Assembly: GCA_963793095.1 (NCBI GenBank)
Contig: CAWBYY010000011.1
Span: 277,034 to 341,033 of the forward strand
DNA length: 64,000 nucleotides
Source of the DNA: an uncultured Chloroflexia bacterium
GTDB taxonomy: Bacteria > Chloroflexota > Anaerolineae > Anaerolineales > UBA4823
Direction of reading: 5' to 3'
A program made the position numbers and the translations under genes. Below are positions 1 to 64,000 of this stretch, one piece after another. The notes under the pieces are model-generated. The model searched no databases and was not told where the DNA came from. It was given only the letters and a program-made list of their open reading frames with translations. How positions within the stretch are numbered: the stretch's first letter is position 1; each line of letters opens with the position of its first letter.

Positions 1-1155
1 GAGAAAAAAGCTGAACGCCTGCGGATTGAAGAGGAGTTCCACATAGAACGCGATCAATGGGAGCAGGAGCACGAGCTGGATGAATATGTGGATGTCCAGG
101 ATATCGCCGAAGTGGTTGCTCAGTGGACCGGAATCCCGGTCAGCCAGATGATGGAGACCGAAGCGGACAAACTGCTCCAGATGGAAGGGCGCCTGCATGA
201 GCGGATTATCGGCCAGCACGAGGCCATCACCGCCATATCGGACGCCATCCGGCGGGCGCGCTCCGGCTTAAAAGACCCCAAACGCCCGATTGGCTCATTC
301 ATCTTCATCGGCCCTTCCGGGGTTGGTAAAACCGAATTGGCCAAAGCCCTGGCCTGGTTTATGTTCGATGATCCCGATTCGCTTGTGCGTATTGATATGA
401 GCGAATATCGCGAGCAGCATACTGTTTCGCGCCTGTTCGGCGCTCCGCCCGGGTATGTCGGCTATGAGGAAGGCGGCCAGTTAACCGAGGCGGTCAGGCG
501 GCGCCCATACCGGGTAATCCTGTTTGACGAAATCGAAAAAGCCCACCCGGAAGTCTGGAACGCACTGCTGCAGATTCTGGACGACGGGCGCCTGACCGAC
601 GGCCAGGGACGGGTAGTTGATTTCCGCAACACAGTGTTGATTATGACCAGCAATTTGGGCACTGAATACGTGCGCAGGTCTGGCAGCATCGGGTTTATGC
701 TTGAAGGGGGTGAGCGGGAAGCCACCCAGGAGCAGGAAAAGATTATGAGTGCTCTCAAAAAGACTTTCAGACCCGAATTCCTGAACCGGATTGACGAGAT
801 TATCACCTTCTCGCCGCTTTCCGTTGAGCAAATGGGCTTGATTGTTGACCTGCAGATGCAGGAGATTAAGGAACGGCTGGCTGAACGCGGCCTGCAGGTT
901 GTGTTGAGCCCAGAAGCCAGGGAATGGCTCGCAAATGAGGGCTTCGACTCCGCCTTCGGCGCACGCCCGTTGAAACGGGCTTTACAGAAGAACGTTGAGA
1001 GCCCGCTATCGGTCAGTTTGCTTTCTGGCGAATTCGCTGAGGGGGCTGTGATTGAAGTCGGTGTTGATCAGGCAGAAAACAAGCTGGTGTTCCACCAGGT
1101 AGACCAGGTTTTACCGGCAGAAAAGCTGGATACGGTCGACGCCAATATTAAATAG
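1..1155 (+). CDS. Clp/Hsp100-family AAA+ chaperone ATPase (ClpC/ClpB-like), C-terminal D2 module; 5' end outside window
   Basis: Frame of ORF 88..1155 stays open back to base 1. Walker [16 protein letters not shown], Walker [18 protein letters not shown] sensor motif. Confidence 0.9.
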
Positions 1156-1175
1156 GTTTGGAAGGGTAGAAACTT

Positions 1176-1210
1176 ATACCCCGGCATAAATTCCGCCGGG
1201 GTATTTTTAT
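1176..1210 (+). terminator. Rho-independent terminator between convergent clp and SCP2 genes
   Basis: 10-bp GC-rich stem AUACCCCGGC/GCCGGGGUAU with about a 9-nt loop, followed by UUUUUAU, about 20 nt after the TAG stop. Confidence 0.8.
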
Positions 1211-1267
1211 AGCAAATTGGTAGTGGACAAGAATTTTAGCACGGGAGGAAATTGCTTAATATTTAAA

Positions 1268-1690
1268 TCAGTCTCCAAGGAATTCGCTGTCAATCCTGCT
1301 GATTGAATTGGCGACCGCCCGGATGAATTTTGCGTTCTGCATAATTTTGAGCATGTCTCCCTTGACCTTGAATACGCCCTTTACCACCAGGGCAAGAAAG
1401 TCTTTTTCCCCTTGAACGACTGACCTGTAATCCGGGTATGTGCCGGTGACCACAAAACCCGGCTCCACTTCCTCCGGATCACTAAGCATACGGGCTTCAG
1501 AGCACCTGCCAGCGGAGGCTGCCAGGAAAACATAGGCTGTCTCTTCCAGCCCGCCTCCGGGAGTGAGCACGAACAACCAGTCTCCATTAAAACTTACGCC
1601 CCATTTCGCGCCGGTTTTTAAGATCGCTTCATCCGCGTTGATCAGTTTTTTCCATTCATCGCACCATTCCTGCGAAGGGTAAAGGACCAT
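1268..1690 (-). CDS. SCP2 sterol-binding-domain protein
   Basis: 140-aa ORF. The C-terminal half (GEKDFLALVVKGVFKVKGDMLKIMQNAKF) looks like the SCP2 lipid-carrier fold. It lies directly downstream of an acyl-CoA dehydrogenase gene. Confidence 0.7.
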   Translation of the reverse strand: MVLYPSQEWCDEWKKLINADEAILKTGAKWGVSFNGDWLFVLTPGGGLEETAYVFLAASAGRCSEARMLSDPEEVEPGFVVTGTYPDYRSVVQGEKDFLALVVKGVFKVKGDMLKIMQNAKFIRAVANSISRIDSEFLGD

Positions 1691-1723
1691 TGTTTCCTCC
1701 TTGTTGACTTTTGGGTTTTTGTA

Positions 1724-2983
1724 TTAGAGCGTTTCCAGGTCATACCAGTAGCGGGCGTTCTCAAGCGTTTTGAGCCCTTTGCCTCCCATCCACAGCCCGA
1801 TCATCTTCTGGTCGCGCCAGTGTTTCTCAATATCGAACTCGCGCGAATAACCATATGAACCCATAAAATCCATCGCCCGGCTGCAAGCCCGTTCAACTGA
1901 ATTGCTGGCGTATAACGCCAAACCTCTGGCCTTTAACTCGTGCCTTTCGTCCCACGGGTTCCAGCCGCAGGTTTCCGGATAATCCAACCCCCTGGTGTAT
2001 GCCCACATCCAGGCGGAAGTCGATTCAATCAGCATGGCGACCTCGGAGAGCATGTCCGCTACAAGGCTGTGTTCTTTGAGCTTTTTGCCTGCGATCACCC
2101 TCTCGTCGGTCCATCTTTTAATGATCTCATACACGCTTTTCATCACCCCCACGCTCATCGCAGCCGAGGCGATGTTTCCCATCGTAATCGCCCGGGTCCA
2201 GTATTTCAGGTCATCGCCGGGGCCGTGCAAGCGGTATCTTTCCGGGACTCTAACTTCGCTGAACCATATATCCGAGTTTATATCGGCGGACATTCCGGCT
2301 TTCTGGTAAGGGTTGCCAACCGAGACCCCTTCCGTATCCGCCGGAACCAGTATCAATGCAAAATCGTTTGGGTCATCTGATCCTTTGCGGGTTGTACAGA
2401 CCAGGACAAACAAATCTCCCACTGTGCCGGAGTTGGACGACCAGATTTTATGTCCGTTGATCACCCAATGGTTCCCTTCAAGCCTGGCTGTGGTCTGGAT
2501 CGTCCTGCCGTGCATTCGTCCTACATTTTCAATGTCCGCGCCGCTGGCGGGTTCGGTCATGACATGGCCTCCGACATATAAATCCTCACCGCAGAACTTG
2601 GGCCCGAATTCCTCCAGCAGCACCATGTTGCGGTGGGGTTCCAGCAGGATGGGTATCAACCCCCAGATTGAGCAGATACAGGCTGTGGCGAAACCGGAGT
2701 CAATCCGGGCGAGCTCCTCGCACACGATATTGCTCAGCGCCATTGGCTCCGGCATCTCAGTGCCGCCGACTTCAGCCGGAAAAAAGGCCGCGTTGACCCC
2801 GAGGTCAACCAGCACTTCTTTCATCAGCGGCTTGATCAATTTGTGTTCGCGCCAGTCATCGTCAACATTCTGGCGAATGGGTACATAGCGGTCCTCACCC
2901 CACTGCCGGATCACTTTGCCCATGTCTTTCAGGAAGTCCGAGACCCATTCCCGGGGTCGGATGAAGTCGTCGATGGTAGCCAT
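1724..2983 (-). CDS. Acyl-CoA dehydrogenase family protein
   Basis: 419-aa ORF with ACAD-like middle and C-terminal regions (TEPASGADIEN, WSSNSG, DQKMIGLWMGG). Confidence 0.8.
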   Translation of the reverse strand: MATIDDFIRPREWVSDFLKDMGKVIRQWGEDRYVPIRQNVDDDWREHKLIKPLMKEVLVDLGVNAAFFPAEVGGTEMPEPMALSNIVCEELARIDSGFATACICSIWGLIPILLEPHRNMVLLEEFGPKFCGEDLYVGGHVMTEPASGADIENVGRMHGRTIQTTARLEGNHWVINGHKIWSSNSGTVGDLFVLVCTTRKGSDDPNDFALILVPADTEGVSVGNPYQKAGMSADINSDIWFSEVRVPERYRLHGPGDDLKYWTRAITMGNIASAAMSVGVMKSVYEIIKRWTDERVIAGKKLKEHSLVADMLSEVAMLIESTSAWMWAYTRGLDYPETCGWNPWDERHELKARGLALYASNSVERACSRAMDFMGSYGYSREFDIEKHWRDQKMIGLWMGGKGLKTLENARYWYDLETL

Positions 2984-3154
2984 TTACCCCTCCTTACAAT
3001 TCTTTATTCTGGTTAATAAATTAATGGCCGTCAAGAATAAAGGCATTCTGTAAAATTTTACCTTATGCATGGTATCTACTATAATTATTTAAATATCATA
3101 TCTTGAGATCCTAAATTTGGTTAATTGTTTCAAGGTCAAAACATTCAAATTTAT

Positions 3155-3442
3155 ATGGCTATATCAAACCTTCTCTTTGTAGGGACCGGGATTCTTTTTA
3201 TCGCTCTTTCAATTCCGCTGATCATGGGAAGAGTCAAGCCCAATCACTGGTACGGTTTCAGGTTTGCGGTTACCCTTAATAATCCCCGCATCTGGTACCC
3301 GGCTAATCGCCTGGGCGGTATAATGCTGCTCCTCTATGGACTGGCGGTGCTTGGAGGGGCGCTTGGTTTGACCCTGTTAATGCGATTTTTTATCTGCAGA
3401 TATCTGAACAGTTATTTTCTTACTGTCTTGTTTGTATTTTAA
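3155..3442 (+). CDS. SdpI/YhfL-like small membrane protein
   Basis: Hydrophobic ORF containing RVKPNHWYGFRF, typical of the SdpI family. ATG at 3155 is in frame with track ORF 3125..3442. Confidence 0.55.
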   Translation: MAISNLLFVGTGILFIALSIPLIMGRVKPNHWYGFRFAVTLNNPRIWYPANRLGGIMLLLYGLAVLGGALGLTLLMRFFICRYLNSYFLTVLFVF

Positions 3443-3481
3443 TCTCAGGCGCAGTCTTGATCTCTATTCTAAGCTGGCGTT

Positions 3482-4024
3482 ATGCCTGGGAACTGGAAAA
3501 GAAATTACAGCAAAATGGCTCAAATTAACTTCCACGAAGAACAGAGATTACGCCAGTGGTGGGTCTGGGTGCTGGTCGTAATCGGGGTTGGGTTAGGCTG
3601 GTGGGGATTCATCCAGCAGATTGTGCTGGATCAGCCCTGGGGAACAAATCCAGGACCGGAATGGGCGATCGTCCTGACATGGTTATTGACCGGGATTGGA
3701 CTACCGCTTTTTGTCATCTACGTAAAGCTGGATGTAACCGTTTCTGGCGAGTCGGTGGATATCAATTTCCGCCCGCTCACCCGGCGGGTTATACCGGTAG
3801 ACCAGATCGCCCATTTCAGAGCGCGCACTTATTCGCCGCTGGGAGAATACGGGGGCTGGGGGCTGCGCGGTCTGGGGCATAACCGGGCGTATAACATCAG
3901 CGGGAACCAGGGCGTGGAACTGGTGCTTATGGATGGCCGGATCGTTCTGATTGGTTCATTGCGGGCGGAAGAGCTGGCGGAGGCGATTTCAAGTTCGATA
4001 GAAAACCAAGAAAATGGGGACTAA
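3482..4024 (+). CDS. Hypothetical membrane protein (two TM helices plus a PH-like soluble domain)
   Basis: 180-aa ORF with GC-rich codon usage like the backbone and two hydrophobic segments. No motif recognised. Confidence 0.5.
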   Translation: MPGNWKRNYSKMAQINFHEEQRLRQWWVWVLVVIGVGLGWWGFIQQIVLDQPWGTNPGPEWAIVLTWLLTGIGLPLFVIYVKLDVTVSGESVDINFRPLTRRVIPVDQIAHFRARTYSPLGEYGGWGLRGLGHNRAYNISGNQGVELVLMDGRIVLIGSLRAEELAEAISSSIENQENGD

Positions 4025-4051
4025 TTTTTAAACTCACACGTTCGAATTGCA

Positions 4052-4101
4052 AAAAATCCAGAACTTACCTAATGAAACATAATGTATTATTCTGGATTTT
4101 T
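4052..4101 (+). terminator. Possible terminator (long-loop hairpin)
   Basis: AAAAAUCCAGAA ... UUCUGGAUUUUU, a 12-bp inverted repeat with a 26-nt loop just after the stop at 4024. The loop is unusually long. Confidence 0.35.
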
Positions 4102-4430
4102 CCTAACCATTTAGAGAACTTCTTCGGGAATTTTCTGAGAGTTATTTGCTTTAGCCTCTTTTGATAATTTCTTTCTAATAATCTGAGCGTTGCTCTAATG
4201 GTTGGATTGGTCACTTAAAAAATTAACCAATCTTCTTATATGATGTGATTTTATTTCACAGGTCATTACCTATAAATGTTTGTCTCTGTTGGAAGAACCC
4301 ACCAGCGATCATCATATGCATTTTGAAAGATAATGTACAAGAAATTTCCCCTTTTAAACGGATAAAAAATTTAGATTCTGAATAATTCTTGAGATTTTTA
4401 TTCTAATAGATTAGTTATTTCATCACTAAT

Positions 4431-5469
4431 TCAAAAATTCAGTCTAACAACAGATGTCAGATTGCGGGGTTTATCCGGGTCTAATCCATAACTGATAGAA
4501 CGATGATAGGCCATGAGTTGAAGAACAGGCATGTATAATACTCCTCGCACCAATTCTGGCAGGTCTGATTCGAAGTTAATATCAGCACCTTTGTCTGCTA
4601 TAACCAGAGTATTTCCGCCAATATTCTGTATCTCATTAATTACATCGGTTTCCATTTTTTGATTTTTCTCACCAAGAAGTCCAATTACTAAAGTTTTAGA
4701 ATCAACCATTGATATTGGACCATGGCGGAATTCAAGAAAATAGAAAGGCTCAGAAATGGCCAGCGACATCTCTTTTAATTTTAAGACTCGCTTCGCTTGC
4801 AAGCCCATAACGATATCCACTCCCCAAAAAGTAATACTTATTAATTTTATGATCGTTGCCTAATTCATATGCCAAATTCTCGTATTTATTGATCAGTACT
4901 TTCCCCATGGAAGGTAGTGGGTGAAGCGAGGAAAACATTCCAGCGTCATTACTCGAGAAACATGACAATGCACAAATAGCTACATAAAGCGATGCGAAAG
5001 AACGGGTCTGTGCGACACTTTCCTCCTGACCAGCAGGTATAACTAAGGAAAGATCTCCAAGAGAAACCAGATTTAAATCGCCATAATTAGTTAGCGTGAT
5101 TATTTCTCCACAATTTTTTTCTTTAAATCGCGCTGTGGCTTGTAAAGTTTCTGTAGTTGAACCTGATCGGGATATAGCAAACAACAAAGATTTTTTTTCA
5201 ATCGTGGGTAGAATTGTATTTGGCGAAAGTAATAGTTCAGATGCAGGAAAAGCTTTGCAGTTTTTCCCCGACATCGATTGCATAGTGGAAGCTGCTGCGA
5301 GAGACAGATAGTAGGTACTTCCACAACCAGTGAACAATATCTGGCTGTAATTATTCTTCCACAAATCTAAAAAATCAGGCTCAATTTCCTCAGAAACCTC
5401 AATTGCCTGCTTCCAAGCATTAGGCTGGGATTTTATCTCATTTAGGGTAGCAAATTGTCTGTCACTCAT
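4431..5469 (-). CDS. SIS-domain sugar isomerase (AgaS / GlmS-C-terminal-like), one frame break
   Basis: ORFs 4750..5469 and 4431..4820 are consecutive parts of one two-SIS-domain protein (FTGCGSTYY, SRSGSTTET, EFRHGP). The frames rejoin if the T4 run at 4773-4776 is one base shorter (..SLKIKEMSLAI..). Confidence 0.75.
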
Positions 5470-5647
5470 TAATTTATCCCTAATAATGGAATTGTATTTT
5501 AGTTGCCGGATTGAATTATTAAAACCTAAAAAAATCTCTTTATGGTGATATCACTATGTTATATGCTTATTCTATAAATTACCTGAATGCTTATAATTTA
5601 GTTATTGTCCATTTTCATTAAAAAGCCAAAATTATTGAAAAATCTTA

Positions 5648-6586
5648 TCAATCCCAATCTGAAAGTACTAAATCGAGCTCGGTCAAACTAATACACGCTA
5701 GCCCAACTTTTGTTCTGGCTGGGGAGTTGTCTGGAATATCTTCTAATCGCCCTCCTTCGTATATAAGGTACAAAAAATCCTGATATTCGAAAGGGGTTCC
5801 AAACCACACTGCGCCGTCATCCCAGTCACCCCTAGATCCTAGTTCAAAAACTGGATTATGAGAATATTTTTCCCAATCGATCAAATTTCTGGATCTTGCT
5901 AACCCGAATCCTATTGGTTTATCTTGTCGAGTGACATTATTACTACCTGCATAAAGCATGTAAAATTCTCCTCTACGCTTGATTATCCTTGGAGTTGTCA
6001 CCTCGTATTGATCCCACGAACCAGGTTCACCATTAAATAGAATTGGTTCGGGATTTGTTTGCTCAATATCTCCAGACATTGAAAGAATTGCTGAATAAAT
6101 CCTGTACCCTTCCGGAGGTTTTTTCTTTACAAAGAACAGATACAACCTGTCTGTATACAAACAAACTTCTGGTGACCTGCCATATAAAATCGATGATGTT
6201 TGTTTGGTGAATATCAATCCGTCAATACTTTTTGCCATACCAATTGAATCATCGCCTTCCCCGATTGCGCTATAAAACAACAATATATCATCATTAAGGG
6301 ATAGGGATGCAGGGTCAAAGACATGCCGGTTGTCAAATTGTTGAGGCCCAGGGGAAATTATCACCCTGGCATCGCTGGAAATAAAAGTTGCTACCCCCAT
6401 TTTCATCGCATCAAGGGGAAAAGATTGGCACAATATTCTTTCTTTTTCACTCGCAACTGCTCCAACAAATAAGTACAGATTATTCTGGTGTTCTAAGATA
6501 TCTGGTGTTGTCACCGCATCTGGAGCAACTGTGCCGGTTTTTGGTTCCAGGAATGGGCTGTTAGAAAATCTTTTAAATCTAATCAT
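5648..6586 (-). CDS. Beta-propeller glycosidase-like protein (GH43/GH130-like)
   Basis: 312-aa intact ORF. Repeated blade-like segments with conserved D/E and W (FDPASL, YSAIGEGDDSIGMAKS, YAGSN, GLARSRNLIDWEK). Family assignment is tentative. Confidence 0.5.
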   Translation of the reverse strand: MIRFKRFSNSPFLEPKTGTVAPDAVTTPDILEHQNNLYLFVGAVASEKERILCQSFPLDAMKMGVATFISSDARVIISPGPQQFDNRHVFDPASLSLNDDILLFYSAIGEGDDSIGMAKSIDGLIFTKQTSSILYGRSPEVCLYTDRLYLFFVKKKPPEGYRIYSAILSMSGDIEQTNPEPILFNGEPGSWDQYEVTTPRIIKRRGEFYMLYAGSNNVTRQDKPIGFGLARSRNLIDWEKYSHNPVFELGSRGDWDDGAVWFGTPFEYQDFLYLIYEGGRLEDIPDNSPARTKVGLACISLTELDLVLSDWD

Positions 6587-6638
6587 ATATAGATTTTGAA
6601 ATTCACTCTATTGTTTAATTTTGTTTCCATTACAGGTC

Positions 6639-7969
6639 TTATTGGTTAGCAAGACGCCATAAGGTAACAGAAGTAATCTCAGCTAAGACTTTAAGGCCAT
6701 TGATATCCACAACATTAAAATCATCCATGTAAGTGTGTAGATAAGGCCAACTGGTTGATATGAGTTTTGCCAGGTAAGAAGTAGGTACTCCTGCCAAGAT
6801 GAACGGGCCATCATCAGAGGCATATTCCAGCAAGGTACCTCAATCATATAACCAAGTTCACTACAAATTTTTTCCAAGAACCCGTTAATTTCCGGAGAGT
6901 TCCGAACAAGTTTTCCAAGACAAATTGATTCGGTGATGTAGTATAAATGATCGCCATTCCCGATAATGTCCATTACAAGCGCAGCCTTGTATTTCGATGG
7001 ATCTGGTTTTACATACTTCTTAACATATGCTTCTGAGCCTATCTCACCGTATTCCTCTGCAGTAACTGAAATAAACTCGATAGTGCGTTTAGGAGGAGGG
7101 AGATTTGAAAGAACCCGTGCGGTTTCAAGGTTTACTGCAACGGCAGTTGCATTGTCGCAGGCACCCGGACCAAAGGCATTATCATGGTGCGCAACAAGGA
7201 CAACCTTTTCATCTGGTTTTTCAACACCTTTTATTGTCGCGATTATGTTCAAGCCATGGCTTTCAACCGATTCAGAATCGACGGTAAGCCTCAGTTTTAC
7301 GGGAATACAATTCCTGGGTTCGTTTGAACCATGAGGGTAAGGCATACCACTCACGCAGCAGTCTCTTTTAGCAGTTGGCCATCCTCATAAGTAACCGCCA
7401 CCGCGGGTACTGACAGACCTTTTGGACCAGAGAGCAGGTCGGTTTGTAATATATTTCCTTGTAATCGCGAATGCTCAATGAAACCAGCAACGCCACGTTT
7501 AATCAACATTTCTGTAGGACCCTGGGGCGCGGTTTCATCTGAAGCGTTGTCCAGACTTAGTGCTCGAGGGGGATCGCGCATAACAAAAGTGTTTTCAAGA
7601 TCAATGCCTTCATAATCTTCTAGCTTACCCTGTCCTACATAACGAAGCTCTGCAACTCTTCCCTCTGGGGGAGTTGAGCCTGAGCCAAGAATGGCAACCC
7701 CAAACAATTCGCGTTCAACAGGTTCGACAATCTGGACCCGGGTATCGTGAAGATACCAAGCATTTATCCCGGGCACTTTGTCCACGCTCACTTGAACGTC
7801 TAATTTCTTAAACTCGTCTTCCACATATCCAGCTGCTTTCCATTCATTCTCTGTCGCTGCATGCCGAGGCAAATTCAATGAGAGCTTTTACATCTTCAGC
7901 CATACGAGCTGATGATATTGAATCCCTGATTAAATTAATTCCTTTCTGATCCGAATCACTATCTTTCAT
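6639..7969 (-). pseudogene. M28-family (PA-domain) aminopeptidase, at least three frame breaks
   Basis: Pieces lie in three frames: MKDSDSDQKG..ALIEF, then 7351..7878, then 6683..7354 (HHDNAFGPGACDNATAVA metal-ligand region), then 6639..6833. Breaks are near 7866-7875, 7352-7357 and 6833-6845. Confidence 0.7.
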
Positions 7970-8050
7970 ATTCATCTCCTTGCAAAAGATATTTACAACA
8001 GAAAATCGGCACCACAATAACGAATATATAAATCAGTGAAATGAAATTTC

Positions 8051-8092
8051 CAAAAATGGGCGAGCCTGGAAGGGTGAACCTGAGGCTCGCCC
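8051..8092 (-). terminator. Rho-independent terminator downstream of the SBP gene
   Basis: Minus strand: GGGCGAGCCU ... AGGCUCGCCC, a 10-bp stem followed by AUUUUUG, about 25 nt after the stop at 8118. Confidence 0.75.
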
Positions 8093-8117
8093 ATACCCCA
8101 ATAAAACAGATTATGAA

Positions 8118-10418
8118 CTACTCAAGCGGCTTGTCAACCCAATATAAAAGATCCTCGCGTGCAAGGAATTTTTCAAACCACTCATTGAGCGGGTTCTGGC
8201 GCAGATAATCAGCATCTTCAGGCAGGTCCTGAGATCTTTCAACATAATACGAGGCCGAATCCTCCCAGTATAGCGGTGATTCAGGGTTGAAGGCTGTCTC
8301 AGCATCCTGCTGGTAAGTGCGAAAATCCAGGAATGTGTCGAAGATAAACTTCAACTCATCCGGGTCAGTGGCCACACCGGAATGGGCATTCATGGCTTCT
8401 ACAACAATTGGTAAAACTTTTTCAGGCATCTCTTGGACGTAACGATTGAAAAGGTAGGAGAGAGCCATTATACGTAATGCAGCTTCTTCATTAGAAGCCA
8501 GCCATTCTTCTGTAGAGGCGATATTGCTGTACCACAGACCGGCAGGACCGAGAATTTCTGCTCCTCCAATCAGCTTGAATTCATCCGGATGGTTCATCAG
8601 CAGGTTAATTTCGGATGGCAAACCGCCCATATAGAAATCACCTTCCCCGCCAATCATGGCAAGAGCAGCTTTTTCATCGTCTGGGAAGTTGATTGTGGTG
8701 ACATCATCCAGTGTGAGGTCGGCCTGCTCCAGGACTGCAGTGAGCAGAGGTTCATAGTTAGCAAGGTAGATTGGGAAGGTTTTTCCCTCGAGCTGTTTGA
8801 TTGTAGCGACTTTGGCTGCTTCAGGGTCGCCCAGTTCATCGAGGAATTCCTCATAAGATTTGGATTCGCCCTGACGGCCTAAGACTACGAAGCCTTTGAA
8901 TTGGTTGACGTTGAGGAAGTTCTGCATCTCTGGGACAAATTCATAGAACGGGAAGTTGCAGACAACACAGGTGTTAACAGTATCTAGAGAGCCGTTAGCA
9001 AGGGCCTGGATGGAAGGACCGCTTTGGGTGAGCCATTCGAACTGCAGGTCGAATTCCTGAACTCTTCATCCCAACCGAACTCATCAGCAACACTCCAGAA
9101 TTGGTAGTCAAAGAAGGGTGTGTTACCAACCCGGATAACATATGGTTCAGAGGGTATTTGTACCTGAGGAGGTGGGGGCGGTGCTGGTTCAGTTCCAATA
9201 GTTCCCAATTCGGCATCTACCCAAGCAGTCAAATCCTCATTCTGGAGGAATTTTTCAAACCACTCATTGAGCGGGTTCTGGCGCAGGTAATCGGCGTCTT
9301 CAGGCAGTTCCTGAGATCTTTCAACATAATACGAGGCTGAATCCTCCCAGTATAGCGGCGATTCAGGGTTGAAGGCTGTCTCAGCATCCTGCTGGTAAGT
9401 GCGAAAATCCAGGAATGTGTCGAAGATAAACTTCAACTCATCCGGGTCAGTGGCCACACCGGAATGGGCATTCATGGATTCTACAACGATAGGAAGCACA
9501 GCATCCGGATATTCTTGAACGAAACGATTAAATCGGTATGAAAGCGCAGCAATCTTCTGCGCAGCTTCTTCATTAGAAGCCAGCCATTCTTCTGTAGAGG
9601 CGATATTGCTGTACCACAGACCGGCAGGACCGAGAATTTCTGCTCCTCCAATCAGCTTGAATTCATCCGGATGGTTCATCAGCAGGTTAATTTCGGATGG
9701 CAAACCGCCCATATAGAAATCACCTTCCCCGCCGATCATGGCAAGAGCAGCTTTTTCATCGTCTGGGAAGTTGATTGTGGTGACATCATCCAGGGTGAGG
9801 TCGGCCTGCTCCAGGACTGCAGTGAGCAGAGGTTCATAGTTAGCAAGGTAGATTGGGAAGGTTTTTCCCTCGAGCTGTTTGATTGTAGCGACTTTGGCTG
9901 CTTCAGGGTCGCCCAGTTCATCGAGGAATTCCTCATAAGATTTGGATTCGCCCTGACGGCCTAAGACTACGAAGCCTTTGAATTGGTTGACGTTGAGGAA
10001 GTTCTGCATCTCTGGGACAGATTCATAGAACGGGAAGTTGCAGACAACACAGGTGTTAACAGTATCTAGAGAGCCGTTAGCAAGGGCCTGGATGGAAGGA
10101 CCGCTTTGGGTGAGCCATTCGAACTGCAGGTCGAAGTCCTAACTCTTCATCCCAACCGAACTCATCAGCAACACTCCAGAATTGGTAGTCAAAGAAGGGT
10201 GTGTTACCAACCCGGATAACATATGGTTCTTCCCCTACCGGCTCTTCTTCAGCCGGTTCTTCAGACTCTGGCTCCTCCACATTCGTCTCTTCTGCAACAG
10301 GCTCCTCAGCTGCTGGAGCTTCTGTTGGCGCAGGAGCTGGTTGGCATGAGCCTAACAACATACCAAGAACCAAGAGAATGGCTATTGATAAGTAAACAAA
10401 GCTTATACGAACGTTCAT
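8118..10418 (-). pseudogene. Lipoprotein ABC substrate-binding protein (NMT1/THI5-SsuA-like) with an internally duplicated SBP domain; two frame breaks
   Basis: ORFs 10077..10418 (signal peptide with LLGSC lipobox, acidic linker), 8984..10009 and 8118..8927 join into one reading frame. Domain 1 runs through a PAPPPPPQVQ linker into domain 2 with no stop between them. Each domain is broken between GWDEE and DFDLQFEW. Confidence 0.7.
8160..10229. repeat. Tandem direct duplication, two units of about 1 kb with a period of about 1082 bp
   Basis: 8879-8938 and 9961-10020 are identical except for the last base, and 9120-9148 equals 10201-10229. Long stretches are near-identical, with a more diverged patch around 8420-8500 / 9500-9580. 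Confidence 0.9.
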
Positions 10419-10545
10419 TTTCTACTCCTTTTTAAATAATTCTAAATAAAATCGAATTTATAAAAAATCTTGATATTATTTTGTTATCACCTCCTTATTC
10501 TGATGAAAAAAATGTTTAACCTCATAACTGGTTGTTTCTAAAAAT

Positions 10546-11370
10546 TCACTTTGTACCCACAATTGATGCCACAACGCCGATGCTGGATCGTCGTTCTGTC
10601 CAAGAAGTAATTCTTCTTTCAATATAGGCAATAATCGTATCCATTATCACCGCCAGAATGCTATAGACAATAACCAGCAAAATTATGCCTGCAGTTCTAA
10701 GGTAAGTCTGTTGCAGGATGATTAAATAACCCAAGCCTTGTTGTGATCCCATAAATTCAGCTGCCACATCCAATCCCCATGATGCAGCCGCAGCCACACG
10801 GATGGCACCGATCAGGTGAGGAATGATGTAAGGCACAATCACAGTGGAGTAAATTCGCTGCCGGTCTGCCCCCAGAGTGAGTGCTGCCCGAATATAAATG
10901 GTTGGTACATTTCTGATAGCTTCAAGAGTGGTGACACCTAAAATAACTGAAGTGCCCAGAGCAATTAATGCAATTTGTGGTTCTCGTCCAATACCGAACC
11001 AGAGGATAAATAATGGAATAAGCGCAAAAACGGGAACTGGGCGCAAAAAATCAAACACTGTGCCCATTGTCTCTCTTACAGCTCGGCTGTATGCCATAAT
11101 TAACCCGGATATTGTTCCAAATATTACGCCAATTGCAAAACCAGTAAGGACCATTAATACGGAGGTCAATATGGCAGCAGGTAGGATTTTGTACAATCCC
11201 TTAAAAGTTACCCACAAATCTGCAGGAGTGGGAATAAATAATGGCTTGACAAGTCTAAATTCTGATATAAACACCCAGATAATTATCAATGCGACCGGAA
11301 CGATTAATTTTGGTAATACCTGAATTGTGGAGAACTTACCTAAAAATTTTTTCTTCGAATATGTTTCCAT
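10546..11370 (-). CDS. ABC transporter permease (NitT/TauT-type)
   Basis: 274-aa polytopic ORF with a binding-protein-dependent transport inner-membrane signature (EAIRNVPTIYIRAALTLGA). Confidence 0.85.
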   Translation of the reverse strand: METYSKKKFLGKFSTIQVLPKLIVPVALIIIWVFISEFRLVKPLFIPTPADLWVTFKGLYKILPAAILTSVLMVLTGFAIGVIFGTISGLIMAYSRAVRETMGTVFDFLRPVPVFALIPLFILWFGIGREPQIALIALGTSVILGVTTLEAIRNVPTIYIRAALTLGADRQRIYSTVIVPYIIPHLIGAIRVAAAASWGLDVAAEFMGSQQGLGYLIILQQTYLRTAGIILLVIVYSILAVIMDTIIAYIERRITSWTERRSSIGVVASIVGTK

Positions 11371-11470
11371 ATATACCCATTATTGTTTTTAGTTAAATAA
11401 AGATGTAGATTTTTAAGCCGCTTTGAATTACTAAAAAATAAATACTTATAAGAGGAGTACTGTGAACCAG

Positions 11471-12238
11471 TTAAATTTCATCAGAAGAGCCTAAAAGGAC
11501 AAAACCCAAATCGCGTCTCATTTCCTGAAATTCTGGTTGAGTTTTCAGGTCTGGAGGCCTCGGCCTTTCGAAAGGTATATCGACAATGCATTTCACTTTT
11601 CCGGGCTCATTTGACATAACAACAACTCGATCTGACATATATAGTGCTTCTTCCAAATCGTGGGTAACAAATATCACGGTGATTGGATTATTGCTCCAAA
11701 TATTTAAAAATTCAGTTTGTAATTTAGCTTTTGTTAGGACATCTAAAGCAGCAAAAGGCTCATCCATCAGTAATACTTCTGGACTAGTTGCAACAGCTCT
11801 GGCAACATCAACTCTTTTGCGCATGCCTCCTGATAATTGCCGCGGGAACAAGTTTTCAGCATCTTTCAATCCAACTAAATTAATGTGATGGTCTGCGATC
11901 CTTTTCATTTCCTCAGGTTGTAATTTTTGGATCCTCAACCCGTATTCAATGTTTTGTCTGACCGTATACCAAGGGAAGACTGCATCATCTTGAAAAACCA
12001 TTGTTCGATCTGGTCCCGGATGAGTTATTTCATTGCCTTTTAAAAAGACTTTCCCTTCTGAAGGTGGTAAAAGCCCAGCAATAATATTTAATAATGTTGA
12101 TTTTCCACAACCCGAAGATCCAACAATTGTGACAAATTCTTGATCGAGGATGTTCAAATGAAAATCTTCAATAATCCAATGATGATCGTAGCGGAAATAA
12201 ATATGCTCTAAATTAATAATGACTTTCTCTTCAATCAT
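11471..12238 (-). CDS. ABC transporter ATP-binding protein
   Basis: Walker A GSSGCGKST, signature LSGGMRKR, Walker B LLMDEPF. Confidence 0.9.
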   Translation of the reverse strand: MIEEKVIINLEHIYFRYDHHWIIEDFHLNILDQEFVTIVGSSGCGKSTLLNIIAGLLPPSEGKVFLKGNEITHPGPDRTMVFQDDAVFPWYTVRQNIEYGLRIQKLQPEEMKRIADHHINLVGLKDAENLFPRQLSGGMRKRVDVARAVATSPEVLLMDEPFAALDVLTKAKLQTEFLNIWSNNPITVIFVTHDLEEALYMSDRVVVMSNEPGKVKCIVDIPFERPRPPDLKTQPEFQEMRRDLGFVLLGSSDEI

Positions 12239-12304
12239 AATTGCATAATAATAGGTGTTGATCCGGGTCTTTTTGTGTGAGTGCTGAATAAATTATTAAA
12301 ATAT

Positions 12305-13072
12305 TTAAATTTTGGCTAAGATTAATTTGACTCCCAGATGACGAATCCGTTCAGCATCACCAGCTGAAATATTAGTATCGGTAATGAGATAGTCGACCTC
12401 TTCAACAGGCGCGATTAATGCTGTTCGGACGATGCCAAATTTTGAACTATCTGTTACCACAATCAAATTGCGAGCAATGCTGATGATATTGCGATCCGTT
12501 TCTGCATCTTTTAAAGATTCTGAAGTGATTCCCTGATCAATATCAATTGCAGAGACACCCATGACTGCCTTGTCTATTCGCAAACGGTTAAGCGTAAAGT
12601 TACCTATTTCACCTACAAGAGTCAGGTGTTTAGGTACGAGTGTGCCTCCTGGAACTATGACCGCAATTTCCGGGAAGTTAACCATGTAATTAATGATGTT
12701 AATTGCGCAGGTTATGACAGTAATACCATGTTTATTGGTTAAATTTCTTGCTACCTCCTTTGTGGTCGTACCGCCACTCAAAAAGATGGTGTCCCCATTT
12801 TCTACAAGATTGGCAGCATATCTGCCTACTGCTTCCTTTTCTTTGCGATTAAGTTGAGCGCGGGTCAAGATTGGCAATTCGAGTTCGAATTGGTAATAGG
12901 TGCTTGCCCCACCTCGATTTCGTTGTATGAGATTTTTTTCAGACAGGTCTCTTAAATCACGGCGAATTGTAGCTTCGCTTACTCCAAAACGTGCACTCAG
13001 ATCATCAACACCAATATCTTCAGTTTCGCGAATGAGGCTCAGAATTTGCCGTCTTCTTTGATTAACTTTCAT
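12305..13072 (-). CDS. DeoR/GlpR-family transcriptional repressor
   Basis: N-terminal HTH (VSEATIRRDLRDL) plus a C-terminal DeoR sugar-phosphate sensor domain. Confidence 0.85.
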   Translation of the reverse strand: MKVNQRRRQILSLIRETEDIGVDDLSARFGVSEATIRRDLRDLSEKNLIQRNRGGASTYYQFELELPILTRAQLNRKEKEAVGRYAANLVENGDTIFLSGGTTTKEVARNLTNKHGITVITCAINIINYMVNFPEIAVIVPGGTLVPKHLTLVGEIGNFTLNRLRIDKAVMGVSAIDIDQGITSESLKDAETDRNIISIARNLIVVTDSSKFGIVRTALIAPVEEVDYLITDTNISAGDAERIRHLGVKLILAKI

Positions 13073-13381
13073 TGAATATATAAAATTACTAAACGGATAT
13101 TTAAGAAATCATCAAAATATGATAATATAATAGCAATATTATGATCAATTGTCAATCAAAATAAACAAAAATTTGACTATTATGTGCAAATTGGATATAA
13201 ACTGATCAATTTAGGTTCCCATTATTATATAAAACTGATTTTTGTATGAACATCAATATAATGTGTATGAGATCATATTTCTATTCTGGTTGATCCTCAT
13301 CCTTGCTTAAAAATTAATCGTAAAAAAGGACTAAATTTGATAAAAGTAAAAACCGAAATTATTTTGCATAATGGAGTTTAA

Positions 13382-14285
13382 TTGATGAGCAATAAAGATG
13401 TCGATATTCTCGTGGTGGCGGAAATCAACCCAGATATCATTCTTACTGGGAATGTTGAGCCAGATTATTCCCAGGTTGAGACTCTAATTGGTGATTATTC
13501 TCTTACAATTGGGAGTTCGGGTGCAATCTTTGCATGTGGTGCAAGCCGATTGGGATTGAAAGTTGCTCTCATTGGAATTGTTGGAGATGATTACTTTGGC
13601 CATTTTATGCTAGATAGTTTAAAGTTGCGAGGTGTTGATGTAACAGGGTGCATAATTGATCCCCAAAAAAAAACAGGAATTAGTGTCATCCTTAATACGC
13701 GGAGAGGATCGTGCTATTCTTACATATACAGGTACAATCCAGGCTTTACGTAGTCAAGATGTTGACCGGTCATATTTAAGACGCGGACAACACCTGCATG
13801 TATCCAGTTGTTTTTTACAAGAGGCACTGCGCCCCGGGCTCCCCAAGTTATTAACCGATGCACATCATAATGGCATGAGTGTCTCTGTAGACACAAATTT
13901 TGATCCAAAAAACGAGTGGAATCATAATATTTTAAAAATTCTCTCCCAAACGGATATTTTCTTCCCAAACGAGCATGAAGCATGTGCAATAAGTCGGCAG
14001 CAAGATGTTTATAATGCTCTATCCTTTCTTGCAGGTATTGTTCCAGTTGTGGCAATTAAAAGAGGTAGATTAGGAGCAATTGTCCAAGATAACCAAAATC
14101 AGTATTCTTGTGAAGCTTTTCCTGTAGAAGTTGTCGACACTACGGGTGCTGGTGATAGTTTTAATGCAGGTTTTTTATATGGATATTTGCATTCTTTTCC
14201 AATAAATGATGCGCTGCAATTGGGTTGTGCTTGTGGTGCAATATCCACCCAATCCATCGGGGGAACCGATTCTAACCGACTTTAA
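13382..14285 (+). CDS. PfkB-family carbohydrate kinase, one frame break
   Basis: ORFs 13382..13753 and 13656..14285 are the N- and C-terminal parts of one kinase (DTTGAGDSFNAGF motif). The frame changes between ..GISVILNT and GEDRAILTY near 13697-13703. Confidence 0.75.
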
Positions 14286-14412
14286 ACGAGACTTTAGAAT
14301 TTATATCAAAACAGGAATCTCAACCTCAAAATAATCGATAGTAAACAATAAGGTTATTTGGTTGGTCAGGATTTTCTAATGGTAATTGCAATTAAAATCA
14401 AAAGGTAATCGT

Positions 14413-15738
14413 TTGGTGTATCCTGACCCAATTTCTAATTTAACCTCACTACAAAAAAGGTTTTCCAGTTGGCATATGTTCAGTATGTTCATACAACCCT
14501 TATGAATTGGAAGCAGTTTTGCGAAAAGCCAAAAAAGACGGAAAACCAGTACTGGTAGAATCAACTTCCAACCAGATCTACCAGATTGGGGGTTAAACAG
14601 GAATGACTCCAATCTTGTTTGTGAGTTTATTAAAGAACTTAAGGAAAGAATAGGAATTAATTCTGATCAGGTGATGTTGGGCGGAGATCATCTTGATCCC
14701 TACTCAAGGCTAAATGAATCTGCAAGTGTTGCTATGGAAAAAGCGACTCAATTGGTTATAGATTATGTACAAGCACGTTATTTAAAAATTCATTTGGATG
14801 CAAGTATGTGCCTGGGCGGAGATATGAAAAGCGTGCTACCAGTCGAGATTGTAGCAGAACGCACCGCTGTTTTATGCAGAGAAGCAGAAGAAACCTGGAA
14901 CAGATTATCAGATGTGAAGATCCTCCATATTATGTGATTGGAACAGAAGTGCCAGCCCCGGGTGGTGCCCTTAATGAAGTTGATGATTGATTTAGATGTA
15001 ACAAGTGTTGAAAGCGAGAAAGAGATGCTAGAGGCCACTAAAAAATCCTTTGTAAGAAATGGTATACATTCAACTTGGGAACGTGTCATTGCTTTGGTTG
15101 TCCAACCTGGTGTGGAGTACAGTGTCACATCCGTTCATTCCTATAATTGAATCGCAGCTGAAGAATTATGAGAATATGTTAAAAATGTCCAAGGTCTGGT
15201 GTTTGAGACACATTCTACAGATTATCAGAAGCGTAGCGCACTCAAAAAAATGGTAGAAGATCAATCTGCAATATCTGAGGGTTGGGCCAGCACTTACATT
15301 TGCCTTTAGAGAAGCTGTTTTTGATTTAGAATTAATTGAGAATGAGTTGTATTCTGGTGATAAAAAATTTACGCTTTCAAAGTCACAGGCTATAGTTGAG
15401 ATGGAGATGATGAGAATTCCAGCATAATGGGAGTCATACTATAAAGGAACTCTGAACAGCAAAGGTTTGCCCGTCGTTTAAATCTTAATGACCGGATTTG
15501 ATATTGCTGGGCAAAACCAAGGGTCAAATCATCTTTTAATTGTTTGTTTGAGAATCTACAAAAACAGCCAACCCCGCTTTCACTTATAAGCCAGTGTCTA
15601 CCTTATCAATATCGGAAAGGGTTTAATAGACAAGCCAATTTACGCATTTCACCATTAGAATTGATTGTGCATAAGATCAATGGAGTGGTGGATGACTATT
15701 ATTATGCTTATTATCTGGATGTCCGGGAGATTAAATGA
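14413..15738 (+). pseudogene. GatZ/KbaZ/AgaZ-like tagatose-bisphosphate aldolase subunit, heavily degraded
   Basis: Collinear with E. coli GatZ across several frames (PVGICSVCS, VLVESTSNQ, GGDHL, KIHLDASM, VIGTEVPAPGG, VVQPGVE, ETHSTDYQ, VGPALTFA). In-frame TAA at 14594-14596 and 15425-15427, TGA at 15499-15501, and at least five frame changes. Confidence 0.8.
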
Positions 15739-16098
15739 AAAGTTGATTTGCTACCCGAGAATTCAAATGCCGAAGAGCATCAGATTAATAAATACAATGC
15801 TGGCAAGTTTCTGATATTTGGATTGATTATCAAAAGGATTTAGCACCTCTGTATTCTAACCCTAGATGCTGGTATACACATCACATTCCCAGATGTGCAA
15901 GGTAATTGATTATTAAGGTTTTTTCCAAGTAATTTCTGAAAATCCAAACAGCAAATATATATATACACAAAATAAAAAACCCATAATGTGTGGTGCTTTT
16001 AAACTTAAATCTGGTATTGAATATTCTTGGCACTTTCAGCAATTATTTTTACATTAAATATCTTGAATTTACCAAGTTTCAAACCAAAAGTTATAAAA

Positions 16099-17799
16099 TC
16101 ACTCGTTCAGGTTGTAGATTCTGACGTAATCGATTCCATTAATTCTGACGGTATGTTCCGGTGATAGATCGCCCAGGTGGTCCATCAGTTTCTTGGGGGA
16201 ATCGTGCTGCCACTGGTTGATATAAATCACTGCATAATCGGCGGACAAATAATCCCTGAGGCGCCAATCACTGATTTCTTCATCCAGAAAGAGCGGGTCA
16301 GCGATGAAACCAAGCGAGGCGCTGTACCAGTTGAACGCGAGCGGAAACCAGGCGATTACCCGTTTATCCTGTATCGCTGGTTTCTGGCGCAGGTAAATGG
16401 CGGCTTCGCTGAGCCCTTCGCCCCAGCCTGTGTCAAGACCGTCCCTGAGTGCTTCGTCAGGGCTTCCCATAATTGGATTGAAATAAGTCAGGTAATAAGG
16501 ATGGTGCGGGATAATTATTACAAGCTGCACAACCAGCAGGATTCCGATGATTCCGTACCTGATTAAATTCGGATTCAAATTTAACCAGCGGGAATTTATC
16601 CAATCCGCAGTGGCGATCCAGCCGATTCCAGCGATTAAATTCAAGGGCAGAAAAACAGGCAGGAGATAACGATCGTATTTTTTAGCCCCAACGCTCATTA
16701 CCAGGGTGAAAATAATCACATAAAGAAGTAAGTAGAGCACATAAAACCGGCGTTCATACGCCAGGGCAGGGGGTTTTTTCCGAATTATAAAAATCAGAGC
16801 CAGAATACACCCCACCCAGACCAGGAAGGTGCTGCGCCAGAGATATGCTTTGATATAGAACAGAACCGGATTTACCGGATCAGGATCTGCCAAACCGGAG
16901 GCTGGTTCGTTATCACTTGCAGCAACGCCTACCACCGTTGCGGTAAAAGTATCCCTGTAAAGGGAGGTGATTAATTCAAAGGGGGTAACCCACATCGCCG
17001 GCCAGAACAGGGTGAAGAAGATGATGATCAATAAAATCCACCCAAAGAATGGAAACACATATTTTTTTAGAGCCAACCGCAGTCTGTCACGGTTTGACCT
17101 GCGCCAGGTTCGAAAGAGTTCCAGCAGGGTGAGCAAACCGACGACCGGTAGGAAAATCAAACCCTGGGTCACGGTCAGGATGGCGAGACTGGTAGCAATA
17201 CTCGAAACAATCAGCCCATGCAAGCGGTTCTCTTTTAAAAAATAAATATAGGACAGCAGCGCCAGGAACAAAAAACTGCTGATCAGTCCGTTGGTATGGA
17301 AAACGCGCGAGTGGGCGATGTGAAAGGGGTCCAGGGCGATCACGATAAAGCCGGGAATGACATACCAGAGGCTGAAGATTTTGCTGGAGTAATAAAAACT
17401 GACCAGCAGTGTAAGGATGATAACCACCGCCTGAATTAAGCGGGCAGTGGACAGGACCTGAATCAATGGCGGGCCGTGCCTCGAAAAAAGCTGCTGCAGT
17501 TTTGTATCACCCAGCGAAGTCTGTCCAACCTTGCTGTACCTGGGAAACCGGAGTTTAAAGGCTGCGGAGCCAATCCAGTAGCTGGTCACTCCCGGATGCC
17601 CTGACTGGTAAGTTGAGGCATAATCATTATGTGAGATTGCATAGAAGAAGTTAGCTGACCTTTTCCCCCAGGTTGGTTCATCGGCTGTTACGAACTGCCC
17701 GGGCTGGATCAACCTGGGAAGAGCAAGCAGAACTGCCAGTCCTGCCAATACCAGCAGGAATCCCGCCAGAGTTTTTCTGTCCATGAGTGATTGTTGCAT
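16099..17799 (-). CDS. GT-C fold glycosyltransferase (PMT / ArnT-like, GT39/GT83 type)
   Basis: 566-aa ORF with more than 10 TM segments, an acidic first-loop motif (TADEP) and a C-terminal soluble domain. Confidence 0.7.
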   Translation of the reverse strand: MQQSLMDRKTLAGFLLVLAGLAVLLALPRLIQPGQFVTADEPTWGKRSANFFYAISHNDYASTYQSGHPGVTSYWIGSAAFKLRFPRYSKVGQTSLGDTKLQQLFSRHGPPLIQVLSTARLIQAVVIILTLLVSFYYSSKIFSLWYVIPGFIVIALDPFHIAHSRVFHTNGLISSFLFLALLSYIYFLKENRLHGLIVSSIATSLAILTVTQGLIFLPVVGLLTLLELFRTWRRSNRDRLRLALKKYVFPFFGWILLIIIFFTLFWPAMWVTPFELITSLYRDTFTATVVGVAASDNEPASGLADPDPVNPVLFYIKAYLWRSTFLVWVGCILALIFIIRKKPPALAYERRFYVLYLLLYVIIFTLVMSVGAKKYDRYLLPVFLPLNLIAGIGWIATADWINSRWLNLNPNLIRYGIIGILLVVQLVIIIPHHPYYLTYFNPIMGSPDEALRDGLDTGWGEGLSEAAIYLRQKPAIQDKRVIAWFPLAFNWYSASLGFIADPLFLDEEISDWRLRDYLSADYAVIYINQWQHDSPKKLMDHLGDLSPEHTVRINGIDYVRIYNLNE

Positions 17800-17834
17800 G
17801 CGTGAATTATAAACCCGCTGAAGAATTACAAATT

Positions 17835-17931
17835 AGGAGTGCTACTCCTGATTTACGGTATTCATGGGCCATTTGTATCCGGGACCGTTTACAACAGGTA
17901 CAGGGTTCAATAGTGAAGGAGTAGCACTCCT
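17835..17931. repeat. Pair of 15-bp self-complementary elements in inverted orientation
   Basis: AGGAGTGCTACTCCT at 17835-17849 and its exact reverse complement AGGAGTAGCACTCCT at 17917-17931. Each can form a hairpin with a 6-bp stem and 3-nt loop. Confidence 0.85.
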
Positions 17932-17973
17932 TGTAGGAAAGCAGTTGAATCCTGGCTGTTTGGCTAGATCAAT

Positions 17974-18864
17974 TCAGGGGTGGTCGAATTCCAGAACCTG
18001 GACCACACATTCGCCCAGGTTGTTGTCCTCAGTGCAGAGTGTGATGGTGGCTTTGTAGGTATTTGTGACCGGGGACATACCGGAAAATGCAGATCCTATA
18101 TAGGCTCCTTCACCAGGCAGCAGGCTTGTTTCGCCGGGAGGGCAAACTGATGCTGAATCCGTAAACGGCGAATTGGGGAACAGCGTCCCGGTGCCGGCCA
18201 GGTCTGTATCCAGGTTCTGGATGTTGATTCTGGCGGATTCAAAGGGCGTCTGCCCGGTATTGATCACCTGGATCATGGCAGCCGAGGAACCATCGCAAAG
18301 CTGAACTCTTGAAAAGGACGCTCCGAACGCAATCTCCGCACTCACCGGCGGAGGCGGGGGTTCAACAACCTCCAGGGCGCTGGTTTCTCCCTGCACACTG
18401 GTCGTCCCTCCCCACACCCAGCAGAAAGCTCCCGGTTTTGCGGGATTCTCGATGTACCACCAGGTGCTTTCAGGATTGCGCCCGGCGACAACCGATTCCT
18501 GGCTGGTCAGCAGGTAACCAAGAATATCGTATGCCTGGCTGGGACCCAGGCGGCAGTTTGTGTTTTCGCGGGCGCTTATTGTGGGTACCTCAGGACCCCC
18601 TTCGGTTTCAGCGGGCAGGCTGCCCCCCGGGGTAACTACTGGAACCGGGGCAGTCTCTTCCGTAGGAAAGGGTTGGCCGGAAGCCGCGGTTTGCTTGATA
18701 GATAGGGCGTCTGCGGTCATCACCAGCGCGGTGCTGGTGGCGGAGGTCTGGTTTGATTGGGCGCGCTGGGCGAAAAAAATATAGGCGCTGAAACCGACAA
18801 CCAGGCAGAAAATCAGGGCGACCAGCGCAAGGATCACAAGCCACAGTATTTGCTTGGGCGTCAT
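17974..18864 (-). CDS. Membrane-anchored secreted protein: Thr/Pro linker, SH3b-like domain, Cys-containing C-terminal domain
   Basis: N-terminal TM helix. NTNCRLGPSQAYDILGYL..WWYIENP..FCWVW resembles bacterial SH3. Paralog of 18880..19764. Confidence 0.65.
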   Translation of the reverse strand: MTPKQILWLVILALVALIFCLVVGFSAYIFFAQRAQSNQTSATSTALVMTADALSIKQTAASGQPFPTEETAPVPVVTPGGSLPAETEGGPEVPTISARENTNCRLGPSQAYDILGYLLTSQESVVAGRNPESTWWYIENPAKPGAFCWVWGGTTSVQGETSALEVVEPPPPPVSAEIAFGASFSRVQLCDGSSAAMIQVINTGQTPFESARINIQNLDTDLAGTGTLFPNSPFTDSASVCPPGETSLLPGEGAYIGSAFSGMSPVTNTYKATITLCTEDNNLGECVVQVLEFDHP

Positions 18865-18879
18865 GGTACTGGCTGGATT

Positions 18880-19764
18880 TTAAGGGGCGGGCATGGCGAA
18901 TTGAACCGTCTTTTCGCCGCAAGAACCGCCAAGACTTTCCTGGGTGCATACTTTGATTGTAGCCTGCATCATGGCAGCCGGCAGGCTCAGGCGGGTTACT
19001 TTGCCAGCGATATATCCAACCGCACCGGCAGGCAGGGTACCCACCCCGGGCGGGCAGTCGCTGTCGGAAGCCAGGAATGGACTGTTGCTCTGTTCTGGAC
19101 CAAAAACTGTATCGCCTTCAGTCAAATCCTTGATCGTCAACCTGACAGATTCAAGATCGGGACCGCTGCTGTTGTCGATCTGGAAAAAAAGAGCCGGATC
19201 AGGGCCGCACATGGTAAATGTGGAAAAACCCACCGCGATTTCAACATCCGGAAGAGGCGGGGGCTCGATCTCCGCGACAGCGCTGGTATCGCCGCTGACT
19301 GTGGTCGTCTCCGCCCAGACCCAGCATTCATCGCCTGGTTTATCGGGATTTTGGATCACCCACCAGTTGCCTGTTTCGTCCTTTCCGATCACCGTGGAAG
19401 ACTGGTTTTTCAAAAGGTAACCTTCAATCTCATAATCCTGGCCGGGTCCTTCGCGGCAGTTTGTATTCACGCTGGCGCTGATGGTCGCGGCGCCGGGTTC
19501 CGCCGGAGGCGAGGATTCGGTTTCAACGGCCTCTTCTGGTTCGGGCGATTCTGTCTCCTGGGCAGGTTCAACCTGCGGCTGGGTTTGAGTTGGCTGTTCA
19601 ACGGCAGCCTGCAGCGCGGTTGCAGTATTCGAAAGAGCGACCCTGGTCCCCAGAAGGTCCTCCTCTTCTGAGGATCCGCCAAAAATGCTGCATGCAAGTG
19701 ATACAGAAAGCAGAACAAAACCTAAGAGCAGCAGATAACTGGGGCGGTTTTTTAAGTTTTTCAT
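18880..19764 (-). CDS. Lipoprotein paralog: acidic/Pro linker, SH3b-like domain, Cys-containing C-terminal domain
   Basis: Signal peptide with SVSLAC lipobox. NTNCREGPGQDYEIEGYL..WWVIQNP..ECWVW. Same architecture and conserved CPPG / LP.G motifs as 17974..18864. Confidence 0.65.
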   Translation of the reverse strand: MKNLKNRPSYLLLLGFVLLSVSLACSIFGGSSEEEDLLGTRVALSNTATALQAAVEQPTQTQPQVEPAQETESPEPEEAVETESSPPAEPGAATISASVNTNCREGPGQDYEIEGYLLKNQSSTVIGKDETGNWWVIQNPDKPGDECWVWAETTTVSGDTSAVAEIEPPPLPDVEIAVGFSTFTMCGPDPALFFQIDNSSGPDLESVRLTIKDLTEGDTVFGPEQSNSPFLASDSDCPPGVGTLPAGAVGYIAGKVTRLSLPAAMMQATIKVCTQESLGGSCGEKTVQFAMPAP

Positions 19765-19871
19765 CTTCAGCTCCTCCTTAAAAGAAAAACAGAGATCGTT
19801 AATTGGTTCAGGAATTAATAAACCAGGTTATCCCGGGGTGTATCCGGATTTATACTGCTTGCGGTCTCTAT

Positions 19872-19901
19872 TATATGCGAATATATGCGAATATATGCGA
19901 A
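19872..19901. repeat. Tandem decamer repeat (TATATGCGAA x3)
   Basis: Three perfect 10-bp units in the divergent intergenic region between 19764 (minus-strand start) and uvrA. Confidence 0.9.
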
Positions 19902-20040
19902 TTCTGGAGGGCGCACATGCTGGATTTGCCGTTTAATTGGCTGAGGCGTTTATGTATACCTAATTAACATAAATTTTTAAGGGATTTGTTCCAGGCAAAG
20001 CCAGGTTGACTAACCCTTCTTGGAGATTCCAGTCCGCGGT

Positions 20041-20112
20041 TGGTATAATGAAAGTTTGCTAATGGGCCATTTCTGGCCGGGCAATAAATAAAACATTTGT
20101 GCTATAATGAAA
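20041..20112 (+). promoter_or_regulatory. Two candidate extended -10 promoters upstream of uvrA
   Basis: TGGTATAATGAAAG (TATAAT 20044-20049) and TGCTATAATGAAAG (TATAAT 20103-20108). Both match TGnTATAAT. Confidence 0.4.
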
Positions 20113-20145
20113 GGTCGCGGCAGAAATAAGATTCGATGAGGTTTT

Positions 20146-23124
20146 ATGTCTGATAAAGTCATCCGGGTAGTGGGGGCACGCGAGCATAATTTAAAGAATA
20201 TTTCGGTCGAGATACCACGCGATAAGTTTGTGGTCATCACCGGGCTTTCCGGCTCCGGCAAGTCCTCCCTTGCGTTTGATACCATCTTTGCTGAGGGGCA
20301 ACGGCGCTATGTTGAGTCCTTATCGTCTTATGCCCGGCAGTTCCTCGGCCAGATGGAAAAGCCGGATGTGGATTATATTGATGGATTATCGCCGGCAGTC
20401 TCAATCGACCAGAAAGGCACATCTCACAACCCGCGCTCTACAGTCGGCACGGTTACGGAGGTTTATGATTACCTGCGGCTGCTCTACGCCCGAGCCGGCA
20501 TCCCTCACTGCCCTGACTGCGGAAGGGTTGTAACAAAACAATCAGCCCAGGAGATCGTAGACCGGATTGAAGCCCTTCCGGAGGGCGCCCGCCTGTTGAT
20601 TTTGTCCCCGCTGGTGCGCAGCCGTAAAGGCACCCACCAGTCCGTCCTGGAGGAGATCCAGAAAGCTGGTTTTGTGCGGGCCAGGGTGGATGGCAGGGTT
20701 TTTGAACTGGAAGAGGATATCCCGCTGGATCGCTACAAAAACCACACGGTTGAGGCTGTGGTTGACCGCCTGGTTATCCACACTGGTCCGCAGGATGAGG
20801 GGGATGCCAATTCCGCCCGCTCCCGGTTGACCGATTCGATTGAAACAGCCCTGAAATTTGGAGACGGGTATGTAACCATCCACTGGATGAACCCGCCTGT
20901 TGAAAAGGGACAGTTCAACGGGATGCCTGAAGAAGACGGCCAGGCACCGGAGAGAGATGAAACCCAGGGAAAAGACCTGCTGTTTTCAGAGCACCTCGCC
21001 TGCCCGGAGCACGGATCAATATTAACCGAGATCGAACCGCGCACATTCTCTTTCAATACCCCCCACGGCGCCTGTCCGGAGTGCCAGGGCTTGGGTGGGA
21101 TGCTTGAAATCGATCCCGATTTGTTGATCCCGGATAACAGCCTGTCATTTGCGGAAGGCGCGATTGCAGCCACAGAGTGGAGCGGGCCGCGTGAAGAAGG
21201 CGGTTATTACTGGCAGACATTAAACGCGATGGCTGACGAATACGGTATCGACCTAACAAGGCCGGTGCGGCATTTAAAAAATAATGAACTTGACCTGGTT
21301 CTTTACGGCACCAGAGGCAAGCGAATTACAGTCCATTACCGGAACCGGGAGGGGCGCCAGGCGACTTTTCAAACTACATTTGAAGGGGTGATCAGCAATC
21401 TCCAGCGCCGCTATAAGGAGACCAATTCCGAGTATATCCGTGAAAAGCTCTCTGAATTTATGAGCGAGCAGGTCTGTTCAGCTTGTAATGGCTCACGTCT
21501 GCGGAGGGAAGCCCTGTCGGTGACCATTGCAGACAGGAATATCATCGAAGTGACGCGCTGGCCTGTCCTGCGAACTCTGGACTGGGCTAAAAGCCTGAGC
21601 GGGGAAGATTCGCCCCTGAATAACCGCCAGCGCTTGATTGCAGAGCGGGTCTTGAAAGAGATCGTGGACAGGCTCGGGTTCCTGGTGGATGTAGGGTTGG
21701 ATTACCTAACCCTGGACCGCACTGCCGCTTCGCTTTCGGGAGGAGAGGCCCAGCGCATACGCCTGGCGACCCAGATTGGTTCGCGGCTGATGGGGGTATT
21801 GTATGTCCTGGATGAGCCATCCATTGGGCTGCACCCGCGCGATAACAACCGCTTGCTGCGTACCCTGGAGGGCTTGCGCGATCTGGGAAACACGGTCCTG
21901 GTGGTCGAACACGATACGGATACAATCAGGACCTCAGATTGGGTTATTGACCTGGGTCCCCGGGCCGGTGAGCACGGCGGAGAGGTGGTCTGTGAAGGTA
22001 AACTGGATGCAATCCTGGCCTGCGAAGAATCGCTGACCGGCGCATATCTGACCGGTAAATTGAAGGTTCCAATACCTTCAGAGCGGAGGGGCGGCAACGG
22101 AAACCACATCAGCATAATAGGGGCGCGCCAGAACAATTTAAAGAATATCGATGTTGAAATTCCACTCGCAAAGCTGGTCTGCATAACGGGGGTCTCCGGT
22201 TCTGGCAAATCCACCCTGATGGTTGAGATACTTTACAAAGCGCTGGCACGCGCTCTTAACCGGGCCAGAATCCAGCCCGGGGAACATGATTCAATTGAGG
22301 GATTGGAAAATCTGGATAAAGTGATCAATATTGACCAGACGCCGATTGGCCGTACGCCGCGCTCCAATCCCGGCACCTATACCGGTCTGTTTGACCATAT
22401 ACGCAGTTTGTTTGCGGAACTGCCAGAGAGCAAAATCAGGGGATATAAACCGGGCCGGTTTTCATTCAACGTGCACGGCGGGCGCTGCGAGGCCTGCCAG
22501 GGTCAGGGCCAACTGCGGATTGAGATGCAGTTCCTGCCGGATGTGTATGTCCCCTGCGATGTTTGCAAAAGGGCGCGCTTTAACCGTGAGACGCTGCAGG
22601 TCAGGTTTAAGGATTTTAATATCGCCGAGGTTCTTGATATGACCGTCGACAGGGCTCTGGAGGTGTTTGGGGCGTTTCCCAGGATGGTAAGCCGGCTGCA
22701 AACCCTGCAGGACGTTGGCCTCGGGTACATCCGGATCGGCCAACCCGCGCCGACATTATCCGGAGGCGAAGCCCAGCGGGTTAAACTTGCCCGCGAGCTC
22801 TCAAAACGGTCAACCGGCAGGACGCTTTATGTGCTTGACGAGCCATCAGTCGGCCTGCATGCCGCTGATGTGCATAAATTAATCGAGGTGCTGCAGCGAC
22901 TGGTTGAGGGCGGCAACACGGTTTTGATTATCGAGCACAATCTGGATATTATTAAGGTCGCCGATTACCTGATTGATCTTGGACCGGAGGGCGGCGACAG
23001 GGGCGGGGAGGTGGTGGTGCAGGGCACCCCGGAAGAGGTCTGTGAGCGGGACGATTCCTATACCGGTCAGCACCTGCGCCCGTTTATCTGCGATAGGGAT
23101 GTGGTTTTTAACCCGGCAAAGTAA
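20146..23124 (+). CDS. uvrA: Excinuclease ABC subunit A
   Basis: 992 aa. Two ABC ATPase modules ([18 protein letters not shown], two LSGGEAQR signatures) and zinc-finger Cys clusters. Confidence 0.97.
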
Positions 23125-23147
23125 AAACCACCAGCCGGAACGTGTAA

Positions 23148-23930
23148 TTATTCCGGTTGTTTTAAGTTCCTCTGGCGAACAACCTCAAAGATGAGCACCG
23201 CAGCGGAAGAAGCCGCATTGAGCGATTCCATTTCCCCTGCCATGGGGATATGTACCCGCTCATGGGCGAGGTCGCGGGCTTCAGGGCTGGCTCCTTCAGC
23301 CTCTCCGCCGATGATTAAAGCCAGCGGAACCTGCAGGTTTAACCGGTAATAGGGGGTTCCTTTATGGGGTGAGGCAAGCAATAAACTGAGCCCGGAAATC
23401 TTCCGGGTTATTTCTCTCCATTTTAGGCTGGCGACTGGCAGGCGGAAATGCGCACCCATCCCGGCCCTGAGGACTTTTGGCGCATATGGGTCGGCTGTTC
23501 CCGGAGTGATAAAAACAGCCTGGCACCCAGCCGCTGCGGCGGTCCGCAGGATCGCGCCCAGGTTGCCGGGATCCCTGATAGAGTCCAGGACCAGGGCAAA
23601 GTCCAGTTTATCCGGCAGCGAAGGCGGTTCAATTGGCACTACGAGCAGCAAACCCTGGGGAGTCTGGGTGTCGCTGGCAGCCCGCATTACCCGGGGCGAG
23701 ACTGCCTCGATCTCCGTTCCCGTGCCGGCCAGCGCTTCCAGGGCTGATTCACCCCGGGGGCTGAGCTCTGGAGTGTGCAGCGCCAGCCGCGGTTGGATTC
23801 CGCAGGAGAGGGCTTCTTCCGCCATCCGAACCCCCTCCACAACACAGGCACAGGCTTCGCGGCGGAGGCGCCCGTCCGCCTGCAGCGACCGGACCCACTT
23901 TATCTTCTTATTCTGCAGGGAGGTGATCAT
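23148..23930 (-). CDS. TrmH/SpoU-family RNA 2'-O-methyltransferase
   Basis: SPOUT motifs GNLGAILRTAAAAG, IGGEAEG, IPMAGEMESLNAASSAAV. Confidence 0.85.
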   Translation of the reverse strand: MITSLQNKKIKWVRSLQADGRLRREACACVVEGVRMAEEALSCGIQPRLALHTPELSPRGESALEALAGTGTEIEAVSPRVMRAASDTQTPQGLLLVVPIEPPSLPDKLDFALVLDSIRDPGNLGAILRTAAAAGCQAVFITPGTADPYAPKVLRAGMGAHFRLPVASLKWREITRKISGLSLLLASPHKGTPYYRLNLQVPLALIIGGEAEGASPEARDLAHERVHIPMAGEMESLNAASSAAVLIFEVVRQRNLKQPE

Positions 23931-23947
23931 ATAAACCTGGGGTATTC

Positions 23948-24293
23948 CTATCCCATCGGGTAGCGCACCGGCTGACCGCCAATTAAATGCAGGTGCAGGT
24001 GGAATATGGTCTGGTTGGCATCCCGCCCGGTATTGATAATCAGGCGGTACCCTGAATTCGCTATGCCCTCTTTTGAGGCCAGCTGGCTGGCGACAAAAAT
24101 AAGGTGGCCGACCAGCCCTTCATCCCCGGGGGAGAATCTTATTAATCGATTCGATGTGTTTGTTCGGGACAACCAGAATATGGGTTGGGGCGACCGGGTG
24201 AATATCCCGGAATGCAGTCGTTTCCCCGTCCTGATATACAATTTGGCCCGTGAGTTCACCCGAGATGATTCTGCAGAAAGTGCATTTATTCAT
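23948..24293 (-). CDS. HIT-family (histidine triad) protein, one frame break
   Basis: ATG at 24293 gives MNKCTFCRIISGE..HILVVPNKHIESINKILP, then the frame shifts into ..GDEGLVGHL..HLHLHLIGG (track ORF 23948..24259). Removing one C/G from the C4G5 run at 24124-24132 restores ILPGDEGLV. Confidence 0.8.
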
Positions 24294-25662
24294 AACTCAA
24301 ACCCGGCCCTGGTTGGAACTTCGCGGGATCCGACTTTCGCCCATATCGATCTCCTGAGCCAGGCGCCGCCCATCCGGGTTCAATTACTCCGCTAATACCC
24401 TGCCCGTCCAGCCGCTGCAGCAGGACCGGGGTGATCTGGTTCGAGAGGTCTCCGGGTGCATGGCAGGTTACGCGCAGATAGTTATCGGTCAGCCCGGATA
24501 ACTTCCAGGTGTTCGGGCCGTTCTGGAGGGCGCTTTCCCATAGAACCGGCAGTGTGCTGCCCAGGAAATTGTGGCGGTAATCCGCGCTGGATTTTTCGAG
24601 CGCCTGGCGGATGCGGGCGTTTCTAATTTTGCGGGTTTGCAGGGGAACCTGCGCTGGCATGCTGGCTGCCGAGGTTCCGTCCCGGGCGGAGAAGGTGAAG
24701 ACATGGCCACCGGCGAACCCCATCTCTTCGATAAATTGAAGGCTTTCAATAAATTCGGCTTCGCTCTCACCCGGGAAACCGGCGATGATGTCAGTTGTAA
24801 CCGCGACTCCGGGGATCATTTCCCGGGCAGTTCGCACAAGGTGGGCGTATTCGCCCGGAGTGACACCGCGTGCCATGCGCCTGAGAACAGCCGCGCTGCC
24901 GGATTGAAGCGGGAGGTGGAGCTGGCGGCAAAGGCGCGGATTCTCCCACAGGCGGAAAAAATCTTCGTCCAGATGCCAGGGTTCGATCGAAGACAGCCGT
25001 ATTCTTTCAGCGCCAGCATCGTCCAGGACCGACCGCACCAGGTCGACCAGGTTCAGATCCGGAGCCAGATCCCTGCCCCAGGAGCCCATATGCACCCCGG
25101 TCAGCACAACCTCCTTTGCGGAGGAACCGCCCCGGGTACTGCAGGCAGCCTGTATGTCTGCGAGCACATCCGGGATTGGGCGGCTGCGCCCCCGGCCGCG
25201 TGCGATTGTTGTGATGCAGAAGGCGCAGCGGTTATCGCAGCCGTCCTGCACTTTTATAAAAGCGCGCGTCCGCAGGCGTTCTCCCGGGATAGGCTGGCGT
25301 TCGGTTGGTTCGAGATCAAAGGTTTCCTTCGGAAGGGAAAACATCTCTGGTACCAGATCATCTTTGCGGTTATTCGGGATAATCCGCTGGACACCGGGAA
25401 GACCAGCGGCGGATTCCGGGTTTAGGGTCGCCCAGCAGCCGGTCAGGGTGATTTCAGCGACCCCTTTGCGCCAGAGTTGGCGCACTTTCTGGCGCGAATC
25501 GGAGGCGGCAGCGGAAGTGACGCTGCAAGAATTTACTACCGCCAGGTCGGCCTCTTCGGGATTCCCAACCAGGGTATAGCCCAGCGAAACGAGCTGGCGT
25601 GCATATGCCTCAATTTCGGCCTGATTCAGCCGGCATCCGACCATGTCCAGAAAGATCTTCAT
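24286..25662 (-). CDS. mtaB: Radical-SAM methylthiotransferase, MiaB/MtaB family
   Basis: N-terminal UPF0004 Cys triad region, radical-SAM CDNRCAFC and a TRAM-like C-terminus. The stop overlaps the HIT start by 8 nt. Confidence 0.8.
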   Translation of the reverse strand: MKIFLDMVGCRLNQAEIEAYARQLVSLGYTLVGNPEEADLAVVNSCSVTSAAASDSRQKVRQLWRKGVAEITLTGCWATLNPESAAGLPGVQRIIPNNRKDDLVPEMFSLPKETFDLEPTERQPIPGERLRTRAFIKVQDGCDNRCAFCITTIARGRGRSRPIPDVLADIQAACSTRGGSSAKEVVLTGVHMGSWGRDLAPDLNLVDLVRSVLDDAGAERIRLSSIEPWHLDEDFFRLWENPRLCRQLHLPLQSGSAAVLRRMARGVTPGEYAHLVRTAREMIPGVAVTTDIIAGFPGESEAEFIESLQFIEEMGFAGGHVFTFSARDGTSAASMPAQVPLQTRKIRNARIRQALEKSSADYRHNFLGSTLPVLWESALQNGPNTWKLSGLTDNYLRVTCHAPGDLSNQITPVLLQRLDGQGISGVIEPGWAAPGSGDRYGRKSDPAKFQPGPGLSYE

Positions 25663-25737
25663 AAAATATTTGTATCCTGAGGCAAATTAGTAGCACCTCA
25701 ACCGTTTTTGAGGAGATTGGTTAACTGGTTCGCGGTA

Positions 25738-26406
25738 TTACGGCTGCCGGACGATAAAATTGTCAAAACGGATGTCGGTCCCCGGCTCGTTGTAAGTGCC
25801 GGCGATCAATCCAACATCGCCGGAGACCAGCTCGCTGTCGCTGACCTCACCAATTTTTACCCCGTTGACATACAGAGCCAGCCGGTCTCCAATACATTCA
25901 GCTCTGATCCTGTTGATGGCTGAACCCTTCTCGATATCCTCGCTGGGTAAAAGCGCATCCGTTCCGATCAGCTCGTAAAATTCCCCCTTGACCTTGCCGA
26001 TCCCGTAGTATCCGTCGCTGCTGATGATGAAGGTGTAAAAAGTGTCTTCGCTGGCTGCCCGGCAGATCACCCCAAAGCGGTTATCGCGGACCCCGCCAAC
26101 TTTAAACGCCTCCACTTCAATGACCGCATCTTCAAAGCTCTGACCGGGTTTAGACCAGATGTCGGTGTTGGATTCATTGACCAGAATCCGGTATACTCCA
26201 TCGTCATATTCCGTCGACCCGGTATCAGTTGAGACCTGGTTCCAGCCGCTGGATGGGTCACTGAAATCGTCCTGGAATAAAACCGCCCCGGTCTGAACCG
26301 GCTGTTCTTCCGGGATCAGGAATTTGCAGGAAAGGGTCGCCCCGGCTGAAGCAGCCAGAACAGCCAGGAGCGGGAAAAATTTGCGGAGGGTCAAAGCCAA
26401 ATTCAC
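25738..26406 (-). CDS. Secreted lipoprotein, concanavalin/LamG-like (DUF1080-like) domain
   Basis: Track ORF 25738..26475 overlaps the apgM stop. GTG at 26406 gives a signal peptide ending in the lipobox ATLSC. The start is uncertain. Confidence 0.5.
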   Translation of the reverse strand: MNLALTLRKFFPLLAVLAASAGATLSCKFLIPEEQPVQTGAVLFQDDFSDPSSGWNQVSTDTGSTEYDDGVYRILVNESNTDIWSKPGQSFEDAVIEVEAFKVGGVRDNRFGVICRAASEDTFYTFIISSDGYYGIGKVKGEFYELIGTDALLPSEDIEKGSAINRIRAECIGDRLALYVNGVKIGEVSDSELVSGDVGLIAGTYNEPGTDIRFDNFIVRQP

Positions 26407-26413
26407 TTTTAAT

Positions 26414-27622
26414 TTACGCTCCGAATTTTCCGAGGCGTTTGGCATGAGCCAGGGCGAGCGGCATAATGTCAACATGCCGGATCAAACCAAGGCTGCCGGT
26501 CGCACAGTTGGTCTCTCCAAATGGCATAGATTTGCCATAGCGGGCCCATTCCGCCCAGATTAAAACCGGCACCCGGTGCCAGCTGTGGCGCTTCATCAGG
26601 GATGGAGTTGAATGGTCTCCGGTGATGGCTATCACATCCGGTTTCAGTTCAAGCAGCCCGGGCAGGGCCTGGTCCACCTCTTCAATTACCCCGACTTTAG
26701 CGTCAAAATTCCCGTCCTCGCCGTAACTATCGGTCTTTTTGACATGAACGAAGAAGAAGTCGTAATCGTCCCAGTTTTCTTTAACCACTTCAAATTCCTG
26801 GGCAGGCGTTTCCGCATCGTGCTGGATAACGTCCATGCCTACCAGTCTTGACACGCCTTTATACATCGGGTAAACCGCAACAGCGGCTGATTTAATCCTG
26901 TATACCTCCGGGAAGCGCGGCAGACCGGGGTCCTTGGCATAGCCACGCAGGGTGCAGCTGTTTGCGGGTGGGTGGTCGGCGAGCAACCGGTTGGCTTCAT
27001 CCCACCACTGGCGCAGGATGGAGGCTGTTTTTTCTGCCGCAGGGTCTGCAGCCTCAATCGGGCGGGGCGGAACGCCGGTCATCTGGGGATCGGTCTCCCT
27101 TATCCGGGGATCCAGGCCTTCAGCGCGCAGGATCAGGGCGAAGCGGTACTCTTTTACCGGTTCCACAAAAATCTCAACACCGGGTATTTCAATCGTGCGC
27201 AGAATTTCCACCCGTTTTACACATTCTTCGGTGGGTATCCTGCCGGCGCGGCGGTCGCTGATGTTCCCGTCTGCATCCAGGGTGCAAAAATTACAGCGAA
27301 TTGCCAGGTCCTGCGGTTGGAGATTAAATCCGATTCCGAGCGCTTCGAGAACCCCCCGGCCAATGGTGTACTGGAGCGGTTCGTAGCCAAACAGGGCCAG
27401 ATGCCCGGGACCGCTGCCGGGGCTGAACCCGGGAGCGACAACTTCACTCAATCCCATCGACCCGCGCTGGCTGAGAGCATCCATATTGGGCGTGCGGGCA
27501 GCTTCCAGTTCGGTTAATCCGCCCGGTTCCAGCGGAACACCTCCCAGCCCGTCCATTAACAGCAGGACAATCTTTGAGCCGTTATCGACGGCCATCTCGT
27601 TGATCATCTGAAATTTATCCAT
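26414..27622 (-). CDS. apgM: Cofactor-independent phosphoglycerate mutase, archaeal-type (ApgM)
   Basis: 402 aa of the alkaline-phosphatase superfamily: LLLMDGLGG, TGDHSTP, FFVHVKKTDSYGEDG. Confidence 0.8.
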   Translation of the reverse strand: MDKFQMINEMAVDNGSKIVLLLMDGLGGVPLEPGGLTELEAARTPNMDALSQRGSMGLSEVVAPGFSPGSGPGHLALFGYEPLQYTIGRGVLEALGIGFNLQPQDLAIRCNFCTLDADGNISDRRAGRIPTEECVKRVEILRTIEIPGVEIFVEPVKEYRFALILRAEGLDPRIRETDPQMTGVPPRPIEAADPAAEKTASILRQWWDEANRLLADHPPANSCTLRGYAKDPGLPRFPEVYRIKSAAVAVYPMYKGVSRLVGMDVIQHDAETPAQEFEVVKENWDDYDFFFVHVKKTDSYGEDGNFDAKVGVIEEVDQALPGLLELKPDVIAITGDHSTPSLMKRHSWHRVPVLIWAEWARYGKSMPFGETNCATGSLGLIRHVDIMPLALAHAKRLGKFGA

Positions 27623-27713
27623 ATTGTTTTTACCTTCCGGTTTTGAAATCGCCTTATTATAGCTTTTATCCGAATAGTTACCAAATTTGATTTTACCAGC
27701 CGGAAAGGATTTA

Positions 27714-27742
27714 TTGCCTTGAACCTTTTCCGGGGCTATAAT
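27714..27742 (+). promoter_or_regulatory. Candidate sigma70-type promoter for the acd-etfBA operon
   Basis: TTGCCT, a 17-nt spacer, then TATAAT (27737-27742), 36 nt upstream of the ATG at 27778. Overlapped by the inverted repeat 27700-27708 / 27724-27733. Confidence 0.5.
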
Positions 27743-27777
27743 TACAGTTCTTAAGCCAACTACAGGAGTTAAAGAAT

Positions 27778-28992
27778 ATGGATTTTACTCTGAGTGAAGA
27801 GCATCGCATGGTGCAGAAAATGGTGCGCGATTTTGCCCAGAAGGAGGTCGCGCCGGTAATCAAAGAACACGACCGCGCCCAGGAGATGGCCCAGTTCATC
27901 CTGCCGCGTATGGGAGAACTTGGCATTCTGGGCATTTGCATTCCAGTCCGTTACGGCGGCCAGGGGATGGATTATATCTCCCTGGGAGTCGCCTGCGAAG
28001 AGCTGGAAGCGGTCGATTCGACCCTGCGGGTGGTGATGTCGGTTCACATGGGATTAAACAGCATGGGTCTGTTGCAGTGGGGCACGGAAGAGCAGAAACA
28101 GCGTTTTCTCGCCCCGCTGGCACGCGGCGATAAAATCGGCTGTTTTGGGCTGACTGAGCCGGGAGCGGGTTCGGATGTCGCCGGGATAACAAGCACAGCC
28201 CGTCTGGAGGGAGAGGATTATGTGATCAACGGGGAGAAAATGTGGATTTCGCTGGCTACCAAGGCTGACTACTGCCTGTGGGTGGCGCGGACAGACAGCA
28301 AGGTTGATGACCCGCATGATGGATTGAGCGCTTTTCTGGTTGAGCTTGACCGTCCGGGAATAACAACCGGTGATATAAAAGGCAAGCTGGGCGTGAGAGC
28401 AGGGTCCACCGGGTGGATCGCAGCCCAGGATGTCCGGATTCCCCTCGGGAACCGGATCGGACTTGAGGGCGATGGTTTCAGAATAGCTATGTCCTGCCTT
28501 GATAACGGGCGCTACACAGTCGCGGCTGGCGCTACCGGTCTTATCCGGGCCTGCCTTGAGGCAAGTGTTAAATACGCCAATGAGAGGCGCGCATTCGGGC
28601 GCGAAATCGGTAAGTTTCAGCTTATCCAGCAAAAAATCGCCGGAATGGTACAATCCTACGAGGCAGCCAGATTGCTGTACCTGCAGGCTGGCTGGATGAA
28701 AAACCAGGGTTTGCGAAATACACGCGAGACCTCGCTCGCGAAGTGGTTTGCGACTGAAAAGTCCTTCGAAGCGGCCTCCGAGGCGATCCAGGTCCATGGA
28801 GCGTACGGTTTCAGCGATGAGTATGATGTTGAACGTTACCTGCGTAATTCCAAGGGTGCGGTTATTTACGAGGGCTCGAATGAGATCCACCAGTTAATCC
28901 AGGCTGGCTTTGCCCTCGGATACCGCGATGATGCCCCTCTGAAAAGTGAACTCCCCCAGTATGACCCTTCATACTGGCAGGATAACGGTTAA
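27778..28992 (+). CDS. Acyl-CoA dehydrogenase (short/medium-chain type)
   Basis: 404 aa: GLTEPGAGSD, KMWISLA, YEGSNEIHQL. Confidence 0.9.
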   Translation: MDFTLSEEHRMVQKMVRDFAQKEVAPVIKEHDRAQEMAQFILPRMGELGILGICIPVRYGGQGMDYISLGVACEELEAVDSTLRVVMSVHMGLNSMGLLQWGTEEQKQRFLAPLARGDKIGCFGLTEPGAGSDVAGITSTARLEGEDYVINGEKMWISLATKADYCLWVARTDSKVDDPHDGLSAFLVELDRPGITTGDIKGKLGVRAGSTGWIAAQDVRIPLGNRIGLEGDGFRIAMSCLDNGRYTVAAGATGLIRACLEASVKYANERRAFGREIGKFQLIQQKIAGMVQSYEAARLLYLQAGWMKNQGLRNTRETSLAKWFATEKSFEAASEAIQVHGAYGFSDEYDVERYLRNSKGAVIYEGSNEIHQLIQAGFALGYRDDAPLKSELPQYDPSYWQDNG

Positions 28993-29035
28993 TTTGACAC
29001 CAAAATCTTCAGACAATAAACTACAGGAGGTTAAA

Positions 29036-29815
29036 TTGAACATCGTAGTATGCATTAAACAGGTGCCTGACAGCGCTGCAAAGGTTGTAGCGGAAGGCGG
29101 TAAGGCAAACTGGGGGGAGGCGCCTCTGGTGATGAACCCCTGGGATGAGTACGCCGTTGAGACCGCCCTGTTGCAGCAGGAACAGCACGGAGGCCAGGTT
29201 ACCGCAGTCAGCGTGGGAGGCCCGGCAGCGACGGAGGCGTTAAAATCTGCGCTGGCGATGGGCTGCAGCCAGGCTTATCTGGTGTCGGACCCGGCATTGT
29301 CATCCGCGGACAGCCAGGCGATCGCCCATGTACTTGCTGGGGCGATCCGAAAGATCGCTGAGGTTGACCTGGCGGTGTTTGGCAAACAGGCGATTGACAG
29401 TGATATGGGCGTCACGGCTCCCCAGACCGCCCGGGTGCTGGGCTGGCCAGTGATTTCCCTGGTATCGGCGGTTAGAGAAATTGATACCGGAAAAGGGAAC
29501 ATCGTGGTTGAGCGCTCGGTTGAGGATGGCCGCCAGATTGTGGAAGGCAGGCTGCCGGTTGTGATCACTGTATCCAAAGACATCGCCGAGCCGCGCTACC
29601 CATCATTTATGGGCATCCGGAAAGCCGCCAAGGCCGAGATCCCGGTCTGGACGCTGGCAGACCTGGAAGTTGCGACCCCAACCCCGGTTGTACACTGGCC
29701 GGAAGTTGAGAACCCGCCTTCGCAGGCCATTTCAACTGAAATGATATCGGGTGAGGATCCGCAGGAGATCGCTGATACGCTGGTTGACAGAATTCTAAAT
29801 GAGAAGGTGTTCTAA
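29036..29815 (+). CDS. etfB: Electron transfer flavoprotein beta subunit
   Basis: TTG at 29036 preceded by AGGAGG gives NIVVCIKQVPD.., a typical EtfB N-terminus. In frame with track ORF 28946..29815. Confidence 0.9.
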   Translation: MNIVVCIKQVPDSAAKVVAEGGKANWGEAPLVMNPWDEYAVETALLQQEQHGGQVTAVSVGGPAATEALKSALAMGCSQAYLVSDPALSSADSQAIAHVLAGAIRKIAEVDLAVFGKQAIDSDMGVTAPQTARVLGWPVISLVSAVREIDTGKGNIVVERSVEDGRQIVEGRLPVVITVSKDIAEPRYPSFMGIRKAAKAEIPVWTLADLEVATPTPVVHWPEVENPPSQAISTEMISGEDPQEIADTLVDRILNEKVF

Positions 29816-30855
29816 TGAGCGGCAAAATACTTGTTTTTATTGATCAGAGCAAAGGGCAGGCGATCCCGGCTTCCTGGGAATTGATAGGCGCAGCGAAGGT
29901 GCTTGAAGAAAGTTTTTCCGGAGGGATCGCTGCGGTTGTCGCCGGTGAAAATTCGAAAGAAGTGGCAAAGTCTGCCTTCAAGTACGGCGCGGGTGAAGTC
30001 TATTACTGTGATGACCCTGCTCTGACTGAATACCGCCCGGAACCGTATACAGACCTGGTTGTAAAAGCGGCAAGGGAACTGGAGCCGGAGTTGATCCTGT
30101 TTCCAACAACCACACGCGGCCGCGAGCTGGCTGCAATGGCCGCGCTTGACCTGAAGAGCGGGATTATGCCGGATGTGATAAAACTGGAAATTCAGGATGG
30201 GAGGCTGATCGCCACCAGACCTGTGTATGCCGGCAAGCTGCTGGCGAAGACCTACTGTGATTCGAGCCCGCAGATTATCAGCGCACGCTCGCGAGCTTTT
30301 ACAGCGCCAGAAATGGATGATTCTAAGGATGGAGAGCCCGTACGGGTTGCAATTGAATACTCGGAAGATAATATCCGCACAAAAGTTACCGGTTACAGCC
30401 AGGCTGAGGCGGGTGTAAGCCTTATGGATGCGAACGTTATCGTCTCCGGCGGGCGCGGGGTTTCCAATAATCCCTCGTTGTCGCCTCCCGGGGAAATGGA
30501 TGACAAACAGGCTGAAATCTGGCGCGCCCAGCAGGGATTTGCCATGCTTGAAGAGTTGGCAAAAGTGCTGGGAGGCGCGCTGGGTGCAAGCCGGGCGGCG
30601 GTGGATGCAGGATATATTCCCTATGAACACCAGGTTGGACAAACCGGAAAGGTGGTGTCACCGGATCTGTATATCGCCTGCGGGATTTCTGGGGCGATCC
30701 AGCACCAGGCCGGGATGCGCACAAGCAAGATGATCGTAGCGATCAACAAAGACCCGGACGCCCCCATATTCAAACTGGCCCGGTTTGGCGTGGTCGGGGA
30801 TATTCATGAAATTGTACCGGCGTTAACCGAATCCTTCCGGAAAAAATTGGCTTAA
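29815..30855 (+). CDS. etfA: Electron transfer flavoprotein alpha subunit
   Basis: 346 aa with the FAD-binding C-terminal region (GQTGKVVSPDLYIACGISGAIQH). The start overlaps the etfB stop (TAATG). Confidence 0.9.
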   Translation: MSGKILVFIDQSKGQAIPASWELIGAAKVLEESFSGGIAAVVAGENSKEVAKSAFKYGAGEVYYCDDPALTEYRPEPYTDLVVKAARELEPELILFPTTTRGRELAAMAALDLKSGIMPDVIKLEIQDGRLIATRPVYAGKLLAKTYCDSSPQIISARSRAFTAPEMDDSKDGEPVRVAIEYSEDNIRTKVTGYSQAEAGVSLMDANVIVSGGRGVSNNPSLSPPGEMDDKQAEIWRAQQGFAMLEELAKVLGGALGASRAAVDAGYIPYEHQVGQTGKVVSPDLYIACGISGAIQHQAGMRTSKMIVAINKDPDAPIFKLARFGVVGDIHEIVPALTESFRKKLA

Positions 30856-30885
30856 TTCCCCCGATTTTTAAGAAATATTTTTATT

Positions 30886-30913
30886 ACTCGCCGCTGATTA
30901 ACCAGCGGCGAGT
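30886..30913 (+). terminator. Possible terminator after etfA
   Basis: 10-bp GC-rich stem CUCGCCGCUG/CAGCGGCGAG with a 6-nt loop. The 3' U tract is weak. Confidence 0.45.
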
Positions 30914-31058
30914 TCAGTCATATGTCCTGTTTCATATTAAAAGCTTGATAAATTACTTACAGCGAGTGATTTTTGTCCAGTCGATCAGGAAGATTGCCAC
31001 ATGGTCGATTCAGGCCTGTTCGGTACAATTTTTATTATCCGCAACAGGAATTTCTGAA

Positions 31059-31544
31059 ATGTTTAAAAATTCAACCAGGGATTTGAGCCTATTTGAAGGC
31101 TTCAATAGCGATCAGTTGGAACAAATGCAGGCGCTGTTTGTACCCTGTCAGGAAGGAGAGGGCTCGGTGCTTTTCTTTCAGGGCGCACTTGCTGACCATT
31201 TCTATGTCCTCGTAACCGGGGAGGTCGGGATAAGGTACAAGCCCGAGGATGGCCCGGAAATTTGTGTAACCAGGGTCCGGGGGGAAGGGGTTGTCGGGTG
31301 GTCAGCAGTCCTGGGCAACCAGACCTATTCATCGTCAGCGGTTTGCGAGACAGGATGCGAAATGCTGCAGGTGGACAGCAGCGATCTGCATGATTTCTAC
31401 GTGACCCATCCGGAAACCGGGAGGATTATCCTCGAAAGACTGGCTGAATTGATCGCAGAACGACTGCGGAATACCCACCACGAGGTGATATCCCTGCTGG
31501 AACAGGGACTGAGAAGCCGTCCAAAACCAGAATTTTCCAAGTGA
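31059..31544 (+). CDS. Cyclic-nucleotide-binding (CAP effector) domain protein
   Basis: FEGFNSDQLEQM..GSVLFFQGALADHFYVLVTGEV.., a typical cNMP-binding beta-barrel. ATG at 31059 lies within track ORF 30945..31544. Confidence 0.65.
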   Translation: MFKNSTRDLSLFEGFNSDQLEQMQALFVPCQEGEGSVLFFQGALADHFYVLVTGEVGIRYKPEDGPEICVTRVRGEGVVGWSAVLGNQTYSSSAVCETGCEMLQVDSSDLHDFYVTHPETGRIILERLAELIAERLRNTHHEVISLLEQGLRSRPKPEFSK

Positions 31545-31624
31545 TCAGGTTTTTCCGGGTTTTTTACCTGGCTCCCGGTAACAGGGTATAATGTTTAATC
31601 AAGCTGGAATAGGGAGAAAAAGGG

Positions 31625-31876
31625 ATGGCCGAGGATAATCTATCTCAGGAGTATACAGAGGAAGAACAGTTGCGGGTTCTGATTGATAAGATCAGCGCTT
31701 ATATAGAACAGTACCACGGCGGCTCAGTTGAGATGATCTCTTTGGAGGGCAAGATTTTGAAAGTGAGGCTGCTGGGGGCGTGTGAAGGCTGCCCGCTTTC
31801 ACCGGTCACACTGCACGGTTGGATCGAAGGGACAGTGCACCAGTTCTTTCCTGATATTAAGGTGGTTGAAGCGTAA
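31625..31876 (+). CDS. NifU C-terminal-like Fe-S scaffold domain protein
   Basis: 83 aa with HGGSVEMISLEG..LGACEGCPLS motifs. Confidence 0.75.
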   Translation: MAEDNLSQEYTEEEQLRVLIDKISAYIEQYHGGSVEMISLEGKILKVRLLGACEGCPLSPVTLHGWIEGTVHQFFPDIKVVEA

Positions 31877-31902
31877 TCACAGGCAATACCGGGTTGATCA
31901 TT

Positions 31903-31938
31903 AAACCGGGCATCCCATATAGTTGAGATGCCCGGTTT
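31903..31938 (+). terminator. Rho-independent terminator after the nifU-like gene
   Basis: AAACCGGGCAUC ... GAUGCCCGGUUU, a 12-bp stem with a U-containing tail. Confidence 0.6.
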
Positions 31939-31966
31939 GTGCGGTTAAAATACGAAAGGGAAAAGT

Positions 31967-32734
31967 ATGCGGATAATCGTTTTTTCGGATGTGCACGGAA
32001 ACCGCTACGCCTGCCAGGCTGTGCTTAAGGCAATCCGGGCGGAGGGGGACTGTGAGGCGGTCGTGGCGGCTGGCGACCTGTGCCTGGGCGGCAGCGACCC
32101 GGCGGCATGTGTGGACATGCTGGCGGAGTTTGGAGTCCAGGGGGTATACGGCAACACCGAGGAATACCTTTTTTATCCTGAGCGGGTACCCCCGGATCAA
32201 CTGCATAAAGAAATGTGGGACAGGGTCCATCCGGTCGCGCTGTGGGTGCTTGAAAGGCTGTCGCAGGCCCAGCTCGGCTGGCTGCAGGCGCTGCCTTTTG
32301 AACTTAACTTTTTACCATCCAGTCTCGAAAGGGGGAATCTTCAGGTCGTGCATGCCAATCCCTGCAATAATGAATTGATGATACTTCCGGGGGAAGCCGA
32401 ACAGAATTCTCTGTGGGATGAAATCCGGCAGCCGGACGACGACCCGGACCTTGCTGCGGTTCTGTCTGGAGTTAAAGCCGGGATTCTGGCGTTCGGCCAT
32501 TTCCATTACACCTTTGAGCGCGTGTGGAAAGACCTGCGCCTGGTGGACGTCGCCCCGTGCAGCATGCCCGGGGTTGACTTCGATCTGCGGGCGCGCTATA
32601 CCATTTTTGAATATGCCGAGGGTAGCTGGAATATCACCCGCAGGTGGGTGCCTTACGAATCCAGCCTGGAAATGGCAGCCCTGAAGGGAAGCGATATGCC
32701 CTTTAAAGATGATTTTTTGCGCTACTTCCAGTAA
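31967..32734 (+). CDS. Calcineurin-like metallophosphoesterase
   Basis: Motifs SDVHGN, AAGDL, GNTE, GHFH. Confidence 0.8.
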   Translation: MRIIVFSDVHGNRYACQAVLKAIRAEGDCEAVVAAGDLCLGGSDPAACVDMLAEFGVQGVYGNTEEYLFYPERVPPDQLHKEMWDRVHPVALWVLERLSQAQLGWLQALPFELNFLPSSLERGNLQVVHANPCNNELMILPGEAEQNSLWDEIRQPDDDPDLAAVLSGVKAGILAFGHFHYTFERVWKDLRLVDVAPCSMPGVDFDLRARYTIFEYAEGSWNITRRWVPYESSLEMAALKGSDMPFKDDFLRYFQ

Positions 32735-32808
32735 GGGTTTGTTTATTCAGTGGGGGATACCTGGCAAGAATAGATTTTTGGTCCAATTTCTCCACAACCA
32801 TCTAACCG

Positions 32809-34460
32809 TCAGTAAGTCATGGCGCAGCCGTCGGCCCTTGGATCGCTGCCAGCGCAAAGCACCCCGTCTTGCGGATTTCTGAGGATGATCTGTCCCAGGC
32901 CGTATAAGTGAAACAACCCCTCCGACCCGGGCTGGATATCGTGACCTATATCAGAAAGTTTCCGGAAAACTTCAGCAGGCATGCCGCTTTCAAGCGCCAG
33001 CTGCCCTCCCGCTTCTCCGTTAGTAATGCAGAAGCGTGGGCGGTCAAGAGCGGATTGAGGGTCCAGGCCGTCGTCGATCAGCCCGGTGAGCACCTGCACA
33101 TGCCCCTGAGGCTGCATGAACCCGCCCATAACTCCGAAACAGGCGTACAGTTCTTCCTTAGGATCGCCTCTAGTTCTGCCCTCAAGCGGGGTTGTGACCA
33201 GCCCGGGGATGATCGTGTGGTAAGGGCGTTTTCCCGGTTCGAGCGCATTGGGGTGGGCAGGGTCCAGGCTGAAGTTTGCGCCGCGGTTCTGCAGGCTGAA
33301 TCCCCAGCCAGGCGGCACAATGCCGGTGCCGAAGCCCATATAGTTACTGTTGATGAAAGAACAGGCGTTGCCAGCCCCATCCATAACGCTCAGGTATACC
33401 GTATCTGATGAAGCAAAAGGGCTGCCTTTAACCTGGTCAAGGGTGGCTCTTTCCCGGTCGATCAATTTGCGTCTCTGTTCTGCGTAATCTTTTGAAAGCA
33501 GGGCTTCGACCGGCGCCGGATTAAATTCCGGATCGGCGATATACCCGCACGCATCTGCAAAAGCCAGCCGCATTGCCTCAATCTCAAGGTGGAGCCGGGA
33601 GGCGGAAAGCGGTTCAAGCGAACCCAGGTCAAAGCCTTCCAGGATGTTGAGCGCCAGCAGGGCGGCCAGCCCCTGCCCGTTGGGGGGGCATTCCCAGACC
33701 CGCAGCCCGCGGTAGATGGTGCTGATTGGCGTCACCCATGCGCTGCGGTGGGCGCCAAGGTCTTCTTCACTCAGGCAGCCGCCCGCTGTCCGGACCACAT
33801 TCACAACTGCGCGCCCGATCTCCCCGCTGTAAAACCCGTTTTTTCCCTCCCTGGCGATGACTTTGAAGGAGCGCGCCAGGCCGGGGTTTCTGAACAACTG
33901 GCCCGCCTGGGGGGCTTCCCATTGACTGTCAATTCAAGGCCTCCCGGAGCTGTCCGGAGTTGTTTTTCAAACCCTTTTTCCCAGAAGTGGGCGGTCACCG
34001 GCGAGACCGGAAAACCATTTTCAGCCAGGCGGATCGCCGGGCTCAGCACCTCAGCCATGGACAGGGTCCCGAAGCGTTCAACCAGGTCGCACCAGCCGGC
34101 CGGTGCGCCCGGGACTGTGATCGTGTAGGGATGGAATGGTGGCAGTTCCCGGTCCAGGCCTTCCCGGCGCAGGCGCTCTATTGTCAAGCCTTGCGGGGCG
34201 CGACCGGAACCATTGAGGGCGTGGACACTGCCGGAATCGGCCTGATAATAAAGGGCAAAACAATCCCCGCCCAGTCCGGTTGAGGTGGGCTCGGTGACAT
34301 TCAGGGCTGCAGCTGTCGCAACGGCCGCGTCAGCGGCGTTCCCGCCGCCTGACAGGATCTCGAGCCCGGCCGCGACCGCCAGCGGTTGGGAGGTCGCAAC
34401 CATGCCGCGCGTCCCGTAAACCGGTGAACGTGCGCTATTATTCGAGCTATAGGACTTCAA
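32809..34460 (-). CDS. ggt: Gamma-glutamyltransferase, one frame break
   Basis: ORFs 33801..34460 (N-terminal) and 32809..33897 (contains the SDTVYLSV autoprocessing Thr region) are consecutive. The break is at the G6 run 33909-33914. Confidence 0.85.
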
Positions 34461-35516
34461 TTCCAGCGCCTTCGATTACCTCCCCGACAAGCCACAGTTC
34501 CTGCCCTGCCGCTGACCCTGCCTGGAGCATATCATTCAGCCGGTCTGCAGGGACGGAAATCAGCAAACCGCCGCTGGTCTGGGCGTCAAACAGCAGCATC
34601 CTGGAGGGCTCATCAATTTTGGAGGCAAAATCCACATATTCAGCATAATAAAGCCGGTTATCAATGGATCCCCCAGGAAATACCCAATCCTTTGCATACC
34701 CTGCTGCACCGGAAAGAAAGGGGATGCTTTCAAAGTCGAACCGGAACCTGACCCCAGAGGCGGACGCCATTTCATAAGCATGACCCAGCAGGCTGAAACC
34801 GGTGATGTCAGTACCCGAGCGGACTCTAAACCGGCTGGCGAGTTCTGAAGCGGTTTTGTTCAGGCGTTTCATCCAACCAACGGCATTCTCCAGATATTCG
34901 GCTTGAACAATCCCGCGCTTGAGCGCAGTGGAGATCGTCCCGGTGCCGATTGGTTTGCTGAGTACCAGCCTTTCCCCGGGTGCGGCGTTCATTTTTGTAA
35001 TGATTTTGTCCGGTTCGACAAAACCAAGCACGATCAGGCCGTATTTCGGTTCTTTGTCCTGGATTGTGTGACCGCCGGCGAGCACAACGCCGGCCTCCTG
35101 AGCCTTTTCTGCGCCGCCGCGAAAATCTCAGCGCTGATCTCGCCGGGGAGGTCCGGAGGCAGGGCGGCGATATTCAAGGCCAGGAAGGGCTGCCCGCCCA
35201 TGGCGTAAACGTCTGACAAAGCGTTGGCAGCCGCGATCGCGCCGTAGTCATAGGGGTCATCCACAACCGGGGTGAAGAAATCCGTGGTCGCAACCAGGGC
35301 GCGATCGTCGTCGATCCGCCAGACCGCGGCGTCGTCGCTTTCACCCAGGCCGACCAACAAATCGGGGTAGTCTGCAGATTGGTATATCTCTTTCAGCGGG
35401 CGCAGCACCTGCGCCAGAGCTTCAGCGCTCAGTTTCGAAGCTCAACCGGCGCAATCCGAAAGACTGGTCAGGCGGATCATTTTCCCGGAAGGGGATTTGG
35501 TTCCGTTGTCATCCAT
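34447..35516 (-). CDS. selD: Selenide, water dikinase (selenophosphate synthetase); in-frame UGA (Sec) at 35442-35444; one frame break
   Basis: ATG at 35516 gives [38 protein letters not shown].., in frame with track ORF 35034..35408. The UGA aligns with Cys17 of E. coli SelD (GAGCGCK). AIR-synthase-like body. The frame break at the A4 run 35122-35125 joins it to ORF 34447..35085. Confidence 0.8.
35417..35444 (-). other. SECIS-like hairpin starting within the selD UGA
   Basis: Minus strand: U-GAGCUUC-GAAACUGAGCGCU-GAAGCUC, a 7-bp stem with a 13-nt loop. Confidence 0.55.
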
Positions 35517-35595
35517 TTTTCACCATTTACGGGTCAAATTATAAACCCAAACACCCATATGATAAAAACGGCTTGGTTGAAGGAAAAAAGGATGT

Positions 35596-36393
35596 GTGTT
35601 AATATCCCCAATCGTGAAGATTCTGGCATTTTTTGCGCATCCGGATGATGAAACCATGCTCTCTGGGGGAGCGCTTGCGATCCTGGCTCAATCGGGGATA
35701 GAGGTTCATTACTTAATTGCGACAAGAGGCGAAGGGGGCGAGAGAGGCGAACCGCCTCAATGCGAGCCAGAGCAACTCGGGGAACTGCGTGAAAGGGAAG
35801 TTGCCTGCGCGGTTGAGAATCTGGGCGGTAGCAGCCTGGCTAACCTGGGTTATCCCGACCCGGTTGTTGGACCCAGCCAGGAACTGTACCCGTTCACAAC
35901 CGACCTGGCGCGTTTAGCCGCTCAGGTCACCGGCCAGGTAAAAAGGGTGCAGGCGGATGTCTTAATTTCACACGGCACAAACGGCGAGTACGGTCACCCG
36001 GCGCACCTGCTCTGCAATAAGGCCGCTCGCCTGGCGGCCGCCTCCCACAAGGACCATCCTTTCTGGCTGTATACAGTTGCCGCCGCATACCCGGGCCACC
36101 CCAAACCGCGTATCCTGAACCGGTCTGATCCGGCTCACCTTGTAATTAATGTCCGGACGGTTCTATATAGAAAAATTCAGGCTGCCTTGTGCCATAAAAC
36201 CCAGCAGGCTTTATTCATCAGGCGCGCTTCAATCGAGGCGGGGCGCAGGCTGAAAGTGCCGGAAGTTATTTTAAAGGAGGAGAGTTTGCACCGGGCTTAC
36301 CCGGCGAAGGGGGGTGCGGGGGGTGATCCGCTGGAGGAGTTTTTATCAGCCTGGGCAATCCGCCAGCCAATTAACTTTCAATCCAGATCGTAA
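35596..36393 (+). CDS. PIG-L/LmbE-family N-acetylglucosaminyl deacetylase
   Basis: [17 protein letters not shown] zinc-binding motif. The start may be GTG a few codons downstream of 35596. Confidence 0.8.
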
Positions 36394-36808
36394 CAGGCCC
36401 ATCGTTTGCGATTTCGACCAGCATATGAGCGCCAAACTCTCCCGTTCGGGTCGGCACCCCTCTGGACTGCAGCAGAGCTGCAAATTTTTCAACTATTGGT
36501 GCGGCAATCTCAGGCGAGGCGGCGTCGGTAAATGAAGGTCGCCTGCCTTTGCGAGTATCGGCATAAAGCGTAAATTGAGATACAACCAGGGCCTCGCCCC
36601 CAGCATCCAGGATTGAGCGGTTGATTTTGCCAGCCTGGTCTTCGAAAATCCTCAGGTTTGCGATCTTATCAACAAGGTACTTGACCTGTTTGTCATTATC
36701 CGCGGGTCCGACCCCCAGCAGGATAACCAGGCCGGGTCCGATCTCTGCGACAGACCGGCTTGCGACAGTGACCCGCCCCCATAGTACTCGCTGGATTAAT
36801 GCCCGCAT
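36371..36808 (-). CDS. dtd: D-aminoacyl-tRNA deacylase
   Basis: 145 aa: MRALIQRV.., [17 protein letters not shown]. Confidence 0.9.
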
Positions 36809-36867
36809 TTAAGCAAAACCGGATGCGGCATGGTAATGAGCTAGGCAACAAAATTCTGTTTTTGAGT

Positions 36868-37872
36868 TCAAGATGGTGGCAGGGGCAGGCCGATGGCCTC
36901 TTTCACTTGCCGGATAGTCTCTCTGGCGATCAGGCTGGCCCGTTTCTGTCCGTCGCTGAGAATATCCCACACCAAACCGGGGTCCCGCGCCAGTTCCGCC
37001 CGCTTCTCCCGGAAAGGTCCCAGGTGGGCGTTCAGGCTGCCGGCGAATAAACGTTTGCAGTCAACGCAGCCAATTTCAGCCCGGCGGCATTCAAAGTTTA
37101 TTTTTTCGACTTCAACTTCGGATGTGAAGATCTTATGCATTGAAAAAACGTTGCAAACATCCGGGTCTCCCGGATCAGATCTGCGCTTGCGTTGGGGGTC
37201 TGTAACCATCATCATCACCCTGCGGGTGGTCTCTTCGGGGGTTGCAGCCAGTTCAATGTGATTATCCAGGCTCTTGCTCATTTTTTGCATGCCATCGATG
37301 CCGAGCACTTTGGGTACCTCAGTCGCTTTCATCCGGGGTTCGACCAGTACATTCGTGTTGTAGCGGTGGTGGAACGAGCGAACCACCTCGCGGGCAAACT
37401 CGAGATGGGGAGCCTGGTCGACACCTACCGGCACGGTATCGGCTTTATATAATGCAATGTCAGCCGCCATCAGGACCGGGTATCCAACCAGCCCGTAGTT
37501 AATGTTCTGGGGCTGCATGCGGACCTTATCCTTGAATGTCGGCAGGTCGGTCAACTTGCCAAGCGGTGTGACCATTGAGAAGAAAATATGCAGTTCGGTG
37601 ACTTCCGGAACCTGGGATTGGATGAAGACAATCGTCTCTTCCGGCCGGATGCCAGCTGCCAGCCAGTCGAGAGCCATCTCATACGTGTTCTGGTTAAGAT
37701 CCTCAGTGGTTTTAACGGTTGTCAGGGCGTGAATATCGACAATGCAGTACACACAGTCATATTCATCCTGCAGGGCGACATAATTTTTAATCGCGCCCAG
37801 ATAATTCCCCAGGTGCTGTTTGCCGGTCGGTCTGGCTCCGGAGAACACCCTGCCTTTCTTCTTATTGGTCAT
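36868..37872 (-). CDS. trpS: Tryptophan--tRNA ligase
   Basis: 334 aa with a class I HIGH-like PTGKQHLGNYLGA and KMSKS. Confidence 0.95.
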   Translation of the reverse strand: MTNKKKGRVFSGARPTGKQHLGNYLGAIKNYVALQDEYDCVYCIVDIHALTTVKTTEDLNQNTYEMALDWLAAGIRPEETIVFIQSQVPEVTELHIFFSMVTPLGKLTDLPTFKDKVRMQPQNINYGLVGYPVLMAADIALYKADTVPVGVDQAPHLEFAREVVRSFHHRYNTNVLVEPRMKATEVPKVLGIDGMQKMSKSLDNHIELAATPEETTRRVMMMVTDPQRKRRSDPGDPDVCNVFSMHKIFTSEVEVEKINFECRRAEIGCVDCKRLFAGSLNAHLGPFREKRAELARDPGLVWDILSDGQKRASLIARETIRQVKEAIGLPLPPS

Positions 37873-38120
37873 GCGTGCTCCTTGAGATAATTGCGTACCA
37901 GTTTGTTGATCTCGCCTTTATCAACATGGCGGTTTGTCCCCAGTTTCGAATACAAAAGGTCGCCGTTAACCGAAAATTCAAACCGGCCTCCATCTGAAGG
38001 AACCAGGGTGAACGAGTCTGTTTTGAATTCGAATTCACTCAACACATCGGCCATCACACTGACAGCTCTATCAGTGTAATGTCAAGCAGCGCAGTAGACC
38101 AGTTCAATTTTCATTAACAT
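37869..38120 (-). CDS. SelW/Rdx-family selenoprotein (CxxU), in-frame UGA at 38082-38084
   Basis: ATG at 38120 with AAAGGAG 7 nt upstream gives MLMKIELVYCAA-U-HYTDRAVSVMADVLSEF..GGRFEFSVNGDLLYSK... The track shows only the part after the UGA (37869..38057). The stop overlaps the trpS start (ATGA). Confidence 0.75.
38052..38084 (-). other. SECIS-like hairpin immediately 3' of the selW-like UGA
   Basis: UGA-CAUUACACUGA-UAGAGCUG-UCAGUGUGAUG, an 11-bp stem (one G-U pair) with an 8-nt loop. Confidence 0.65.
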
Positions 38121-38124
38121 GATT

Positions 38125-38472
38125 TTTCTCCTTTAATCGCGGTGTTAAAGAATAAACCCGTCGGTGATGCGACGGGATTTGGAGCCAGCTTCACTACAAA
38201 TTCGGAAGTTATTTGATGTTTTTGGACAGTAAAAATCAATGACCGCGCTTGATAAAGCGCATACAAACTTCCGGTCTGAGCCTGGTAACGGCGGCAATTC
38301 CGGCCCGGGATACTTGCCCATTCCTGGAGAATACGACAGTCAGAAATTGATGGGGGTTCACCCTGCAGCTCAGAGGTCCATTCAACGCTGACGTAAGGGT
38401 GGATCTTTCACCATCGTCCACTCTCTGTACCTCCGTTTCGGCGCTTACTCGTCCTCTTCAAGGCTTTTTTTC
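38125..38472 (-). promoter_or_regulatory. T-box-like leader RNA with Trp (UGG) specifier upstream of selW-like/trpS
   Basis: Minus strand: AGUA (38446-38449), AGAGAG (38421-38426), GGUGAAAG distal-loop-like (38405-38412), GAA-UGG-A specifier-like (UGG 38378-38380), T-box-like AGCUGGCUCC (38181-38190), then a terminator. Confidence 0.55.
38147..38176 (-). terminator. Leader terminator of the T-box-like element
   Basis: CCCGUCG-CAUCAC-CGACGGG followed by UUUAUUCUUU, 27 nt upstream of the selW-like ATG. Confidence 0.7.
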
Positions 38473-38478
38473 GTTGAA

Positions 38479-38507
38479 ATTGTAAGTGTAGTATATCACA
38501 ATATAAA
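38479..38507 (-). promoter_or_regulatory. Candidate promoter for the T-box leader
   Basis: TTTATA, a 17-nt spacer, then TACAAT on the minus strand. Confidence 0.4.
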
Positions 38508-38556
38508 CGGACAGCGGTGATGGTCGCCAGCAGGCAGACGGGGGATTAAATCAGGT

Positions 38557-38829
38557 TTAATTTACGATTTCCCAGCTGATCAGGGTCTGCCGAAGCTCTG
38601 ATTTGCTGTGCAGGTCGAACTTGTCGAGAATGTTTCGAACGTGAATTTTTACCGTCTCGCGTGAAATACCGAGTTTCTCCGCAATCTGGGGGTTGGTGAT
38701 CAACCTGCTGCCGTTCTCCTGGCAGATAAGTCTGGCGATCTCCCGTTCGCGCGGGGTCAGTTTTTTCCAGGAAGACCACGGAGAAAGTCTAGCGGTTCGG
38801 TTAATCACATATGCGAATGCATCATCCAT
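38557..38829 (-). CDS. LuxR/GerE-type HTH DNA-binding protein
   Basis: LTPREREIARLI..ITNPQIAEKLGISRETVKIHVRNILDKF. ATG at 38829 lies within track ORF 38557..38943. Confidence 0.75.
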   Translation of the reverse strand: MDDAFAYVINRTARLSPWSSWKKLTPREREIARLICQENGSRLITNPQIAEKLGISRETVKIHVRNILDKFDLHSKSELRQTLISWEIVN

Positions 38830-39108
38830 AAACGATTTACTCCTGAACCAAATAATGAATAAAAACCTGCGCAAATTAGCGCCCATTAATAAATTTCTTA
38901 ACCTGGCAGGTAAAAATCCGCCTGGCTGATTATTTTGTTGCAAGGTTTGTACCTCTCACCTTCCCGGTCTGTTCCAGCGGCCATTGATTATGCTAGAATC
39001 TTATATGGGACGACCGGTAATTGTTTTTGTTGGATAAAGGATCGTAAAGGATCCAAAAATTTCAGCTGGCAGGGTTTTTGGAAACAGGATATAAAAAGGG
39101 AGAAAAAT

Positions 39109-39981
39109 ATGAAAGAGCAGTTAGACACCCGCCCTTCAGCCATCGCCGGCCAATGGTATTCTTCGGATTCCCGGGTTCTGGCGGGTGAAGTGGATAGATA
39201 TATTAACAAGGCGAAGACGCCGGAGTTGGACGGGGAAGTGCTGGCTGTGGTAGCGCCGCACGCCGGGCACCAGTACTCAGGCCAGGTCGCCGGGCACGCA
39301 TTTGCCATTCTGAAGGGTTTATCCCCGGAGGTGGTGGTAGTGGTTTCGCCGATGCACCAGCCCTATTATGAAAAACTGCTGACGACCGGACATGCGGCAT
39401 ACGAGACTCCATTGGGGATTATTCCGGTTGAGAAAAAAGCCCTCATGGAATTGAGCGCCAGCCTGGAGAAAACCTCTGGGATCAGGATTACTCCCATCTC
39501 CAGGGACAGCGAGCATTCTCTTGAAATTGAACTGCCGTTCCTGCAGCGTGCGCTGGGCAAGCCGTTCCGGATTCTGCCGGTGATGGTGCGAGACCAGAGC
39601 GCGCAGGTGGCGCAAGCGCTGGGATCCGGGCTGGCGGACCTGTTCCGGGGAAGCGGCGTGTTAGCCGGTTCGCGCCCTTTGCTAGTCGCCAGCACTGACC
39701 TGTCACATTTTTACACCCAATCCCAGGCGAACGCCCTGGACCAGAAAATGCTGGATGCGATCCAATCTTTTGATCCTGAACAGGTTATCAGGCTGGATGA
39801 AAGCGGGCAGGGTTTCGCCTGCGGCAGAGGGGCGGTGGCGGCGGTATTGTGGGCGTCAAAAGCGCTGGGTGCGGATAAGGTCCACATTCTGGACTATGCA
39901 ACCTCCGGAGACGTAAGCGGGGATTATTCAAGTGTGGTGGGTTACGGGTCAGCAGCGGTAACCCGTAAGAAGGACCATTAA
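39109..39981 (+). CDS. MEMO1-family protein (AmmeMemoRadiSam system protein B-like)
   Basis: RPSAIAGQWY, VAPHAGHQYSG, EHSLEIELPFLQ. ATG at 39109 after GGGAGAAAAAT. Confidence 0.8.
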   Translation: MKEQLDTRPSAIAGQWYSSDSRVLAGEVDRYINKAKTPELDGEVLAVVAPHAGHQYSGQVAGHAFAILKGLSPEVVVVVSPMHQPYYEKLLTTGHAAYETPLGIIPVEKKALMELSASLEKTSGIRITPISRDSEHSLEIELPFLQRALGKPFRILPVMVRDQSAQVAQALGSGLADLFRGSGVLAGSRPLLVASTDLSHFYTQSQANALDQKMLDAIQSFDPEQVIRLDESGQGFACGRGAVAAVLWASKALGADKVHILDYATSGDVSGDYSSVVGYGSAAVTRKKDH

Positions 39982-40000
39982 TAAATATAAAGCAGGTGAT

Positions 40001-41332
40001 ATGGAAGGAACAATTGCGCTCGATATTCTTGGTTTATTTGCCCTAGGGATTCTGGTGCTCTCCAATGCTTTCTTTGTGGCAGCGGAATTTTCACTGGTCA
40101 GTGTGCGCAGAACCCGGATAGCAGAACTTGTTGAAAACGGGAACACTGCAGCGGCTTCTGTGCAGCAGGCGATCAACAATCCCGACCGGGTGATCGCCGC
40201 TACCCAGCTGGGGATAACCCTCTCCAGCCTGGCGCTGGGTTGGATTGGCGAACCTGCCCTCAGCCATTTGCTTGATCCGCTGGTTTCGCTTTTACCAGAC
40301 CGGTTTCAATCCGGGTTTTCCCACGGCCTCTCCGCAGCGATCGCATTCACGATCATTACTTTTTTGCATGTGGTGGTCGGGGAGTTAATGCCGAAATCAA
40401 TCGCTTTACAGGACCCGGAAGGCACCTCCCTTGTCGTGGCCCGCCCTACGTTGTTTACAGAGAAGGTTTTTAAACCCGCCATCTGGGCATTAAACGGCAC
40501 CGGGAATTGGCTGCTTCGTTTAATAGGAATCCAACCCGCCGAAGGTCACAATCTTGTTCACTCCGTTGAAGAACTCAGGATGCTTGTAACCGCGAGTATG
40601 GAGGAGGGCGTTTTCCTGCAGGACGAAGGGGAAATGCTGCACGCGCTGTTTGATTTTGGCAGGCTGGTTGTCCGCCAGGTGATGATTCCACGAACGGAAA
40701 TGATCGCGGTGGAAGCGGATGTAAACCTGCAAGAAGTCATTGACCTGGTTGTGAAGTCCACCTTCACAAAATTTCCAGTCTACGATGACGACCTGGACAA
40801 TATCATTGGCATATTGCATATCAAAGACCTGTTGAACGCGCTGAGATCGGACCAGGCCGGAAGCTGGACCGGGCGTGATTTTTTGCGAGAGGCGCTGTTT
40901 GTCCCTGAGACGATTTCGGTCAACATGCTCCTGCGTCACTTTCGTGATAACCGCCAGCATATCGCAATTGTTCTGGACGAATACGGCGGGACAGCCGGGC
41001 TTGTGACCCTGGAGGATCTGGTGGAGGAAATCCTGGGCGAGGTCAGCGATCCATTTGATGTCGTCACCCCCGAAATCCAGGCCCAGCCGGATGGGTCGTT
41101 TTTGATCGATGGGCGGGCGCGGCTTGAGGAGGTTAACGAACATCTTGAACTGGCATTGAGCGAACCGAATTATGACACGATCGCCGGATATATCATGGGG
41201 AAATTAGGCCGTATGCCGCAACTGTATGATGAGGTAAAAGGAACGAATGTACGCATGCGGGTGGAAAAAATGGACGGTATGCGAATTGATAAGATATTGC
41301 TCTGGATTCTGGGAGAGAAACCAGGCAAATAA
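40001..41332 (+). CDS. CNNM/HlyC-CorC-family membrane protein (DUF21 + CBS pair + CorC_HlyC)
   Basis: 443 aa: N-terminal TM domain, central CBS region and a C-terminal transporter-associated domain. Confidence 0.85.
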   Translation: MEGTIALDILGLFALGILVLSNAFFVAAEFSLVSVRRTRIAELVENGNTAAASVQQAINNPDRVIAATQLGITLSSLALGWIGEPALSHLLDPLVSLLPDRFQSGFSHGLSAAIAFTIITFLHVVVGELMPKSIALQDPEGTSLVVARPTLFTEKVFKPAIWALNGTGNWLLRLIGIQPAEGHNLVHSVEELRMLVTASMEEGVFLQDEGEMLHALFDFGRLVVRQVMIPRTEMIAVEADVNLQEVIDLVVKSTFTKFPVYDDDLDNIIGILHIKDLLNALRSDQAGSWTGRDFLREALFVPETISVNMLLRHFRDNRQHIAIVLDEYGGTAGLVTLEDLVEEILGEVSDPFDVVTPEIQAQPDGSFLIDGRARLEEVNEHLELALSEPNYDTIAGYIMGKLGRMPQLYDEVKGTNVRMRVEKMDGMRIDKILLWILGEKPGK

Positions 41333-41409
41333 TAATCCCTTTATCTCCCTGAGGCGATAACGGGAAGCATGCGGGTTCAGCCCAACGGAATCGAGTAATT
41401 TATTAACTA

Positions 41410-43929
41410 ATGACAGTTTATGTTGAAATAGCCGTCAATATCCCGCAGGTGACGGGTGCATTTCATTATCATTTGCCAGCCGGGCTGGAAGGCGTGGTCC
41501 AGGCAGGCCATCTGGTGGTTGTGCCCTTTGGAAGACAGCGTGTCCAGGGAGTGGTTCTGCGGCAGATTGACCAGCCTGAAGTATCCGAAACGCGCGCGGT
41601 GATTGAGCTGGTAGACCCGGATGCGGTCCTGACCCAGGCTCAGCTTAAACTGGCGAGATACCTCTCAGACCAGTTTTTGGCACCGGTCGCATCCTGTGTG
41701 GCGTTGATGCTGCCCCCGGGGCTCTCCCAACATGCGGACGTGGTTTATTCAGTGCAGGCCCAGGACTTTAGAAAATTGACCCGCAGCCAGGAGCAGTTGC
41801 TGAACTTACTCGAACGCAGGGGGGCCCTGCGGGGGTCGCAGATCGACCATCATTTAAAACACACCAACTGGAGGGCGAGCGCTCGTTCGCTGGCCAAAAA
41901 AGGGTTGATCGTCACCCATTCAACATTACCCCCGCCGAAGGTCAGGCCAAAAAGAGTCCGTACCGTCCGGCTTACATGCTCCCCCCAGCAAGCTGTTGAC
42001 GCTATGCCCGGCTTGGCAAAAGAGGGCACAATAACTCTTCAGCGCAGGCAGGCAGCCCTGCGGTTTATCATCCGGGAAGCAGGTCCTGTAGATGTATCCA
42101 GAGTGTATTCCAGCAGCGAGGCGAATCTGGCTGACCTGCGGAAATTAGAAAAGCTCGGCCTGGTTGCGATCGGAGAGCAGCAAGTCTGGCGTGATCCCTT
42201 GGATAGTTATTTGTTTGTGCCGGATGAACCACCGCAGCTAACCGCAGACCAGGGTAAAGTTTGGGTTGAAATTGAAGCGAGCCTGCGCGCTGCGTACGCT
42301 GGAGTTGAGACGAAACCGCTGCTGCTGCACGGAGTCACCGGGTCCGGCAAGACGGAGATTTACCTGAAAGCCGTCGAACAGGTGGTCGAGGCGGGCAGGC
42401 AGGCTATTGTACTGGTTCCGGAGATCTCGCTCACACCCCAAACAGTTAAACGGTTTCTGAACCGGTTTCCGGGACTGGTAGGTTTGATCCATTCCCGTTT
42501 GTCAGCGGGAGAACGATATGATACTTGGCGCAGGGTGCGGATCGGAGAACTGAAAATTGTGGTCGGCCCGCGCAGCGCACTTTTTGTGCCCTTCTTAAAC
42601 CCCGGGATAATTATCCTGGATGAATGCCACGACGATTCCTATTACCAATCAGAACCGCTTCCGTATTACCAGACCAGGCTTGCAGCGGTAGAATACGCTG
42701 GATACTGCGGCGCAGTCTGCCTGATGGGATCGGCCACTCCCAATGTCTCCAGCATTCAAACCTGCCAAAAAGGCAATTGGACTTATCTGGAACTGCCCAG
42801 GCGTATTCTGGCTCACAGGGCGGCTGTAACTTCCCAGCTTGAAAGACTTGGTAAAACAGGCAGCCATTTTTACCCGCTGGAAGGCCAGGCGCAGGCCGCT
42901 GACCTGCCGCATGTATCGGTTGTTGATATGCGCCAGGAGTTAAGACAGGGCAACCGCTCGATATTCAGCCGGGAGCTGTCCGCTTCCCTTGAACGGGTGA
43001 TTTCAGCCGGTCAGCAGGCGATTCTGTTCCTCAACCGGCGCGGGTCAGCCACTTATGTTTTCTGCCGCGACTGCGGTTTTTCACTGAAATGCCCTCGCTG
43101 CGATACACCGCTGATTTTTCATACTGCCGGGAAGGAAAACCTGGTCTGCCACCGCTGCGGTTACCGGCGGAATATGCCCCGCAGGTGCCCCCAGTGCGGG
43201 AGCGCCAGGATCCGCCAATACGGGACCGGCACCCAGAAGGTGGAGGTTGAAGTTCAGAGACTTTTTCCCGGAGCGCTAACTATTCGCTGGGACCACGAAA
43301 CCACCCGCAAAAAAGGTGCCCACGAATTTATCCTGGAAGAATTTATCAGCCGGAGGGCAAATATCCTGATTGGGACCCAGATGCTTGCCAAAGGCCTGGA
43401 CCTGCCGTTTGTCACCCTGGTGGGAATCATCCTTGCGGATGTTGGTTTAAACCTGCCCGATTACCGGGCGGGCGAGCGGACCTTCCAGGTGCTCACCCAG
43501 GTGGCAGGCCGGGCGGGAAGGAGTCCGCTCGGGGGAGAGGTCATCCTGCAGACATTTCAACCGGGACATTATGTAATCCAGGCGGCTTCACAACATGATT
43601 ACGAACAATTCTCCAGGCAGGAATTGGAGTACAGGCGCAGTCTGGCCTACCCGCCATTCACCAACCTGGTGAGGATGGAATTTCGCCACAATAATTTTGA
43701 AGTAGCCAAGGGAGAATCCGGGCGAATGGCCGCTGCTTTACAGAGGTTAATTGAAACGGAAGGCCGCCGGGCTACCAGCCTGATTGGACCGGCGCCCTGT
43801 TTCTTCTCCAGGATCGGCGGCCGATACCGCTGGCAGATAATTCTAAAGGGTCCGGACCCGGTTTCGCTTTTGAAAGGCGGCGGTTTTGGCGCCTGGAAGA
43901 TCGAATTGAACCCGCCTTCACTGTTGTGA
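41410..43929 (+). CDS. priA: Primosomal protein N' (replication restart helicase)
   Basis: 839 aa: Walker A GVTGSGKTE, DECHD, Cys4-Cys4 zinc region CRDCG..CPRCD..CHRCG..CPQCG. Confidence 0.95.
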   Translation: MTVYVEIAVNIPQVTGAFHYHLPAGLEGVVQAGHLVVVPFGRQRVQGVVLRQIDQPEVSETRAVIELVDPDAVLTQAQLKLARYLSDQFLAPVASCVALMLPPGLSQHADVVYSVQAQDFRKLTRSQEQLLNLLERRGALRGSQIDHHLKHTNWRASARSLAKKGLIVTHSTLPPPKVRPKRVRTVRLTCSPQQAVDAMPGLAKEGTITLQRRQAALRFIIREAGPVDVSRVYSSSEANLADLRKLEKLGLVAIGEQQVWRDPLDSYLFVPDEPPQLTADQGKVWVEIEASLRAAYAGVETKPLLLHGVTGSGKTEIYLKAVEQVVEAGRQAIVLVPEISLTPQTVKRFLNRFPGLVGLIHSRLSAGERYDTWRRVRIGELKIVVGPRSALFVPFLNPGIIILDECHDDSYYQSEPLPYYQTRLAAVEYAGYCGAVCLMGSATPNVSSIQTCQKGNWTYLELPRRILAHRAAVTSQLERLGKTGSHFYPLEGQAQAADLPHVSVVDMRQELRQGNRSIFSRELSASLERVISAGQQAILFLNRRGSATYVFCRDCGFSLKCPRCDTPLIFHTAGKENLVCHRCGYRRNMPRRCPQCGSARIRQYGTGTQKVEVEVQRLFPGALTIRWDHETTRKKGAHEFILEEFISRRANILIGTQMLAKGLDLPFVTLVGIILADVGLNLPDYRAGERTFQVLTQVAGRAGRSPLGGEVILQTFQPGHYVIQAASQHDYEQFSRQELEYRRSLAYPPFTNLVRMEFRHNNFEVAKGESGRMAAALQRLIETEGRRATSLIGPAPCFFSRIGGRYRWQIILKGPDPVSLLKGGGFGAWKIELNPPSLL

Positions 43930-44093
43930 AGCTGTCCCCTGGTTGTAATAGGGGGATAAATTCAAACACCAAGAGGACTGTTCTCTTGCTATAATTACGG
44001 GAATACTTTTTTGGGCGCAATGAGGTTTTGCCAGCTTAAACCGGCGGGGCATCGGGAGTTATGCCCCAGATGAATTGACAGCAGGAGTTCACC

Positions 44094-44600
44094 ATGCAGC
44101 CTTTACGAAACGAGGTTATATCATGGGATGATGTGGACAAGCTGATTGACCACCTGGTTCCCCAATTCGAGCAGGAATTTGAAGCGATGGTTATGATCAC
44201 ACGCGGCGGGATAATACCCGGCGGGATGCTGGCTGAATCGATGGGTATTACCCATATCCTGACCGCTGCAGTAGATTTTCCAGCTCAAATGGAAAAGGAA
44301 AGAGGCAAGTTAATGGCCTGGCCCGAATTTATCCAGTTTCCAGGAGAGGATGTGCTGCGGGCTCGCAAGACCCTGGTTGTCGATGATGTTTGGGGATCAG
44401 GCAGGACGATAACATCCGTAAAAATCAAAGTATCCGCGGCGGGAGGCTTTCCATACACCTGCGTACTGCACTTCAATCCTTACCGCAACCTGTTTAGCTC
44501 AGCCCGGCCGGATTATTATGCCGCTATCACCGACGCCCATATTATTTATCCCTGGGAGATCGACCGCGGCCCCGACAGGGTTAAACTGGGCGAATTTTGA
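44094..44600 (+). CDS. Purine phosphoribosyltransferase (Gpt-like)
   Basis: PRPP-binding motif LVVDDVWGSGRT. Confidence 0.75.
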   Translation: MQPLRNEVISWDDVDKLIDHLVPQFEQEFEAMVMITRGGIIPGGMLAESMGITHILTAAVDFPAQMEKERGKLMAWPEFIQFPGEDVLRARKTLVVDDVWGSGRTITSVKIKVSAAGGFPYTCVLHFNPYRNLFSSARPDYYAAITDAHIIYPWEIDRGPDRVKLGEF

Positions 44601-44667
44601 GGGCAGATTTTCGTGTTTTACTTGCCGGGTATTCCGAAATTCGATTTCTACCTGAAAACAATGTGAT

Positions 44668-46290
44668 TTACAGGGTCGATATCGCTGAAGCGAGGTTGCG
44701 CCTGAATTCCGGCTGGACGAATTTCGCCCAGGCTTCAGGGAAAGTTGACAGCAGCCTGTCGCGTTCTTCAATTTTATATACAAGGTAAGATTCAATACCC
44801 TCCAGGGGTATCCCCTCTTTTTTAATAGCCTTATTACCCAGAAACTTTCCCAGGAGTTCAATCGCGACCTGGGCATCTACCAGATCGCCGAGGTGGTCCT
44901 GCATTTGTTTAAACTGGTCGATTAATTCTTTTGATTCCGGGCCCAGGACCTCCCGGAAGTACTCGACCGTGTAGCGCAATTTCTTAATTTCCAGGCGGAG
45001 CGCGTGGAGAAGGTCTAAGTCAGCATCTTCAATAAAGGGGTCGAATGAGCGCACGACCGCCAGCCGCTCGTAGATCAGAACAGGAGCCAGCTCGGTGACC
45101 GTCCTTGGAAAGGGGATATCCGTTCGCATCTTGCGGACACCCGCCCCAGGCGTCTTGAGAAAGATATTGAATTTGCGCTTGAAGTCAGAGTAGTCTTCGC
45201 TGTCCAGATACTCAAGCATCTCGGCGCGAGCAGACTGGCGCTGGTTGCGCCAGGATTCCAGGAGTGGGTCCAGATCCGATTTTGCCTCATCGGGCAGCGA
45301 ATCCAGGTAAACCTGGGATTTCTCCATAAAAACATCCAGGTCCCTGACACTGCCAAGTTTGCGTCCGGTCGACCTGAGCCCTTTTAAATGGGGTTTTAAG
45401 GAGCCGGGTTTAAAAGCGGTTGCGAATACTTCAAAAGCCGCCCGCAGGCGCCGGGTGGCAACCCGCATATCATGAAGCCCTTCGATGTCTTCCCCTAATC
45501 TTGTGGCTTCTTCGTGGCTGAGCATCGCTGCGAACTGGTAGCTCATAATTTTACGTCCGGCTTCAGCAAGCTGGTCGCCTGATTCGACCCCGGGATTTTC
45601 CATCGGTTTCGGAAAGGGCACCATTTTGGTTGCGGCTTCCTCCACTTCCATCACCTTTATCTTTGGAAAACCGATCTTGAACCACAATCTGGCGCTCTGC
45701 TGGGCTTCTGCTGCATCAGCCGTCGCCTCAGGTCCTTCCACGACTATCCAGATTCCATTTCTGGACGATTCAATATGGATAATGCTTGTGCTCTGGGTGC
45801 CGCAGAAGTTCAAGCCCTCCGCTATACAAAGAAGGGCGCTGATTGTCTGAGCTTCACGCTGTTGAATTGGGGAGAGATTCAGATTATTCAAATCCTTGCG
45901 TTTAACATTCCCCTGCTGGATGGCGATAACCGCAGCGAGCACATTCAATTCATCCCGCGATAGTTCCCGGTCTATATTTTCAGATACAAACAGCTTGATG
46001 TCTTTGAACGGGTTTTTCTTCTTGCCTGGAAGCGGGCTGTCGAATAAAAGGCAGGCATACCCCAGGATTACCCGGGAGCTGTCCTCCAATTCGTGAAGAG
46101 GCCTTGTGCGCTCAAAAAGGGTTAGAGCCTGTTCTTTTATATATTCGTTGTTTGGCGAGCTTGGTATTGTTGGCTCCCGATACACTAATTCCTGAGTTAC
46201 AGCGGATACATCTTCCTGGGGTGCTGAGCTCTCAGGACTTTGGGTAGCCTCTTCAAATTCCTCTTGGGAGTTTATTTTATCTTCATCCAT
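44668..46290 (-). CDS. CHAD-domain protein
   Basis: C-terminal half has CHAD-type helical repeats (HDMRVATRRLRAAFEVF, LGSVRDLDV, LHALRLEIKKLRY). The N-terminal 250 aa are unassigned. Confidence 0.75.
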   Translation of the reverse strand: MDEDKINSQEEFEEATQSPESSAPQEDVSAVTQELVYREPTIPSSPNNEYIKEQALTLFERTRPLHELEDSSRVILGYACLLFDSPLPGKKKNPFKDIKLFVSENIDRELSRDELNVLAAVIAIQQGNVKRKDLNNLNLSPIQQREAQTISALLCIAEGLNFCGTQSTSIIHIESSRNGIWIVVEGPEATADAAEAQQSARLWFKIGFPKIKVMEVEEAATKMVPFPKPMENPGVESGDQLAEAGRKIMSYQFAAMLSHEEATRLGEDIEGLHDMRVATRRLRAAFEVFATAFKPGSLKPHLKGLRSTGRKLGSVRDLDVFMEKSQVYLDSLPDEAKSDLDPLLESWRNQRQSARAEMLEYLDSEDYSDFKRKFNIFLKTPGAGVRKMRTDIPFPRTVTELAPVLIYERLAVVRSFDPFIEDADLDLLHALRLEIKKLRYTVEYFREVLGPESKELIDQFKQMQDHLGDLVDAQVAIELLGKFLGNKAIKKEGIPLEGIESYLVYKIEERDRLLSTFPEAWAKFVQPEFRRNLASAISTL

Positions 46291-46420
46291 GGCTCTTTGG
46301 TCAATTCCTTCCCGGATAAGCTATTCTTTTAGTTGTGGCCAACTTTTATTATATATTGTTTCTGGATCGAATTGAAGAAAATTAAGGAAATCGAATAGTT
46401 AAAGAAAACCGGATTTTGCT

Positions 46421-48574
46421 TCATTCCCCGTAAGTTTTTCTGTGCCAGTCGATCAACCAGGTCTGGACATCCAACGGCGTCTCACCATCTTTCGGATTGA
46501 TAAAGGTGTAAGTCCCATCCGGATTCATACTGCGCACCTTCCGGTTGGCGATAAAGTAAGCGTCCAGCACTTCGGAATGCAGGTAATGAATAAGGCGCGC
46601 ATCCTGGACCGGGAAGAGTACCTCAACCCGGCGGTTGATATTGCGCGGCATCAAGTCCGCGCTGCCCAGGTAAATTTGCGGCTCTCCGCCGTTGCGGAAA
46701 TAATAAATGCGGCTGTGCTCCAGAAAGCGGCCGACCACACTGGTCACCCGAATATTATCGCTAATCCCCCTGACTCCCGGTCTAAGGCAGCAGATGCCGC
46801 GTACGATCAGATCAATTTTTACTCCAGCCTGAGAGGCTGTATAAAGATTGCGGATGATGCGTGGATCCACCAGGGCGTTCATCTTGAAAATCAGGTGCCC
46901 TTCCTCTCCGTTTCTGGTGTGCAGGATCTCGCGTTCGATCAACCATTCCATCTTTTCACGCAGGTTTATCGGGGCGACCAGCAGTTTGCGGTATTCCTGC
47001 TTGGCAGAATAACCGGTGAGGTAGTTGAACAGGTCGGTCGCATCCGCGCCGATGTCCTCGTCACAGGTGAACATGCCAATGTCTTCATAAAGCTGGGCAG
47101 TGATGGCGTTGTAGTTGCCGGTCGCCAAGTGGACATAACGGCGGATATGCTCTCCTTCTTTGCGGATAACCAGGGCGATTTTTGAATGCGTTTTTAATCC
47201 CAGCAACCCGTAAATAACATGGACACCCTCTTTCTCCAGCATCCTGGCCCAGCCGATATTGCTCTCTTCGTCAAAGCGGGCTTTTAACTCGACCAGAACC
47301 GCGACCTGCTTGCCATGCTCGCGCGCTTCCATTAATGTTTTGACGACCGGCGAGTTGCTGCCAACCCGGTAAAGGGTCTGCTTGATCGCCAGCACATTGG
47401 GATCGCGGGAAGCGGTTTTCAGGTAGTCAACAACCGGTTGGAAGGAATGGTAGGGGTGGTGGACCAGGATATCTTCGCGGCGCATCGTCAAAAAAATATT
47501 ACTGTCATGAAGTTCGTGTCTCAAAAGGGGTTGGATTACCTGTTTTAATGGAGGATCCTTTAAATCGTACCGGTCTATTTTGTGCAGGATTATCAAGCCG
47601 CCCAGACCCAGATGGCCATTAAGATTGTAGATATCGTTGCGGTCGATGGCGAGGTTTTCAATCAGGATCTCGCGTACATGGGAGGGCATGGCGTCGTTAA
47701 ATGCAAGGCGCACCACTGAGCCAAATCGCCGCTGGCGGACGCTTTGCTCCATGGTCTCCAGTAAGTCGGAGGCTTCCAGTTCCTGGATAACCATATCCGC
47801 ATCGCGCGTGACCCGGAACGGGTGCGATTCAACGATCTCCATACCCGGAAAGAGTTTTTCCAGGTTTGCAGCGATCAGCTCTTCCAGCCAGATGAAGTAG
47901 TGGTTAAACGGCGTGGTGCCATTTTTTCTAACCGCTCCAGAGGATCTTTTTATGGGAATCAGGCGCGGCAGGCTGGTCGGCATTTTTATCCGGGCGAAAT
48001 GTTCCTGCCCGGATTCATCCCGGATCACAACCGCCAGGTTTAAACTGAGATTGGATATATGCGGAAATGGGTGACCCGGATCAAAGGCAAGAGGGGTCAG
48101 GACAGGAAAAATGACCTCCTCAAAATAAGTATCGACATTTTCCCTCTGGCGGCTGCTCAGCGCATCATAGTCCAGCAGGTGGATCCCGTTTTCATCGAGC
48201 TGCGGGATGAGTTTTTCCTGCAGACATACTCTGGCTTCAATCATCAAGTCCAGCGCAACCCTGCGGATTTCAGCCAGCTGTTGTGCTGGAGTCATCCCGT
48301 CAGCCGGGACGTCGATAACACCGGCCGCAATCTGCTTTTTTAACCCGGCCACCCGGACCATAAAGAATTCATCCAGGTTGGATCCCAGAATTGAAATGAA
48401 CTTCACTCTCTCCAGCAGAGAGTTGCTCTCATCCTGGGCTTCCTGCAGCACCCGGCGCTGGAATTCGAGCAGTCCCAGCTCGCGGTTCACATAAAGCTGG
48501 GGGTCCATCAGGTCTGGCAAGTCGCTGGTCTCAATTTGATCAACAGTTATTTCGCTCATGCGTGCTTCCAACAA
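46421..48574 (-). CDS. ppk: Polyphosphate kinase 1
   Basis: 717 aa with the PPK1 N/H/C1/C2 layout (NLDEFFMVR, THSKIALV). The start may be the ATG at 48559. Confidence 0.95.
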   Translation of the reverse strand: MLEARMSEITVDQIETSDLPDLMDPQLYVNRELGLLEFQRRVLQEAQDESNSLLERVKFISILGSNLDEFFMVRVAGLKKQIAAGVIDVPADGMTPAQQLAEIRRVALDLMIEARVCLQEKLIPQLDENGIHLLDYDALSSRQRENVDTYFEEVIFPVLTPLAFDPGHPFPHISNLSLNLAVVIRDESGQEHFARIKMPTSLPRLIPIKRSSGAVRKNGTTPFNHYFIWLEELIAANLEKLFPGMEIVESHPFRVTRDADMVIQELEASDLLETMEQSVRQRRFGSVVRLAFNDAMPSHVREILIENLAIDRNDIYNLNGHLGLGGLIILHKIDRYDLKDPPLKQVIQPLLRHELHDSNIFLTMRREDILVHHPYHSFQPVVDYLKTASRDPNVLAIKQTLYRVGSNSPVVKTLMEAREHGKQVAVLVELKARFDEESNIGWARMLEKEGVHVIYGLLGLKTHSKIALVIRKEGEHIRRYVHLATGNYNAITAQLYEDIGMFTCDEDIGADATDLFNYLTGYSAKQEYRKLLVAPINLREKMEWLIEREILHTRNGEEGHLIFKMNALVDPRIIRNLYTASQAGVKIDLIVRGICCLRPGVRGISDNIRVTSVVGRFLEHSRIYYFRNGGEPQIYLGSADLMPRNINRRVEVLFPVQDARLIHYLHSEVLDAYFIANRKVRSMNPDGTYTFINPKDGETPLDVQTWLIDWHRKTYGE

Positions 48575-48612
48575 GAACTTTCTCGATTGTCAAAGATAGG
48601 GAGAAATTTCTT

Positions 48613-49386
48613 TTACTTTTTCTCCTTCTTTTTCTTTTCAGCGCTTTTCAGGTTGCGTTTTTCTCTTTTGAACGGGTCGGTTTCGAGTTCAAGGATAAAT
48701 TTGTCGACGATGGTTCTCAGAATCTTTATGCGGGCATAATATTTTGAATCGCCCTCGACCACAGTCCAGGGCGCGGTGATCGTGCTGGTTTTAAGCAGCA
48801 TCTCATTGACCGCGGCTTCATACTGATCCCATTTTTCCCGGTTGCGCCAATCTTCATCGGTAAGCTTCCAGGCTTTAAGTTTGTCCACATTGCGGGCTTC
48901 AAACCGCCTCAGTTGTTCTTCCTTGCTGATTTGCAGCCAGAATTTAAACAGGATTGTCCCAAAGTCGACAAGCTGGCGTTCAAAATAGTTGATCTCGCGG
49001 TAGGCGCGTTTCCATTCCTTTTCGGTGCAGAAACCTTCGATTCTTTCGACCATCACCCGCCCGTACCAGCTGCGGTCAAATATGGCGATTTGACCGGTCT
49101 CCGGCAGCCGGCGCCAGAAACGCCACAGGTAATGGCGCACAGCCGAATCGCCTTTTGGAGCCGCAATCGGGTATACCACAAAACCACGCGGGTCAATTTT
49201 CTCCGTAATCCTGCGGATCGCGCCGCCCTTACCGGCCGCATCCCATCCTTCGAACACGATTATCACCGGACGCTCCTGGACATATACCTGGTAAGCCAGT
49301 TCGTGCAGGGCGACCTGATACTTGATCAGTGAGGTTTTATATTCTTCATGCTCCAGAGCTGGCGAGAGGTCGATTGTTTGCAGCAT
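48613..49386 (-). CDS. Polyphosphate kinase 2 family protein with a Lys-rich C-terminal tail
   Basis: FEGWDAAGKGG P-loop, DRSWYGRV. Tail KREKRNLKSAEKKKKEKK. Confidence 0.9.
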   Translation of the reverse strand: MLQTIDLSPALEHEEYKTSLIKYQVALHELAYQVYVQERPVIIVFEGWDAAGKGGAIRRITEKIDPRGFVVYPIAAPKGDSAVRHYLWRFWRRLPETGQIAIFDRSWYGRVMVERIEGFCTEKEWKRAYREINYFERQLVDFGTILFKFWLQISKEEQLRRFEARNVDKLKAWKLTDEDWRNREKWDQYEAAVNEMLLKTSTITAPWTVVEGDSKYYARIKILRTIVDKFILELETDPFKREKRNLKSAEKKKKEKK

Positions 49387-49387
49387 T

Positions 49388-50209
49388 TTATTCTCCGGAT
49401 GTCACTTCAGCTTGCTCTTCTTCCACCCTCCATTCTGGCTGGGAAGCATGTTCTTCGGAAACCGGCGTGGTTTTTGGCGTTAGTTCTAAGGGTTCGGATT
49501 CCAATCCGAGAGCAGGTTCGAGGGCGTTTATCACTGTTTTATAAATTTTGACCCAGGTATGGCGGCGATCGGTCGCCTCCACGATAGTCCAGGGGCCCCA
49601 TTCAGTTTCGGTTCTCTCAAAAGCCTCTTCGTATGCCAGGGTCCACTCGTCATAATTGCGGTGGTGCTCCCAGTCCTCGGCTGTGACATGCCAGGCGGTC
49701 AGGGGGTCTTTGGTCAATTTTTTGAAACGGCGTTTCTGTTCCTCCCTGCTGATGTGCAGGAAAAATTTGATGATCAGGTACCCGTCGTCGGCCAGCGTGC
49801 GTTCGAAGTCAACGATATCCCGGTAAGCCCGGCGCCATTCCCGTTCCGGTATGAGGTTCTCAACCCTTTCAACCAGAACACGCCCGTACCACGAGCGGTC
49901 GAAAATCACCCATTCACCCAGCCTGGGTATTTTCAACCAGAAACGCCATAACCAGGGCCTTTTTTTCTCATACGTGCGGGCAGCCCGGATGGGATAGAGT
50001 TTGTAGCCGCGCGGGTCGAGATGCTGGGTCAGTTTCTGGATGGAAGTCCCTTTCCCGGCGGCATCCCATCCTTCAAACAGGATAATCACCGGTATATTCG
50101 CGTCCCAGGACAATTTCTGGATCGTATAAAGGCGGTTGGCAAGCGTTGGCATGATTTGTTTGTAGGTCGCCTTCTCGATCTTCTGGTTCAGATCAATTTT
50201 GTCCAGCAT
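49388..50209 (-). CDS. Polyphosphate kinase 2 family protein
   Basis: FEGWDAAGKGT P-loop, DRSWYGRV. 1-nt spacer to the next PPK2 gene. Confidence 0.9.
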   Translation of the reverse strand: MLDKIDLNQKIEKATYKQIMPTLANRLYTIQKLSWDANIPVIILFEGWDAAGKGTSIQKLTQHLDPRGYKLYPIRAARTYEKKRPWLWRFWLKIPRLGEWVIFDRSWYGRVLVERVENLIPEREWRRAYRDIVDFERTLADDGYLIIKFFLHISREEQKRRFKKLTKDPLTAWHVTAEDWEHHRNYDEWTLAYEEAFERTETEWGPWTIVEATDRRHTWVKIYKTVINALEPALGLESEPLELTPKTTPVSEEHASQPEWRVEEEQAEVTSGE

Positions 50210-50456
50210 GAATAGCTTTTCCTTTTAAATCGAACGGGTAATTTTTTAAATGTATATTTTCGCGTAAAGCGGGCGTTTTGTAAATAACCCATTAATTGGA
50301 CGGTTTATTATTGTAACTGATTAACCGAATATCCCCCTTGAATAAACGCTTAAATAAGCCAGATTAACCGTTTGAGCTGGGTGGGTGGGGGAGGCTCACA
50401 TTCTTTGATACTGGAATCACCGGATTTTTTCAGTGAGAAATTCCGAAGCGTTGGCG

Positions 50457-51368
50457 CTACTGGATTTCGATGCCCCTTTCAAGCGGGTCCATTAATGCAA
50501 TCAATCCAATCGCCCCGATGTCCGCAAAGAGCAGCGGGGCCAGGAAAGGGGCGCCCCGGATGAAACGTTCTCCGACAATAACCCCGCTGGCGGTCAGGTT
50601 TTCAGCGATATGCAGTCCCAGGCCGGTGACGCCTACTGCAATCATCGCCAGCATGGCTGCTGTGAAGGTAAAAATGTCGCTGCGGGAGGGGTTTTCAAGG
50701 GCGCCGAGAACAACCGCCACTACAGTGGCGAATACGCCAATTCCGGTTGGGACCCACAGCCAGGGATTTAAAAAATCTGTCCGGGCGTGATCGAGTACGC
50801 TGCTGATGACTGTCGCCAGGGATGCCATCCCGGTGATGAAGAAATATGCCCTGGTTTTACTGTATGGAAGGGAGATAATCCTGCCGCCGAGCAGAGCCAG
50901 GATCCCGCTGTCGGGCGGATTCTCAACCCAGGCTGCGCTGAGGCCCAGCAAGCCCACCAGCGAGAAGGTAAGCGGGCCGAGGACCGGCGGCGCCCAGACA
51001 AGCAGCGGCACAGAAAACTGGCTGCCAGGATCCGCATAGGGCAGGATCGCCCGGACTGTGTGAAAATAAGCTCCCAGCAGGCCGACCAGGATGCTGGCAA
51101 GGAATACAGTGGTGGCGATCACAGTCGCCAGCGGGCGGTTGCGCACAGCCAGCAGACCTGCCAGCAGCAGCAAAATTCCGGCGGTTGGCCCGAAAATTAT
51201 CGGAATCCATTCATATGGAACGATGCTTCCGCTGATCAGGTGGGCGATGAGTGTTTCCAGCCCGAGCAGCAGTAAATTGAGGGCAGCCATTAACAGCATC
51301 ATCTGGTCGCGGGTGAGCGGTATTTTTCTCTCTCTCACCCGGGGGAACATAACTGCGAGCGGGTACAT
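50457..51368 (-). CDS. Polytopic membrane protein of unknown function, partner of the octaheme cytochrome
   Basis: ATG at 51368 is 2 nt after the cytochrome stop (MYPLAVMF..). Roughly 8 predicted hydrophobic helices. The track ORF extends to 51530 only because of overlap. Confidence 0.6.
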   Translation of the reverse strand: MYPLAVMFPRVRERKIPLTRDQMMLLMAALNLLLLGLETLIAHLISGSIVPYEWIPIIFGPTAGILLLLAGLLAVRNRPLATVIATTVFLASILVGLLGAYFHTVRAILPYADPGSQFSVPLLVWAPPVLGPLTFSLVGLLGLSAAWVENPPDSGILALLGGRIISLPYSKTRAYFFITGMASLATVISSVLDHARTDFLNPWLWVPTGIGVFATVVAVVLGALENPSRSDIFTFTAAMLAMIAVGVTGLGLHIAENLTASGVIVGERFIRGAPFLAPLLFADIGAIGLIALMDPLERGIEIQ

Positions 51369-51370
51369 AA

Positions 51371-52654
51371 TTAATTCGAAGGGCCTTCTTCGGCTTCCTG
51401 TAATTTTTCTTCGACCATCTCGCGCAGCTCTGCGAGGTCGTGCAGGACCTCGTATGCGCCGTGCCACTGCGAATAATCCGGGCCCTGCATCCAGACCCCG
51501 AATTTGGCGGTGCGCCCCCAGTGGTGCCACAGGTTGAAGAAGGTGAAGTCTATCGTCTCATCGAAGGGCTCGGAAGTCAGCAGCCCCTGGTCCCTCAGAG
51601 GCTGGATGATATCCTGGCTCTCCACCACCCATTCGTTAACCCTTTCAGTGGCTTTATCAGCTGCCGGGTAGAAGTCATCAATAAAGGTTTGTGAGTGGCA
51701 TTCCAGGCATACTCCCTGCATGCGGACTTTGTTGTCCTGCCAGGCTGGTCTGCGGGTGCTTACCGGAGCAAAAAGGTACCAGGTCAGCCGGTCGCCGATG
51801 TCGTGAGATGTACCGCTTGTGCCAAATCCGCTCATATGGCAGATTGCGCAGGTGGGGGCCGGGAAGTCCTCGACAGTCAGAGTGCCAGGTTCCGCCTCCC
51901 AGTTCCAGGTATATCCCATGGTATTGTAGGCAATTCCGTGAGGGGACTCGATATATATCTCGTACTGCGGGTGGTCGGGGCCGATATGGCAGTAGTTGCA
52001 GGTTTCCGGCTTTCGGGCCTGTTCCAGGCTGAATTCATGCCTGAGATGGCACATCTGGCACTGGCCGGGAGAACCATCCACCCCGGGTTTACCTATATCG
52101 TGGCAGGCCTCGCAGGTGAAGCGGGTCATCGCTTCGCCTTCAAGCCTGTGAATGTCGTTGCGGGATTTATCCGGCGAATAGCTTCCTTCCGGTATGGCTT
52201 CGTACATTGCAAGCAGCTCCGGGGACAGGTCTTCGGAGCCTGCATAGGCTACATAAGCCGGTATGCTGTGACGGCTCTGGTGGAATTGGGCCACTTCAGC
52301 AGCGTGGCATTTCTGGCACATTGTGGTTGTGGGCGAATTCAGGACGTGGGTGCCCTCGTGTTCAATCGCGCCGGGGTAGTCCGCCGCCACTTCGTGGCAG
52401 TCCTGGCAGGCAACCTCGGCAGCCGCCATTGAACTGTGGCTGTACTGTTCGATAATGCCCGGTGAGGTTTTGCGGTGGCAGATAACGCATTCGTTATCGC
52501 TGTTGGCGAGCACATCAATTTCTTCAGTCTCGACCGGCGTGCCTGCCCTCCCGATCGCCATGATGATCAAAGCTGCTCCCAGCACAACAATCACCGCAAC
52601 CAGTCCGATTATGAGCGCTTTTAAAAATCCTCTGCTGTCCGAACCTTCACTCAT
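51371..52654 (-). CDS. Octaheme c-type cytochrome, hydroxylamine-oxidoreductase (HAO)-family-like, N-terminal membrane anchor
   Basis: Eight CxxCH motifs (CVICH, CQDCH, CQKCH, CEACH, CQMCH, CNYCH, CAICH, CLECH), an N-terminal TM helix and an HAO-like C-terminal helical region (FFNLWHHWGRTAKFG). ATG at 52654 after GGAG. Confidence 0.8.
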   Translation of the reverse strand: MSEGSDSRGFLKALIIGLVAVIVVLGAALIIMAIGRAGTPVETEEIDVLANSDNECVICHRKTSPGIIEQYSHSSMAAAEVACQDCHEVAADYPGAIEHEGTHVLNSPTTTMCQKCHAAEVAQFHQSRHSIPAYVAYAGSEDLSPELLAMYEAIPEGSYSPDKSRNDIHRLEGEAMTRFTCEACHDIGKPGVDGSPGQCQMCHLRHEFSLEQARKPETCNYCHIGPDHPQYEIYIESPHGIAYNTMGYTWNWEAEPGTLTVEDFPAPTCAICHMSGFGTSGTSHDIGDRLTWYLFAPVSTRRPAWQDNKVRMQGVCLECHSQTFIDDFYPAADKATERVNEWVVESQDIIQPLRDQGLLTSEPFDETIDFTFFNLWHHWGRTAKFGVWMQGPDYSQWHGAYEVLHDLAELREMVEEKLQEAEEGPSN

Positions 52655-52721
52655 TTTGGATTCTCCAAACAATTGTATTAATGTTTTCCCAGTATTCCCC
52701 TAATATTATTTTAATGCTTCT

Positions 52722-52740
52722 GATTTGTAAAGTACAAATC
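52722..52740. promoter_or_regulatory. Perfect 8-3-8 palindrome, candidate operator upstream of the cytochrome operon
   Basis: GATTTGTA-AAG-TACAAATC, about 70-85 nt upstream of the ATG at 52654. Confidence 0.45.
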
Positions 52741-52783
52741 GATATTATGATTGGACACGATTGCAATCTGGGAGATCGGCGAA

Positions 52784-53900
52784 CTATTTAACCACCAAAT
52801 CGTGGTCAAACCCGGTCAGAAGAAGCGGGTCGCCGTCTGTGACAACCAGGATATCCTCGATGCGGATCCCGAATTTTCCCGGAAGGTAAACCCCCGGTTC
52901 AACCGAAAAGACCATACCCGGGGCAAGAACTGTCTGGCTGGTTGAAGTCACCCAGGGCGGTTCGTGGCCCTCCAGGCCAAGCCCGTGCCCTGTCCGGTGG
53001 ACAAAATACTGGTCAAGGCGGTTTCTCCTGAGGGAGGGCGCGGGCTGCCCGGTCGACATTTGAGGCGGTGCTTCCGGACAGCGCGGCCGCTCTCCCGGCC
53101 ACATTGGCATCAAGTACAGCCTCGTAGGCCTCTGAAACTTCCTGCGGGGGGTCACCCAGGCAGACCATCCTGGTGATGTCGGACTTATATCCCCTGAGCG
53201 TCGCCCCGATGTCAAGGATGACCGGTTCGCCTGTTTTCAACACCCGGTCGCTGGTCTGGTGGTGAGGGAAAGCGCCGTTGGGCCCGGACGCAACCAGGCT
53301 GAAATCAACTTTTTCGGCGCCATTATCGTAGAAAAAATTAGCAATCTGGTTAGCCACCTGCCTTTCAGTGGCTCCGGGAACACATGCATCTATACCTGCC
53401 TGCATGGCTCTGTCTGCCAGCGCCGCCGAACGGGCCAGTATATCGATTTCATCCTGGGATTTGATAATTCTAAGGCTGGAAATGATCTCCCCGGCCGGCA
53501 GCGATCTTACCGGCAGGATTTTACTCTGGACCAGCAGCAGGTGCTCAGCCCGCATGCTGTTATCCGCCGCCAGGACTATACTGGATGGGAGCGCCAGCTG
53601 GCTGAGGGCGGCATCGATCGCATCCAGGGGACCGTGTTCATCCGCCCACCGTCTAACAACCAGGCCGGTATGGGCTTCAACCTGGTCGGCATTGAGGTCA
53701 GGCACAACCAAACTGAAACCATTCTGGCTTACCAGCAGCGCGCAGAAACGCTCGTCCATCATCGGGGCAAAACCGGTCAAGTAGCGCATGTTGGCGGTCG
53801 GGGCGATAAGGGTTAGATCGACCTCGGACCGGATCATTATTTCCTGCAGGCGTACAATCCGTTCTTGAAAGACAGCGGTAACCTTCATGGTAATGTTCAC
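52784..53900 (-). CDS. M24-family Xaa-Pro peptidase, one frame break
   Basis: ORF 53013..53900 (N-terminal and start of the pita-bread fold) plus ORF 52784..53215 (HRTGHGLGLEGHEPP, VEPGVY, IRIED). The break is near the G3 runs at 53032-53038. Confidence 0.8.
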
Positions 53901-54100
53901 GCTCCTCGTCTTGTGGATGGTTCGTTATTGTGATGGGATTTTATCGTTAAACTCCGGCGGGAAAGGGGCAGGAGCGATTTCTTAATCTTCCCGTGCAGCA
54001 GGACTTGGAGATGGGTGCAGACCTGGCGCCGTAATTAAATAGTGGCGGAATAACCCGGAAATAATTTTATCGTGGGTTGGATGGCAGCTAAACGAGGCGC

Positions 54101-55255
54101 CTAATAAATTGGAAGGGAGGGGTCGATTTCCTGCGCCCAGGCGTTGATGCCGCCTTTGAGGTTCTTCACCTTGCGAAAACCGGCGCTCACCATCAACTCG
54201 AGAGCTCTGGCGGAGCGTGTACCCGATTTACAGAACACCACCATTTCATCGGCGCTGTCCAGTTCAGAGAGGCGGGCGGCTAACTGTCCGAGCGGGATCA
54301 GGGTCGCCCCTTCCAGACTGGATATTTCCAGCTCGTGCGGTTCGCGCACATCAAGCAAGGTCAGGTGGTTTCCACCCTGCATGCTGTCGGAAAGCTGCCT
54401 GGCGCTGATATCCCAGCCCTCTCCGGCGGAACCCGTTTCGTGGTCGTGGGCCGGGACACCGCAGAATTCCTCGTAGTCTATCAATTGCGTGATTTCCGGT
54501 TCAGGACTGCAAACCTTACAGTTCGGGTTTTTTCGCAGGTTAACAAAATCGAAGGACATATCCAGGGCGTTAAAAACCAGCAGCCGGCCAATCATTGGCG
54601 TACCAATCCCCAGTATTATCTTCAGGGCTTCTGCCGCCTGCAGCGAGCCGATTATTCCGGGCAGAACCCCCAGGACGCCGCCCTCCGCGCACGAAGGGAC
54701 CAGCCCGGGCGGGGGCGGTTCGGGGAAAAGGCAGCGGTAACACGGACCTGAGCGGGCGTCGAATACGCTTAACTGCCCGTCGAACCGGAAAATCGAGCCG
54801 TAAACGTTCGGTTTGCCCAGTAGCACACACAGGTCATTGGTCAGGTAGCGGGTTGGGAAGTTGTCGGTCCCGTCAATGACCAGGTCATAATCCGATGCGA
54901 TCTCAAACGCGTTTTCGGAAGTGAAAGGCTGGTTGTAAATATCGGCCTGGATTTCCGGGTTGATGTCGAGCATTCTGTCACGGGCGGATTCGACCTTTTT
55001 TACTCCCAGCGAAGATGTCCCGTGGATCACCTGGCGCTGCAAATTGGAAAAATCGACCACATCGTAATCCACTATACCGATCCGGCCGACGCCTGCCGCG
55101 GCCAGGTACATCAAAACAGGCGATCCCAGCCCGCCGGAGCCGATAACCAGGACTGAGGCGGTTTTCAATTTGCGCTGCCCTTCAAGGCCTACCTCCGGGA
55201 TCAGCAGATGGCGGGAATAGCGCAGTATTTCGGAATGAGATAAATCCGGGGACAT
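54101..55255 (-). CDS. moeZ: MoeB/ThiF-type adenylyltransferase fused to a rhodanese domain (MoeZ-like sulfur-carrier activating enzyme)
   Basis: GSGGLGSP nucleotide loop, CYRC/CKVC zinc motifs, C-terminal rhodanese with CKSGTRS. Confidence 0.85.
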   Translation of the reverse strand: MSPDLSHSEILRYSRHLLIPEVGLEGQRKLKTASVLVIGSGGLGSPVLMYLAAAGVGRIGIVDYDVVDFSNLQRQVIHGTSSLGVKKVESARDRMLDINPEIQADIYNQPFTSENAFEIASDYDLVIDGTDNFPTRYLTNDLCVLLGKPNVYGSIFRFDGQLSVFDARSGPCYRCLFPEPPPPGLVPSCAEGGVLGVLPGIIGSLQAAEALKIILGIGTPMIGRLLVFNALDMSFDFVNLRKNPNCKVCSPEPEITQLIDYEEFCGVPAHDHETGSAGEGWDISARQLSDSMQGGNHLTLLDVREPHELEISSLEGATLIPLGQLAARLSELDSADEMVVFCKSGTRSARALELMVSAGFRKVKNLKGGINAWAQEIDPSLPIY

Positions 55256-55552
55256 TTAAGGATCCATATGGATGGGCCTTGATCCGCCGGCGATACTTGG
55301 AAGAATCATCAGGCGGTCGTTTTCGCCCAGCCGCGTTTCAAGCCCCTCCAGGTCATTGATATTATCTTCATTCAGGAACAGGTTAATGAAAGGGCGCAGG
55401 GCTCCTTCATCATTAAAAATGTGTTGTTTCATTTCCGGGTACTGCTCCACCAGGTCGTCCATTGCTTCGGATACGGTTGACCCGCAGAGTGTGATTTCAC
55501 TCTGCCCGGCGGTGTAGTTCCTCAATGGTGTGGGTATTCGTAAATTTGGCAT
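55256..55552 (-). CDS. cysO: MoaD/ThiS-family sulfur carrier (CysO-like) with an 8-residue extension after the Gly-Gly
   Basis: MPNLRIPTPLRNYT...LPSIAGG-SRPIHMDP, 98 aa. The internal ATG of track ORF 55256..55729 was chosen by family length. The stop abuts the moeZ start. Confidence 0.75.
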   Translation of the reverse strand: MPNLRIPTPLRNYTAGQSEITLCGSTVSEAMDDLVEQYPEMKQHIFNDEGALRPFINLFLNEDNINDLEGLETRLGENDRLMILPSIAGGSRPIHMDP

Positions 55553-55613
55553 TGATTTACTCGAAATTGAACAGGATACAGGTTTTATTTTGGTATATAA
55601 ATATACTCCATTT

Positions 55614-55904
55614 TCAGCAGCCTGCTCGCTTGACGACAGATTCACAGGAGGAAGCAGGCCATATTTCGATCCTGCCAGCCTGTTTAAAAGGCTGCATAAA
55701 ACCTTCAATTTGGGCGGGGTTATCAGCATCCATAATCAGCACAAAGGTGTGTCTGTCATCCAGGACCGCCTCGCTGAGTATCTGCAGGCCGAATTTTTCA
55801 GCGTTTGCTCTATCGATGTGCTTCATAAGCATTTCCCCCTGCTGGGGGTCTTTTGCCGGACATGCCTCCGGATTGTGCTGGTGCTGTACAAAATAAAGCG
55901 ACAT
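55614..55904 (-). CDS. Small conserved-looking hypothetical protein (96 aa) inside the cysteine operon
   Basis: Intact GC-rich ORF between mec and cysO. Cys at ..PEACPAKDP.. and ..SSCESVVKRAGC-stop. Confidence 0.5.
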   Translation of the reverse strand: MSLYFVQHQHNPEACPAKDPQQGEMLMKHIDRANAEKFGLQILSEAVLDDRHTFVLIMDADNPAQIEGFMQPFKQAGRIEIWPASSCESVVKRAGC

Positions 55905-55931
55905 AGTAAAACTCCTCTGGCGGGGATGAGA

Positions 55932-56375
55932 TCAAGTCCCGGACACGATTTCCGAAATATGGATTGGCTCTTCATTGAAGTGCTGGCGGTCCTCTGAAAG
56001 GCGCCACGACCGGCTGCCAGCCGCTTTTCCACCATTAACGCTGGTAATCATGTAAGAAAACCAGGGCAGCGCCCACTGGCGGTCGAATTCTGAAGGCTGG
56101 TCCGGGTGATCGGGATGGGAGTGAAAAACTCCAAAAACATCCATGCTGCGGGCTGCAGCCTCCTTTTCGCCTCGCAGCAGATCCTGGGGGGAAATCAGAT
56201 AACGGTTTCGCCTGGTTTCCACCCGGCTGGTATTGGTCAATTCAAGCACAGCCTGTACCTGGCGTGTCTCTCCGTTAACCTGTCCAATCAACAGGCCGGC
56301 GCCTTCTTCTGGGTAAGTATTCTCGGCGTGTTTTTCTATCCTAGTAAGGATGTCTCTGGTCAGTATTATTGTCAT
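55932..56375 (-). CDS. mec: JAMM/MPN+ metalloprotease (Mec-like)
   Basis: JAMM motif HSHPDHPDQPSEFD plus an upstream EEGAG glutamate. Confidence 0.85.
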   Translation of the reverse strand: MTIILTRDILTRIEKHAENTYPEEGAGLLIGQVNGETRQVQAVLELTNTSRVETRRNRYLISPQDLLRGEKEAAARSMDVFGVFHSHPDHPDQPSEFDRQWALPWFSYMITSVNGGKAAGSRSWRLSEDRQHFNEEPIHISEIVSGT

Positions 56376-56402
56376 CAGGTTGTTGAGATTCCAGTATCGT
56401 GC

Positions 56403-57359
56403 TTATAGCTGCTGGTCCTTCCAGATGTTTTTATCGCTGAGGTATTTATAACCTGCGTCTGGAAAAACCGTGACTATCAGGCCTTGCTCCAGTTCCCGGG
56501 CGACTTGAAAGGCAGCCGCCGCGGCCGCCCCGGAGGATACACCGACGAATAAACCTTCCTCGCGTGCCAGCCGGCGCACCATATTGTGAGCCTGCTCGGT
56601 TGAAACGGTTTTAATCCTGTCGGGCAGATCCGGGTCGTAGATTTCTGGCAGGATGGTTGACCCCAGGTGCTTTAATCCTTCCAGGCCATGCAGGGCGTTA
56701 TCCGGTTGCAAAGCGATCACACGTACCTCGGGTTTGTACTGGCGCAGGAAGCGAGTCACACCGGTTATCGTCCCGGTTGTGCCCATCCCAGCGATGAAGT
56801 GGGTGATTTCCCCACCGGTCGCCTGGTAAATCTCGGGTCCGGTTGTATTAAAATGGGCCAGCCAGTTGGCTGGATTATCGTACTGGTTTGCGTAGAAATA
56901 GAGATCCGGGTGTTCTTCGAAAAGCTGGCGGGCTGTCCGGATTGCCCCGTCGGAACCTTCCAGGGGGTCGCTCAGAATCAGCTCAGCGCCCAGGGCGCGC
57001 ATAATGGTCACTCTTTCGGGGCTGGCGTTAGCCGGCATTACAAGGGTGGCGGGAATCCCCAGGGAAGCGCAGAAGGTGGAATAAGAGATGCCCATGTTCC
57101 CTGAGGTAGAATCAAGCAGTCGTTTTCCCGTGACCAGAGAACCGTCGGCGAGAGCTGTGCGGATGATATTCAGAGCGGGGCGGTCCTTTACCGAGCCAGC
57201 CGGGTTAAACCACTCCGCCTTTGCATATACTCTGACACGCGGCGAGAGCTGGCGGGTGAGGTTGTTCAGGGGCAGCAGGGGGGTATCCCCGACGTTGGTT
57301 TCGAGCCCGTCGAGCGGGCGGATCGCTATATCCAGATTTTGAATTGCACTTATTTCCAT
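56403..57359 (-). CDS. cysM: Cysteine synthase B-type (CysM, thiocarboxylate-dependent)
   Basis: PLP lysine motif NPAGSVKDRPA and GTTGT loop. Its context with cysO/mec/moeZ matches the CysO-dependent pathway. Confidence 0.85.
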   Translation of the reverse strand: MEISAIQNLDIAIRPLDGLETNVGDTPLLPLNNLTRQLSPRVRVYAKAEWFNPAGSVKDRPALNIIRTALADGSLVTGKRLLDSTSGNMGISYSTFCASLGIPATLVMPANASPERVTIMRALGAELILSDPLEGSDGAIRTARQLFEEHPDLYFYANQYDNPANWLAHFNTTGPEIYQATGGEITHFIAGMGTTGTITGVTRFLRQYKPEVRVIALQPDNALHGLEGLKHLGSTILPEIYDPDLPDRIKTVSTEQAHNMVRRLAREEGLFVGVSSGAAAAAAFQVARELEQGLIVTVFPDAGYKYLSDKNIWKDQQL

Positions 57360-57401
57360 CTAAATACTCCAGAAAGTTAATTAAAACGACCAGCAGGTAA
57401 C

Positions 57402-57640
57402 AAAAAAGGGTGGTTTCCGGCGCATTCTGTCCTGGTGCACAGACAGTCACTGCGCTCCACTTCCGCATGAGGGAGCGGGGAAGCGACCACCCTTCATCAA
57501 CTTGCTGGTCAGATCAGATAAACTTTTTCCCTGTTTATCTTAACGTGGCGAGAGGGTGATCAGAATCCCCGCTTCAAACACGTACAATTTTTCATAAAAA
57601 ATTTTCTCCGGTTTTTACCAATAATTATGATAAAGTAGAT
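57402..57640 (-). promoter_or_regulatory. Structured 5' leader of the cysM operon with alternative helices and an intrinsic terminator (unclassified riboswitch or attenuator candidate)
   Basis: Minus strand: segment B AAGGGUGGUC (57485-57494) can pair with A GAUCACCCU (57553-57561) or with C ACCACCCUU (57406-57414). C is followed by a U6 run. An extra helix joins AGCGGGGA (57566-57573) and UCCCCGCU (57474-57481). Confidence 0.5.
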
Positions 57641-57644
57641 ATAT

Positions 57645-57672
57645 ATTATATATAAAGTCGGGTATTTGTCAA
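57645..57672 (-). promoter_or_regulatory. Near-consensus sigma70-type promoter for the cysM operon
   Basis: TTGACA (57667-57672, overlapping the kamA-like stop codon), a 16-nt spacer, then TATAAT (57645-57650). Confidence 0.6.
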
Positions 57673-59042
57673 GCGTTATCAGAGGCGGAGGCGCTTTGGT
57701 CCTCCACCTGAGGGCTCTCTTCCTCTCCCGGGCCGATGCCGAGCGGCTGCCATTTTTTTTCGTCCCTTAAACGGTGCTGGATGCCGCCGCGCTCGTGGAC
57801 AACATCAAATCCCTCCGGCTTAATAAATAACTGGTCCCCTTCCAGCAGGGCGGTGATGCCCTGCTGGCCCGGCTCGGGCCTCTGTTGTCCCCGGAATCTG
57901 GCTTTGAGGGCGGGCGTATAATCGACCGGCTCCTCATAAGTAGTGATAAATCCCTCGAAATTACGCAGGATAATCTTGTGGTCCGACATGCTCAGCATAT
58001 AGTTGGGCGAGACCGGGATTTTGCCGCCCCCTCCCGGTGCATCGATAATATACTGGTGGACCGCAAAGCCGGAAGTGTGGCCGCGCAGCCCCTCCATTAT
58101 TTCGATTCCCTTCGCGACCGCGGTCCGGAAATGGCCTGCTCCTTCCACCAGGTCGCACTGGTAAAGGTAATAGGGCCTCACCCGGATTCTGACTAATTTC
58201 TGGACGAGTTCGCGCTGGATATGGACATCATCATTTACACCAGCCATGAGGACTGCCTGGTTTCCAAGCGGTATCCCAGCCCTGGTCAGGCGGTCGCAGG
58301 CTGCTTCCAGTTCTGCGGAGATCTCATTTGGGGAGTTGACATGGATATTCAGCCAGAATGGATGGTATTTCTGGAGCATATCCGTAAGTTCGTCTGTGAC
58401 GCGCATAGGAAGGAATACCGGCACCCGTGAACCTATCCTCAGGATTTCGATATGAGGGATCTCTCGCAGGCGGCTGAGGATCTCCTCCAGAATACGCGGC
58501 GCCAGGACGAGCGGATCTCCTCCGGATAACAGCACATCCCTGATCTGGGGAGTGGCGCGGATATATTCAAGCTGCATTTCAAATTCTTCACGCGAGAAGG
58601 TCGCCGAAGGATCGCCCACGATTCGAGAGCGGGTGCAGTACCGGCAGTACGAGGCGCACTGGGTAGTTACGAGCATCAAAACCCGGTCAGGGTAGCGGTG
58701 CACCAGACCCGGCACCGGCGAATGCCGGTCTTCCGCCAGCGAGTCCTCCATCATGGATGTGAAAGGGACCATCTCGGCCGCGGTTGGGACAACCTGCTTG
58801 CGGATCGGGTCATCCGGGTCTTCCGGATCGATGAGGGAGATAAAATAGGGTGTGATATCGACCCGAAATAAATGGGCAGCCGAAAGAGCCTTGCGTTCAC
58901 TTTCGGTGAGAGGCAGTACTTTTTCAAATTCCTCGACGGTGTTTATGCGGTTGCTAAGCTGCCAGCGCCAGTTGTTCCACTTTTCATCGGGAACATCTGC
59001 AAAATAAGGTGCCCTCCTGGAAGGAAATTTTGAATTATTCAT
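57669..59042 (-). CDS. KamA-family radical-SAM aminomutase (lysine 2,3-aminomutase-like)
   Basis: 457 aa: CASYCRYCTRSR radical-SAM cluster motif, PLP-binding region and an acidic C-terminal tail. Confidence 0.85.
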   Translation of the reverse strand: MNNSKFPSRRAPYFADVPDEKWNNWRWQLSNRINTVEEFEKVLPLTESERKALSAAHLFRVDITPYFISLIDPEDPDDPIRKQVVPTAAEMVPFTSMMEDSLAEDRHSPVPGLVHRYPDRVLMLVTTQCASYCRYCTRSRIVGDPSATFSREEFEMQLEYIRATPQIRDVLLSGGDPLVLAPRILEEILSRLREIPHIEILRIGSRVPVFLPMRVTDELTDMLQKYHPFWLNIHVNSPNEISAELEAACDRLTRAGIPLGNQAVLMAGVNDDVHIQRELVQKLVRIRVRPYYLYQCDLVEGAGHFRTAVAKGIEIMEGLRGHTSGFAVHQYIIDAPGGGGKIPVSPNYMLSMSDHKIILRNFEGFITTYEEPVDYTPALKARFRGQQRPEPGQQGITALLEGDQLFIKPEGFDVVHERGGIQHRLRDEKKWQPLGIGPGEEESPQVEDQSASASDNA

Positions 59043-59201
59043 GGGTTGAACTCCTGAAGGGGTTGTCTGGTTGTTTAAACAATTGGAAGTATAGAATATT
59101 GAATCTTTCCAACATGGAGTTGTTCAATATGGTATCACCGTTGGAAGGGTTGGAAAAGGGGATTCTGTTTCAAACAAATTGCCCGGGAGGTTGGGTATCA
59201 T

Positions 59202-60212
59202 TTAAGGGTTAAGGATAATCTTTATGCTATTAAGATACAGGATCTGGTCCCCATTGGCTCCGGTTGTAAAGACCAGAAGCCGGGCGGGGGTTCTTGCGGC
59301 GGTCGAATAGGGCACTTCTACGCTGTAACTGCGGGGTCCGCGCTCCTGGTTCCCCGAATCCTCAACCCATTTATATCCCAACCGCCTGCCTGCGCTGGAG
59401 ATCAGTTCCACCTGCAGCGGAAAAGGCACTTCGGGTTGGAGGGCGCCGGATACAGTCAGTGAGCCGCCTGAGATAATCTCACCTGCGCCGGGCTTGAGGA
59501 TAGTGATTGGCTCCGGCCCGTTTTGGGCTTCCAGCAGCACCTGATCGCCGTCCTTAAGCAGCGTGATACCGGTCGAGGTAAGCGCCAGTACGCGCCCGTA
59601 AAGGTCATCGGCACTGATGAACAGGCGGGCAGGCTGTTCGTCAGCCCGAATCTCAAACAGCAGGGGGATGGATAAAGTTGCTGAAGACCAGGGGAACTCG
59701 CCGGTGGATTTTAAGACTCTGGACAGCAGCCGCCCGTCCTCCCCGCGCAGTTCAATCCGGATCAGATTTGCATCTGTGAGATTGAGCTGGGCAACGACCT
59801 GGATGGGAGAGGTCACCCTGGATCCAGGATTAGGATTGAATATCTGGATTGGAGCGGCGCTTGAAAGGCCTGGTTGTGAGGATTCATCCTGTTCCGGGGG
59901 GGATCCAGATGGGGTTGGTGTGGATTCAGTCAGGCTTGAGGGTGGGCTGGTGGGGTTTTCGCTTCGCGTGGTTAAGGGTTTGGAAGCGCGGGTGTTCTGA
60001 CCTGGAGTGTCCGTCAAAACAACACGAATGGGTCCAGCTTGCGGTTCTGTTTCCGTCGATTGTTGAGGGAGGGCGTTTTCAATTTCGGACGGTCTGGAAT
60101 CCGGTGCGCATCCGGCGAATACGATGATTAAAAGGAAAATAAAATAGATAAGCCGGGAAGATATTCGCACAGGCAGAAAATTCCGTTTCGATTTTTCTTT
60201 ATGAATAAGCAA
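59202..60212 (-). CDS. Lipoprotein with a Ser/Thr/Pro-rich linker and two Gmad2-like Ig-fold domains
   Basis: Lipobox VFAGC. Two repeats of I..P.PG..V.SP..V.G (IQIFNPNPGSRVTSPIQVV; ITILKPGAGEIISGGSLTVSG). Confidence 0.6.
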   Translation of the reverse strand: MLIHKEKSKRNFLPVRISSRLIYFIFLLIIVFAGCAPDSRPSEIENALPQQSTETEPQAGPIRVVLTDTPGQNTRASKPLTTRSENPTSPPSSLTESTPTPSGSPPEQDESSQPGLSSAAPIQIFNPNPGSRVTSPIQVVAQLNLTDANLIRIELRGEDGRLLSRVLKSTGEFPWSSATLSIPLLFEIRADEQPARLFISADDLYGRVLALTSTGITLLKDGDQVLLEAQNGPEPITILKPGAGEIISGGSLTVSGALQPEVPFPLQVELISSAGRRLGYKWVEDSGNQERGPRSYSVEVPYSTAARTPARLLVFTTGANGDQILYLNSIKIILNP

Positions 60213-60268
60213 AGCCTCCCGGTTAGTGCTGGTTTTGCCCGGAAGGCTTTGCGGTTCAGGCGACCGGA

Positions 60269-61771
60269 TCAGAGCTTATAAATCTGGCTGTATTTATTAT
60301 TCAGATACCGCATATACGGTACCGGATCAATCTTCGACCCGGTGATGCGCATTATCAGGTCCTGGGGTTCGTACTTTGCCCCATGGCGGTGAACCTTACG
60401 CCTCAGCCATTCCAGCAGTTCGCCGAATTGCCCTTTTCGGACCTGATCAGGGAGATTGGGGATGTCCTGCTGGATCAATTCCCACAACTGGAGCGAGATA
60501 AGATTGCCGAGGGCATAGGTCGAGAAATATCCAATCAGCCCGCTTGACCAGTGTACATCCTGGAGCACTCCATCGGCATCATTCGGCGGGGTCACCCCCA
60601 GAAACTGCTCCATTTTCGCATTCCAGGCTTCAGGCAGGTCTTTCACTTCCAGGCTTCTTTCCATCAGTGCGATCTCAAGTTCTAGCCGCAGCATAACGTG
60701 CAGGTTGTAAGTGGCCTCGTCCGCTTCAACTCTTATCAACGAGGGCTCTACCTTATTAATGCCACGGTAAAAATCCTCAAGGCTGACGTTGCCGAGCTGG
60801 GCTGGGAAAGTGTCCTGCAGGCGTGGGTAATAAAATTCCCAGAAAGGCATCGATCTGCCGAGCAGGTTTTCATACATACGGGATTGGGATTCGTGCAGCG
60901 CCAGGGAAGCGCCGGAGGCAAGCGGTGAGCGGGCAAGAGCGTGGTCGACACCCAGTTCGTAAAGGGCATGCCCGGCTTCATGCATGCTTGAAAACATCCC
61001 TGCGGTCAATTCATCCGGGTAAATGCGGGTTGTAATCCTGACGTCATCGCTGCCATTTGACTCGGTGAACGGATGGGCGGCTCTGTCCTGCCGGCCGCGG
61101 TTCCAGTCATAACCGAAAGCCGTTATCACGCTTACCCCAAAATCCCATTGTTTGCGGTCGTCAAACTCTCCTCTTAAAAAGGAGTCGTCCACCTGTGGCT
61201 TTTCAGAAATCGCTTTTATCAGTTCCACCTGTTGCGGGCGCAGCGTTTTGAAAATTTCCTGCACATCCGCAGTTTTCAGACCGGGTTCAAAATCGTCCAG
61301 AATGGGGTCATAGACGTGCTCGTATGGAACAAAAAAGGCCGAATACTCCCGGCGCAGTTCAAAAATTCGCTCCAGGTTGGGCTGGAAACCTGCAAAATTG
61401 TTCTCTGACCTGGCTTTCTCCCAGACCTGGTGGGCAACCGTGGTCTCGCGGGCAAAATTTTCCACCCATTCCGAAGTGACCCTGGTCTGCTTTTTGTACT
61501 CCCGGTCGCTTACTTTGATCAGGCAGGCATCATCCGAATCTGGATCAAGCTGTTTTAGATCAGCGACCAGATCTTCGATTAATTGCCCGACCTGATCGGA
61601 GGTGAATTTATTATGGGCGATCTTCTCGAGTGTTGCGATTTGGTGTCCGCGGCCTTCAGCACCGGCGGACGGCATGTATGTTTGTTGATCCCAGCCAAGC
61701 AGTGCCGCCGCTGAAGAAAGATCATAGACCTCGGCGAGGATGGCTTTAAGCTGGTCCAGTTTTTCCTGCAT
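60269..61771 (-). CDS. M32 carboxypeptidase (Taq-type)
   Basis: 500 aa: HEAGHALYE zinc motif, HESQSR, DVHWS. Confidence 0.9.
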   Translation of the reverse strand: MQEKLDQLKAILAEVYDLSSAAALLGWDQQTYMPSAGAEGRGHQIATLEKIAHNKFTSDQVGQLIEDLVADLKQLDPDSDDACLIKVSDREYKKQTRVTSEWVENFARETTVAHQVWEKARSENNFAGFQPNLERIFELRREYSAFFVPYEHVYDPILDDFEPGLKTADVQEIFKTLRPQQVELIKAISEKPQVDDSFLRGEFDDRKQWDFGVSVITAFGYDWNRGRQDRAAHPFTESNGSDDVRITTRIYPDELTAGMFSSMHEAGHALYELGVDHALARSPLASGASLALHESQSRMYENLLGRSMPFWEFYYPRLQDTFPAQLGNVSLEDFYRGINKVEPSLIRVEADEATYNLHVMLRLELEIALMERSLEVKDLPEAWNAKMEQFLGVTPPNDADGVLQDVHWSSGLIGYFSTYALGNLISLQLWELIQQDIPNLPDQVRKGQFGELLEWLRRKVHRHGAKYEPQDLIMRITGSKIDPVPYMRYLNNKYSQIYKL

Positions 61772-61816
61772 TTATTACCTCCTGAAATTTAATAGTTTTG
61801 TTAAACTCCGCGGTTT

Positions 61817-62758
61817 TTATACTATCTCCCAGCGGAGAGGTTTCCCTTCCAGCGCTGCAAGCACTTCCTCTGCGATATCCTGTGCGATGCGCAGCGAGGC
61901 AGACCGGGTCTGGGCGCCGATATGGGGGGTGGCGATTACATTTGGATGTGTGACCAGATCGCTCTCACCGGGTGGTTCCTGGTCGAAAACATCCAGCGCG
62001 GCCCCGGCAACATGGCCGGAATTGAGTCCTTCAAGCAGGGCAGCTTCATCGATAATGCCGCCGCGAGAAGTGTTCACAATATAGACGCCTGTTTTCATCC
62101 GGGCGATAGCCGCCCGGTCGATCATCCCGCGGGTTTCCCCTGTCAGTGGAACGTGGAGGGTCAAAAAATCAGACATGGAGAACACCTCCTCCGGGGAGGA
62201 TGCATCTGCGCCGCTGCTTTTTATCTGGCTGGCGGGTTTGCAGTTATCGCAACCCAGGACAACCATGCCCAGCCCATCGGCCATTCTGGCAACCAGCGAG
62301 CCGATATTGCCCACACCGATAATACCGATCGTCCTGCCAAACAGTTCGATTCCGGTGAGCTGTTTCTTTGGCCACAGACCGGACTTCATCTGGCTGCTGG
62401 CGAAGGGGATGGAGCGGGCAAGCGCGAACAGCAGGCCGATTGTCAGCTCAGCCACAGACTGGCTGCTGGCAGTCGGGGTGTTAACCACTTTTATCCCTTT
62501 TTGCCTTGCCGATTGAATATCAATATTATCCACCCCAACCCCGGCCCTGCCGATCACTTTCAGCTGCCTGGCTGAATTGATCAATTCTGCATCCACTCTG
62601 GTGCGCCCGCGCACGATCAAAGCATCGTAATCCGCTATAATTTTCAGTAGATCGCCCGGGGGGATACCTGAACGGTCATCAACCCGGGCTCTGTTGTTCA
62701 ATATATCCTTGCCGGTTTCTTTCACGCCGTCGGTGATGAGTATTTTCCAGTCGGGCAT
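61817..62758 (-). CDS. D-isomer-specific 2-hydroxyacid dehydrogenase (phosphoglycerate dehydrogenase-like, short form)
   Basis: GIIGVGNIG NAD-binding loop, RGGIIDE, TPHIGA. Confidence 0.8.
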   Translation of the reverse strand: MPDWKILITDGVKETGKDILNNRARVDDRSGIPPGDLLKIIADYDALIVRGRTRVDAELINSARQLKVIGRAGVGVDNIDIQSARQKGIKVVNTPTASSQSVAELTIGLLFALARSIPFASSQMKSGLWPKKQLTGIELFGRTIGIIGVGNIGSLVARMADGLGMVVLGCDNCKPASQIKSSGADASSPEEVFSMSDFLTLHVPLTGETRGMIDRAAIARMKTGVYIVNTSRGGIIDEAALLEGLNSGHVAGAALDVFDQEPPGESDLVTHPNVIATPHIGAQTRSASLRIAQDIAEEVLAALEGKPLRWEIV

Positions 62759-62973
62759 ATCCGCATACTGCGCTGTGGTTGTTTACGGTTCGTGGATGGA
62801 AATTCCGCTCCAGGCGCCTACCGATTTTACCGCAGATTATCTCTTCCGGATGTCCGCTAAAAAGTTATCTGGAAACTGGCCGGTTGGATTTATTTATAAT
62901 CCTTAGCACCTGCTCCGTATTAAGGGAAAATACTTGAGAAATATTCAATAAAGGAAAATGTGGAGATAGTTTA

Positions 62974-63333
62974 ATGACCGACCAGTCAAAAACAGAGTTT
63001 TGTGTTGTCCTGATCACCGCGCCGTCTGAAGAAGTCGCCCGGAAAATTGCTTCTGACCTGCTGGCGAAGAAACTGGCGGCATGTGTGAATTTGGTACCGA
63101 CGGTGAGTTCTCTCTACCACTGGAAGGGAGAAATCGTTGAGGACCAGGAAACCCTGATGATCGTAAAATGCCGGAGCGAATTATTTGAAGGAGAAGTTGT
63201 AGCGGCTGTCAGGCAGAGCCACCCTTATGAAGTTCCGGAAATTATCGCGCTGCCGGTGGTTCAGGGGGCGCCGGATTACCTTGCCTGGATGAGAGAGGTG
63301 ACAGCAGGCCGGGACAGGCCAATTCACTCGTAG
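62974..63333 (+). CDS. cutA: CutA1 divalent-cation tolerance protein
   Basis: 119 aa: LAACVNLVP.VSSLYHWKGEI, HPYEVPEI. Confidence 0.85.
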   Translation: MTDQSKTEFCVVLITAPSEEVARKIASDLLAKKLAACVNLVPTVSSLYHWKGEIVEDQETLMIVKCRSELFEGEVVAAVRQSHPYEVPEIIALPVVQGAPDYLAWMREVTAGRDRPIHS

Positions 63334-64000
63334 CGCAGGGCTTCAACCGGCTCAAGGCTGGCAGCCCGGTTTGCTGGATAAAGCCCGAAGAACAGTCCCA
63401 CGGCGGCCGAAAACAGAGTGGCAAGCAGGATCGTGTCCACCCCAATCGAAGGGTTCAGCGGGGTGTCGTTTGCCGCGGCTATCTGCCCAACAGCCTGTGA
63501 AATCAGCACACCCAACCCAATCCCGATGATTCCCCCAAACATGCTCAGCAAAGCCGATTCGGTCAGGAACTGGACGAGAATATCCGCCCTGCGGGCGCCC
63601 AGAGCTTTGCGCAGGCCGATTTCGCGGGTGCGCTCTGTGACAGATACAAGCATGATATTCATGATGCCAATCCCGCCGACAAGCAGCGATATCGCTGCAA
63701 TCCCGCCCAGAAAGATTGTCAGCACACCGGTGATCGTGCTGGCTGTGTCGAGGAAGTCCTGCTGGGTCAGGATGGTGAAATCGTCCGCTCCGATTGCGGT
63801 CCGGTGGCGGGTGCGCAGGATGTTGGATATTTCTTCGCTGGCGAACGGAACCGCCTGCGAGTCAAACGCCTGGACAATTACTGCATCGACCTGATCCGGG
63901 TTTGTCCGCCGCAGCAGGCGCGTTTGGGCGGTGCTGAGCGGGACGAGCACCTGGTCATCTTCATTGCCAAAAGTAGAGCCCCCTTTCGATTCCAGGATCC
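63324..64000 (-). CDS. MacB/FtsX-family ABC transporter permease, C-terminal part; 5' end outside window
   Basis: The frame stays open to base 64000. FtsX domain with TM helices and the REIGLRKALGA motif. Confidence 0.85.
   Translation of the reverse strand, partial: ILESKGGSTFGNEDDQVLVPLSTAQTRLLRRTNPDQVDAVIVQAFDSQAVPFASEEISNILRTRHRTAIGADDFTILTQQDFLDTASTITGVLTIFLGGIAAISLLVGGIGIMNIMLVSVTERTREIGLRKALGARRADILVQFLTESALLSMFGGIIGIGLGVLISQAVGQIAAANDTPLNPSIGVDTILLATLFSAAVGLFFGLYPANRAASLEPVEALRYE

Follow-up and report, generated by a model that had tools for sequence, protein, structure and literature searches.

T-box riboswitches are the textbook case of RNA sensing of tRNA charging, and the discriminators whose structures have been solved rest on the T-box bulge and on helices A1 and A2. 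Discriminator structures from 2019 reportedly identified A2 as the element that reads the aminoacylation state. T-boxes are also known from Chloroflexi (upstream of ileS, trpE and a trpB-like gene in Dehalococcoides), as are tandem arrangements of complete T-boxes in Firmicutes (PMC2494555; PMC3766115), and for Trp the matching of UGGN to the tRNA discriminator base is recorded in TBDB.

The window, i.e., the whole 64,000-nucleotide stretch of DNA that was analyzed, carries on its minus strand (about 38498..38121) the leader of an operon that joins a SelW/Rdx-like selenoprotein gene to trpS, the gene for a tryptophanyl-tRNA synthetase (TrpRS) that is by its motif of the [4Fe-4S] type. The comparisons described below make it probable that this leader, derived from a T-box, attenuates transcription in response to tRNA-Trp, and that it controls the selenoprotein and the sole TrpRS of the genome through a switch between a proposed antiterminator helix, AT1, and an intrinsic terminator, T1. 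A conserved leader of an essential synthetase in which Stem I is intact but the 3' domain has no more than an A1-like helix and UGGC would raise the question of what constitutes a minimal sensor of the tRNA 3' end. The evidence is comparative and thermodynamic; the relatives used are Anaerolineales and Anaerolineaceae MAGs that are kin to one another and their samples overlap, such that the counts given here overstate independence.

The leader, its 5' domain and the genes that follow

The leader occupies the interval that runs from the stop codon (38557) of a small LuxR-type gene to the AUG at 38120. An Rfam scan of the entire window at gathering thresholds gave no matches. With permissive filters applied to the region 37800..38700, the T-box model RF00230 matched 38196..38470 of the minus strand at 61.1 bits (E 1.1e-12), below the curated gathering threshold of 93 bits, so the T-box assignment of the earlier note was recovered in a permissive scan and not in a standard one. 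Seven of the eight T-box matches in the source genome are also below 93 bits, with one exceeding it; nine orthologous Rdx-trpS leaders scored 58-74 bits with the same model, which gave no T-box match at eight Rdx-trpS loci having no leader. Standard annotation misses such leaders because they score below the Rfam gathering threshold. The alignment has high posterior probability in the 5' half, extending through the GA motif, AG box, distal loop, specifier, Stem II S-turn and IIA/B, and leaves the 3' half of the leader essentially unaligned, as hairpin IIIa is expanded there to a three-way junction. On sequence grounds, then, this is a genuine T-box-type leader with a tRNA-Trp (UGG) specifier. 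Table 1 lists its features together with those of the two genes.

Table 1. Features of the Rdx-trpS leader and operon, in positions of the window
Feature	Position	Strand	Basis or remark
Extended -10 promoter box TGATATACT	38490..38498	-	candidate; predicted start near 38483
Stem I	38368..38470	-	RF00230 alignment, high posterior probability
GA/K-turn motif GAGUAAG (contains AGUA)	38450..38444	-	within Stem I
AG box ACAGAGAG (AGAGAG)	38428..38421	-	within Stem I
Distal loop GGUGAAAG	38412..38405	-	within Stem I
Specifier loop GAA-UGG-A	38383..38377	-	Trp codon UGG 38380..38378, then A
Stem II; a 36-nt insertion is present in its S-turn (AAGUA, 38318..38307)	38281..38367 (span, with IIA/B)	-	Rfam alignment
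Stem IIA/B element CCGGAAUUGCCGCCGUUA	38303..38286	-	Rfam alignment
Hairpin IIIa, three-way junction	38204..38272	-	RNAfold, -20.6 kcal/mol
AT1 5' strand GUGAAGC (proposed antiterminator, helix A1 analogue)	38188..38194	-	complementary to T1 loop
UGGC, proposed pairing site of tRNA-Trp GCCA-3'	38184..38187	-	directly 3' of AT1 5' strand
AT1 3' strand GCAUCAC	38164..38170	-	last base of T1 5' strand and whole loop
Intrinsic terminator T1	38147..38176	-	terminator scan (sole site found); -11.3 kcal/mol
T1 stem CCCGUCG and CGACGGG, loop CAUCAC	38176..38170 and 38163..38157	-	7 bp
T1 U-tract UUUAUUCUUU	38156..38147	-	terminator scan
Shine-Dalgarno AAGGAG (38133..38128) and AUG (38120..38118) of Rdx gene	38118..38133	-	sequence
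Rdx/SelW-like selenoprotein gene, 83 codons	37869..38120	-	PF10262, E 7.9e-15, 74/74 profile positions
Sec codon UGA	38084..38082	-	in-frame, motif YCAAU (CxxU)
SECIS-like 13-bp hairpin, directly after UGA	38081..38052	-	fold; as expected of bacterial SECIS
trpS, [4Fe-4S]-type tryptophanyl-tRNA synthetase (by motif)	36868..37872	-	PF00579, E 2.5e-63

Inspection of the minus strand found each of the elements described in the earlier note, namely AGUA, AGAGAG, GGUGAAAG, GAA-UGG-A and the terminator, and likewise bore out its view that the leader holds no credible ORF, the frame at 38236..38421 being a mechanical ORF only. Leader-peptide attenuation was rejected, as the 61 codons of that frame include no Trp codon. 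Compensatory changes occur in 17 of the 21 pairs of Stem I (RNAalifold, 26 Trp leaders). The Trp specifier, noted previously as a UGG followed by a purine, is retained in all orthologous leaders, with GAAUGG present in all ten that were found by synteny alone, and agrees with the amino acid of the regulated trpS. The Stem II and IIA/B elements are aligned by the covariance model with AAGUA and CCGUUA conserved. Hairpin IIIa is closed by pairing of GGAAGUU (38272..38266) with AACUUCC (38210..38204) and encloses two further hairpins (38260..38245 and 38239..38213); relatives have a simple GGGUAU...GUACCC hairpin at this position.

The promoter first proposed, TTTATA-17-TACAAT (38507..38479), is present, scoring 9 of 12; however, it is not conserved in orthologous leaders and is probably not used. 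The extended -10 box TGATATACT is probably the better candidate: in the form UGNUAUACU it recurs in 8 of 10 orthologous leaders, about 25-28 nt upstream of Stem I, with one of the remaining leaders lacking it (L020) and the other not informative (L013).

Downstream, a SelW/Rdx-like selenoprotein gene comes first and trpS second, as had been described, and in the sequence ATGA the stop codon of the former overlaps the start of the latter. Of 30 orthologous trpS loci, 28 have the Rdx gene immediately upstream (one of the exceptions is truncated at a contig end), and in a second sample, selected by TrpS, the pair recurs at 71 of 80. TGA occupies the CxxU motif in 28/28 and 68/71 of these orthologues, with Cys in the other three. 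Ahead of the Rdx gene, a Stem I with UGG specifier is present at 10 of the 28 loci and at 15 loci of a partly overlapping named sample, and Rdx-trpS loci having no T-box at all number 18/28 and 52/80. No other trpS was found in the source genome (G000, 90% complete), so read-through of T1 must be substantial if it is not regulated.

In Thermotoga maritima, the [4Fe-4S] TrpRS (TM0492, PDB 2g36) has the motif C-x22-C-x6-C-x2-C in its anticodon-binding domain (PMC2954223), and the four cysteines of the TrpRS of the window (C-x21-C-x6-C-x2-C) align with Cys236, Cys259, Cys266 and Cys269 of 2g36. Among non-redundant type-1 TrpRS sequences, 104/105 have the Cys motif and 94/105 have an Rdx gene upstream (these are orthologues, and the counts are not independent); none of nine type-2 TrpRS sequences, at 35-42% identity, has the motif and none has an Rdx gene upstream. 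This association suggests that the Rdx selenoprotein may serve the predicted cluster-bearing TrpRS, one idea being redox care of the cluster cysteines in an operon that joins the two.

The 3' domain and the proposed AT1/T1 switch

The canonical T-box sequence (about AGGGUGGNACCGCG) is absent from the leader of the window, in which only GCUGGCU is present, and the expression RGGYGGNACC, applied from Stem I to the start codon, found no match in any Rdx-trpS leader. The other six leaders of the source genome, all non-Trp, have textbook boxes of the form RGGUGGNACCRCG / GGGUGGNACCRCG. An antiterminator with helix A1, a 7-nt bulge and helix A2 could not be drawn for the leader of the window, nor was an A2 found in any orthologue, because the spacer from UGGC to the terminator loop is 1-30 nt and pyrimidine-rich across leaders. 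The 3' order is GUGAAGC-UGGC-UCC, a short spacer, and then T1, positioned just upstream of the start codon as the earlier note had it (stem 38176..38157, U-tract to 38147), with 26 nt from the end of the U-tract to the AUG. The sequence AGCUGGCUCC at 38190..38181, taken at that time for a degenerate T-box, is present, but appears to be something other than a merely degenerate canonical copy in a standard antiterminator. Folding gave Stem I with UGG in the specifier loop, and T1, but no canonical antiterminator; instead, GUGARGC was found to pair with the terminator loop.

Comparison with trpS leaders of relatives showed that the UGG Stem I and this 3' module are common to the Rdx-trpS leaders, all of which share GUGARGCUGGCU and the terminator loop GCAUCAC. 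In 60 non-redundant leaders GUGARGC is nearly invariant, and UGGC is found in 59 with UGGU in one. When the nascent transcript is folded as far as the last base of the loop, GUGA-R-GC:GC-A-UCAC is the pairing of lowest energy in most copies. The T1 stems, on the other hand, comprise 17 covarying types among relatives (e.g., CCGUCG/CGGCGG, CCGUUG/CAACGG, CCUGUG/CACAGG, CCCUGC/GCAGGG), and a constant loop upon covarying stems points to an alternative pairing. With AT1 3' strands delimited by hairpin-based trimming, complementarity of the loop to GUGARGC had a mean of 5.76/7 in 46 non-redundant leaders, with 34 of the 46 at 6 or more, and none of 5000 loop shuffles reached that mean. UCAC is present in 29/40 T1 loop regions versus 1/29 loops of the second terminator (T2) of the same leaders, and the T2 loops have no complementarity to GUGARGC.

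Substitutions in AT1 are in part compensated. In the variants GCUUCAC and GUCUCAC, the usual R·A mismatch is replaced by G·U or G-C. The G6-C2' pair becomes A-U in GUGAAAC/GUGUCAC (L140), in GUGAGAC/GUCGCAC (L096, L098) and in GUGAGAC/GUCUGAC (L101, L102), and AT1 pairing is kept in GUGUAC/GUAUCAC (L175). Pairing is weaker in a group of exceptions (GCAGCAC, GCACCAC, GCAACAC, L138, L143, L149). Covariation in AT1 is mostly one-sided, given the near-invariance of the 5' strand and of UGGC. Two other pairings were evaluated and rejected: an antiterminator register shifted by 3 nt, GUGAGGC:GUCGCAU, is unsupported by the GCUUCAC and GUCUCAC variants, and a GGC:GUC extension added by RNAfold is not kept in leaders whose stem is CCCUGUG. 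The possibility that CACCGCG (38144..38138) is a relic of a deleted canonical T-box was also dropped, as it is absent from the closest relative (L107). Separately, an AUUUG/CAAAU hairpin of the window is lineage-specific, and about half of the leaders having the first module only have instead a second YUCAC copy able to pair with GUGAR.

AT1 alone is worth about -6.6 kcal/mol, versus -11.3 kcal/mol for T1. The two helices overlap in the T1 stem by 1 nt in the window and by 2-4 nt in relatives with T1 loops of 3-5 nt, where the AT1 3' strand enters the T1 stem on both sides and the helices thus exclude each other; in the window, any exclusion of T1 by AT1 would rest on sterics. Some orthologous T1s have poor U-tracts (L010, L034, L035, L037).

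The tRNA-Trp(CCA) of the source genome has G73 as discriminator, and UGGC is therefore the expected partner of its GCCA-3' end, as the earlier note had anticipated. In the proposed mechanism, uncharged tRNA-Trp would be anchored to UGG through its anticodon and to the Stem I platform through its elbow, hairpin IIIa and a linker of 5-9 nt standing in for Stem III. The GCCA 3' end could then pair with UGGC and stack on AT1, as it does beside helix A1 in a canonical T-box, and the tRNA-stabilized AT1 would persist long enough for RNA polymerase to clear T1.

Dual leaders of Anaerolineae and the likely history of the module

An initial survey pattern, GTGARGCTGGC...GSAKCAC, gave many chance matches in GC-rich genomes and a biased sample, and was replaced by a pattern based on Stem I only. 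The latter gave 76 matches in 59 of 101 genomes of the order, with none in the reversed control. Among 30 loci there were 29 real leaders, about 23 of them dual, i.e., with two terminators, and six with a canonical T-box only. Conservation of the AT1/UGGC/T1 module extends to 46-60 non-redundant Trp leaders of Anaerolineae, the number depending on the analysis, and in these genomes the module was found only in leaders with a UGG specifier. In most of the leaders bearing it (those of trpE, trpB-like genes and a second trpS), a canonical T-box and then a second terminator come after the module. The other UGG leader of the source genome, before a trpB-like gene (G000:C2:1377782-1378132), is of this kind, with the same module, then CCUAACCAGGGUGGCACCACGG and a longer second terminator. 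The canonical-only leaders (L093, L099) have AGGC(UGGC)...GCC(N)GCCU as Stem III beside the T-box, and the GUGARGC-UGGC sequence is not conserved in canonical-only Trp leaders.

T1 is nested within the loop of Stem III in the dual leaders. Duplexes of GAGGCUGGCNNN with the 22 nt before the canonical T-box had a mean of -14.7 kcal/mol in 30 leaders, versus -7.9 for shuffles, and Stem III has compensatory extensions such as GGCCUUU/AAAGGC and GGCCUG/CAGGCC. Four dual leaders with a G6-to-A change (L096, L098, L101, L102) have the compensating C-to-U change twice, once in the T1-loop strand and once in the Stem III 3' strand, the Stem IIIb partner changing from GCCU to GUCU. Together, the paired compensations and duplex energies indicate that GAGGCUGGC pairs alternately with two partners in dual leaders. 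In the Rdx-trpS leaders there is no Stem III 3' strand, duplex energies being equal to those of shuffles. GCUGGCU is nonetheless invariant in module-1-only leaders that have no Stem IIIb partner, and intramolecular pairing cannot explain that invariance in the Rdx-trpS leaders.

Every T-box before Rdx-trpS is without a canonical T-box sequence (10 leaders, and 15 in an overlapping named sample), giving about 25 module-1-only leaders there, from overlapping samples and several genera. In all 23 Trp leaders sampled from other Chloroflexota classes, a single canonical T-box goes with a single terminator, and no U-run stands before the T-box. The likely history, as read from these distributions, is that T1 and AT1 were inserted into Stem III of an ancestral canonical Trp T-box in Anaerolineae, and that the second module was then lost before Rdx-trpS; the Rdx-trpS leaders are thus likely derivatives keeping only the first switch of dual leaders.

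With one decoder and two nested terminators, the sister leaders suggest a sequential hand-off, for which no description was found in a literature search. In such leaders GAGGCUGGC would later re-pair with GCCNGCCU to form Stem III, and the tRNA 3' end would be freed for the second UGGC. A wider reading is offered tentatively, with the case for it somewhat short of balanced: a two-checkpoint T-box in which one tRNA-Trp bound to Stem I would serve first a minimal, A2-less AT1 nested in the Stem III loop and then, after hand-off, the canonical T-box and terminator 2, the Rdx-trpS leader being the first switch regulating alone and the SelW-like selenoprotein being tied functionally to the Fe-S TrpRS. 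If that reading is true, the Rdx-trpS leader is a natural experiment in which a minimal first switch regulates on its own.

Alternative readings and comparison with known systems

That the leader is an ordinary class I T-box, with AGCUGGCUCC a degenerate T-box in a standard antiterminator of A1, 7-nt bulge and A2, appears highly improbable. The RF00230 match, the fit of UGGC to G73 and the usual placement after a hairpin are all in keeping with it, and GAAGCUGGCUCC has A-G-UGG-N-CC in common with UAGGGUGGNACC. However, in no leader can an A2 helix be drawn between UGGC and the terminator loop, and the 5' strand has that loop, rather than the terminator 5' strand, as its partner; furthermore, the remaining six leaders of the genome have textbook GGGUGGNACCRCG boxes, and in sister Trp leaders the canonical T-box comes after the module, hence the two are different elements. 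It is very unlikely, too, that the response to tRNA was lost along with the canonical T-box, leaving T1 as a constitutive leaky attenuator or pause site. Such a relic would account for the missing canonical discriminator, for a T1 of only 7 bp and -11.3 kcal/mol, for the poor U-tracts of several orthologues and for the many Rdx-trpS loci that lack any T-box (18/28; 52/80), but not for the conservation of Stem I, UGG, UGGC, AT1 and the T1 loop in some 25 module-1-only leaders (overlapping samples) of several genera, in which flanking sequence and hairpin IIIa diverge freely by contrast, nor for compensatory pairs, which are not expected of a dead leader.

A third alternative retains the AT1/T1 switch but has a signal distinct from the tRNA 3' end set it, whether by tRNA binding to Stem I only, which would be blind to charge, or by a protein or small ligand recognizing GUGARGCUGGCU, with dual leaders reading charging at the second module only. 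This is unlikely, yet it draws on the missing A2, on a GUGARGCUGGC far more invariant than pairing alone needs, and on the full discriminator that follows module 1 in dual leaders, owing to which module 1 need not discriminate. Weighing against it are the position of UGGC directly 3' of a helix strand, like the canonical UGGN, and its fit to G73; the confinement of the module to UGG-specifier leaders of these genomes; and the poor feedback that a charge-blind switch would give where, as here, the sole TrpRS is under module-1-only control. An attenuator set by the 3' end of tRNA-Trp thus remains the preferred reading. Among the papers searched, none linked a T-box to a selenoprotein or described two terminators behind one Stem I; either may have been described elsewhere.

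Compared with class I T-boxes (RF00230; e.g., Bacillus subtilis tyrS, glyQS and trpS), the leader of the window has the same Stem I, with GA motif, AG box, distal loop and a purine after the specifier codon, the same Stem II, IIA/B and hairpin before the 3' domain, a UGGN that fits the tRNA discriminator base, a terminator that would compete with an alternative helix, and a cognate aminoacyl-tRNA synthetase under its control. It differs in having no 14-nt T-box sequence, 7-nt bulge or helix A2, in scoring below the gathering threshold, in having a selenoprotein as first regulated gene, and in taking the AT1 3' strand from the terminator loop, whereas class I uses the terminator 5' strand. With the trpE and trpB-like Trp leaders of Chloroflexota (PMC2494555) it shares phylum, UGG specifier, the Stem I/II/IIIa layout and the UGGC found in their T-box; unlike the Trp leaders of other Chloroflexota classes, it is without canonical T-box and Stem III. 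The dual Anaerolineae leaders (as at G000:C2:1377782-1378132) have the homologous GUGARGC-UGGC, a T1 with GCAUCAC loop and an upstream hairpin IIIa, and where the leader of the window ends after T1, they add GCCNGCCUAAC (the Stem III 3' strand), GGGUGGCACCRCGG and a longer second terminator.

Like the tandem T-boxes of Firmicutes trp and thrZ (PMC2494555), the dual leaders of Anaerolineae have several termination checkpoints per leader, a feature typical of tryptophan genes. The Firmicutes tandems consist of two or three complete T-boxes, each with its own Stem I, whereas in the dual leaders two terminators share one Stem I; the leader of the window consists of one unit. Class II translational T-boxes (Actinobacteria ileS) illustrate that the scaffold tolerates domain loss or reshaping; in these, Stem I is shortened, the Shine-Dalgarno sequence is sequestered and the bulge is kept, whereas the leader of the window combines a full Stem I with predicted control by termination and a changed discriminator.

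Rdx linkage and gene neighborhood

In the window and loci L009-L186 (Rdx-trpS and T-box loci), the type-1 TrpRS proteins, that is, the [4Fe-4S]-type orthologues of the window enzyme, have a C-x21/22-C-x6-C-x2-C motif in 104 of 105 cases, and an Rdx gene lies immediately upstream of 94 of the 105 genes, these counts coming from related genomes and not being independent; neither the motif nor an upstream Rdx gene (0/9 each) was found for the type-2 enzymes (35-42% identity) of the same set. By sequence comparison, association of the Rdx/SelW-like selenoprotein gene is specific to [4Fe-4S]-type TrpRS, and the occurrence of both features in type-1 and of neither in type-2 suggests a redox partnership between the two proteins.

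At Rdx-trpS loci without a T-box (L014, L016, L019, L030, L033), the Rdx start is preceded, at a distance of about 30-110 nt, by a shared conserved box, CAUGUUAUAAUUUUCUAACAA, that resembles an extended -10 promoter followed by a conserved element.

The LuxR/GerE-type gene ends 59 nt before the -10 box of the window leader, with no predicted terminator between them, and its transcription may read through into the leader. The start of selD is masked by an in-frame stop and the gene is broken into two frames; tRNA-Sec is located on contig C2 of the genome.

Features of the window, its genome and related leaders
Feature	Location	Strand	Remark
Rdx/SelW-like selenoprotein gene + trpS	window 36868-38120	-	compared across L009-L186
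LuxR/GerE-type HTH protein gene	window 38557-38943	-	128 aa
selD	window 34447-35516	-	ORFs 35034..35408 and 34447..35085
Second UGG-specifier leader (L002/L042)	G000:C2:1377782-1378132	+	outside window, before trpB-like gene
Leaders with second YUCAC copy	L012, L020, L029, L034, L035, L037, L138, L149, L174, L175, L182

Variants of module 1

The second UGG-specifier leader of this genome carries module 1 (GUGARGC-UGGC and terminator T1) as in the window leader, followed by a canonical T-box and a second terminator, and is a local instance of the one-decoder, two-terminator layout.

About half of the leaders having module 1 only show an additional YUCAC copy directly 3' of UGGCU. This copy is complementary to GUGAR, with covariation (GUGAG/CUCAC versus GUGAA/UUCAC), and the pairing would form a small hairpin, its loop presenting GCUGGCU, that may act as an anti-antiterminator. 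In the window leader, AUUUG and CAAAU flank the corresponding segment in place of the second copy.

Annotation and relation to canonical Trp leaders

Only one of the eight T-box leaders of the genome reaches the Rfam gathering score (RF00230, 93 bits), and routine annotation would therefore overlook most T-box regulation in the lineage.

Trp leaders from another Chloroflexota class (L195-L197) are canonical and single-switch. GAGCGAGGC precedes their Stem III, AGGCUAUG-CUAUCAC-CAUAGCCU, in which AUCAC is already within the loop; the Anaerolineae module may derive from a Stem III of this kind, or the likeness may be coincidence.

Follow-up and report, generated by a model that had tools for sequence, protein, structure and literature searches.

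The stretch of DNA analysed here, 64,000 nt in length and called the window throughout, carries on its reverse strand two adjacent genes, encoding an octahaem cytochrome c of the HAO family and a polytopic membrane protein that we call its partner. A promoter-like sequence and a palindrome lie upstream of the pair.

50457..51368, reverse strand: partner gene, encoding a 303-aa eight-helix membrane protein with a 2x4 transmembrane duplication (from the translation); always 3' of the HAO gene
51371..52654, reverse strand: haoA-like gene, encoding a membrane-anchored octahaem cytochrome c (427 aa), an epsilon-Hao-like (non-cross-linked) member of the HAO family, with eight CxxCH motifs in the translation
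52703..52731, reverse strand: promoter-like TTTACA-17-TAATAT, 49 nt before the start codon; a consensus match only, with both hexamers kept in place in the closest ortholog locus (L003)
52722..52740, no strand assigned: perfect 8-3-8 palindrome GATTTGTA-AAG-TACAAATC, overlapping the -35 hexamer; at chance level and not conserved

Both genes and the position of the palindrome are as an earlier, sequence-only reading had described them, although the palindrome does not stand out above chance (see below). In the cytochrome, CxxCH occurs exactly eight times and the N terminus forms a hydrophobic anchor of 23 residues; the stop codon of its gene is separated by two nucleotides from the start codon of the 303-aa partner frame (TAA-TT-ATG). 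Roughly eight hydrophobic helices were expected in the partner, and its AlphaFold2 model, a confident one (pLDDT 89.7, pTM 0.88), shows eight that span the membrane. An Rfam search of the operon and its leader returned no RNA family, and no c-type cytochrome gene, of the NapC/NrfH type or any other, was found near the pair within the window.

An epsilon-Hao-like cytochrome

The placement of the cytochrome in the HAO family, first suggested by its sequence, was upheld by the ranking of profile and fold matches on which we base it. Pfam PF13447 matched with 110 bits (1.6e-31; cut-off 21.9), and the best relatives in the PDB were IhOCC (4qo5, 1.2e-46 in a profile search), KsHAOr (6h5l) and the HAO of N. 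europaea, NeHAO (4fas, 2.8e-35). Foldseek returned HAO-family structures only, with the cross-link-free 4qo5 and 6h5l at the top. NCBIfam, the PDB profile search and Foldseek gave no family match to ONR, OTR, MccA or NrfA: the TIGR04315 score was 19 bits against a cut-off of 375, the NrfA matches had E-values no better than 6e-4 and spanned a single haem pair, and Foldseek E-values for NrfA, ONR and MccA were above 0.6. The score against the NCBIfam equivalog hydrazine_HDH (NF052343) was 78.5 bits, below its cut-off of 900. Four features of the protein are relevant to its function:

51464..51490, reverse strand: Met389 to Trp397, the epsilon-Hao signature, at the site of the cross-linking tyrosine of oxidative HAOs
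51971..51976, reverse strand: Asp227-His228, equivalent to the distal-pocket pair Asp267-His268 of N. europaea HAO (alignment to 4fas_A)
52100..52114, reverse strand: C181-H185, the fourth CxxCH, corresponding to the catalytic haem-4 motif C229-H233 of N. europaea HAO (residue-by-residue HMMER alignment to 4fas_A)
52544..52636, reverse strand: N-terminal signal-anchor helix, residues about 7-37 (hydrophobic stretch LKALIIGLVAVIVVLGAALIIMAIG; helix 7-37 in the AlphaFold2 model)

The catalytic haem 4 of the HAO family, with its distal Asp-His pair, is thus represented by C181-H185 and Asp227-His228. Both are invariant in 67 orthologs, and the Asp-His pair is retained by all HAO variants of the Anaerolineae. 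At the position of the cross-linking tyrosine of the oxidative, P460-type enzymes (HAO, HDH, HOX), the cytochrome has a tryptophan, Trp397, which aligns with the Trp of the cross-link-free KsHAOr (6h5l). Trp397 and Met389 are exactly eight residues apart, are invariant in the ortholog alignment (A2) and recur in every HAO variant of the class. They correspond to the epsilon-Hao signature as given in PMC8940962 (citing Haase 2017), namely a Trp at the Tyr position and a Met eight residues before it. The C-terminal profile of the cytochrome reached only IhOCC and, weakly, KsHAOr, giving no direct alignment to Tyr467 of NeHAO, so the assignment at this site rests on the published Met-x7-Trp signature. 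In IhOCC, which we take to be free of the Tyr cross-link, the residue aligned with Trp397 is Phe. Two tyrosines, Tyr394 and Tyr401, lie near Trp397, and Tyr401 aligns with a Tyr of IhOCC. By these residues the cytochrome is a non-cross-linked, epsilon-Hao-like member of the HAO family and predicted to be of the reductive type.

A duplicated membrane protein with four invariant histidines

The partner consists of two homologous four-helix halves (cross-half BLAST match 9e-8). The motif GxxGxxxH is present twice, in TM3 and TM7, and a PxxAPL motif opens TM4 and TM8. Four histidines stand out:

51240..51242, reverse strand: codon of His43, outer end of TM1; invariant
51060..51062, reverse strand: codon of His103, TM3, in the motif G96xxG99xxxH103; invariant
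50787..50789, reverse strand: codon of His194, outer end of TM5, preceded by the invariant Asp193; invariant
50610..50612, reverse strand: codon of His253, TM7, in the motif G246xxG249xxxH253; invariant

In the AlphaFold2 model, these residues sit at the outer ends of helices 1, 3, 5 and 7. They are 100% conserved in 93 partner sequences, down to about 27% identity, and are also kept in partner paralogs at 25-29% identity. Structure prediction and a search for conserved histidines, both proposed in the sequence-only reading, have yielded an eight-helix model and four histidines that do not vary at identities as low as about 25%. The other invariant polar residues, Glu53, Asp193 and Arg268, all face the outer side; Glu53 and Asp193 are lost in the paralogs found beside GMC enzymes, which retain the four histidines. 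Lys plus Arg amount to 9.06 on the N-terminal side of the membrane versus 3.84 on the histidine side (68 sequences), and the orientation predicted from this charge bias is N-in, C-in.

Searches of the whole of Pfam-A and NCBIfam gave no match to the partner at E<=1 except for a sub-threshold holin, and a Foldseek search of the PDB with the partner model gave only chance-level rhodopsin/GPCR matches (best E 0.22, TM-scores <=0.28). The partner lacks CxxCH motifs and does not match PF03264, in agreement with the earlier view that it is not of the NapC/NrfH type; the sole PF03264 matches of the genome lie on another contig, within larger ORFs. The accompanying view that the partner is not a cytochrome b holds for the known families, but it is too broad as a general statement, since the invariant histidines, taken with the GxxGxxxH motifs and genomic contexts, suggest a haem-b (or metal) electron-transfer protein of a new kind. 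The CtaA of Bacillus subtilis is an eight-helix protein composed of two homologous four-helix bundles, and its four conserved histidines form two haem sites towards the outer face. The likeness between CtaA/Cox15 and the partner is one of architecture only, an analogy: the histidines are on different helices (odd-numbered in the partner), and homology to CtaA was rejected (hhalign probability 0.5% for the partner alignment A1 against the genome's own CtaA; no PF02628 match; no Foldseek match). Our literature searches returned no description of the four-His partner, and we propose that these eight-helix, 2x4 four-His proteins, as defined by sequence and model, constitute a previously undescribed superfamily.

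Conservation of the gene pair

The HAO gene is directly upstream of the partner gene in 74 of the 80 partner-seeded loci, and of the six remaining loci four lie at contig edges. Among 401 genomes of the class, sampled without bias, 20 have an HAO ortholog (identity of at least 57%), and the partner is present in these 20 and in no others. The sequence-only reading had staked its interpretation on the membrane gene being conserved alongside the cytochrome gene, and the two-gene layout is indeed a conserved module. The pair also occurs in Ignavibacteriaceae, in Bacteroidota and in Desulfosporosinus isolates, where there are two co-diverged HAO/partner pairs, D. acididurans being a species with two. 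CRP/FNR-type regulators flank it in 18 loci. The hydrophobic N-terminal stretch of the cytochrome is also found in its listed orthologs. One ortholog (genome G123, locus L086; 54% identity) has a lipoprotein-type N-terminus in place of the anchor helix and is encoded without the partner, so the partner is not indispensable for every member.

Paralogs of the cytochrome and of the partner

Two sets of paralogs bear on the role of the partner. HAO paralogs of the Anaerolineae that lack the partner carry proven electron-transfer proteins at the same genomic place: a NapC/NirT tetrahaem protein in three loci (L102-L104), a cytochrome b (PF00033) in L106, and, in L100 and L107, a fused haem-bearing membrane domain that is CopD-like and cytochrome b5-like. 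Given the NapC-type partners, both solutions coexist within one class.

Paralogs of the partner, in turn, are found beside NosZ and GMC enzymes. One locus (L118) has the order monohaem cytochrome c, four-His protein, Sec-type NosZ, nosDFY, with the four-His domain running in frame via one extra helix into NosZ; this is a single contig, and nosZ is frameshifted further on. As NosZ must be outside, the fusion is consistent with the predicted cytoplasmic C-terminus of the four-His domain. The nos operon of a related organism contains PetABC (PMC10949509). In 11 of 11 further loci, the four-His paralog is followed by gluconate-2-dehydrogenase subunit 3 and a GMC flavoprotein, in that order, with no CxxCH anywhere. 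These loci resemble the membrane FAD dehydrogenases (gluconate 2-dehydrogenase, fructose dehydrogenase, FAD-glucose dehydrogenase) in that the paralog shares a tight operon with the small (PF13618) and large (GMC) subunits. They differ in having no trihaem cytochrome c, the four-His paralog standing where that cytochrome normally sits, and in the small subunit having no Tat motif. Neither a Tat nor a Sec signal was found in the GMC/gamma pair; the enzyme may thus be cytoplasmic, away from the histidine cluster, an arrangement that would suit a plain anchor role as well as electron transfer.

The upstream palindrome

The 19-bp palindrome is perfect, as had been noted, and it could be read as the operator of a dimeric repressor covering the -35 box of the operon promoter, being symmetrical (8-3-8), intergenic and overlapping the promoter-like -35 hexamer. 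We consider this unlikely. The window contains 11 palindromes with arms >=8 bp and loops <=6. Twenty simulations from a first-order Markov model gave 7.6 on average (range 3-14), which puts the observed number at chance level. In L003 (HAO 91% identical, same upstream gene), the left arm is absent and the right arm, which coincides with the -35 hexamer of TTTACA-17-TAATAT, is kept. A scan of the genome (4.5 Mb), suggested as a check when the palindrome was first described, turned up no further exact copy and three copies with one mismatch, and the one of these with ORFs listed (L084) lies inside an ORF. The odd spacing also misfits CRP/FNR sites, the type of regulator found beside the pair elsewhere. 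A shared dyad was sought upstream of hao in 65 loci and only scattered CRP-like TGTGAC-N4-GTCACA sequences were found, in few loci and at the frequency of the coding control. The genome scan, the ortholog comparison and the chance estimate all speak against the palindrome as a regulon motif. Of the sequence-only interpretation, then, the HAO family, the conserved two-gene module and a partner distinct from NapC/NrfH have stood, and the operator has not.

Discussion

Our data suggest, with a probability that we put at about 60%, that the gene pair is an operon encoding a membrane-bound reductase that uses quinol to reduce nitrogen oxyanions or oxides, with the partner working as a haem b protein. 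A reductive module coupled to the quinone pool had been proposed from the sequence, and it is still the best reading. In the mechanism that we envisage, the octahaem cytochrome would lie outside the cytoplasmic membrane, tethered by its own N-terminal helix and free of the Tyr cross-link that adapts HAO to oxidation. The four histidines of the partner, together with Glu53, Asp193 and Arg268, would face the outer side, where the cytochrome sits, and the histidines would ligate one or two b-type haems. Menaquinol would be oxidised at an outer-face site of the partner, with release of protons outside, and electrons would pass from the partner into the chain of haems in the cytochrome. In this way the partner would do the job that NapC/NrfH-type tetrahaem cytochromes or a cytochrome b do in other HAO-family reductases. 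The likely substrates would be nitrite, hydroxylamine or NO. In the genome, which is 90% complete, NrfA, NirK, NarG, NapA and Hcp did not score above their cut-offs.

The combined findings support a new electron-transfer subunit of the quinone pool, and the pattern of residues and the contexts predict that it probably binds haem b. In cytochromes b, the helices that pack against the porphyrin typically have Gly one and two turns before the His, and we infer that the glycines of the GxxGxxxH motifs would suit such packing. Two observations speak against haem b: all four histidines lie at one membrane face, unlike those of classical transmembrane dihaem cytochromes b, and the confident model of the partner matches no solved haem protein, just as its sequence matches no cytochrome b family. 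A broader generalization, to which we give slightly less than an even chance, is that the members of the four-His superfamily hold a pair of b-type haems next to each other at the outer face and serve as an interchangeable quinone-pool adaptor for HAO-type reductases, clade II nitrous-oxide reductase and GMC dehydrogenases, replacing NapC/NrfH, bc-type complexes and trihaem cytochromes c in monoderm bacteria or those with atypical envelopes.

A close parallel is the epsilon-Hao/reverse-HURM module of Campylobacterota, in which HaoA is joined by a quinol dehydrogenase of the tetrahaem NapC/NrfH type (Haase et al. 2017, as cited in PMC8940962 and PMC10949509). The two cytochromes are both octahaem HAO-family proteins free of the Tyr cross-link, and they have in common the Trp and Met signature and the Asp-His pocket; in both modules the gene adjoins that of a membrane protein presumed to be the link to the quinone pool, and reductive activity (nitrite/hydroxylamine) is expected. 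The present module differs in its partner, an eight-helix four-His protein of an undescribed family with neither a haem c motif nor similarity to NapC/NrfH, in the cytochrome having its own anchor, and in its hosts, which are Chloroflexota, Bacillota and Bacteroidota. IhOCC of Ignicoccus hospitalis (4QO5), the best PDB match in both sequence and fold (Foldseek 8e-12, through the C-terminal helices), is likewise a membrane-associated octahaem protein of the HAO family, but it is archaeal, only about 20% identical and has a different neighbour. KsHAOr of Kuenenia stuttgartiensis (Kustc0458/0457, 6H5L; PMC8042395) is cross-link-free, reduces nitrite and has a dedicated haem partner, and a Kuenenia HAO-like gene in a Rieske/cytochrome b operon can be likened to the coupling of HAO with cytochrome b in the Anaerolineae locus L106. 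In the Kuenenia systems, however, the place of the four-His eight-helix protein is taken by a bc-type complex or by a dihaem cytochrome c that is soluble.

Other roles for the partner have to be weighed. It could be a redox-inert scaffold or docking subunit, holding the enzyme at the membrane or organising a supercomplex, with another donor (a bc-type complex, or a cytochrome c that is soluble or in the membrane) feeding the cytochrome. Such a role would agree with the lack of a cofactor motif of any known family, with the cytochrome having an anchor already, with the partner-less ortholog and with the apparently cytoplasmic GMC pair, far from the histidine cluster. Yet invariance of four histidines, two GxxGxxxH motifs, Glu53, Asp193 and Arg268 across very divergent sequences is unusual for a scaffold, other HAO paralogs have proven electron-transfer proteins in this position, and the window offers no c-type cytochrome gene near the pair; we regard the scaffold as rather unlikely. 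The four histidines with Glu53 and Asp193 might instead bind a non-haem metal (Fe, Cu or Zn) at the outer face, for a catalytic or metal-handling role of the partner's own such as a second N-oxide step or copper delivery. The candidate ligands do all lie on one face near helix ends, each half supplies two His and one carboxylate, and one context includes the copper enzyme NosZ. This, too, is unlikely, and a little more so, as the GMC-type paralogs keep the histidines without the two carboxylates, the enzymes accompanying the family carry haem c, copper or FAD, which makes cofactor-specific delivery improbable, and the glycine spacing favors a porphyrin. A role as dedicated haem lyase or maturation factor for the cytochrome was rejected because paralogs accompany copper and flavin enzymes.

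Two further alternatives concern the direction of electron flow and the acceptor. The module could be oxidative, the cytochrome oxidising hydroxylamine (or hydrazine) and the partner feeding the electrons into the quinone pool, in the manner of the HURM of ammonia oxidisers. We find this barely credible: although the protein belongs to the same family as HAO and HDH and retains the catalytic Asp-His pair, it has Trp in place of the cross-linking Tyr, scores far short of the HDH cut-off, and characterised cross-link-free members have no appreciable oxidative activity (PMC8042395). It is also very unlikely that the acceptor is not nitrogenous, i.e. that a surface-exposed octahaem protein reduces sulfur oxyanions or extracellular Fe(III)/humics. 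Multihaem reductases are promiscuous in vitro (PMC9250108), the genome has no nitrate reductase to supply nitrite and the pair occurs in sulfate reducers; against these points stand the HAO-type distal pocket, the CRP/FNR-type regulators beside the pair, the partner paralog inside a nos cluster and the lack of a match to the ONR, OTR and MccA families.

In some anoxic communities, HAO-like genes that lack the Tyr cross-link rank among the most abundant genes of the nitrogen cycle (PMC8940962). Should the four-His protein prove to be a quinol dehydrogenase, it would explain respiratory reduction of nitrite or hydroxylamine in many Anaerolineae, some Bacteroidota and Desulfosporosinus, and the few known kinds of respiratory quinone-reactive module would gain a new class. 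With members of the fold family also beside NosZ and GMC dehydrogenases, haem and quinol data on one of them would annotate thousands of 'hypothetical' membrane proteins. Members are carried by cultured species of Desulfosporosinus and Ktedonobacteria.

A conserved gene pair

The operon lies on the minus strand, and reading and translation bore out the sequence-only account of it, a 427-aa cytochrome with eight CxxCH motifs followed 2 nt on by a 303-aa membrane protein (the partner).

Features of the operon and its surroundings in the window
52654-51371, minus strand: haoA-like cytochrome gene, ATG at 52654 to stop at 51371, translated ORF of 427 aa
51368-50457, minus strand: partner gene, translated ORF of 303 aa
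52722-52740: perfect 19-bp palindrome, 5' of the cytochrome gene
52784-53900, minus strand: M24-type peptidase gene, immediately 5' of the operon, split into overlapping frames 53900..53013 and 53215..52784
46421-50209, minus strand: PPK1 and a tandem pair of PPK2 genes, immediately 3' of the operon

The cytochrome stop codon (TAA) is separated from the partner start by 2 bases, TT, and the closest orthologs have N-termini starting MSE, in agreement with the ATG at 52654. An HAO gene stands directly 5' of the partner in 74 of 80 partner-bearing genome loci, the six exceptions being four contig edges and two partner fragments. Since this set was seeded by the partner, each protein was searched separately in a second sample of 401 genomes of the same class: an HAO ortholog (at least 57% identity) was present in 20 and the partner in exactly those 20, the two genes adjoining on one contig in 18 and being split only by contig ends in the other two. 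Conservation of the partner beside the cytochrome, on which the sequence-only reading had made its case depend, thus held in 74/80 loci and 20/20 genomes. A phylum-wide sample of 301 genomes contained one exception, with an ortholog at 54% identity and no partner; the N-terminus of this cytochrome (L086 4344-5717, in a Chloroflexota genome of 1.9 Mb) is of the lipoprotein type, and its gene adjoins a rubrerythrin-like gene. The pair also occurs in an Ignavibacteriaceae MAG, in a 920-kb Bacteroidota contig and in three Desulfosporosinus isolates, with two co-diverged pairs per genome in the latter. The cytochrome and its partner are a real, conserved two-gene module, in which an enzyme of known type is joined to a membrane subunit of a new type.

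The PPK1/PPK2 neighbourhood is common only to the closest relatives (L002-L004, L025, L059 and L074), so its position beside the operon is a matter of synteny and not of functional linkage. The split in the M24-type gene suggests a frameshift, a pseudogene or an assembly error.

A putatively reductive octahaem cytochrome

In the translated cytochrome there are exactly eight CxxCH motifs and, at the N-terminus, a hydrophobic segment of 23 residues. The proposed HAO-family membership of the protein was confirmed by domain, profile and structure comparisons. It matches Pfam PF13447 at 110 bits (cut-off 21.9), and a profile built from 67 orthologs matched HAO-family chains alone in the PDB, namely the Ignicoccus hospitalis octahaem protein (4qo5; 1.2e-46), N. 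europaea HAO (NeHAO; 2.8e-35) and then anammox HOX, HAOr and HDH, with NrfA reached only at about 6e-4, across a single haem pair. Foldseek on the AlphaFold2 model (pLDDT 80.6) gave seven significant matches, all in the HAO family and headed by 4qo5 and the Kuenenia stuttgartiensis reductive HAO (KsHAOr, 6h5l), both cross-link-free; ONR, MccA and NrfA gave no significant match to the model. In an HMMER alignment to NeHAO (4fas_A), C181-H185 aligns with the catalytic haem-4 motif C229-H233 and Asp227-His228 with the distal pair Asp267-His268, and both elements are invariant among orthologs.

The cross-linking tyrosine had been singled out as the residue to check. Met389 and Trp397 are invariant among orthologs and exactly eight residues apart, which is the epsilon-Hao signature, a Trp replacing the tyrosine with a Met eight residues before it, as given in PMC8940962 (citing Haase et al. 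2017). In KsHAOr, an enzyme without the Tyr cross-link (PMC8042395), the residue aligned with Trp397 is likewise a Trp; no direct alignment to NeHAO Tyr467 was obtained, and the assignment rests on the Met-x7-Trp signature and the KsHAOr Trp. On these grounds we file the cytochrome as a putative epsilon-Hao-like, reductive member of the family. An oxidative HAO or an HDH was rejected, given the Met389/Trp397 signature and a score of 78.5 bits against the NCBIfam hydrazine-dehydrogenase equivalog, far under its cut-off of 900.

A partner with four invariant histidines

The partner, in which no motif had been recognised, matches no family in Pfam or NCBIfam, and a literature search found no description of it. 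Its relatives number more than 2,000 at the 90% clustering level, the named ones nearly all 'hypothetical', and form 305 clusters at 50% identity. Across 93 sequences, down to about 27% identity, a check for conserved His found H43, H103, H194 and H253 to be 100% conserved, as are G96, G99, P56, P128, P132, P274 and P278; E53 (95%), D193 (98%) and R268 (88%) are near-invariant. A motif series (AH/DH, EWIP/LWVP, GxxGxxxH x2, PxxxP x2) occurs twice, once per half, and together with a cross-half BLAST match (9e-8) supports a predicted internal duplication of a four-helix unit.

The roughly eight hydrophobic helices of the sequence-only reading became eight long helices in a confident AlphaFold2 model (68 sequences; pLDDT 89.7, pTM 0.88), with a conserved His at, or close to, the C-terminal end of each of helices 1, 3, 5 and 7. 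Foldseek of this model against the PDB found nothing (best E 0.22, TM at most 0.28). To our knowledge, only CtaA has a comparable layout of 2x4 helices and four His; homology to it was rejected, a profile comparison with the genome's own CtaA giving 0.5% probability. The topology check gave a predicted N-in, C-in arrangement, since Lys+Arg in the loops amounts to 9.06 on the N-terminal side vs 3.84 on the His side (68 sequences), and the outer face would then carry the His cluster together with every invariant polar residue. Because c-type cytochromes are matured outside the cytoplasm, the cytochrome would lie on that same face.

A probable link to the quinone pool

We put the probability that the partner is a quinone-pool electron-transfer protein at about 0.6. 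The main argument is that in three systems (HAO, GMC and NosZ) the four-His protein occupies the slot of the quinone-reactive haem module of relatives.

Of 301 Chloroflexota genomes, 31, most of them Ktedonobacteria, have a paralog (26-29% identity) that keeps all four His. In 11/11 loci it is the first gene of a tight operon, followed by those for a gluconate-2-dehydrogenase subunit 3 homolog (PF13618) and a GMC flavoprotein. Classical dehydrogenases of this type have as third subunit a trihaem cytochrome c that reduces ubiquinone; CxxCH is absent from every ORF of the 11 loci. The GMC and small-subunit proteins carry no recognisable export signals, and the GMC enzyme may attach to the membrane from the cytoplasmic side; an anchor role of the paralog would then fit as well as an electron-transfer role. 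In these loci (L087-L097) the paralog is 300-390 aa long, no cytochrome c is encoded and the small subunit lacks a Tat motif; in some, the operon comes after a gene for a GlcD-like FAD oxidase with fused Fe-S/CCG domains, or after PoxB-like and enolase-superfamily genes.

Four-His paralogs of the nos context
L118 7691-14299: four-His paralog and nos cluster, related metagenomic contig
L114 7031-7921: four-His paralog of Desulfosporosinus acididurans

The D. acididurans protein, a third paralog, is encoded after a monohaem cytochrome c with a membrane anchor, and the gene order in L118 is monohaem cytochrome c, four-His protein, Sec-type nosZ, nosD, nosF, nosY. The nos operon of Acididesulfobacillus acetoxydans has a PetABC bc-type complex in its stead (PMC10949509). 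In L118 the four-His frame continues via one extra hydrophobic helix into NosZ, the D. acididurans TGA being GGA there; the fusion is seen in this one contig, whose nosZ is frameshifted further downstream. The D. acididurans gene ends in TGA; the next 17 or so bases are identical to the start of the L118 nosZ, beyond which the sequence is unrelated, a layout suggestive of a nosZ deletion.

In 28 genomes of the class, more remote HAO paralogs (35-39% identity) lack a four-His partner; eight of these loci were compared, and all eight proteins keep GPDH and the Met...Trp signature. Directly upstream stands a NapC/NirT tetrahaem gene (PF03264) in four, the canonical epsilon-Hao arrangement, and a cytochrome b gene (PF00033) in one; another has a seven-haem cytochrome, and in two a fusion protein joins the HAO domain to a membrane domain (CopD-like) and a haem domain (cytochrome b5-like). 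The place beside an HAO-type reductase in this class would so always be filled by a membrane haem protein, and this eight-locus comparison suggests the four-His protein as one alternative. The cytochrome b case (L106; HAO 3782-5032, b/b6-type gene 2583-3698) recalls the HAO-like gene in the bc-type operon of anammox bacteria. The fusions (L100 and L107; 738-743 aa, nine CxxCH, a CopD-like domain of 4-5 helices) would be single-polypeptide membrane HAOs.

A maturation factor specific to one cofactor is argued against by the HAO, GMC and NosZ contexts of the partner family. By analogy, electron transfer through the partner would make the module work like the epsilon-Hao/reverse-HURM pair and like NrfHA, from which it differs in that the partner fails every membership test for known quinol dehydrogenases. 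Whether the partner binds haem b is evenly balanced. A classical transmembrane dihaem chain is excluded, since the four His are all at the same face; they could hold two adjacent haems, a single haem or a non-haem metal.

Substrate and regulation

A single HAO-family gene was found in the host genome (4.54 Mb, 12 contigs, 90% complete), with no match above cut-off to NrfA, NarG, NapA, NirK or Hcp, which would leave the cytochrome as the one evident candidate there to act on nitrite, NO or hydroxylamine. Only a 138-aa ORF (G000:C8:34120-34497) matches cytochrome d1, over the C-terminal third alone. The nitrite, NO or hydroxylamine is probably taken up from the surroundings.

The palindrome is present, as had been noticed; its proposed role as an operator found no support. 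The window contains 11 palindromes with eight-base arms and short loops, where 7.6 would be expected; in the closest ortholog locus the right arm alone is kept, and the suggested genome scan found no second exact copy. The right arm doubles as the -35 hexamer of a promoter-like TTTACA-17-TAATAT, conserved in the closest ortholog locus, and Rfam found nothing in the leader. We read the site as a putative promoter with a fortuitous symmetric flank.

The window has neither an adjoining CRP/FNR-family regulator gene nor a TGTGAC-N4-GTCACA dyad. Such a gene adjoins the pair in 18 loci of Anaerolineae and Desulfosporosinus (among L002-L081, e.g. L040, L067 and L077), and perfect dyads of this sequence lie 5' of hao in a few loci. 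Elsewhere in the host genome, a molybdopterin oxidoreductase with an in-frame TGA (G000:C4:88608-90696) is likely a selenocysteine enzyme of the formate-dehydrogenase type.

Follow-up and report, generated by a model that had tools for sequence, protein, structure and literature searches.

On the minus strand of the window (the whole stretch of DNA analysed here, 64,000 nt), a kamA-like radical-SAM gene is followed by a leader region and by an operon in which cysM, coding for a protein of the PLP-dependent cysteine synthase family, is the first regulated gene (Table 1). Against the NCBIfam cysM/cysKM models, the CysM protein scored 333-334 bits, slightly below the cut-offs. The cysM-mec-cysO-moeZ set corresponds to the genes for thiocarboxylate-dependent cysteine synthesis in Mycobacterium tuberculosis.

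An initial annotation of this region had proposed a near-consensus promoter overlapping the stop codon of the kamA-like gene and a structured leader of about 280 nt, and both proposals held. The kamA-like ORF ends at 57669, so that its stop codon falls within the -35 hexamer of a sigma-70-type promoter with a perfect consensus score. We counted four promoter-like sites in the region against 1.2 expected, and the arrangement TTGACA-N17-TAtAAT is kept among relatives with variable spacer letters. From these elements, transcription is predicted to start near 57638, about 7 nt past the -10 hexamer, which would give a leader of ~279 nt up to the cysM ATG (57359). The whole leader has a minimum-energy fold of -90.6 kcal/mol (z = -4.2), and 0/200 shuffles were as good. 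A conserved AT-rich box with the subfamily consensus TATCAAnTTTnTCATAAATATT lies directly after the -10 hexamer and may be a candidate operator or 5' RNA element.

Table 1. Features of the kamA-cysM region and parts of the leader RNA, in the order of transcription
Feature	Position	Strand	Sequence or description	Basis
kamA-like radical-SAM gene	57669-59042	-	stop TGA 57671-57669	LAM_C and Radical_SAM domains; TIGR03820 lysine 2,3-aminomutase
Sigma-70-type promoter	57645-57672	-	TTGACA 57672-57667, 16-nt spacer, TATAAT 57650-57645	12/12 consensus score
AT-rich box	57618-57641	-	ATCTACTTTATCATAATTATTGG; about +1 to +22 of the predicted transcript	several genera, SD-bearing subfamily
Shine-Dalgarno (SD) of leader ORF	57606-57609	-	GGAG, 10 nt before ATG	
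Leader ORF, cysL-like	57560-57595	-	ATG AAA AAT TGT ACG TGT TTG AAG CGG GGA TTC TGA = MKNCTCLKRGF*, 11 codons	
Local 1:2 hairpin	57543-57583	-	ACGUG..GGGGAU / AUC.CCC..CACGU, stop codon near tip	folds
Segment 1	57566-57573	-	AGCGGGGA, inside leader ORF; partner is segment 2 or 3b	window folds
Segment 2 (= A)	57553-57561	-	GAUCACCCU, begins within stop codon; partner is 3a (antiterminator) or segment 1	window folds
Variable hairpin	57516-57540	-	AGAUAAAC/GUUUAUCU, between segment 2 and D; outside the core	fold; compact leaders without it
D	57500-57510	-	GACCAGCAAGU, 5' strand of outer clamp helix	folds
Segment 3	57474-57495	-	3a GAAGGGUGGU(C) 57495-57485 (= B) and 3b UCCCCGCU 57481-57474	folds
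Inner hairpins of branched terminator	57420-57478	-	CCGCU/AGUGG and GCGCA..CUGUCU/GGACAG..UGCGC	folds
Segment 4 (= C) with U6	57402-57418	-	GGAAACCACCCUU, 3' strand of intrinsic terminator, into U6 57407-57402	folds
D'	57388-57398	-	AC.UGCUGGUC, 3' strand of outer clamp helix	folds
cysM	56403-57370	-	first regulated gene; SD GGAG 57370-57367, ATG 57359	Pfam PALP 3.4e-71
Operon remainder after cysM	54101-56375	-		domain matches
JAMM/Mec-like protease	56375-55932	-		
ThiS/CysO-like sulfur carrier	within 55729-55256	-		
MoeZ-like ThiF+rhodanese adenylyltransferase	55255-54101	-		

Alternative folds of the leader RNA

The initial annotation had also described a segment B that can pair either with an upstream segment A or with a downstream segment C followed by six U residues, with two further hairpins between B and C. 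All of these elements were present in folds of the window. B (57495-57485) was paired with C (57414-57405) in the minimum-energy fold of the entire leader, and the pairing of A (57561-57553) with B, extended by AGCGGGGA/UCCCCGCU, appeared once the RNA ended before C. The corresponding duplex energies were -31.5 kcal/mol for A:B and -16.4 kcal/mol for B:C. The antiterminator excludes the terminator, and segment 3 is the strand common to both. The intrinsic terminator, GAAGGGUGGU/ACCACCCUUU plus U6, lies between the leader ORF and cysM, with its hairpin and U tract ~45 nt before the cysM ATG; the cysM SD is outside the switching helices. In the minimum-energy fold, the SD of the leader ORF pairs with a region beside the cysM SD.

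Two further helices accompany this choice. Segments 1 and 2 form a local hairpin, weak in this genome (-8.7 kcal/mol), which is a candidate pause or anti-antiterminator hairpin. A helix formed by strands D and D' encloses the terminator and, since D' is located 3' of the U tract, is possible only in read-through RNA.

A leader ORF with two cysteine codons

The 5' arm of the antiterminator contains the stop codon of a short ORF that the initial annotation had overlooked and is made of the last four codons and the stop codon of this ORF: AGCGGGGA spans the K-R-G codons, and segment A starts inside UGA. Two of its 11 codons specify cysteine (57586-57584 and 57580-57578), and its SD lies in a 5' UTR of ~43 nt as measured from the predicted transcription start. 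Both cysteine codons are TGT, the minor cysteine codon of this genome (35 TGT versus 117 TGC in 36 long ORFs).

Conservation of the leader ORF in Anaerolineales

Owing to fast sequence divergence, a DNA similarity search of 40 relatives yielded no more than 5 orthologous leaders, and we replaced it with protein-anchored cysM loci and a covariance model. Five syntenic relatives with the order kamA-leader-cysM share the 11-codon design, with the peptides MTNCTCLKRGS, M(M)NCICLKRGT, MNICTCMKRGL, MLSCMCLRRGL, and MRKCMCLGRGL. Of the 80 CysM loci that ranked closest among species-representative genomes (Anaerolineales, Chloroflexota), 79 had an ORF ending in C-x-C-[LMI]-x-R-G-x-stop roughly 150-390 nt upstream of cysM on the same strand; the lone exception was truncated by a contig end. 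Trained on 57 compact leaders, the covariance model recovered 97 leaders at E < 1e-6, including that of the window at 31 bits.

An exact 18-base pattern from the end of the ORF gave at least 120 matches across 185,579 species genomes, and all 80 matches listed were Chloroflexota or Anaerolineae records. In a sample of 150 genomes drawn evenly from the phylum, matches occurred only in the order to which the window belongs, with one marginal exception. This match outside the order was in genome G155 (E = 9e-4).

The pattern of variation in 96 distinct leaders is that of a coding sequence. An in-frame ATG with no stop codon before the first cysteine codon (Cys1) was present in 93/96 leaders; the other two frames gave 2/96 and 5/96. 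Cys1 was always TGY (TGC in 91 leaders and TGT in 5) and the second cysteine codon (Cys2) was TGT in 96/96; the codon separating them took nine forms. The stop codon also varied (47 TAG, 46 TAA, and 2 TGA), with the spacing from Cys2 to the stop constant at six codons. The N-terminal peptides were free to vary in sequence and ranged from 10 to 20 residues in length. The cysteine codons are unpaired in both alternative folds. The leader ORF is the most conserved feature of the leader family.

Signals around the ORF were less uniform. An SD-like motif preceded the leader ORF in only 33/93 leaders. Most leaders of the long-form subfamily had GGAG 6-10 nt before the ATG. In L099 and L112, the two compact leaders for which upstream sequence was read, the ATG lies 7-16 nt past the predicted start site. 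With SD-like motifs so scarce, initiation in the compact subfamily would have to be near-leaderless or SD-independent. At the 3' end of the ORF, a C directly follows the stop codon in 83/93 leaders. For this C and the conserved K/G-R-G-S tail, a role of the peptide cannot be separated from constraints of RNA pairing.

Covariation of the alternative helices

Examination of the upstream cysM regions of relatives for covariation showed that the A/B/C complementarity, and with it the terminator/antiterminator choice put forward in the initial annotation, is kept with compensatory changes in the 97 orthologous leaders. Four alternative pairings (1:2, 1:3b, 2:3a, and 3:4) and the fifth helix, D:D', were all conserved in this way.

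The local 1:2 hairpin of the family, GGCGGGG/CCACCGCC, whose tip contains the stop codon, was paired in 89-96% of cells. Two helices make up the antiterminator. The 1:3b helix, GCGGGGnUCGU with ACGAnCCCCGC, was chosen unaided by RNAalifold on a MAFFT alignment; its GCGGGG:CCCCGC part was 87-100% paired with GC-to-AU changes. In the covariance-model alignment, which is biased towards the terminator state, 1:3b was 87% and UCGU:ACGA 92% paired. The 2:3a helix had compensatory changes in 8/10 pairs, as exemplified by CCACCG/CGGUUGG, CUACCC/GGGUAG, and UCACCC/GGGUGG. Its median duplex energy was -13.7 kcal/mol for cognate strands, -10.9 kcal/mol for non-cognate strands, and -8.2 kcal/mol for shuffled strands.

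On the terminator side, the base stem (3:4) was 88% paired with compensatory changes in 7/7 pairs, and a hairpin with a U run was present in 82/85 leaders. The best-supported helix of all was D:D', with 92% of cells paired, compensatory changes in 12/12 pairs, and G-U tolerated. D is located directly 5' of 3a and D' directly 3' of the U tract, so that the helix brackets the terminator. Overall, the terminator state had 83.8% of cells paired and compensatory changes in 45/52 pairs, and 0/500 shuffles were as good. Both full structures outdid column shuffles and register-slid controls, and a plain MAFFT alignment gave the same structural result. Across leaders, neither the length nor the sequence of the inter-helix regions is constant.

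Ribosome position and a proposed mechanism

We modelled a ribosome footprint on 92 leaders, each folded up to and including 3b, and placed its edge 12 nt downstream of the A-site codon; the model is purely thermodynamic. With the A site on Cys1, the leaders formed on average 10.2 bp of 2:3a and 11.0 bp of 1:3b. With the A site on Cys2, the means were 10.2 bp for 2:3a and 5.1 bp for 1:3b, and in both of these positions 90/92 leaders had 5 bp or more on 3a. A ribosome with its A site on the stop codon lowered the means to 0.5 bp for 2:3a and 0.2 bp for 1:3b, and only 5/92 leaders reached the 5-bp threshold on 3a. When the edge was set at 8 nt, 1:3b still had 9.7 bp at Cys2. Past Cys2, the modelled antiterminator erodes codon by codon, which makes the cysteine codons the last stall positions that leave the whole antiterminator arm free.

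The window itself behaved similarly in the model. In RNA ending before segment 4, A:B was the minimum-energy fold whether the RNA was ribosome-free or a ribosome occupied Cys1 or Cys2, and moving the ribosome to the stop codon abolished the helix. With the U tract included, a stall at Cys1 kept the antiterminator (-63.4 kcal/mol), and the terminator won when the RNA was ribosome-free or when the stop codon was occupied. Occupancy of Cys2 with the +12 edge gave the terminator a slight advantage at equilibrium (-57.1 versus -54.4 kcal/mol).

A two-cysteine-codon ORF that ends in segment A points to a ribosome-mediated leader-peptide attenuator, a known class of regulator. We consider it very probable that the leader is a trp-type, ribosome-mediated transcription attenuator that senses Cys-tRNA. 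The observations of the initial annotation were thus confirmed and its interpretation partly supported: it had suggested an unclassified sulfur- or cysteine-responsive riboswitch or attenuator, of which the expected response to cysteine supply stands, and the unknown class and the riboswitch are not supported, given the two-cysteine ORF.

From the parts, their conservation and covariation, and the modelled geometry, we infer translation of the ORF, stalling, timing, and a direction of regulation as follows. After transcription start, a ribosome would translate the MKNCTCLKRGF ORF. When cysteine is plentiful, it would reach UGA and cover segment 1 (AGCGGGGA) and segment 2 (GAUCACCCU), which after its release would snap into the local 1:2 hairpin. 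In either case, segment 3 (GAAGGGUGGUC...UCCCCGCU) would be left free to form the branched intrinsic terminator with segment 4 (ACCACCCUU plus U6), and most transcripts would end near 57402. When Cys-tRNA is scarce, the ribosome would stall with either cysteine codon in its A site, 8-14 nt short of segment 1. This would leave segment 1 free to pair with 3b and segment 2 with 3a, the two parts of the antiterminator, and RNA polymerase would read into cysM-mec-cysO-moeZ.

Alternative explanations for the leader

Between the stop codon and the U tract there are 79-161 nt among leaders and 158 nt in the window, so that termination would require either that the ribosome lingers or that the 1:2 hairpin persists. 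Before segment 4 exists, the antiterminator is the minimum-energy fold even in ribosome-free RNA, which makes the default state of this device uncertain. The same parts might work with inverted or mixed logic, either being on by default and terminating only with a ribosome parked at a weak stop codon, or acting mainly after transcription through D:D' (processing or stability) with a secondary role for the terminator. The ribosome-free fold just described, the C that follows most stop codons, and the strong support for D:D', a helix of read-through RNA only, are all consistent with such logic. However, it refines the attenuator rather than proposing another device, as low Cys-tRNA would give more operon mRNA either way, and a nuclease site or second regulatory target was not identified. 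We regard inverted or mixed logic as highly unlikely.

An undescribed metabolite riboswitch, in which cysteine, O-phosphoserine, sulfide, or a similar ligand stabilises A:B or B:C and the ORF is incidental, would account for a leader this long and strongly structured (z = -4.2), for mutually exclusive covarying helices that match no known family, and for the lack of an obvious SD before the ORF in most family members. It fits poorly with what is conserved. The invariant positions are the two cysteine codons, the stop, and the switching strands rather than nucleotides of junctions or loops, and the variable inter-helix regions leave no conserved pocket. A frame open from ATG to stop in 93/96 leaders, against 2-5/96 in other frames, together with freely varying N-terminal peptides and stop codons that alternate between TAG and TAA, also weighs against it. 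We regard such a riboswitch as very improbable.

The T-box, SAM-I, and other curated riboswitch families were rejected because no Rfam model matched, in agreement with the view of the initial annotation that the leader fits neither T-box nor SAM-I. The whole window gave no match at the gathering score, and the leader searched at E up to 10 gave snoRNA noise only and no T-box. A compact orthologue likewise matched no curated family, and the scans overall returned just snoRNA and miRNA noise. Two strings pointed out in the initial annotation proved to be coincidences of this genome. The GGGUGGU of segment B, taken as a T-box-like core, is replaced in orthologues by GACGGUUGG, GGGUAGG, GGACGGUG, or others; 3a varies in step with segment 2, and the T-box (RF00230) sequence AGGGUGGNACCGCG is not conserved in orthologues. 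The GAA-UGC-G string does exist (57427-57421), but it was rejected as a specifier-like element: it lies inside the terminator and, among the leaders inspected, recurs only in the closest relative.

Also very improbable is a T-box-like or other antiterminator in which uncharged tRNA-Cys or an RNA-binding protein stabilises A:B without translation of the ORF: apart from the two strings and the parallel of T-box control of cysteine genes in Firmicutes, it has against it the silent Rfam T-box model, 3a variants that are each complementary to their own segment 2, the recurrence of GAAUGCG in only the closest relative among the leaders inspected, Rfam scans and predicted folds with nothing like Stem I, and the frame and cysteine codons of the leader ORF.

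The leader precedes other sulfur-related operons

In other Anaerolineales, the leader is not restricted to cysM. In L030, L033, and L040, a leader precedes a cysK-cysE pair located directly upstream of the cysM leader; in L112, a leader precedes a tandem rhodanese and SufE. We also found it before genes for DUF4395 membrane proteins, where the next genes are cysK-cysE or one resembling moeZ. Among the 80 pattern matches listed, the first downstream gene encoded CysM in 50, a rhodanese in 9, CysK in 6, and a DUF4395 protein in 5. In the genome of the window, the covariance model and the exact pattern each matched the cysM leader and no further copy. Because this long-form leader reaches just 31 bits against the model, a divergent second copy may have escaped detection.

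One can imagine an order-wide "Cys ribulon" with separate sensors for cysM-mec-cysO-moeZ, cysK-cysE, rhodanese-sufE, and DUF4395 genes, each on by default and terminating only with a ribosome parked on a weak UAG-C or UAA-C stop, and with the D:D' clamp adding a post-transcriptional step (refolding, processing, or stabilisation). We offer this combined scheme as a speculation that is possible but unlikely. We know of no such post-transcriptional clamp step described for classical attenuators.

Discussion

If the proposed attenuator is correct, a trp-type device has been recruited for cysteine in a terminator-based form that is conserved across an order of Chloroflexota, and it would work in a phylum whose gene regulation is almost unstudied. 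A small regulon would then be readable from sequence alone, and the downstream genes would provide functional leads, as DUF4395 membrane proteins and the tandem rhodanese-SufE would be tied to cysteine or sulfur supply. The family, with ~100 sequences and four alternative helices, also offers a compact and well-covarying model for how the position of a ribosome is turned into a folding decision.

The leader shares its basic plan with trpL, hisL, pheL, leuL, thrL, and ilvL of Escherichia coli and Salmonella, in which a short ORF contains codons for the end product. The 1:2 hairpin, 2:3 antiterminator, and 3:4 terminator with a U tract are the same, as is the predicted choice of fold by ribosome position, and two regulatory codons are found both here and in trpL. 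In contrast to the classical examples, from which cysteine is absent, the amino acid predicted to be sensed here is cysteine and the host phylum is Chloroflexota. The cysteine codons are split (C-x-C) and located upstream of segment 1, so that masking would fall to the ribosome's leading edge. Other differences are a two-part antiterminator (1:3b plus 2:3a), a terminator that is branched in this genome, and the additional covarying D:D' helix that encloses it. To our knowledge, textbook accounts of leader-peptide transcription attenuation do not list cysteine among the amino acids under this control.

T-boxes control cysteine genes in Firmicutes. Both a T-box (RF00230) and the leader described here, as predicted, read the charging of tRNA-Cys and choose between a terminator and an antiterminator ahead of cysteine genes. 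In a T-box, Stem I and the T-box bulge make direct contact with uncharged tRNA and no ORF is involved, whereas an ORF would be the sensor here.

Searches of full-text literature returned no cysteine leader-peptide attenuator for Chloroflexi or Anaerolinea, nor any terminator-based one. As far as we know, the only characterised Cys-codon sensor ORFs are those of mycobacteria, which act on translation.

In the mycobacterial "Cys ribulon," leaderless polycysteine short ORFs are reported to act on translation by unmasking a downstream ribosome-binding site (Canestrari et al. 2020, doi 10.1101/834739; Mol Microbiol 114:93; for leaderless polycysteine ORFs controlling translation, see also PMC13236596). 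Stalling at the cysteine codons is described there as turning on cysteine-metabolism operons, with several operons per genome having their own sensor ORF (doi 10.1101/834739). The family described here shares with this system an upstream cysteine ORF and several operons with their own sensor, in this case cysM, cysK-cysE, and rhodanese-sufE. The mycobacterial ORFs are leaderless with consecutive runs of cysteine codons, whereas that of the window is SD-led with two cysteine codons separated by one codon. The regulated element also differs, being a hairpin and U-tract terminator here and, in the mycobacterial system as reported, a ribosome-binding site.

Comparative genomics in Actinobacteria had pointed to candidate cysteine leader peptides before cys operons (Seliverstov et al. 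2005, PMC1262725). Neither terminators nor conserved hairpins were found in that study, and its authors proposed that control is Rho-dependent (PMC1262725). [quoted passage not shown]

Covariation, codon choice and stop context in the Cys leader family

The predicted cysteine-sensing leaders shared an outer clamp helix, D:D', that encloses the whole terminator and whose 3' strand is located past the U tract. Among all helices of the family, D:D' had the best covariation, with compensatory pairs in 12 of 12 cases in the family alignment A3. Even so, read-through RNA is the only form in which this best-covarying helix could assemble.

Codon choice in the leader ORF was invariant at the second cysteine position, which was TGT in 96 of 96 leaders, and the first cysteine codon was mostly TGC across leaders. 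The major cysteine codon in the window is TGC, with 117 occurrences versus 35 of TGT. The invariant TGT may reflect selection for a wobble-read codon at the decisive position. Downstream of these codons, a C directly followed the stop codon in 83 of the 93 leaders, including 43 with UAGC and 39 with UAAC, whereas the window has UGAU. A stop codon followed by C could provide a slow-release context holding the ribosome on segment 2, the antiterminator arm that starts in the stop codon, or could merely be part of segment 2 pairing.

Promoter-proximal sequence and initiation of the leader ORF

Just past the -10, genera of the subfamily with a Shine-Dalgarno (SD) sequence before the leader ORF kept an AT-rich box with the consensus TATCAAnTTTnTCATAAATATT; the -35/-10 spacer was free to vary. 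A protein bound to this box could add a second layer of control, with the box as its operator, or the box could act in the RNA as a 5'-terminal element, for example a translation enhancer. When the full-length leader of the window was folded to minimum energy, the SD region of the leader ORF (CCGGAGA) paired with UUUCUGG adjoining the cysM SD. The compact leaders of L099 and L112 had no SD before the leader ORF, and their ATG lay only ~7-16 nt past the start site predicted from TTGACA-N17-TAAAAT, which together suggest near-leaderless initiation in these two leaders.

Coordinates of leader elements and associated genes
Feature	Location	Remarks
Cys codon 2	window 57578-57580	
Stop codon context	window 57559-57562	
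D:D' helix	window 57500-57510 with 57388-57398	A3 columns 118-129 with 369-380
SD-region pairing	window 57605-57611 with 57369-57375	
AT-rich box	window 57618-57641	minus strand; immediately 3' of -10
AT-rich box, other loci	L002, L003, L005, L006, L021, L034, L038, L041, L075, L076	5' of leader ORF
Compact leaders	L099 2225-2270; L112 1452-1495	
Second Cys leader of genome G082, with the genes behind it	L112 1493-1664 and 1667-3021	tandem-rhodanese sulfurtransferase, SufE-like protein
DUF4395 membrane protein	L119 4844-5359; L138 4362-4940; L179; L133 3053-3553	L179 on reverse strand
ThiS/CysO-like ORF	window 55256-55729	157 codons as listed

Genes associated with Cys leaders

In four loci, the first gene 3' of the Cys leader encoded a DUF4395 membrane protein, ~160-190 aa long and carrying a CxxC motif. 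Next came either a gene for a 139-aa protein together with cysK and cysE, or a moeZ-like gene. This gene order predicts a role for DUF4395 in cysteine or sulfur supply. Behind the second Cys leader of G082 lie a gene for a tandem-rhodanese sulfurtransferase and one for a SufE-like protein. The ThiS domain of the ThiS/CysO-like ORF in the window is confined to residues 64-149. A real start downstream of the listed one is probable; otherwise the product is a carrier with an unusual N-terminal extension.
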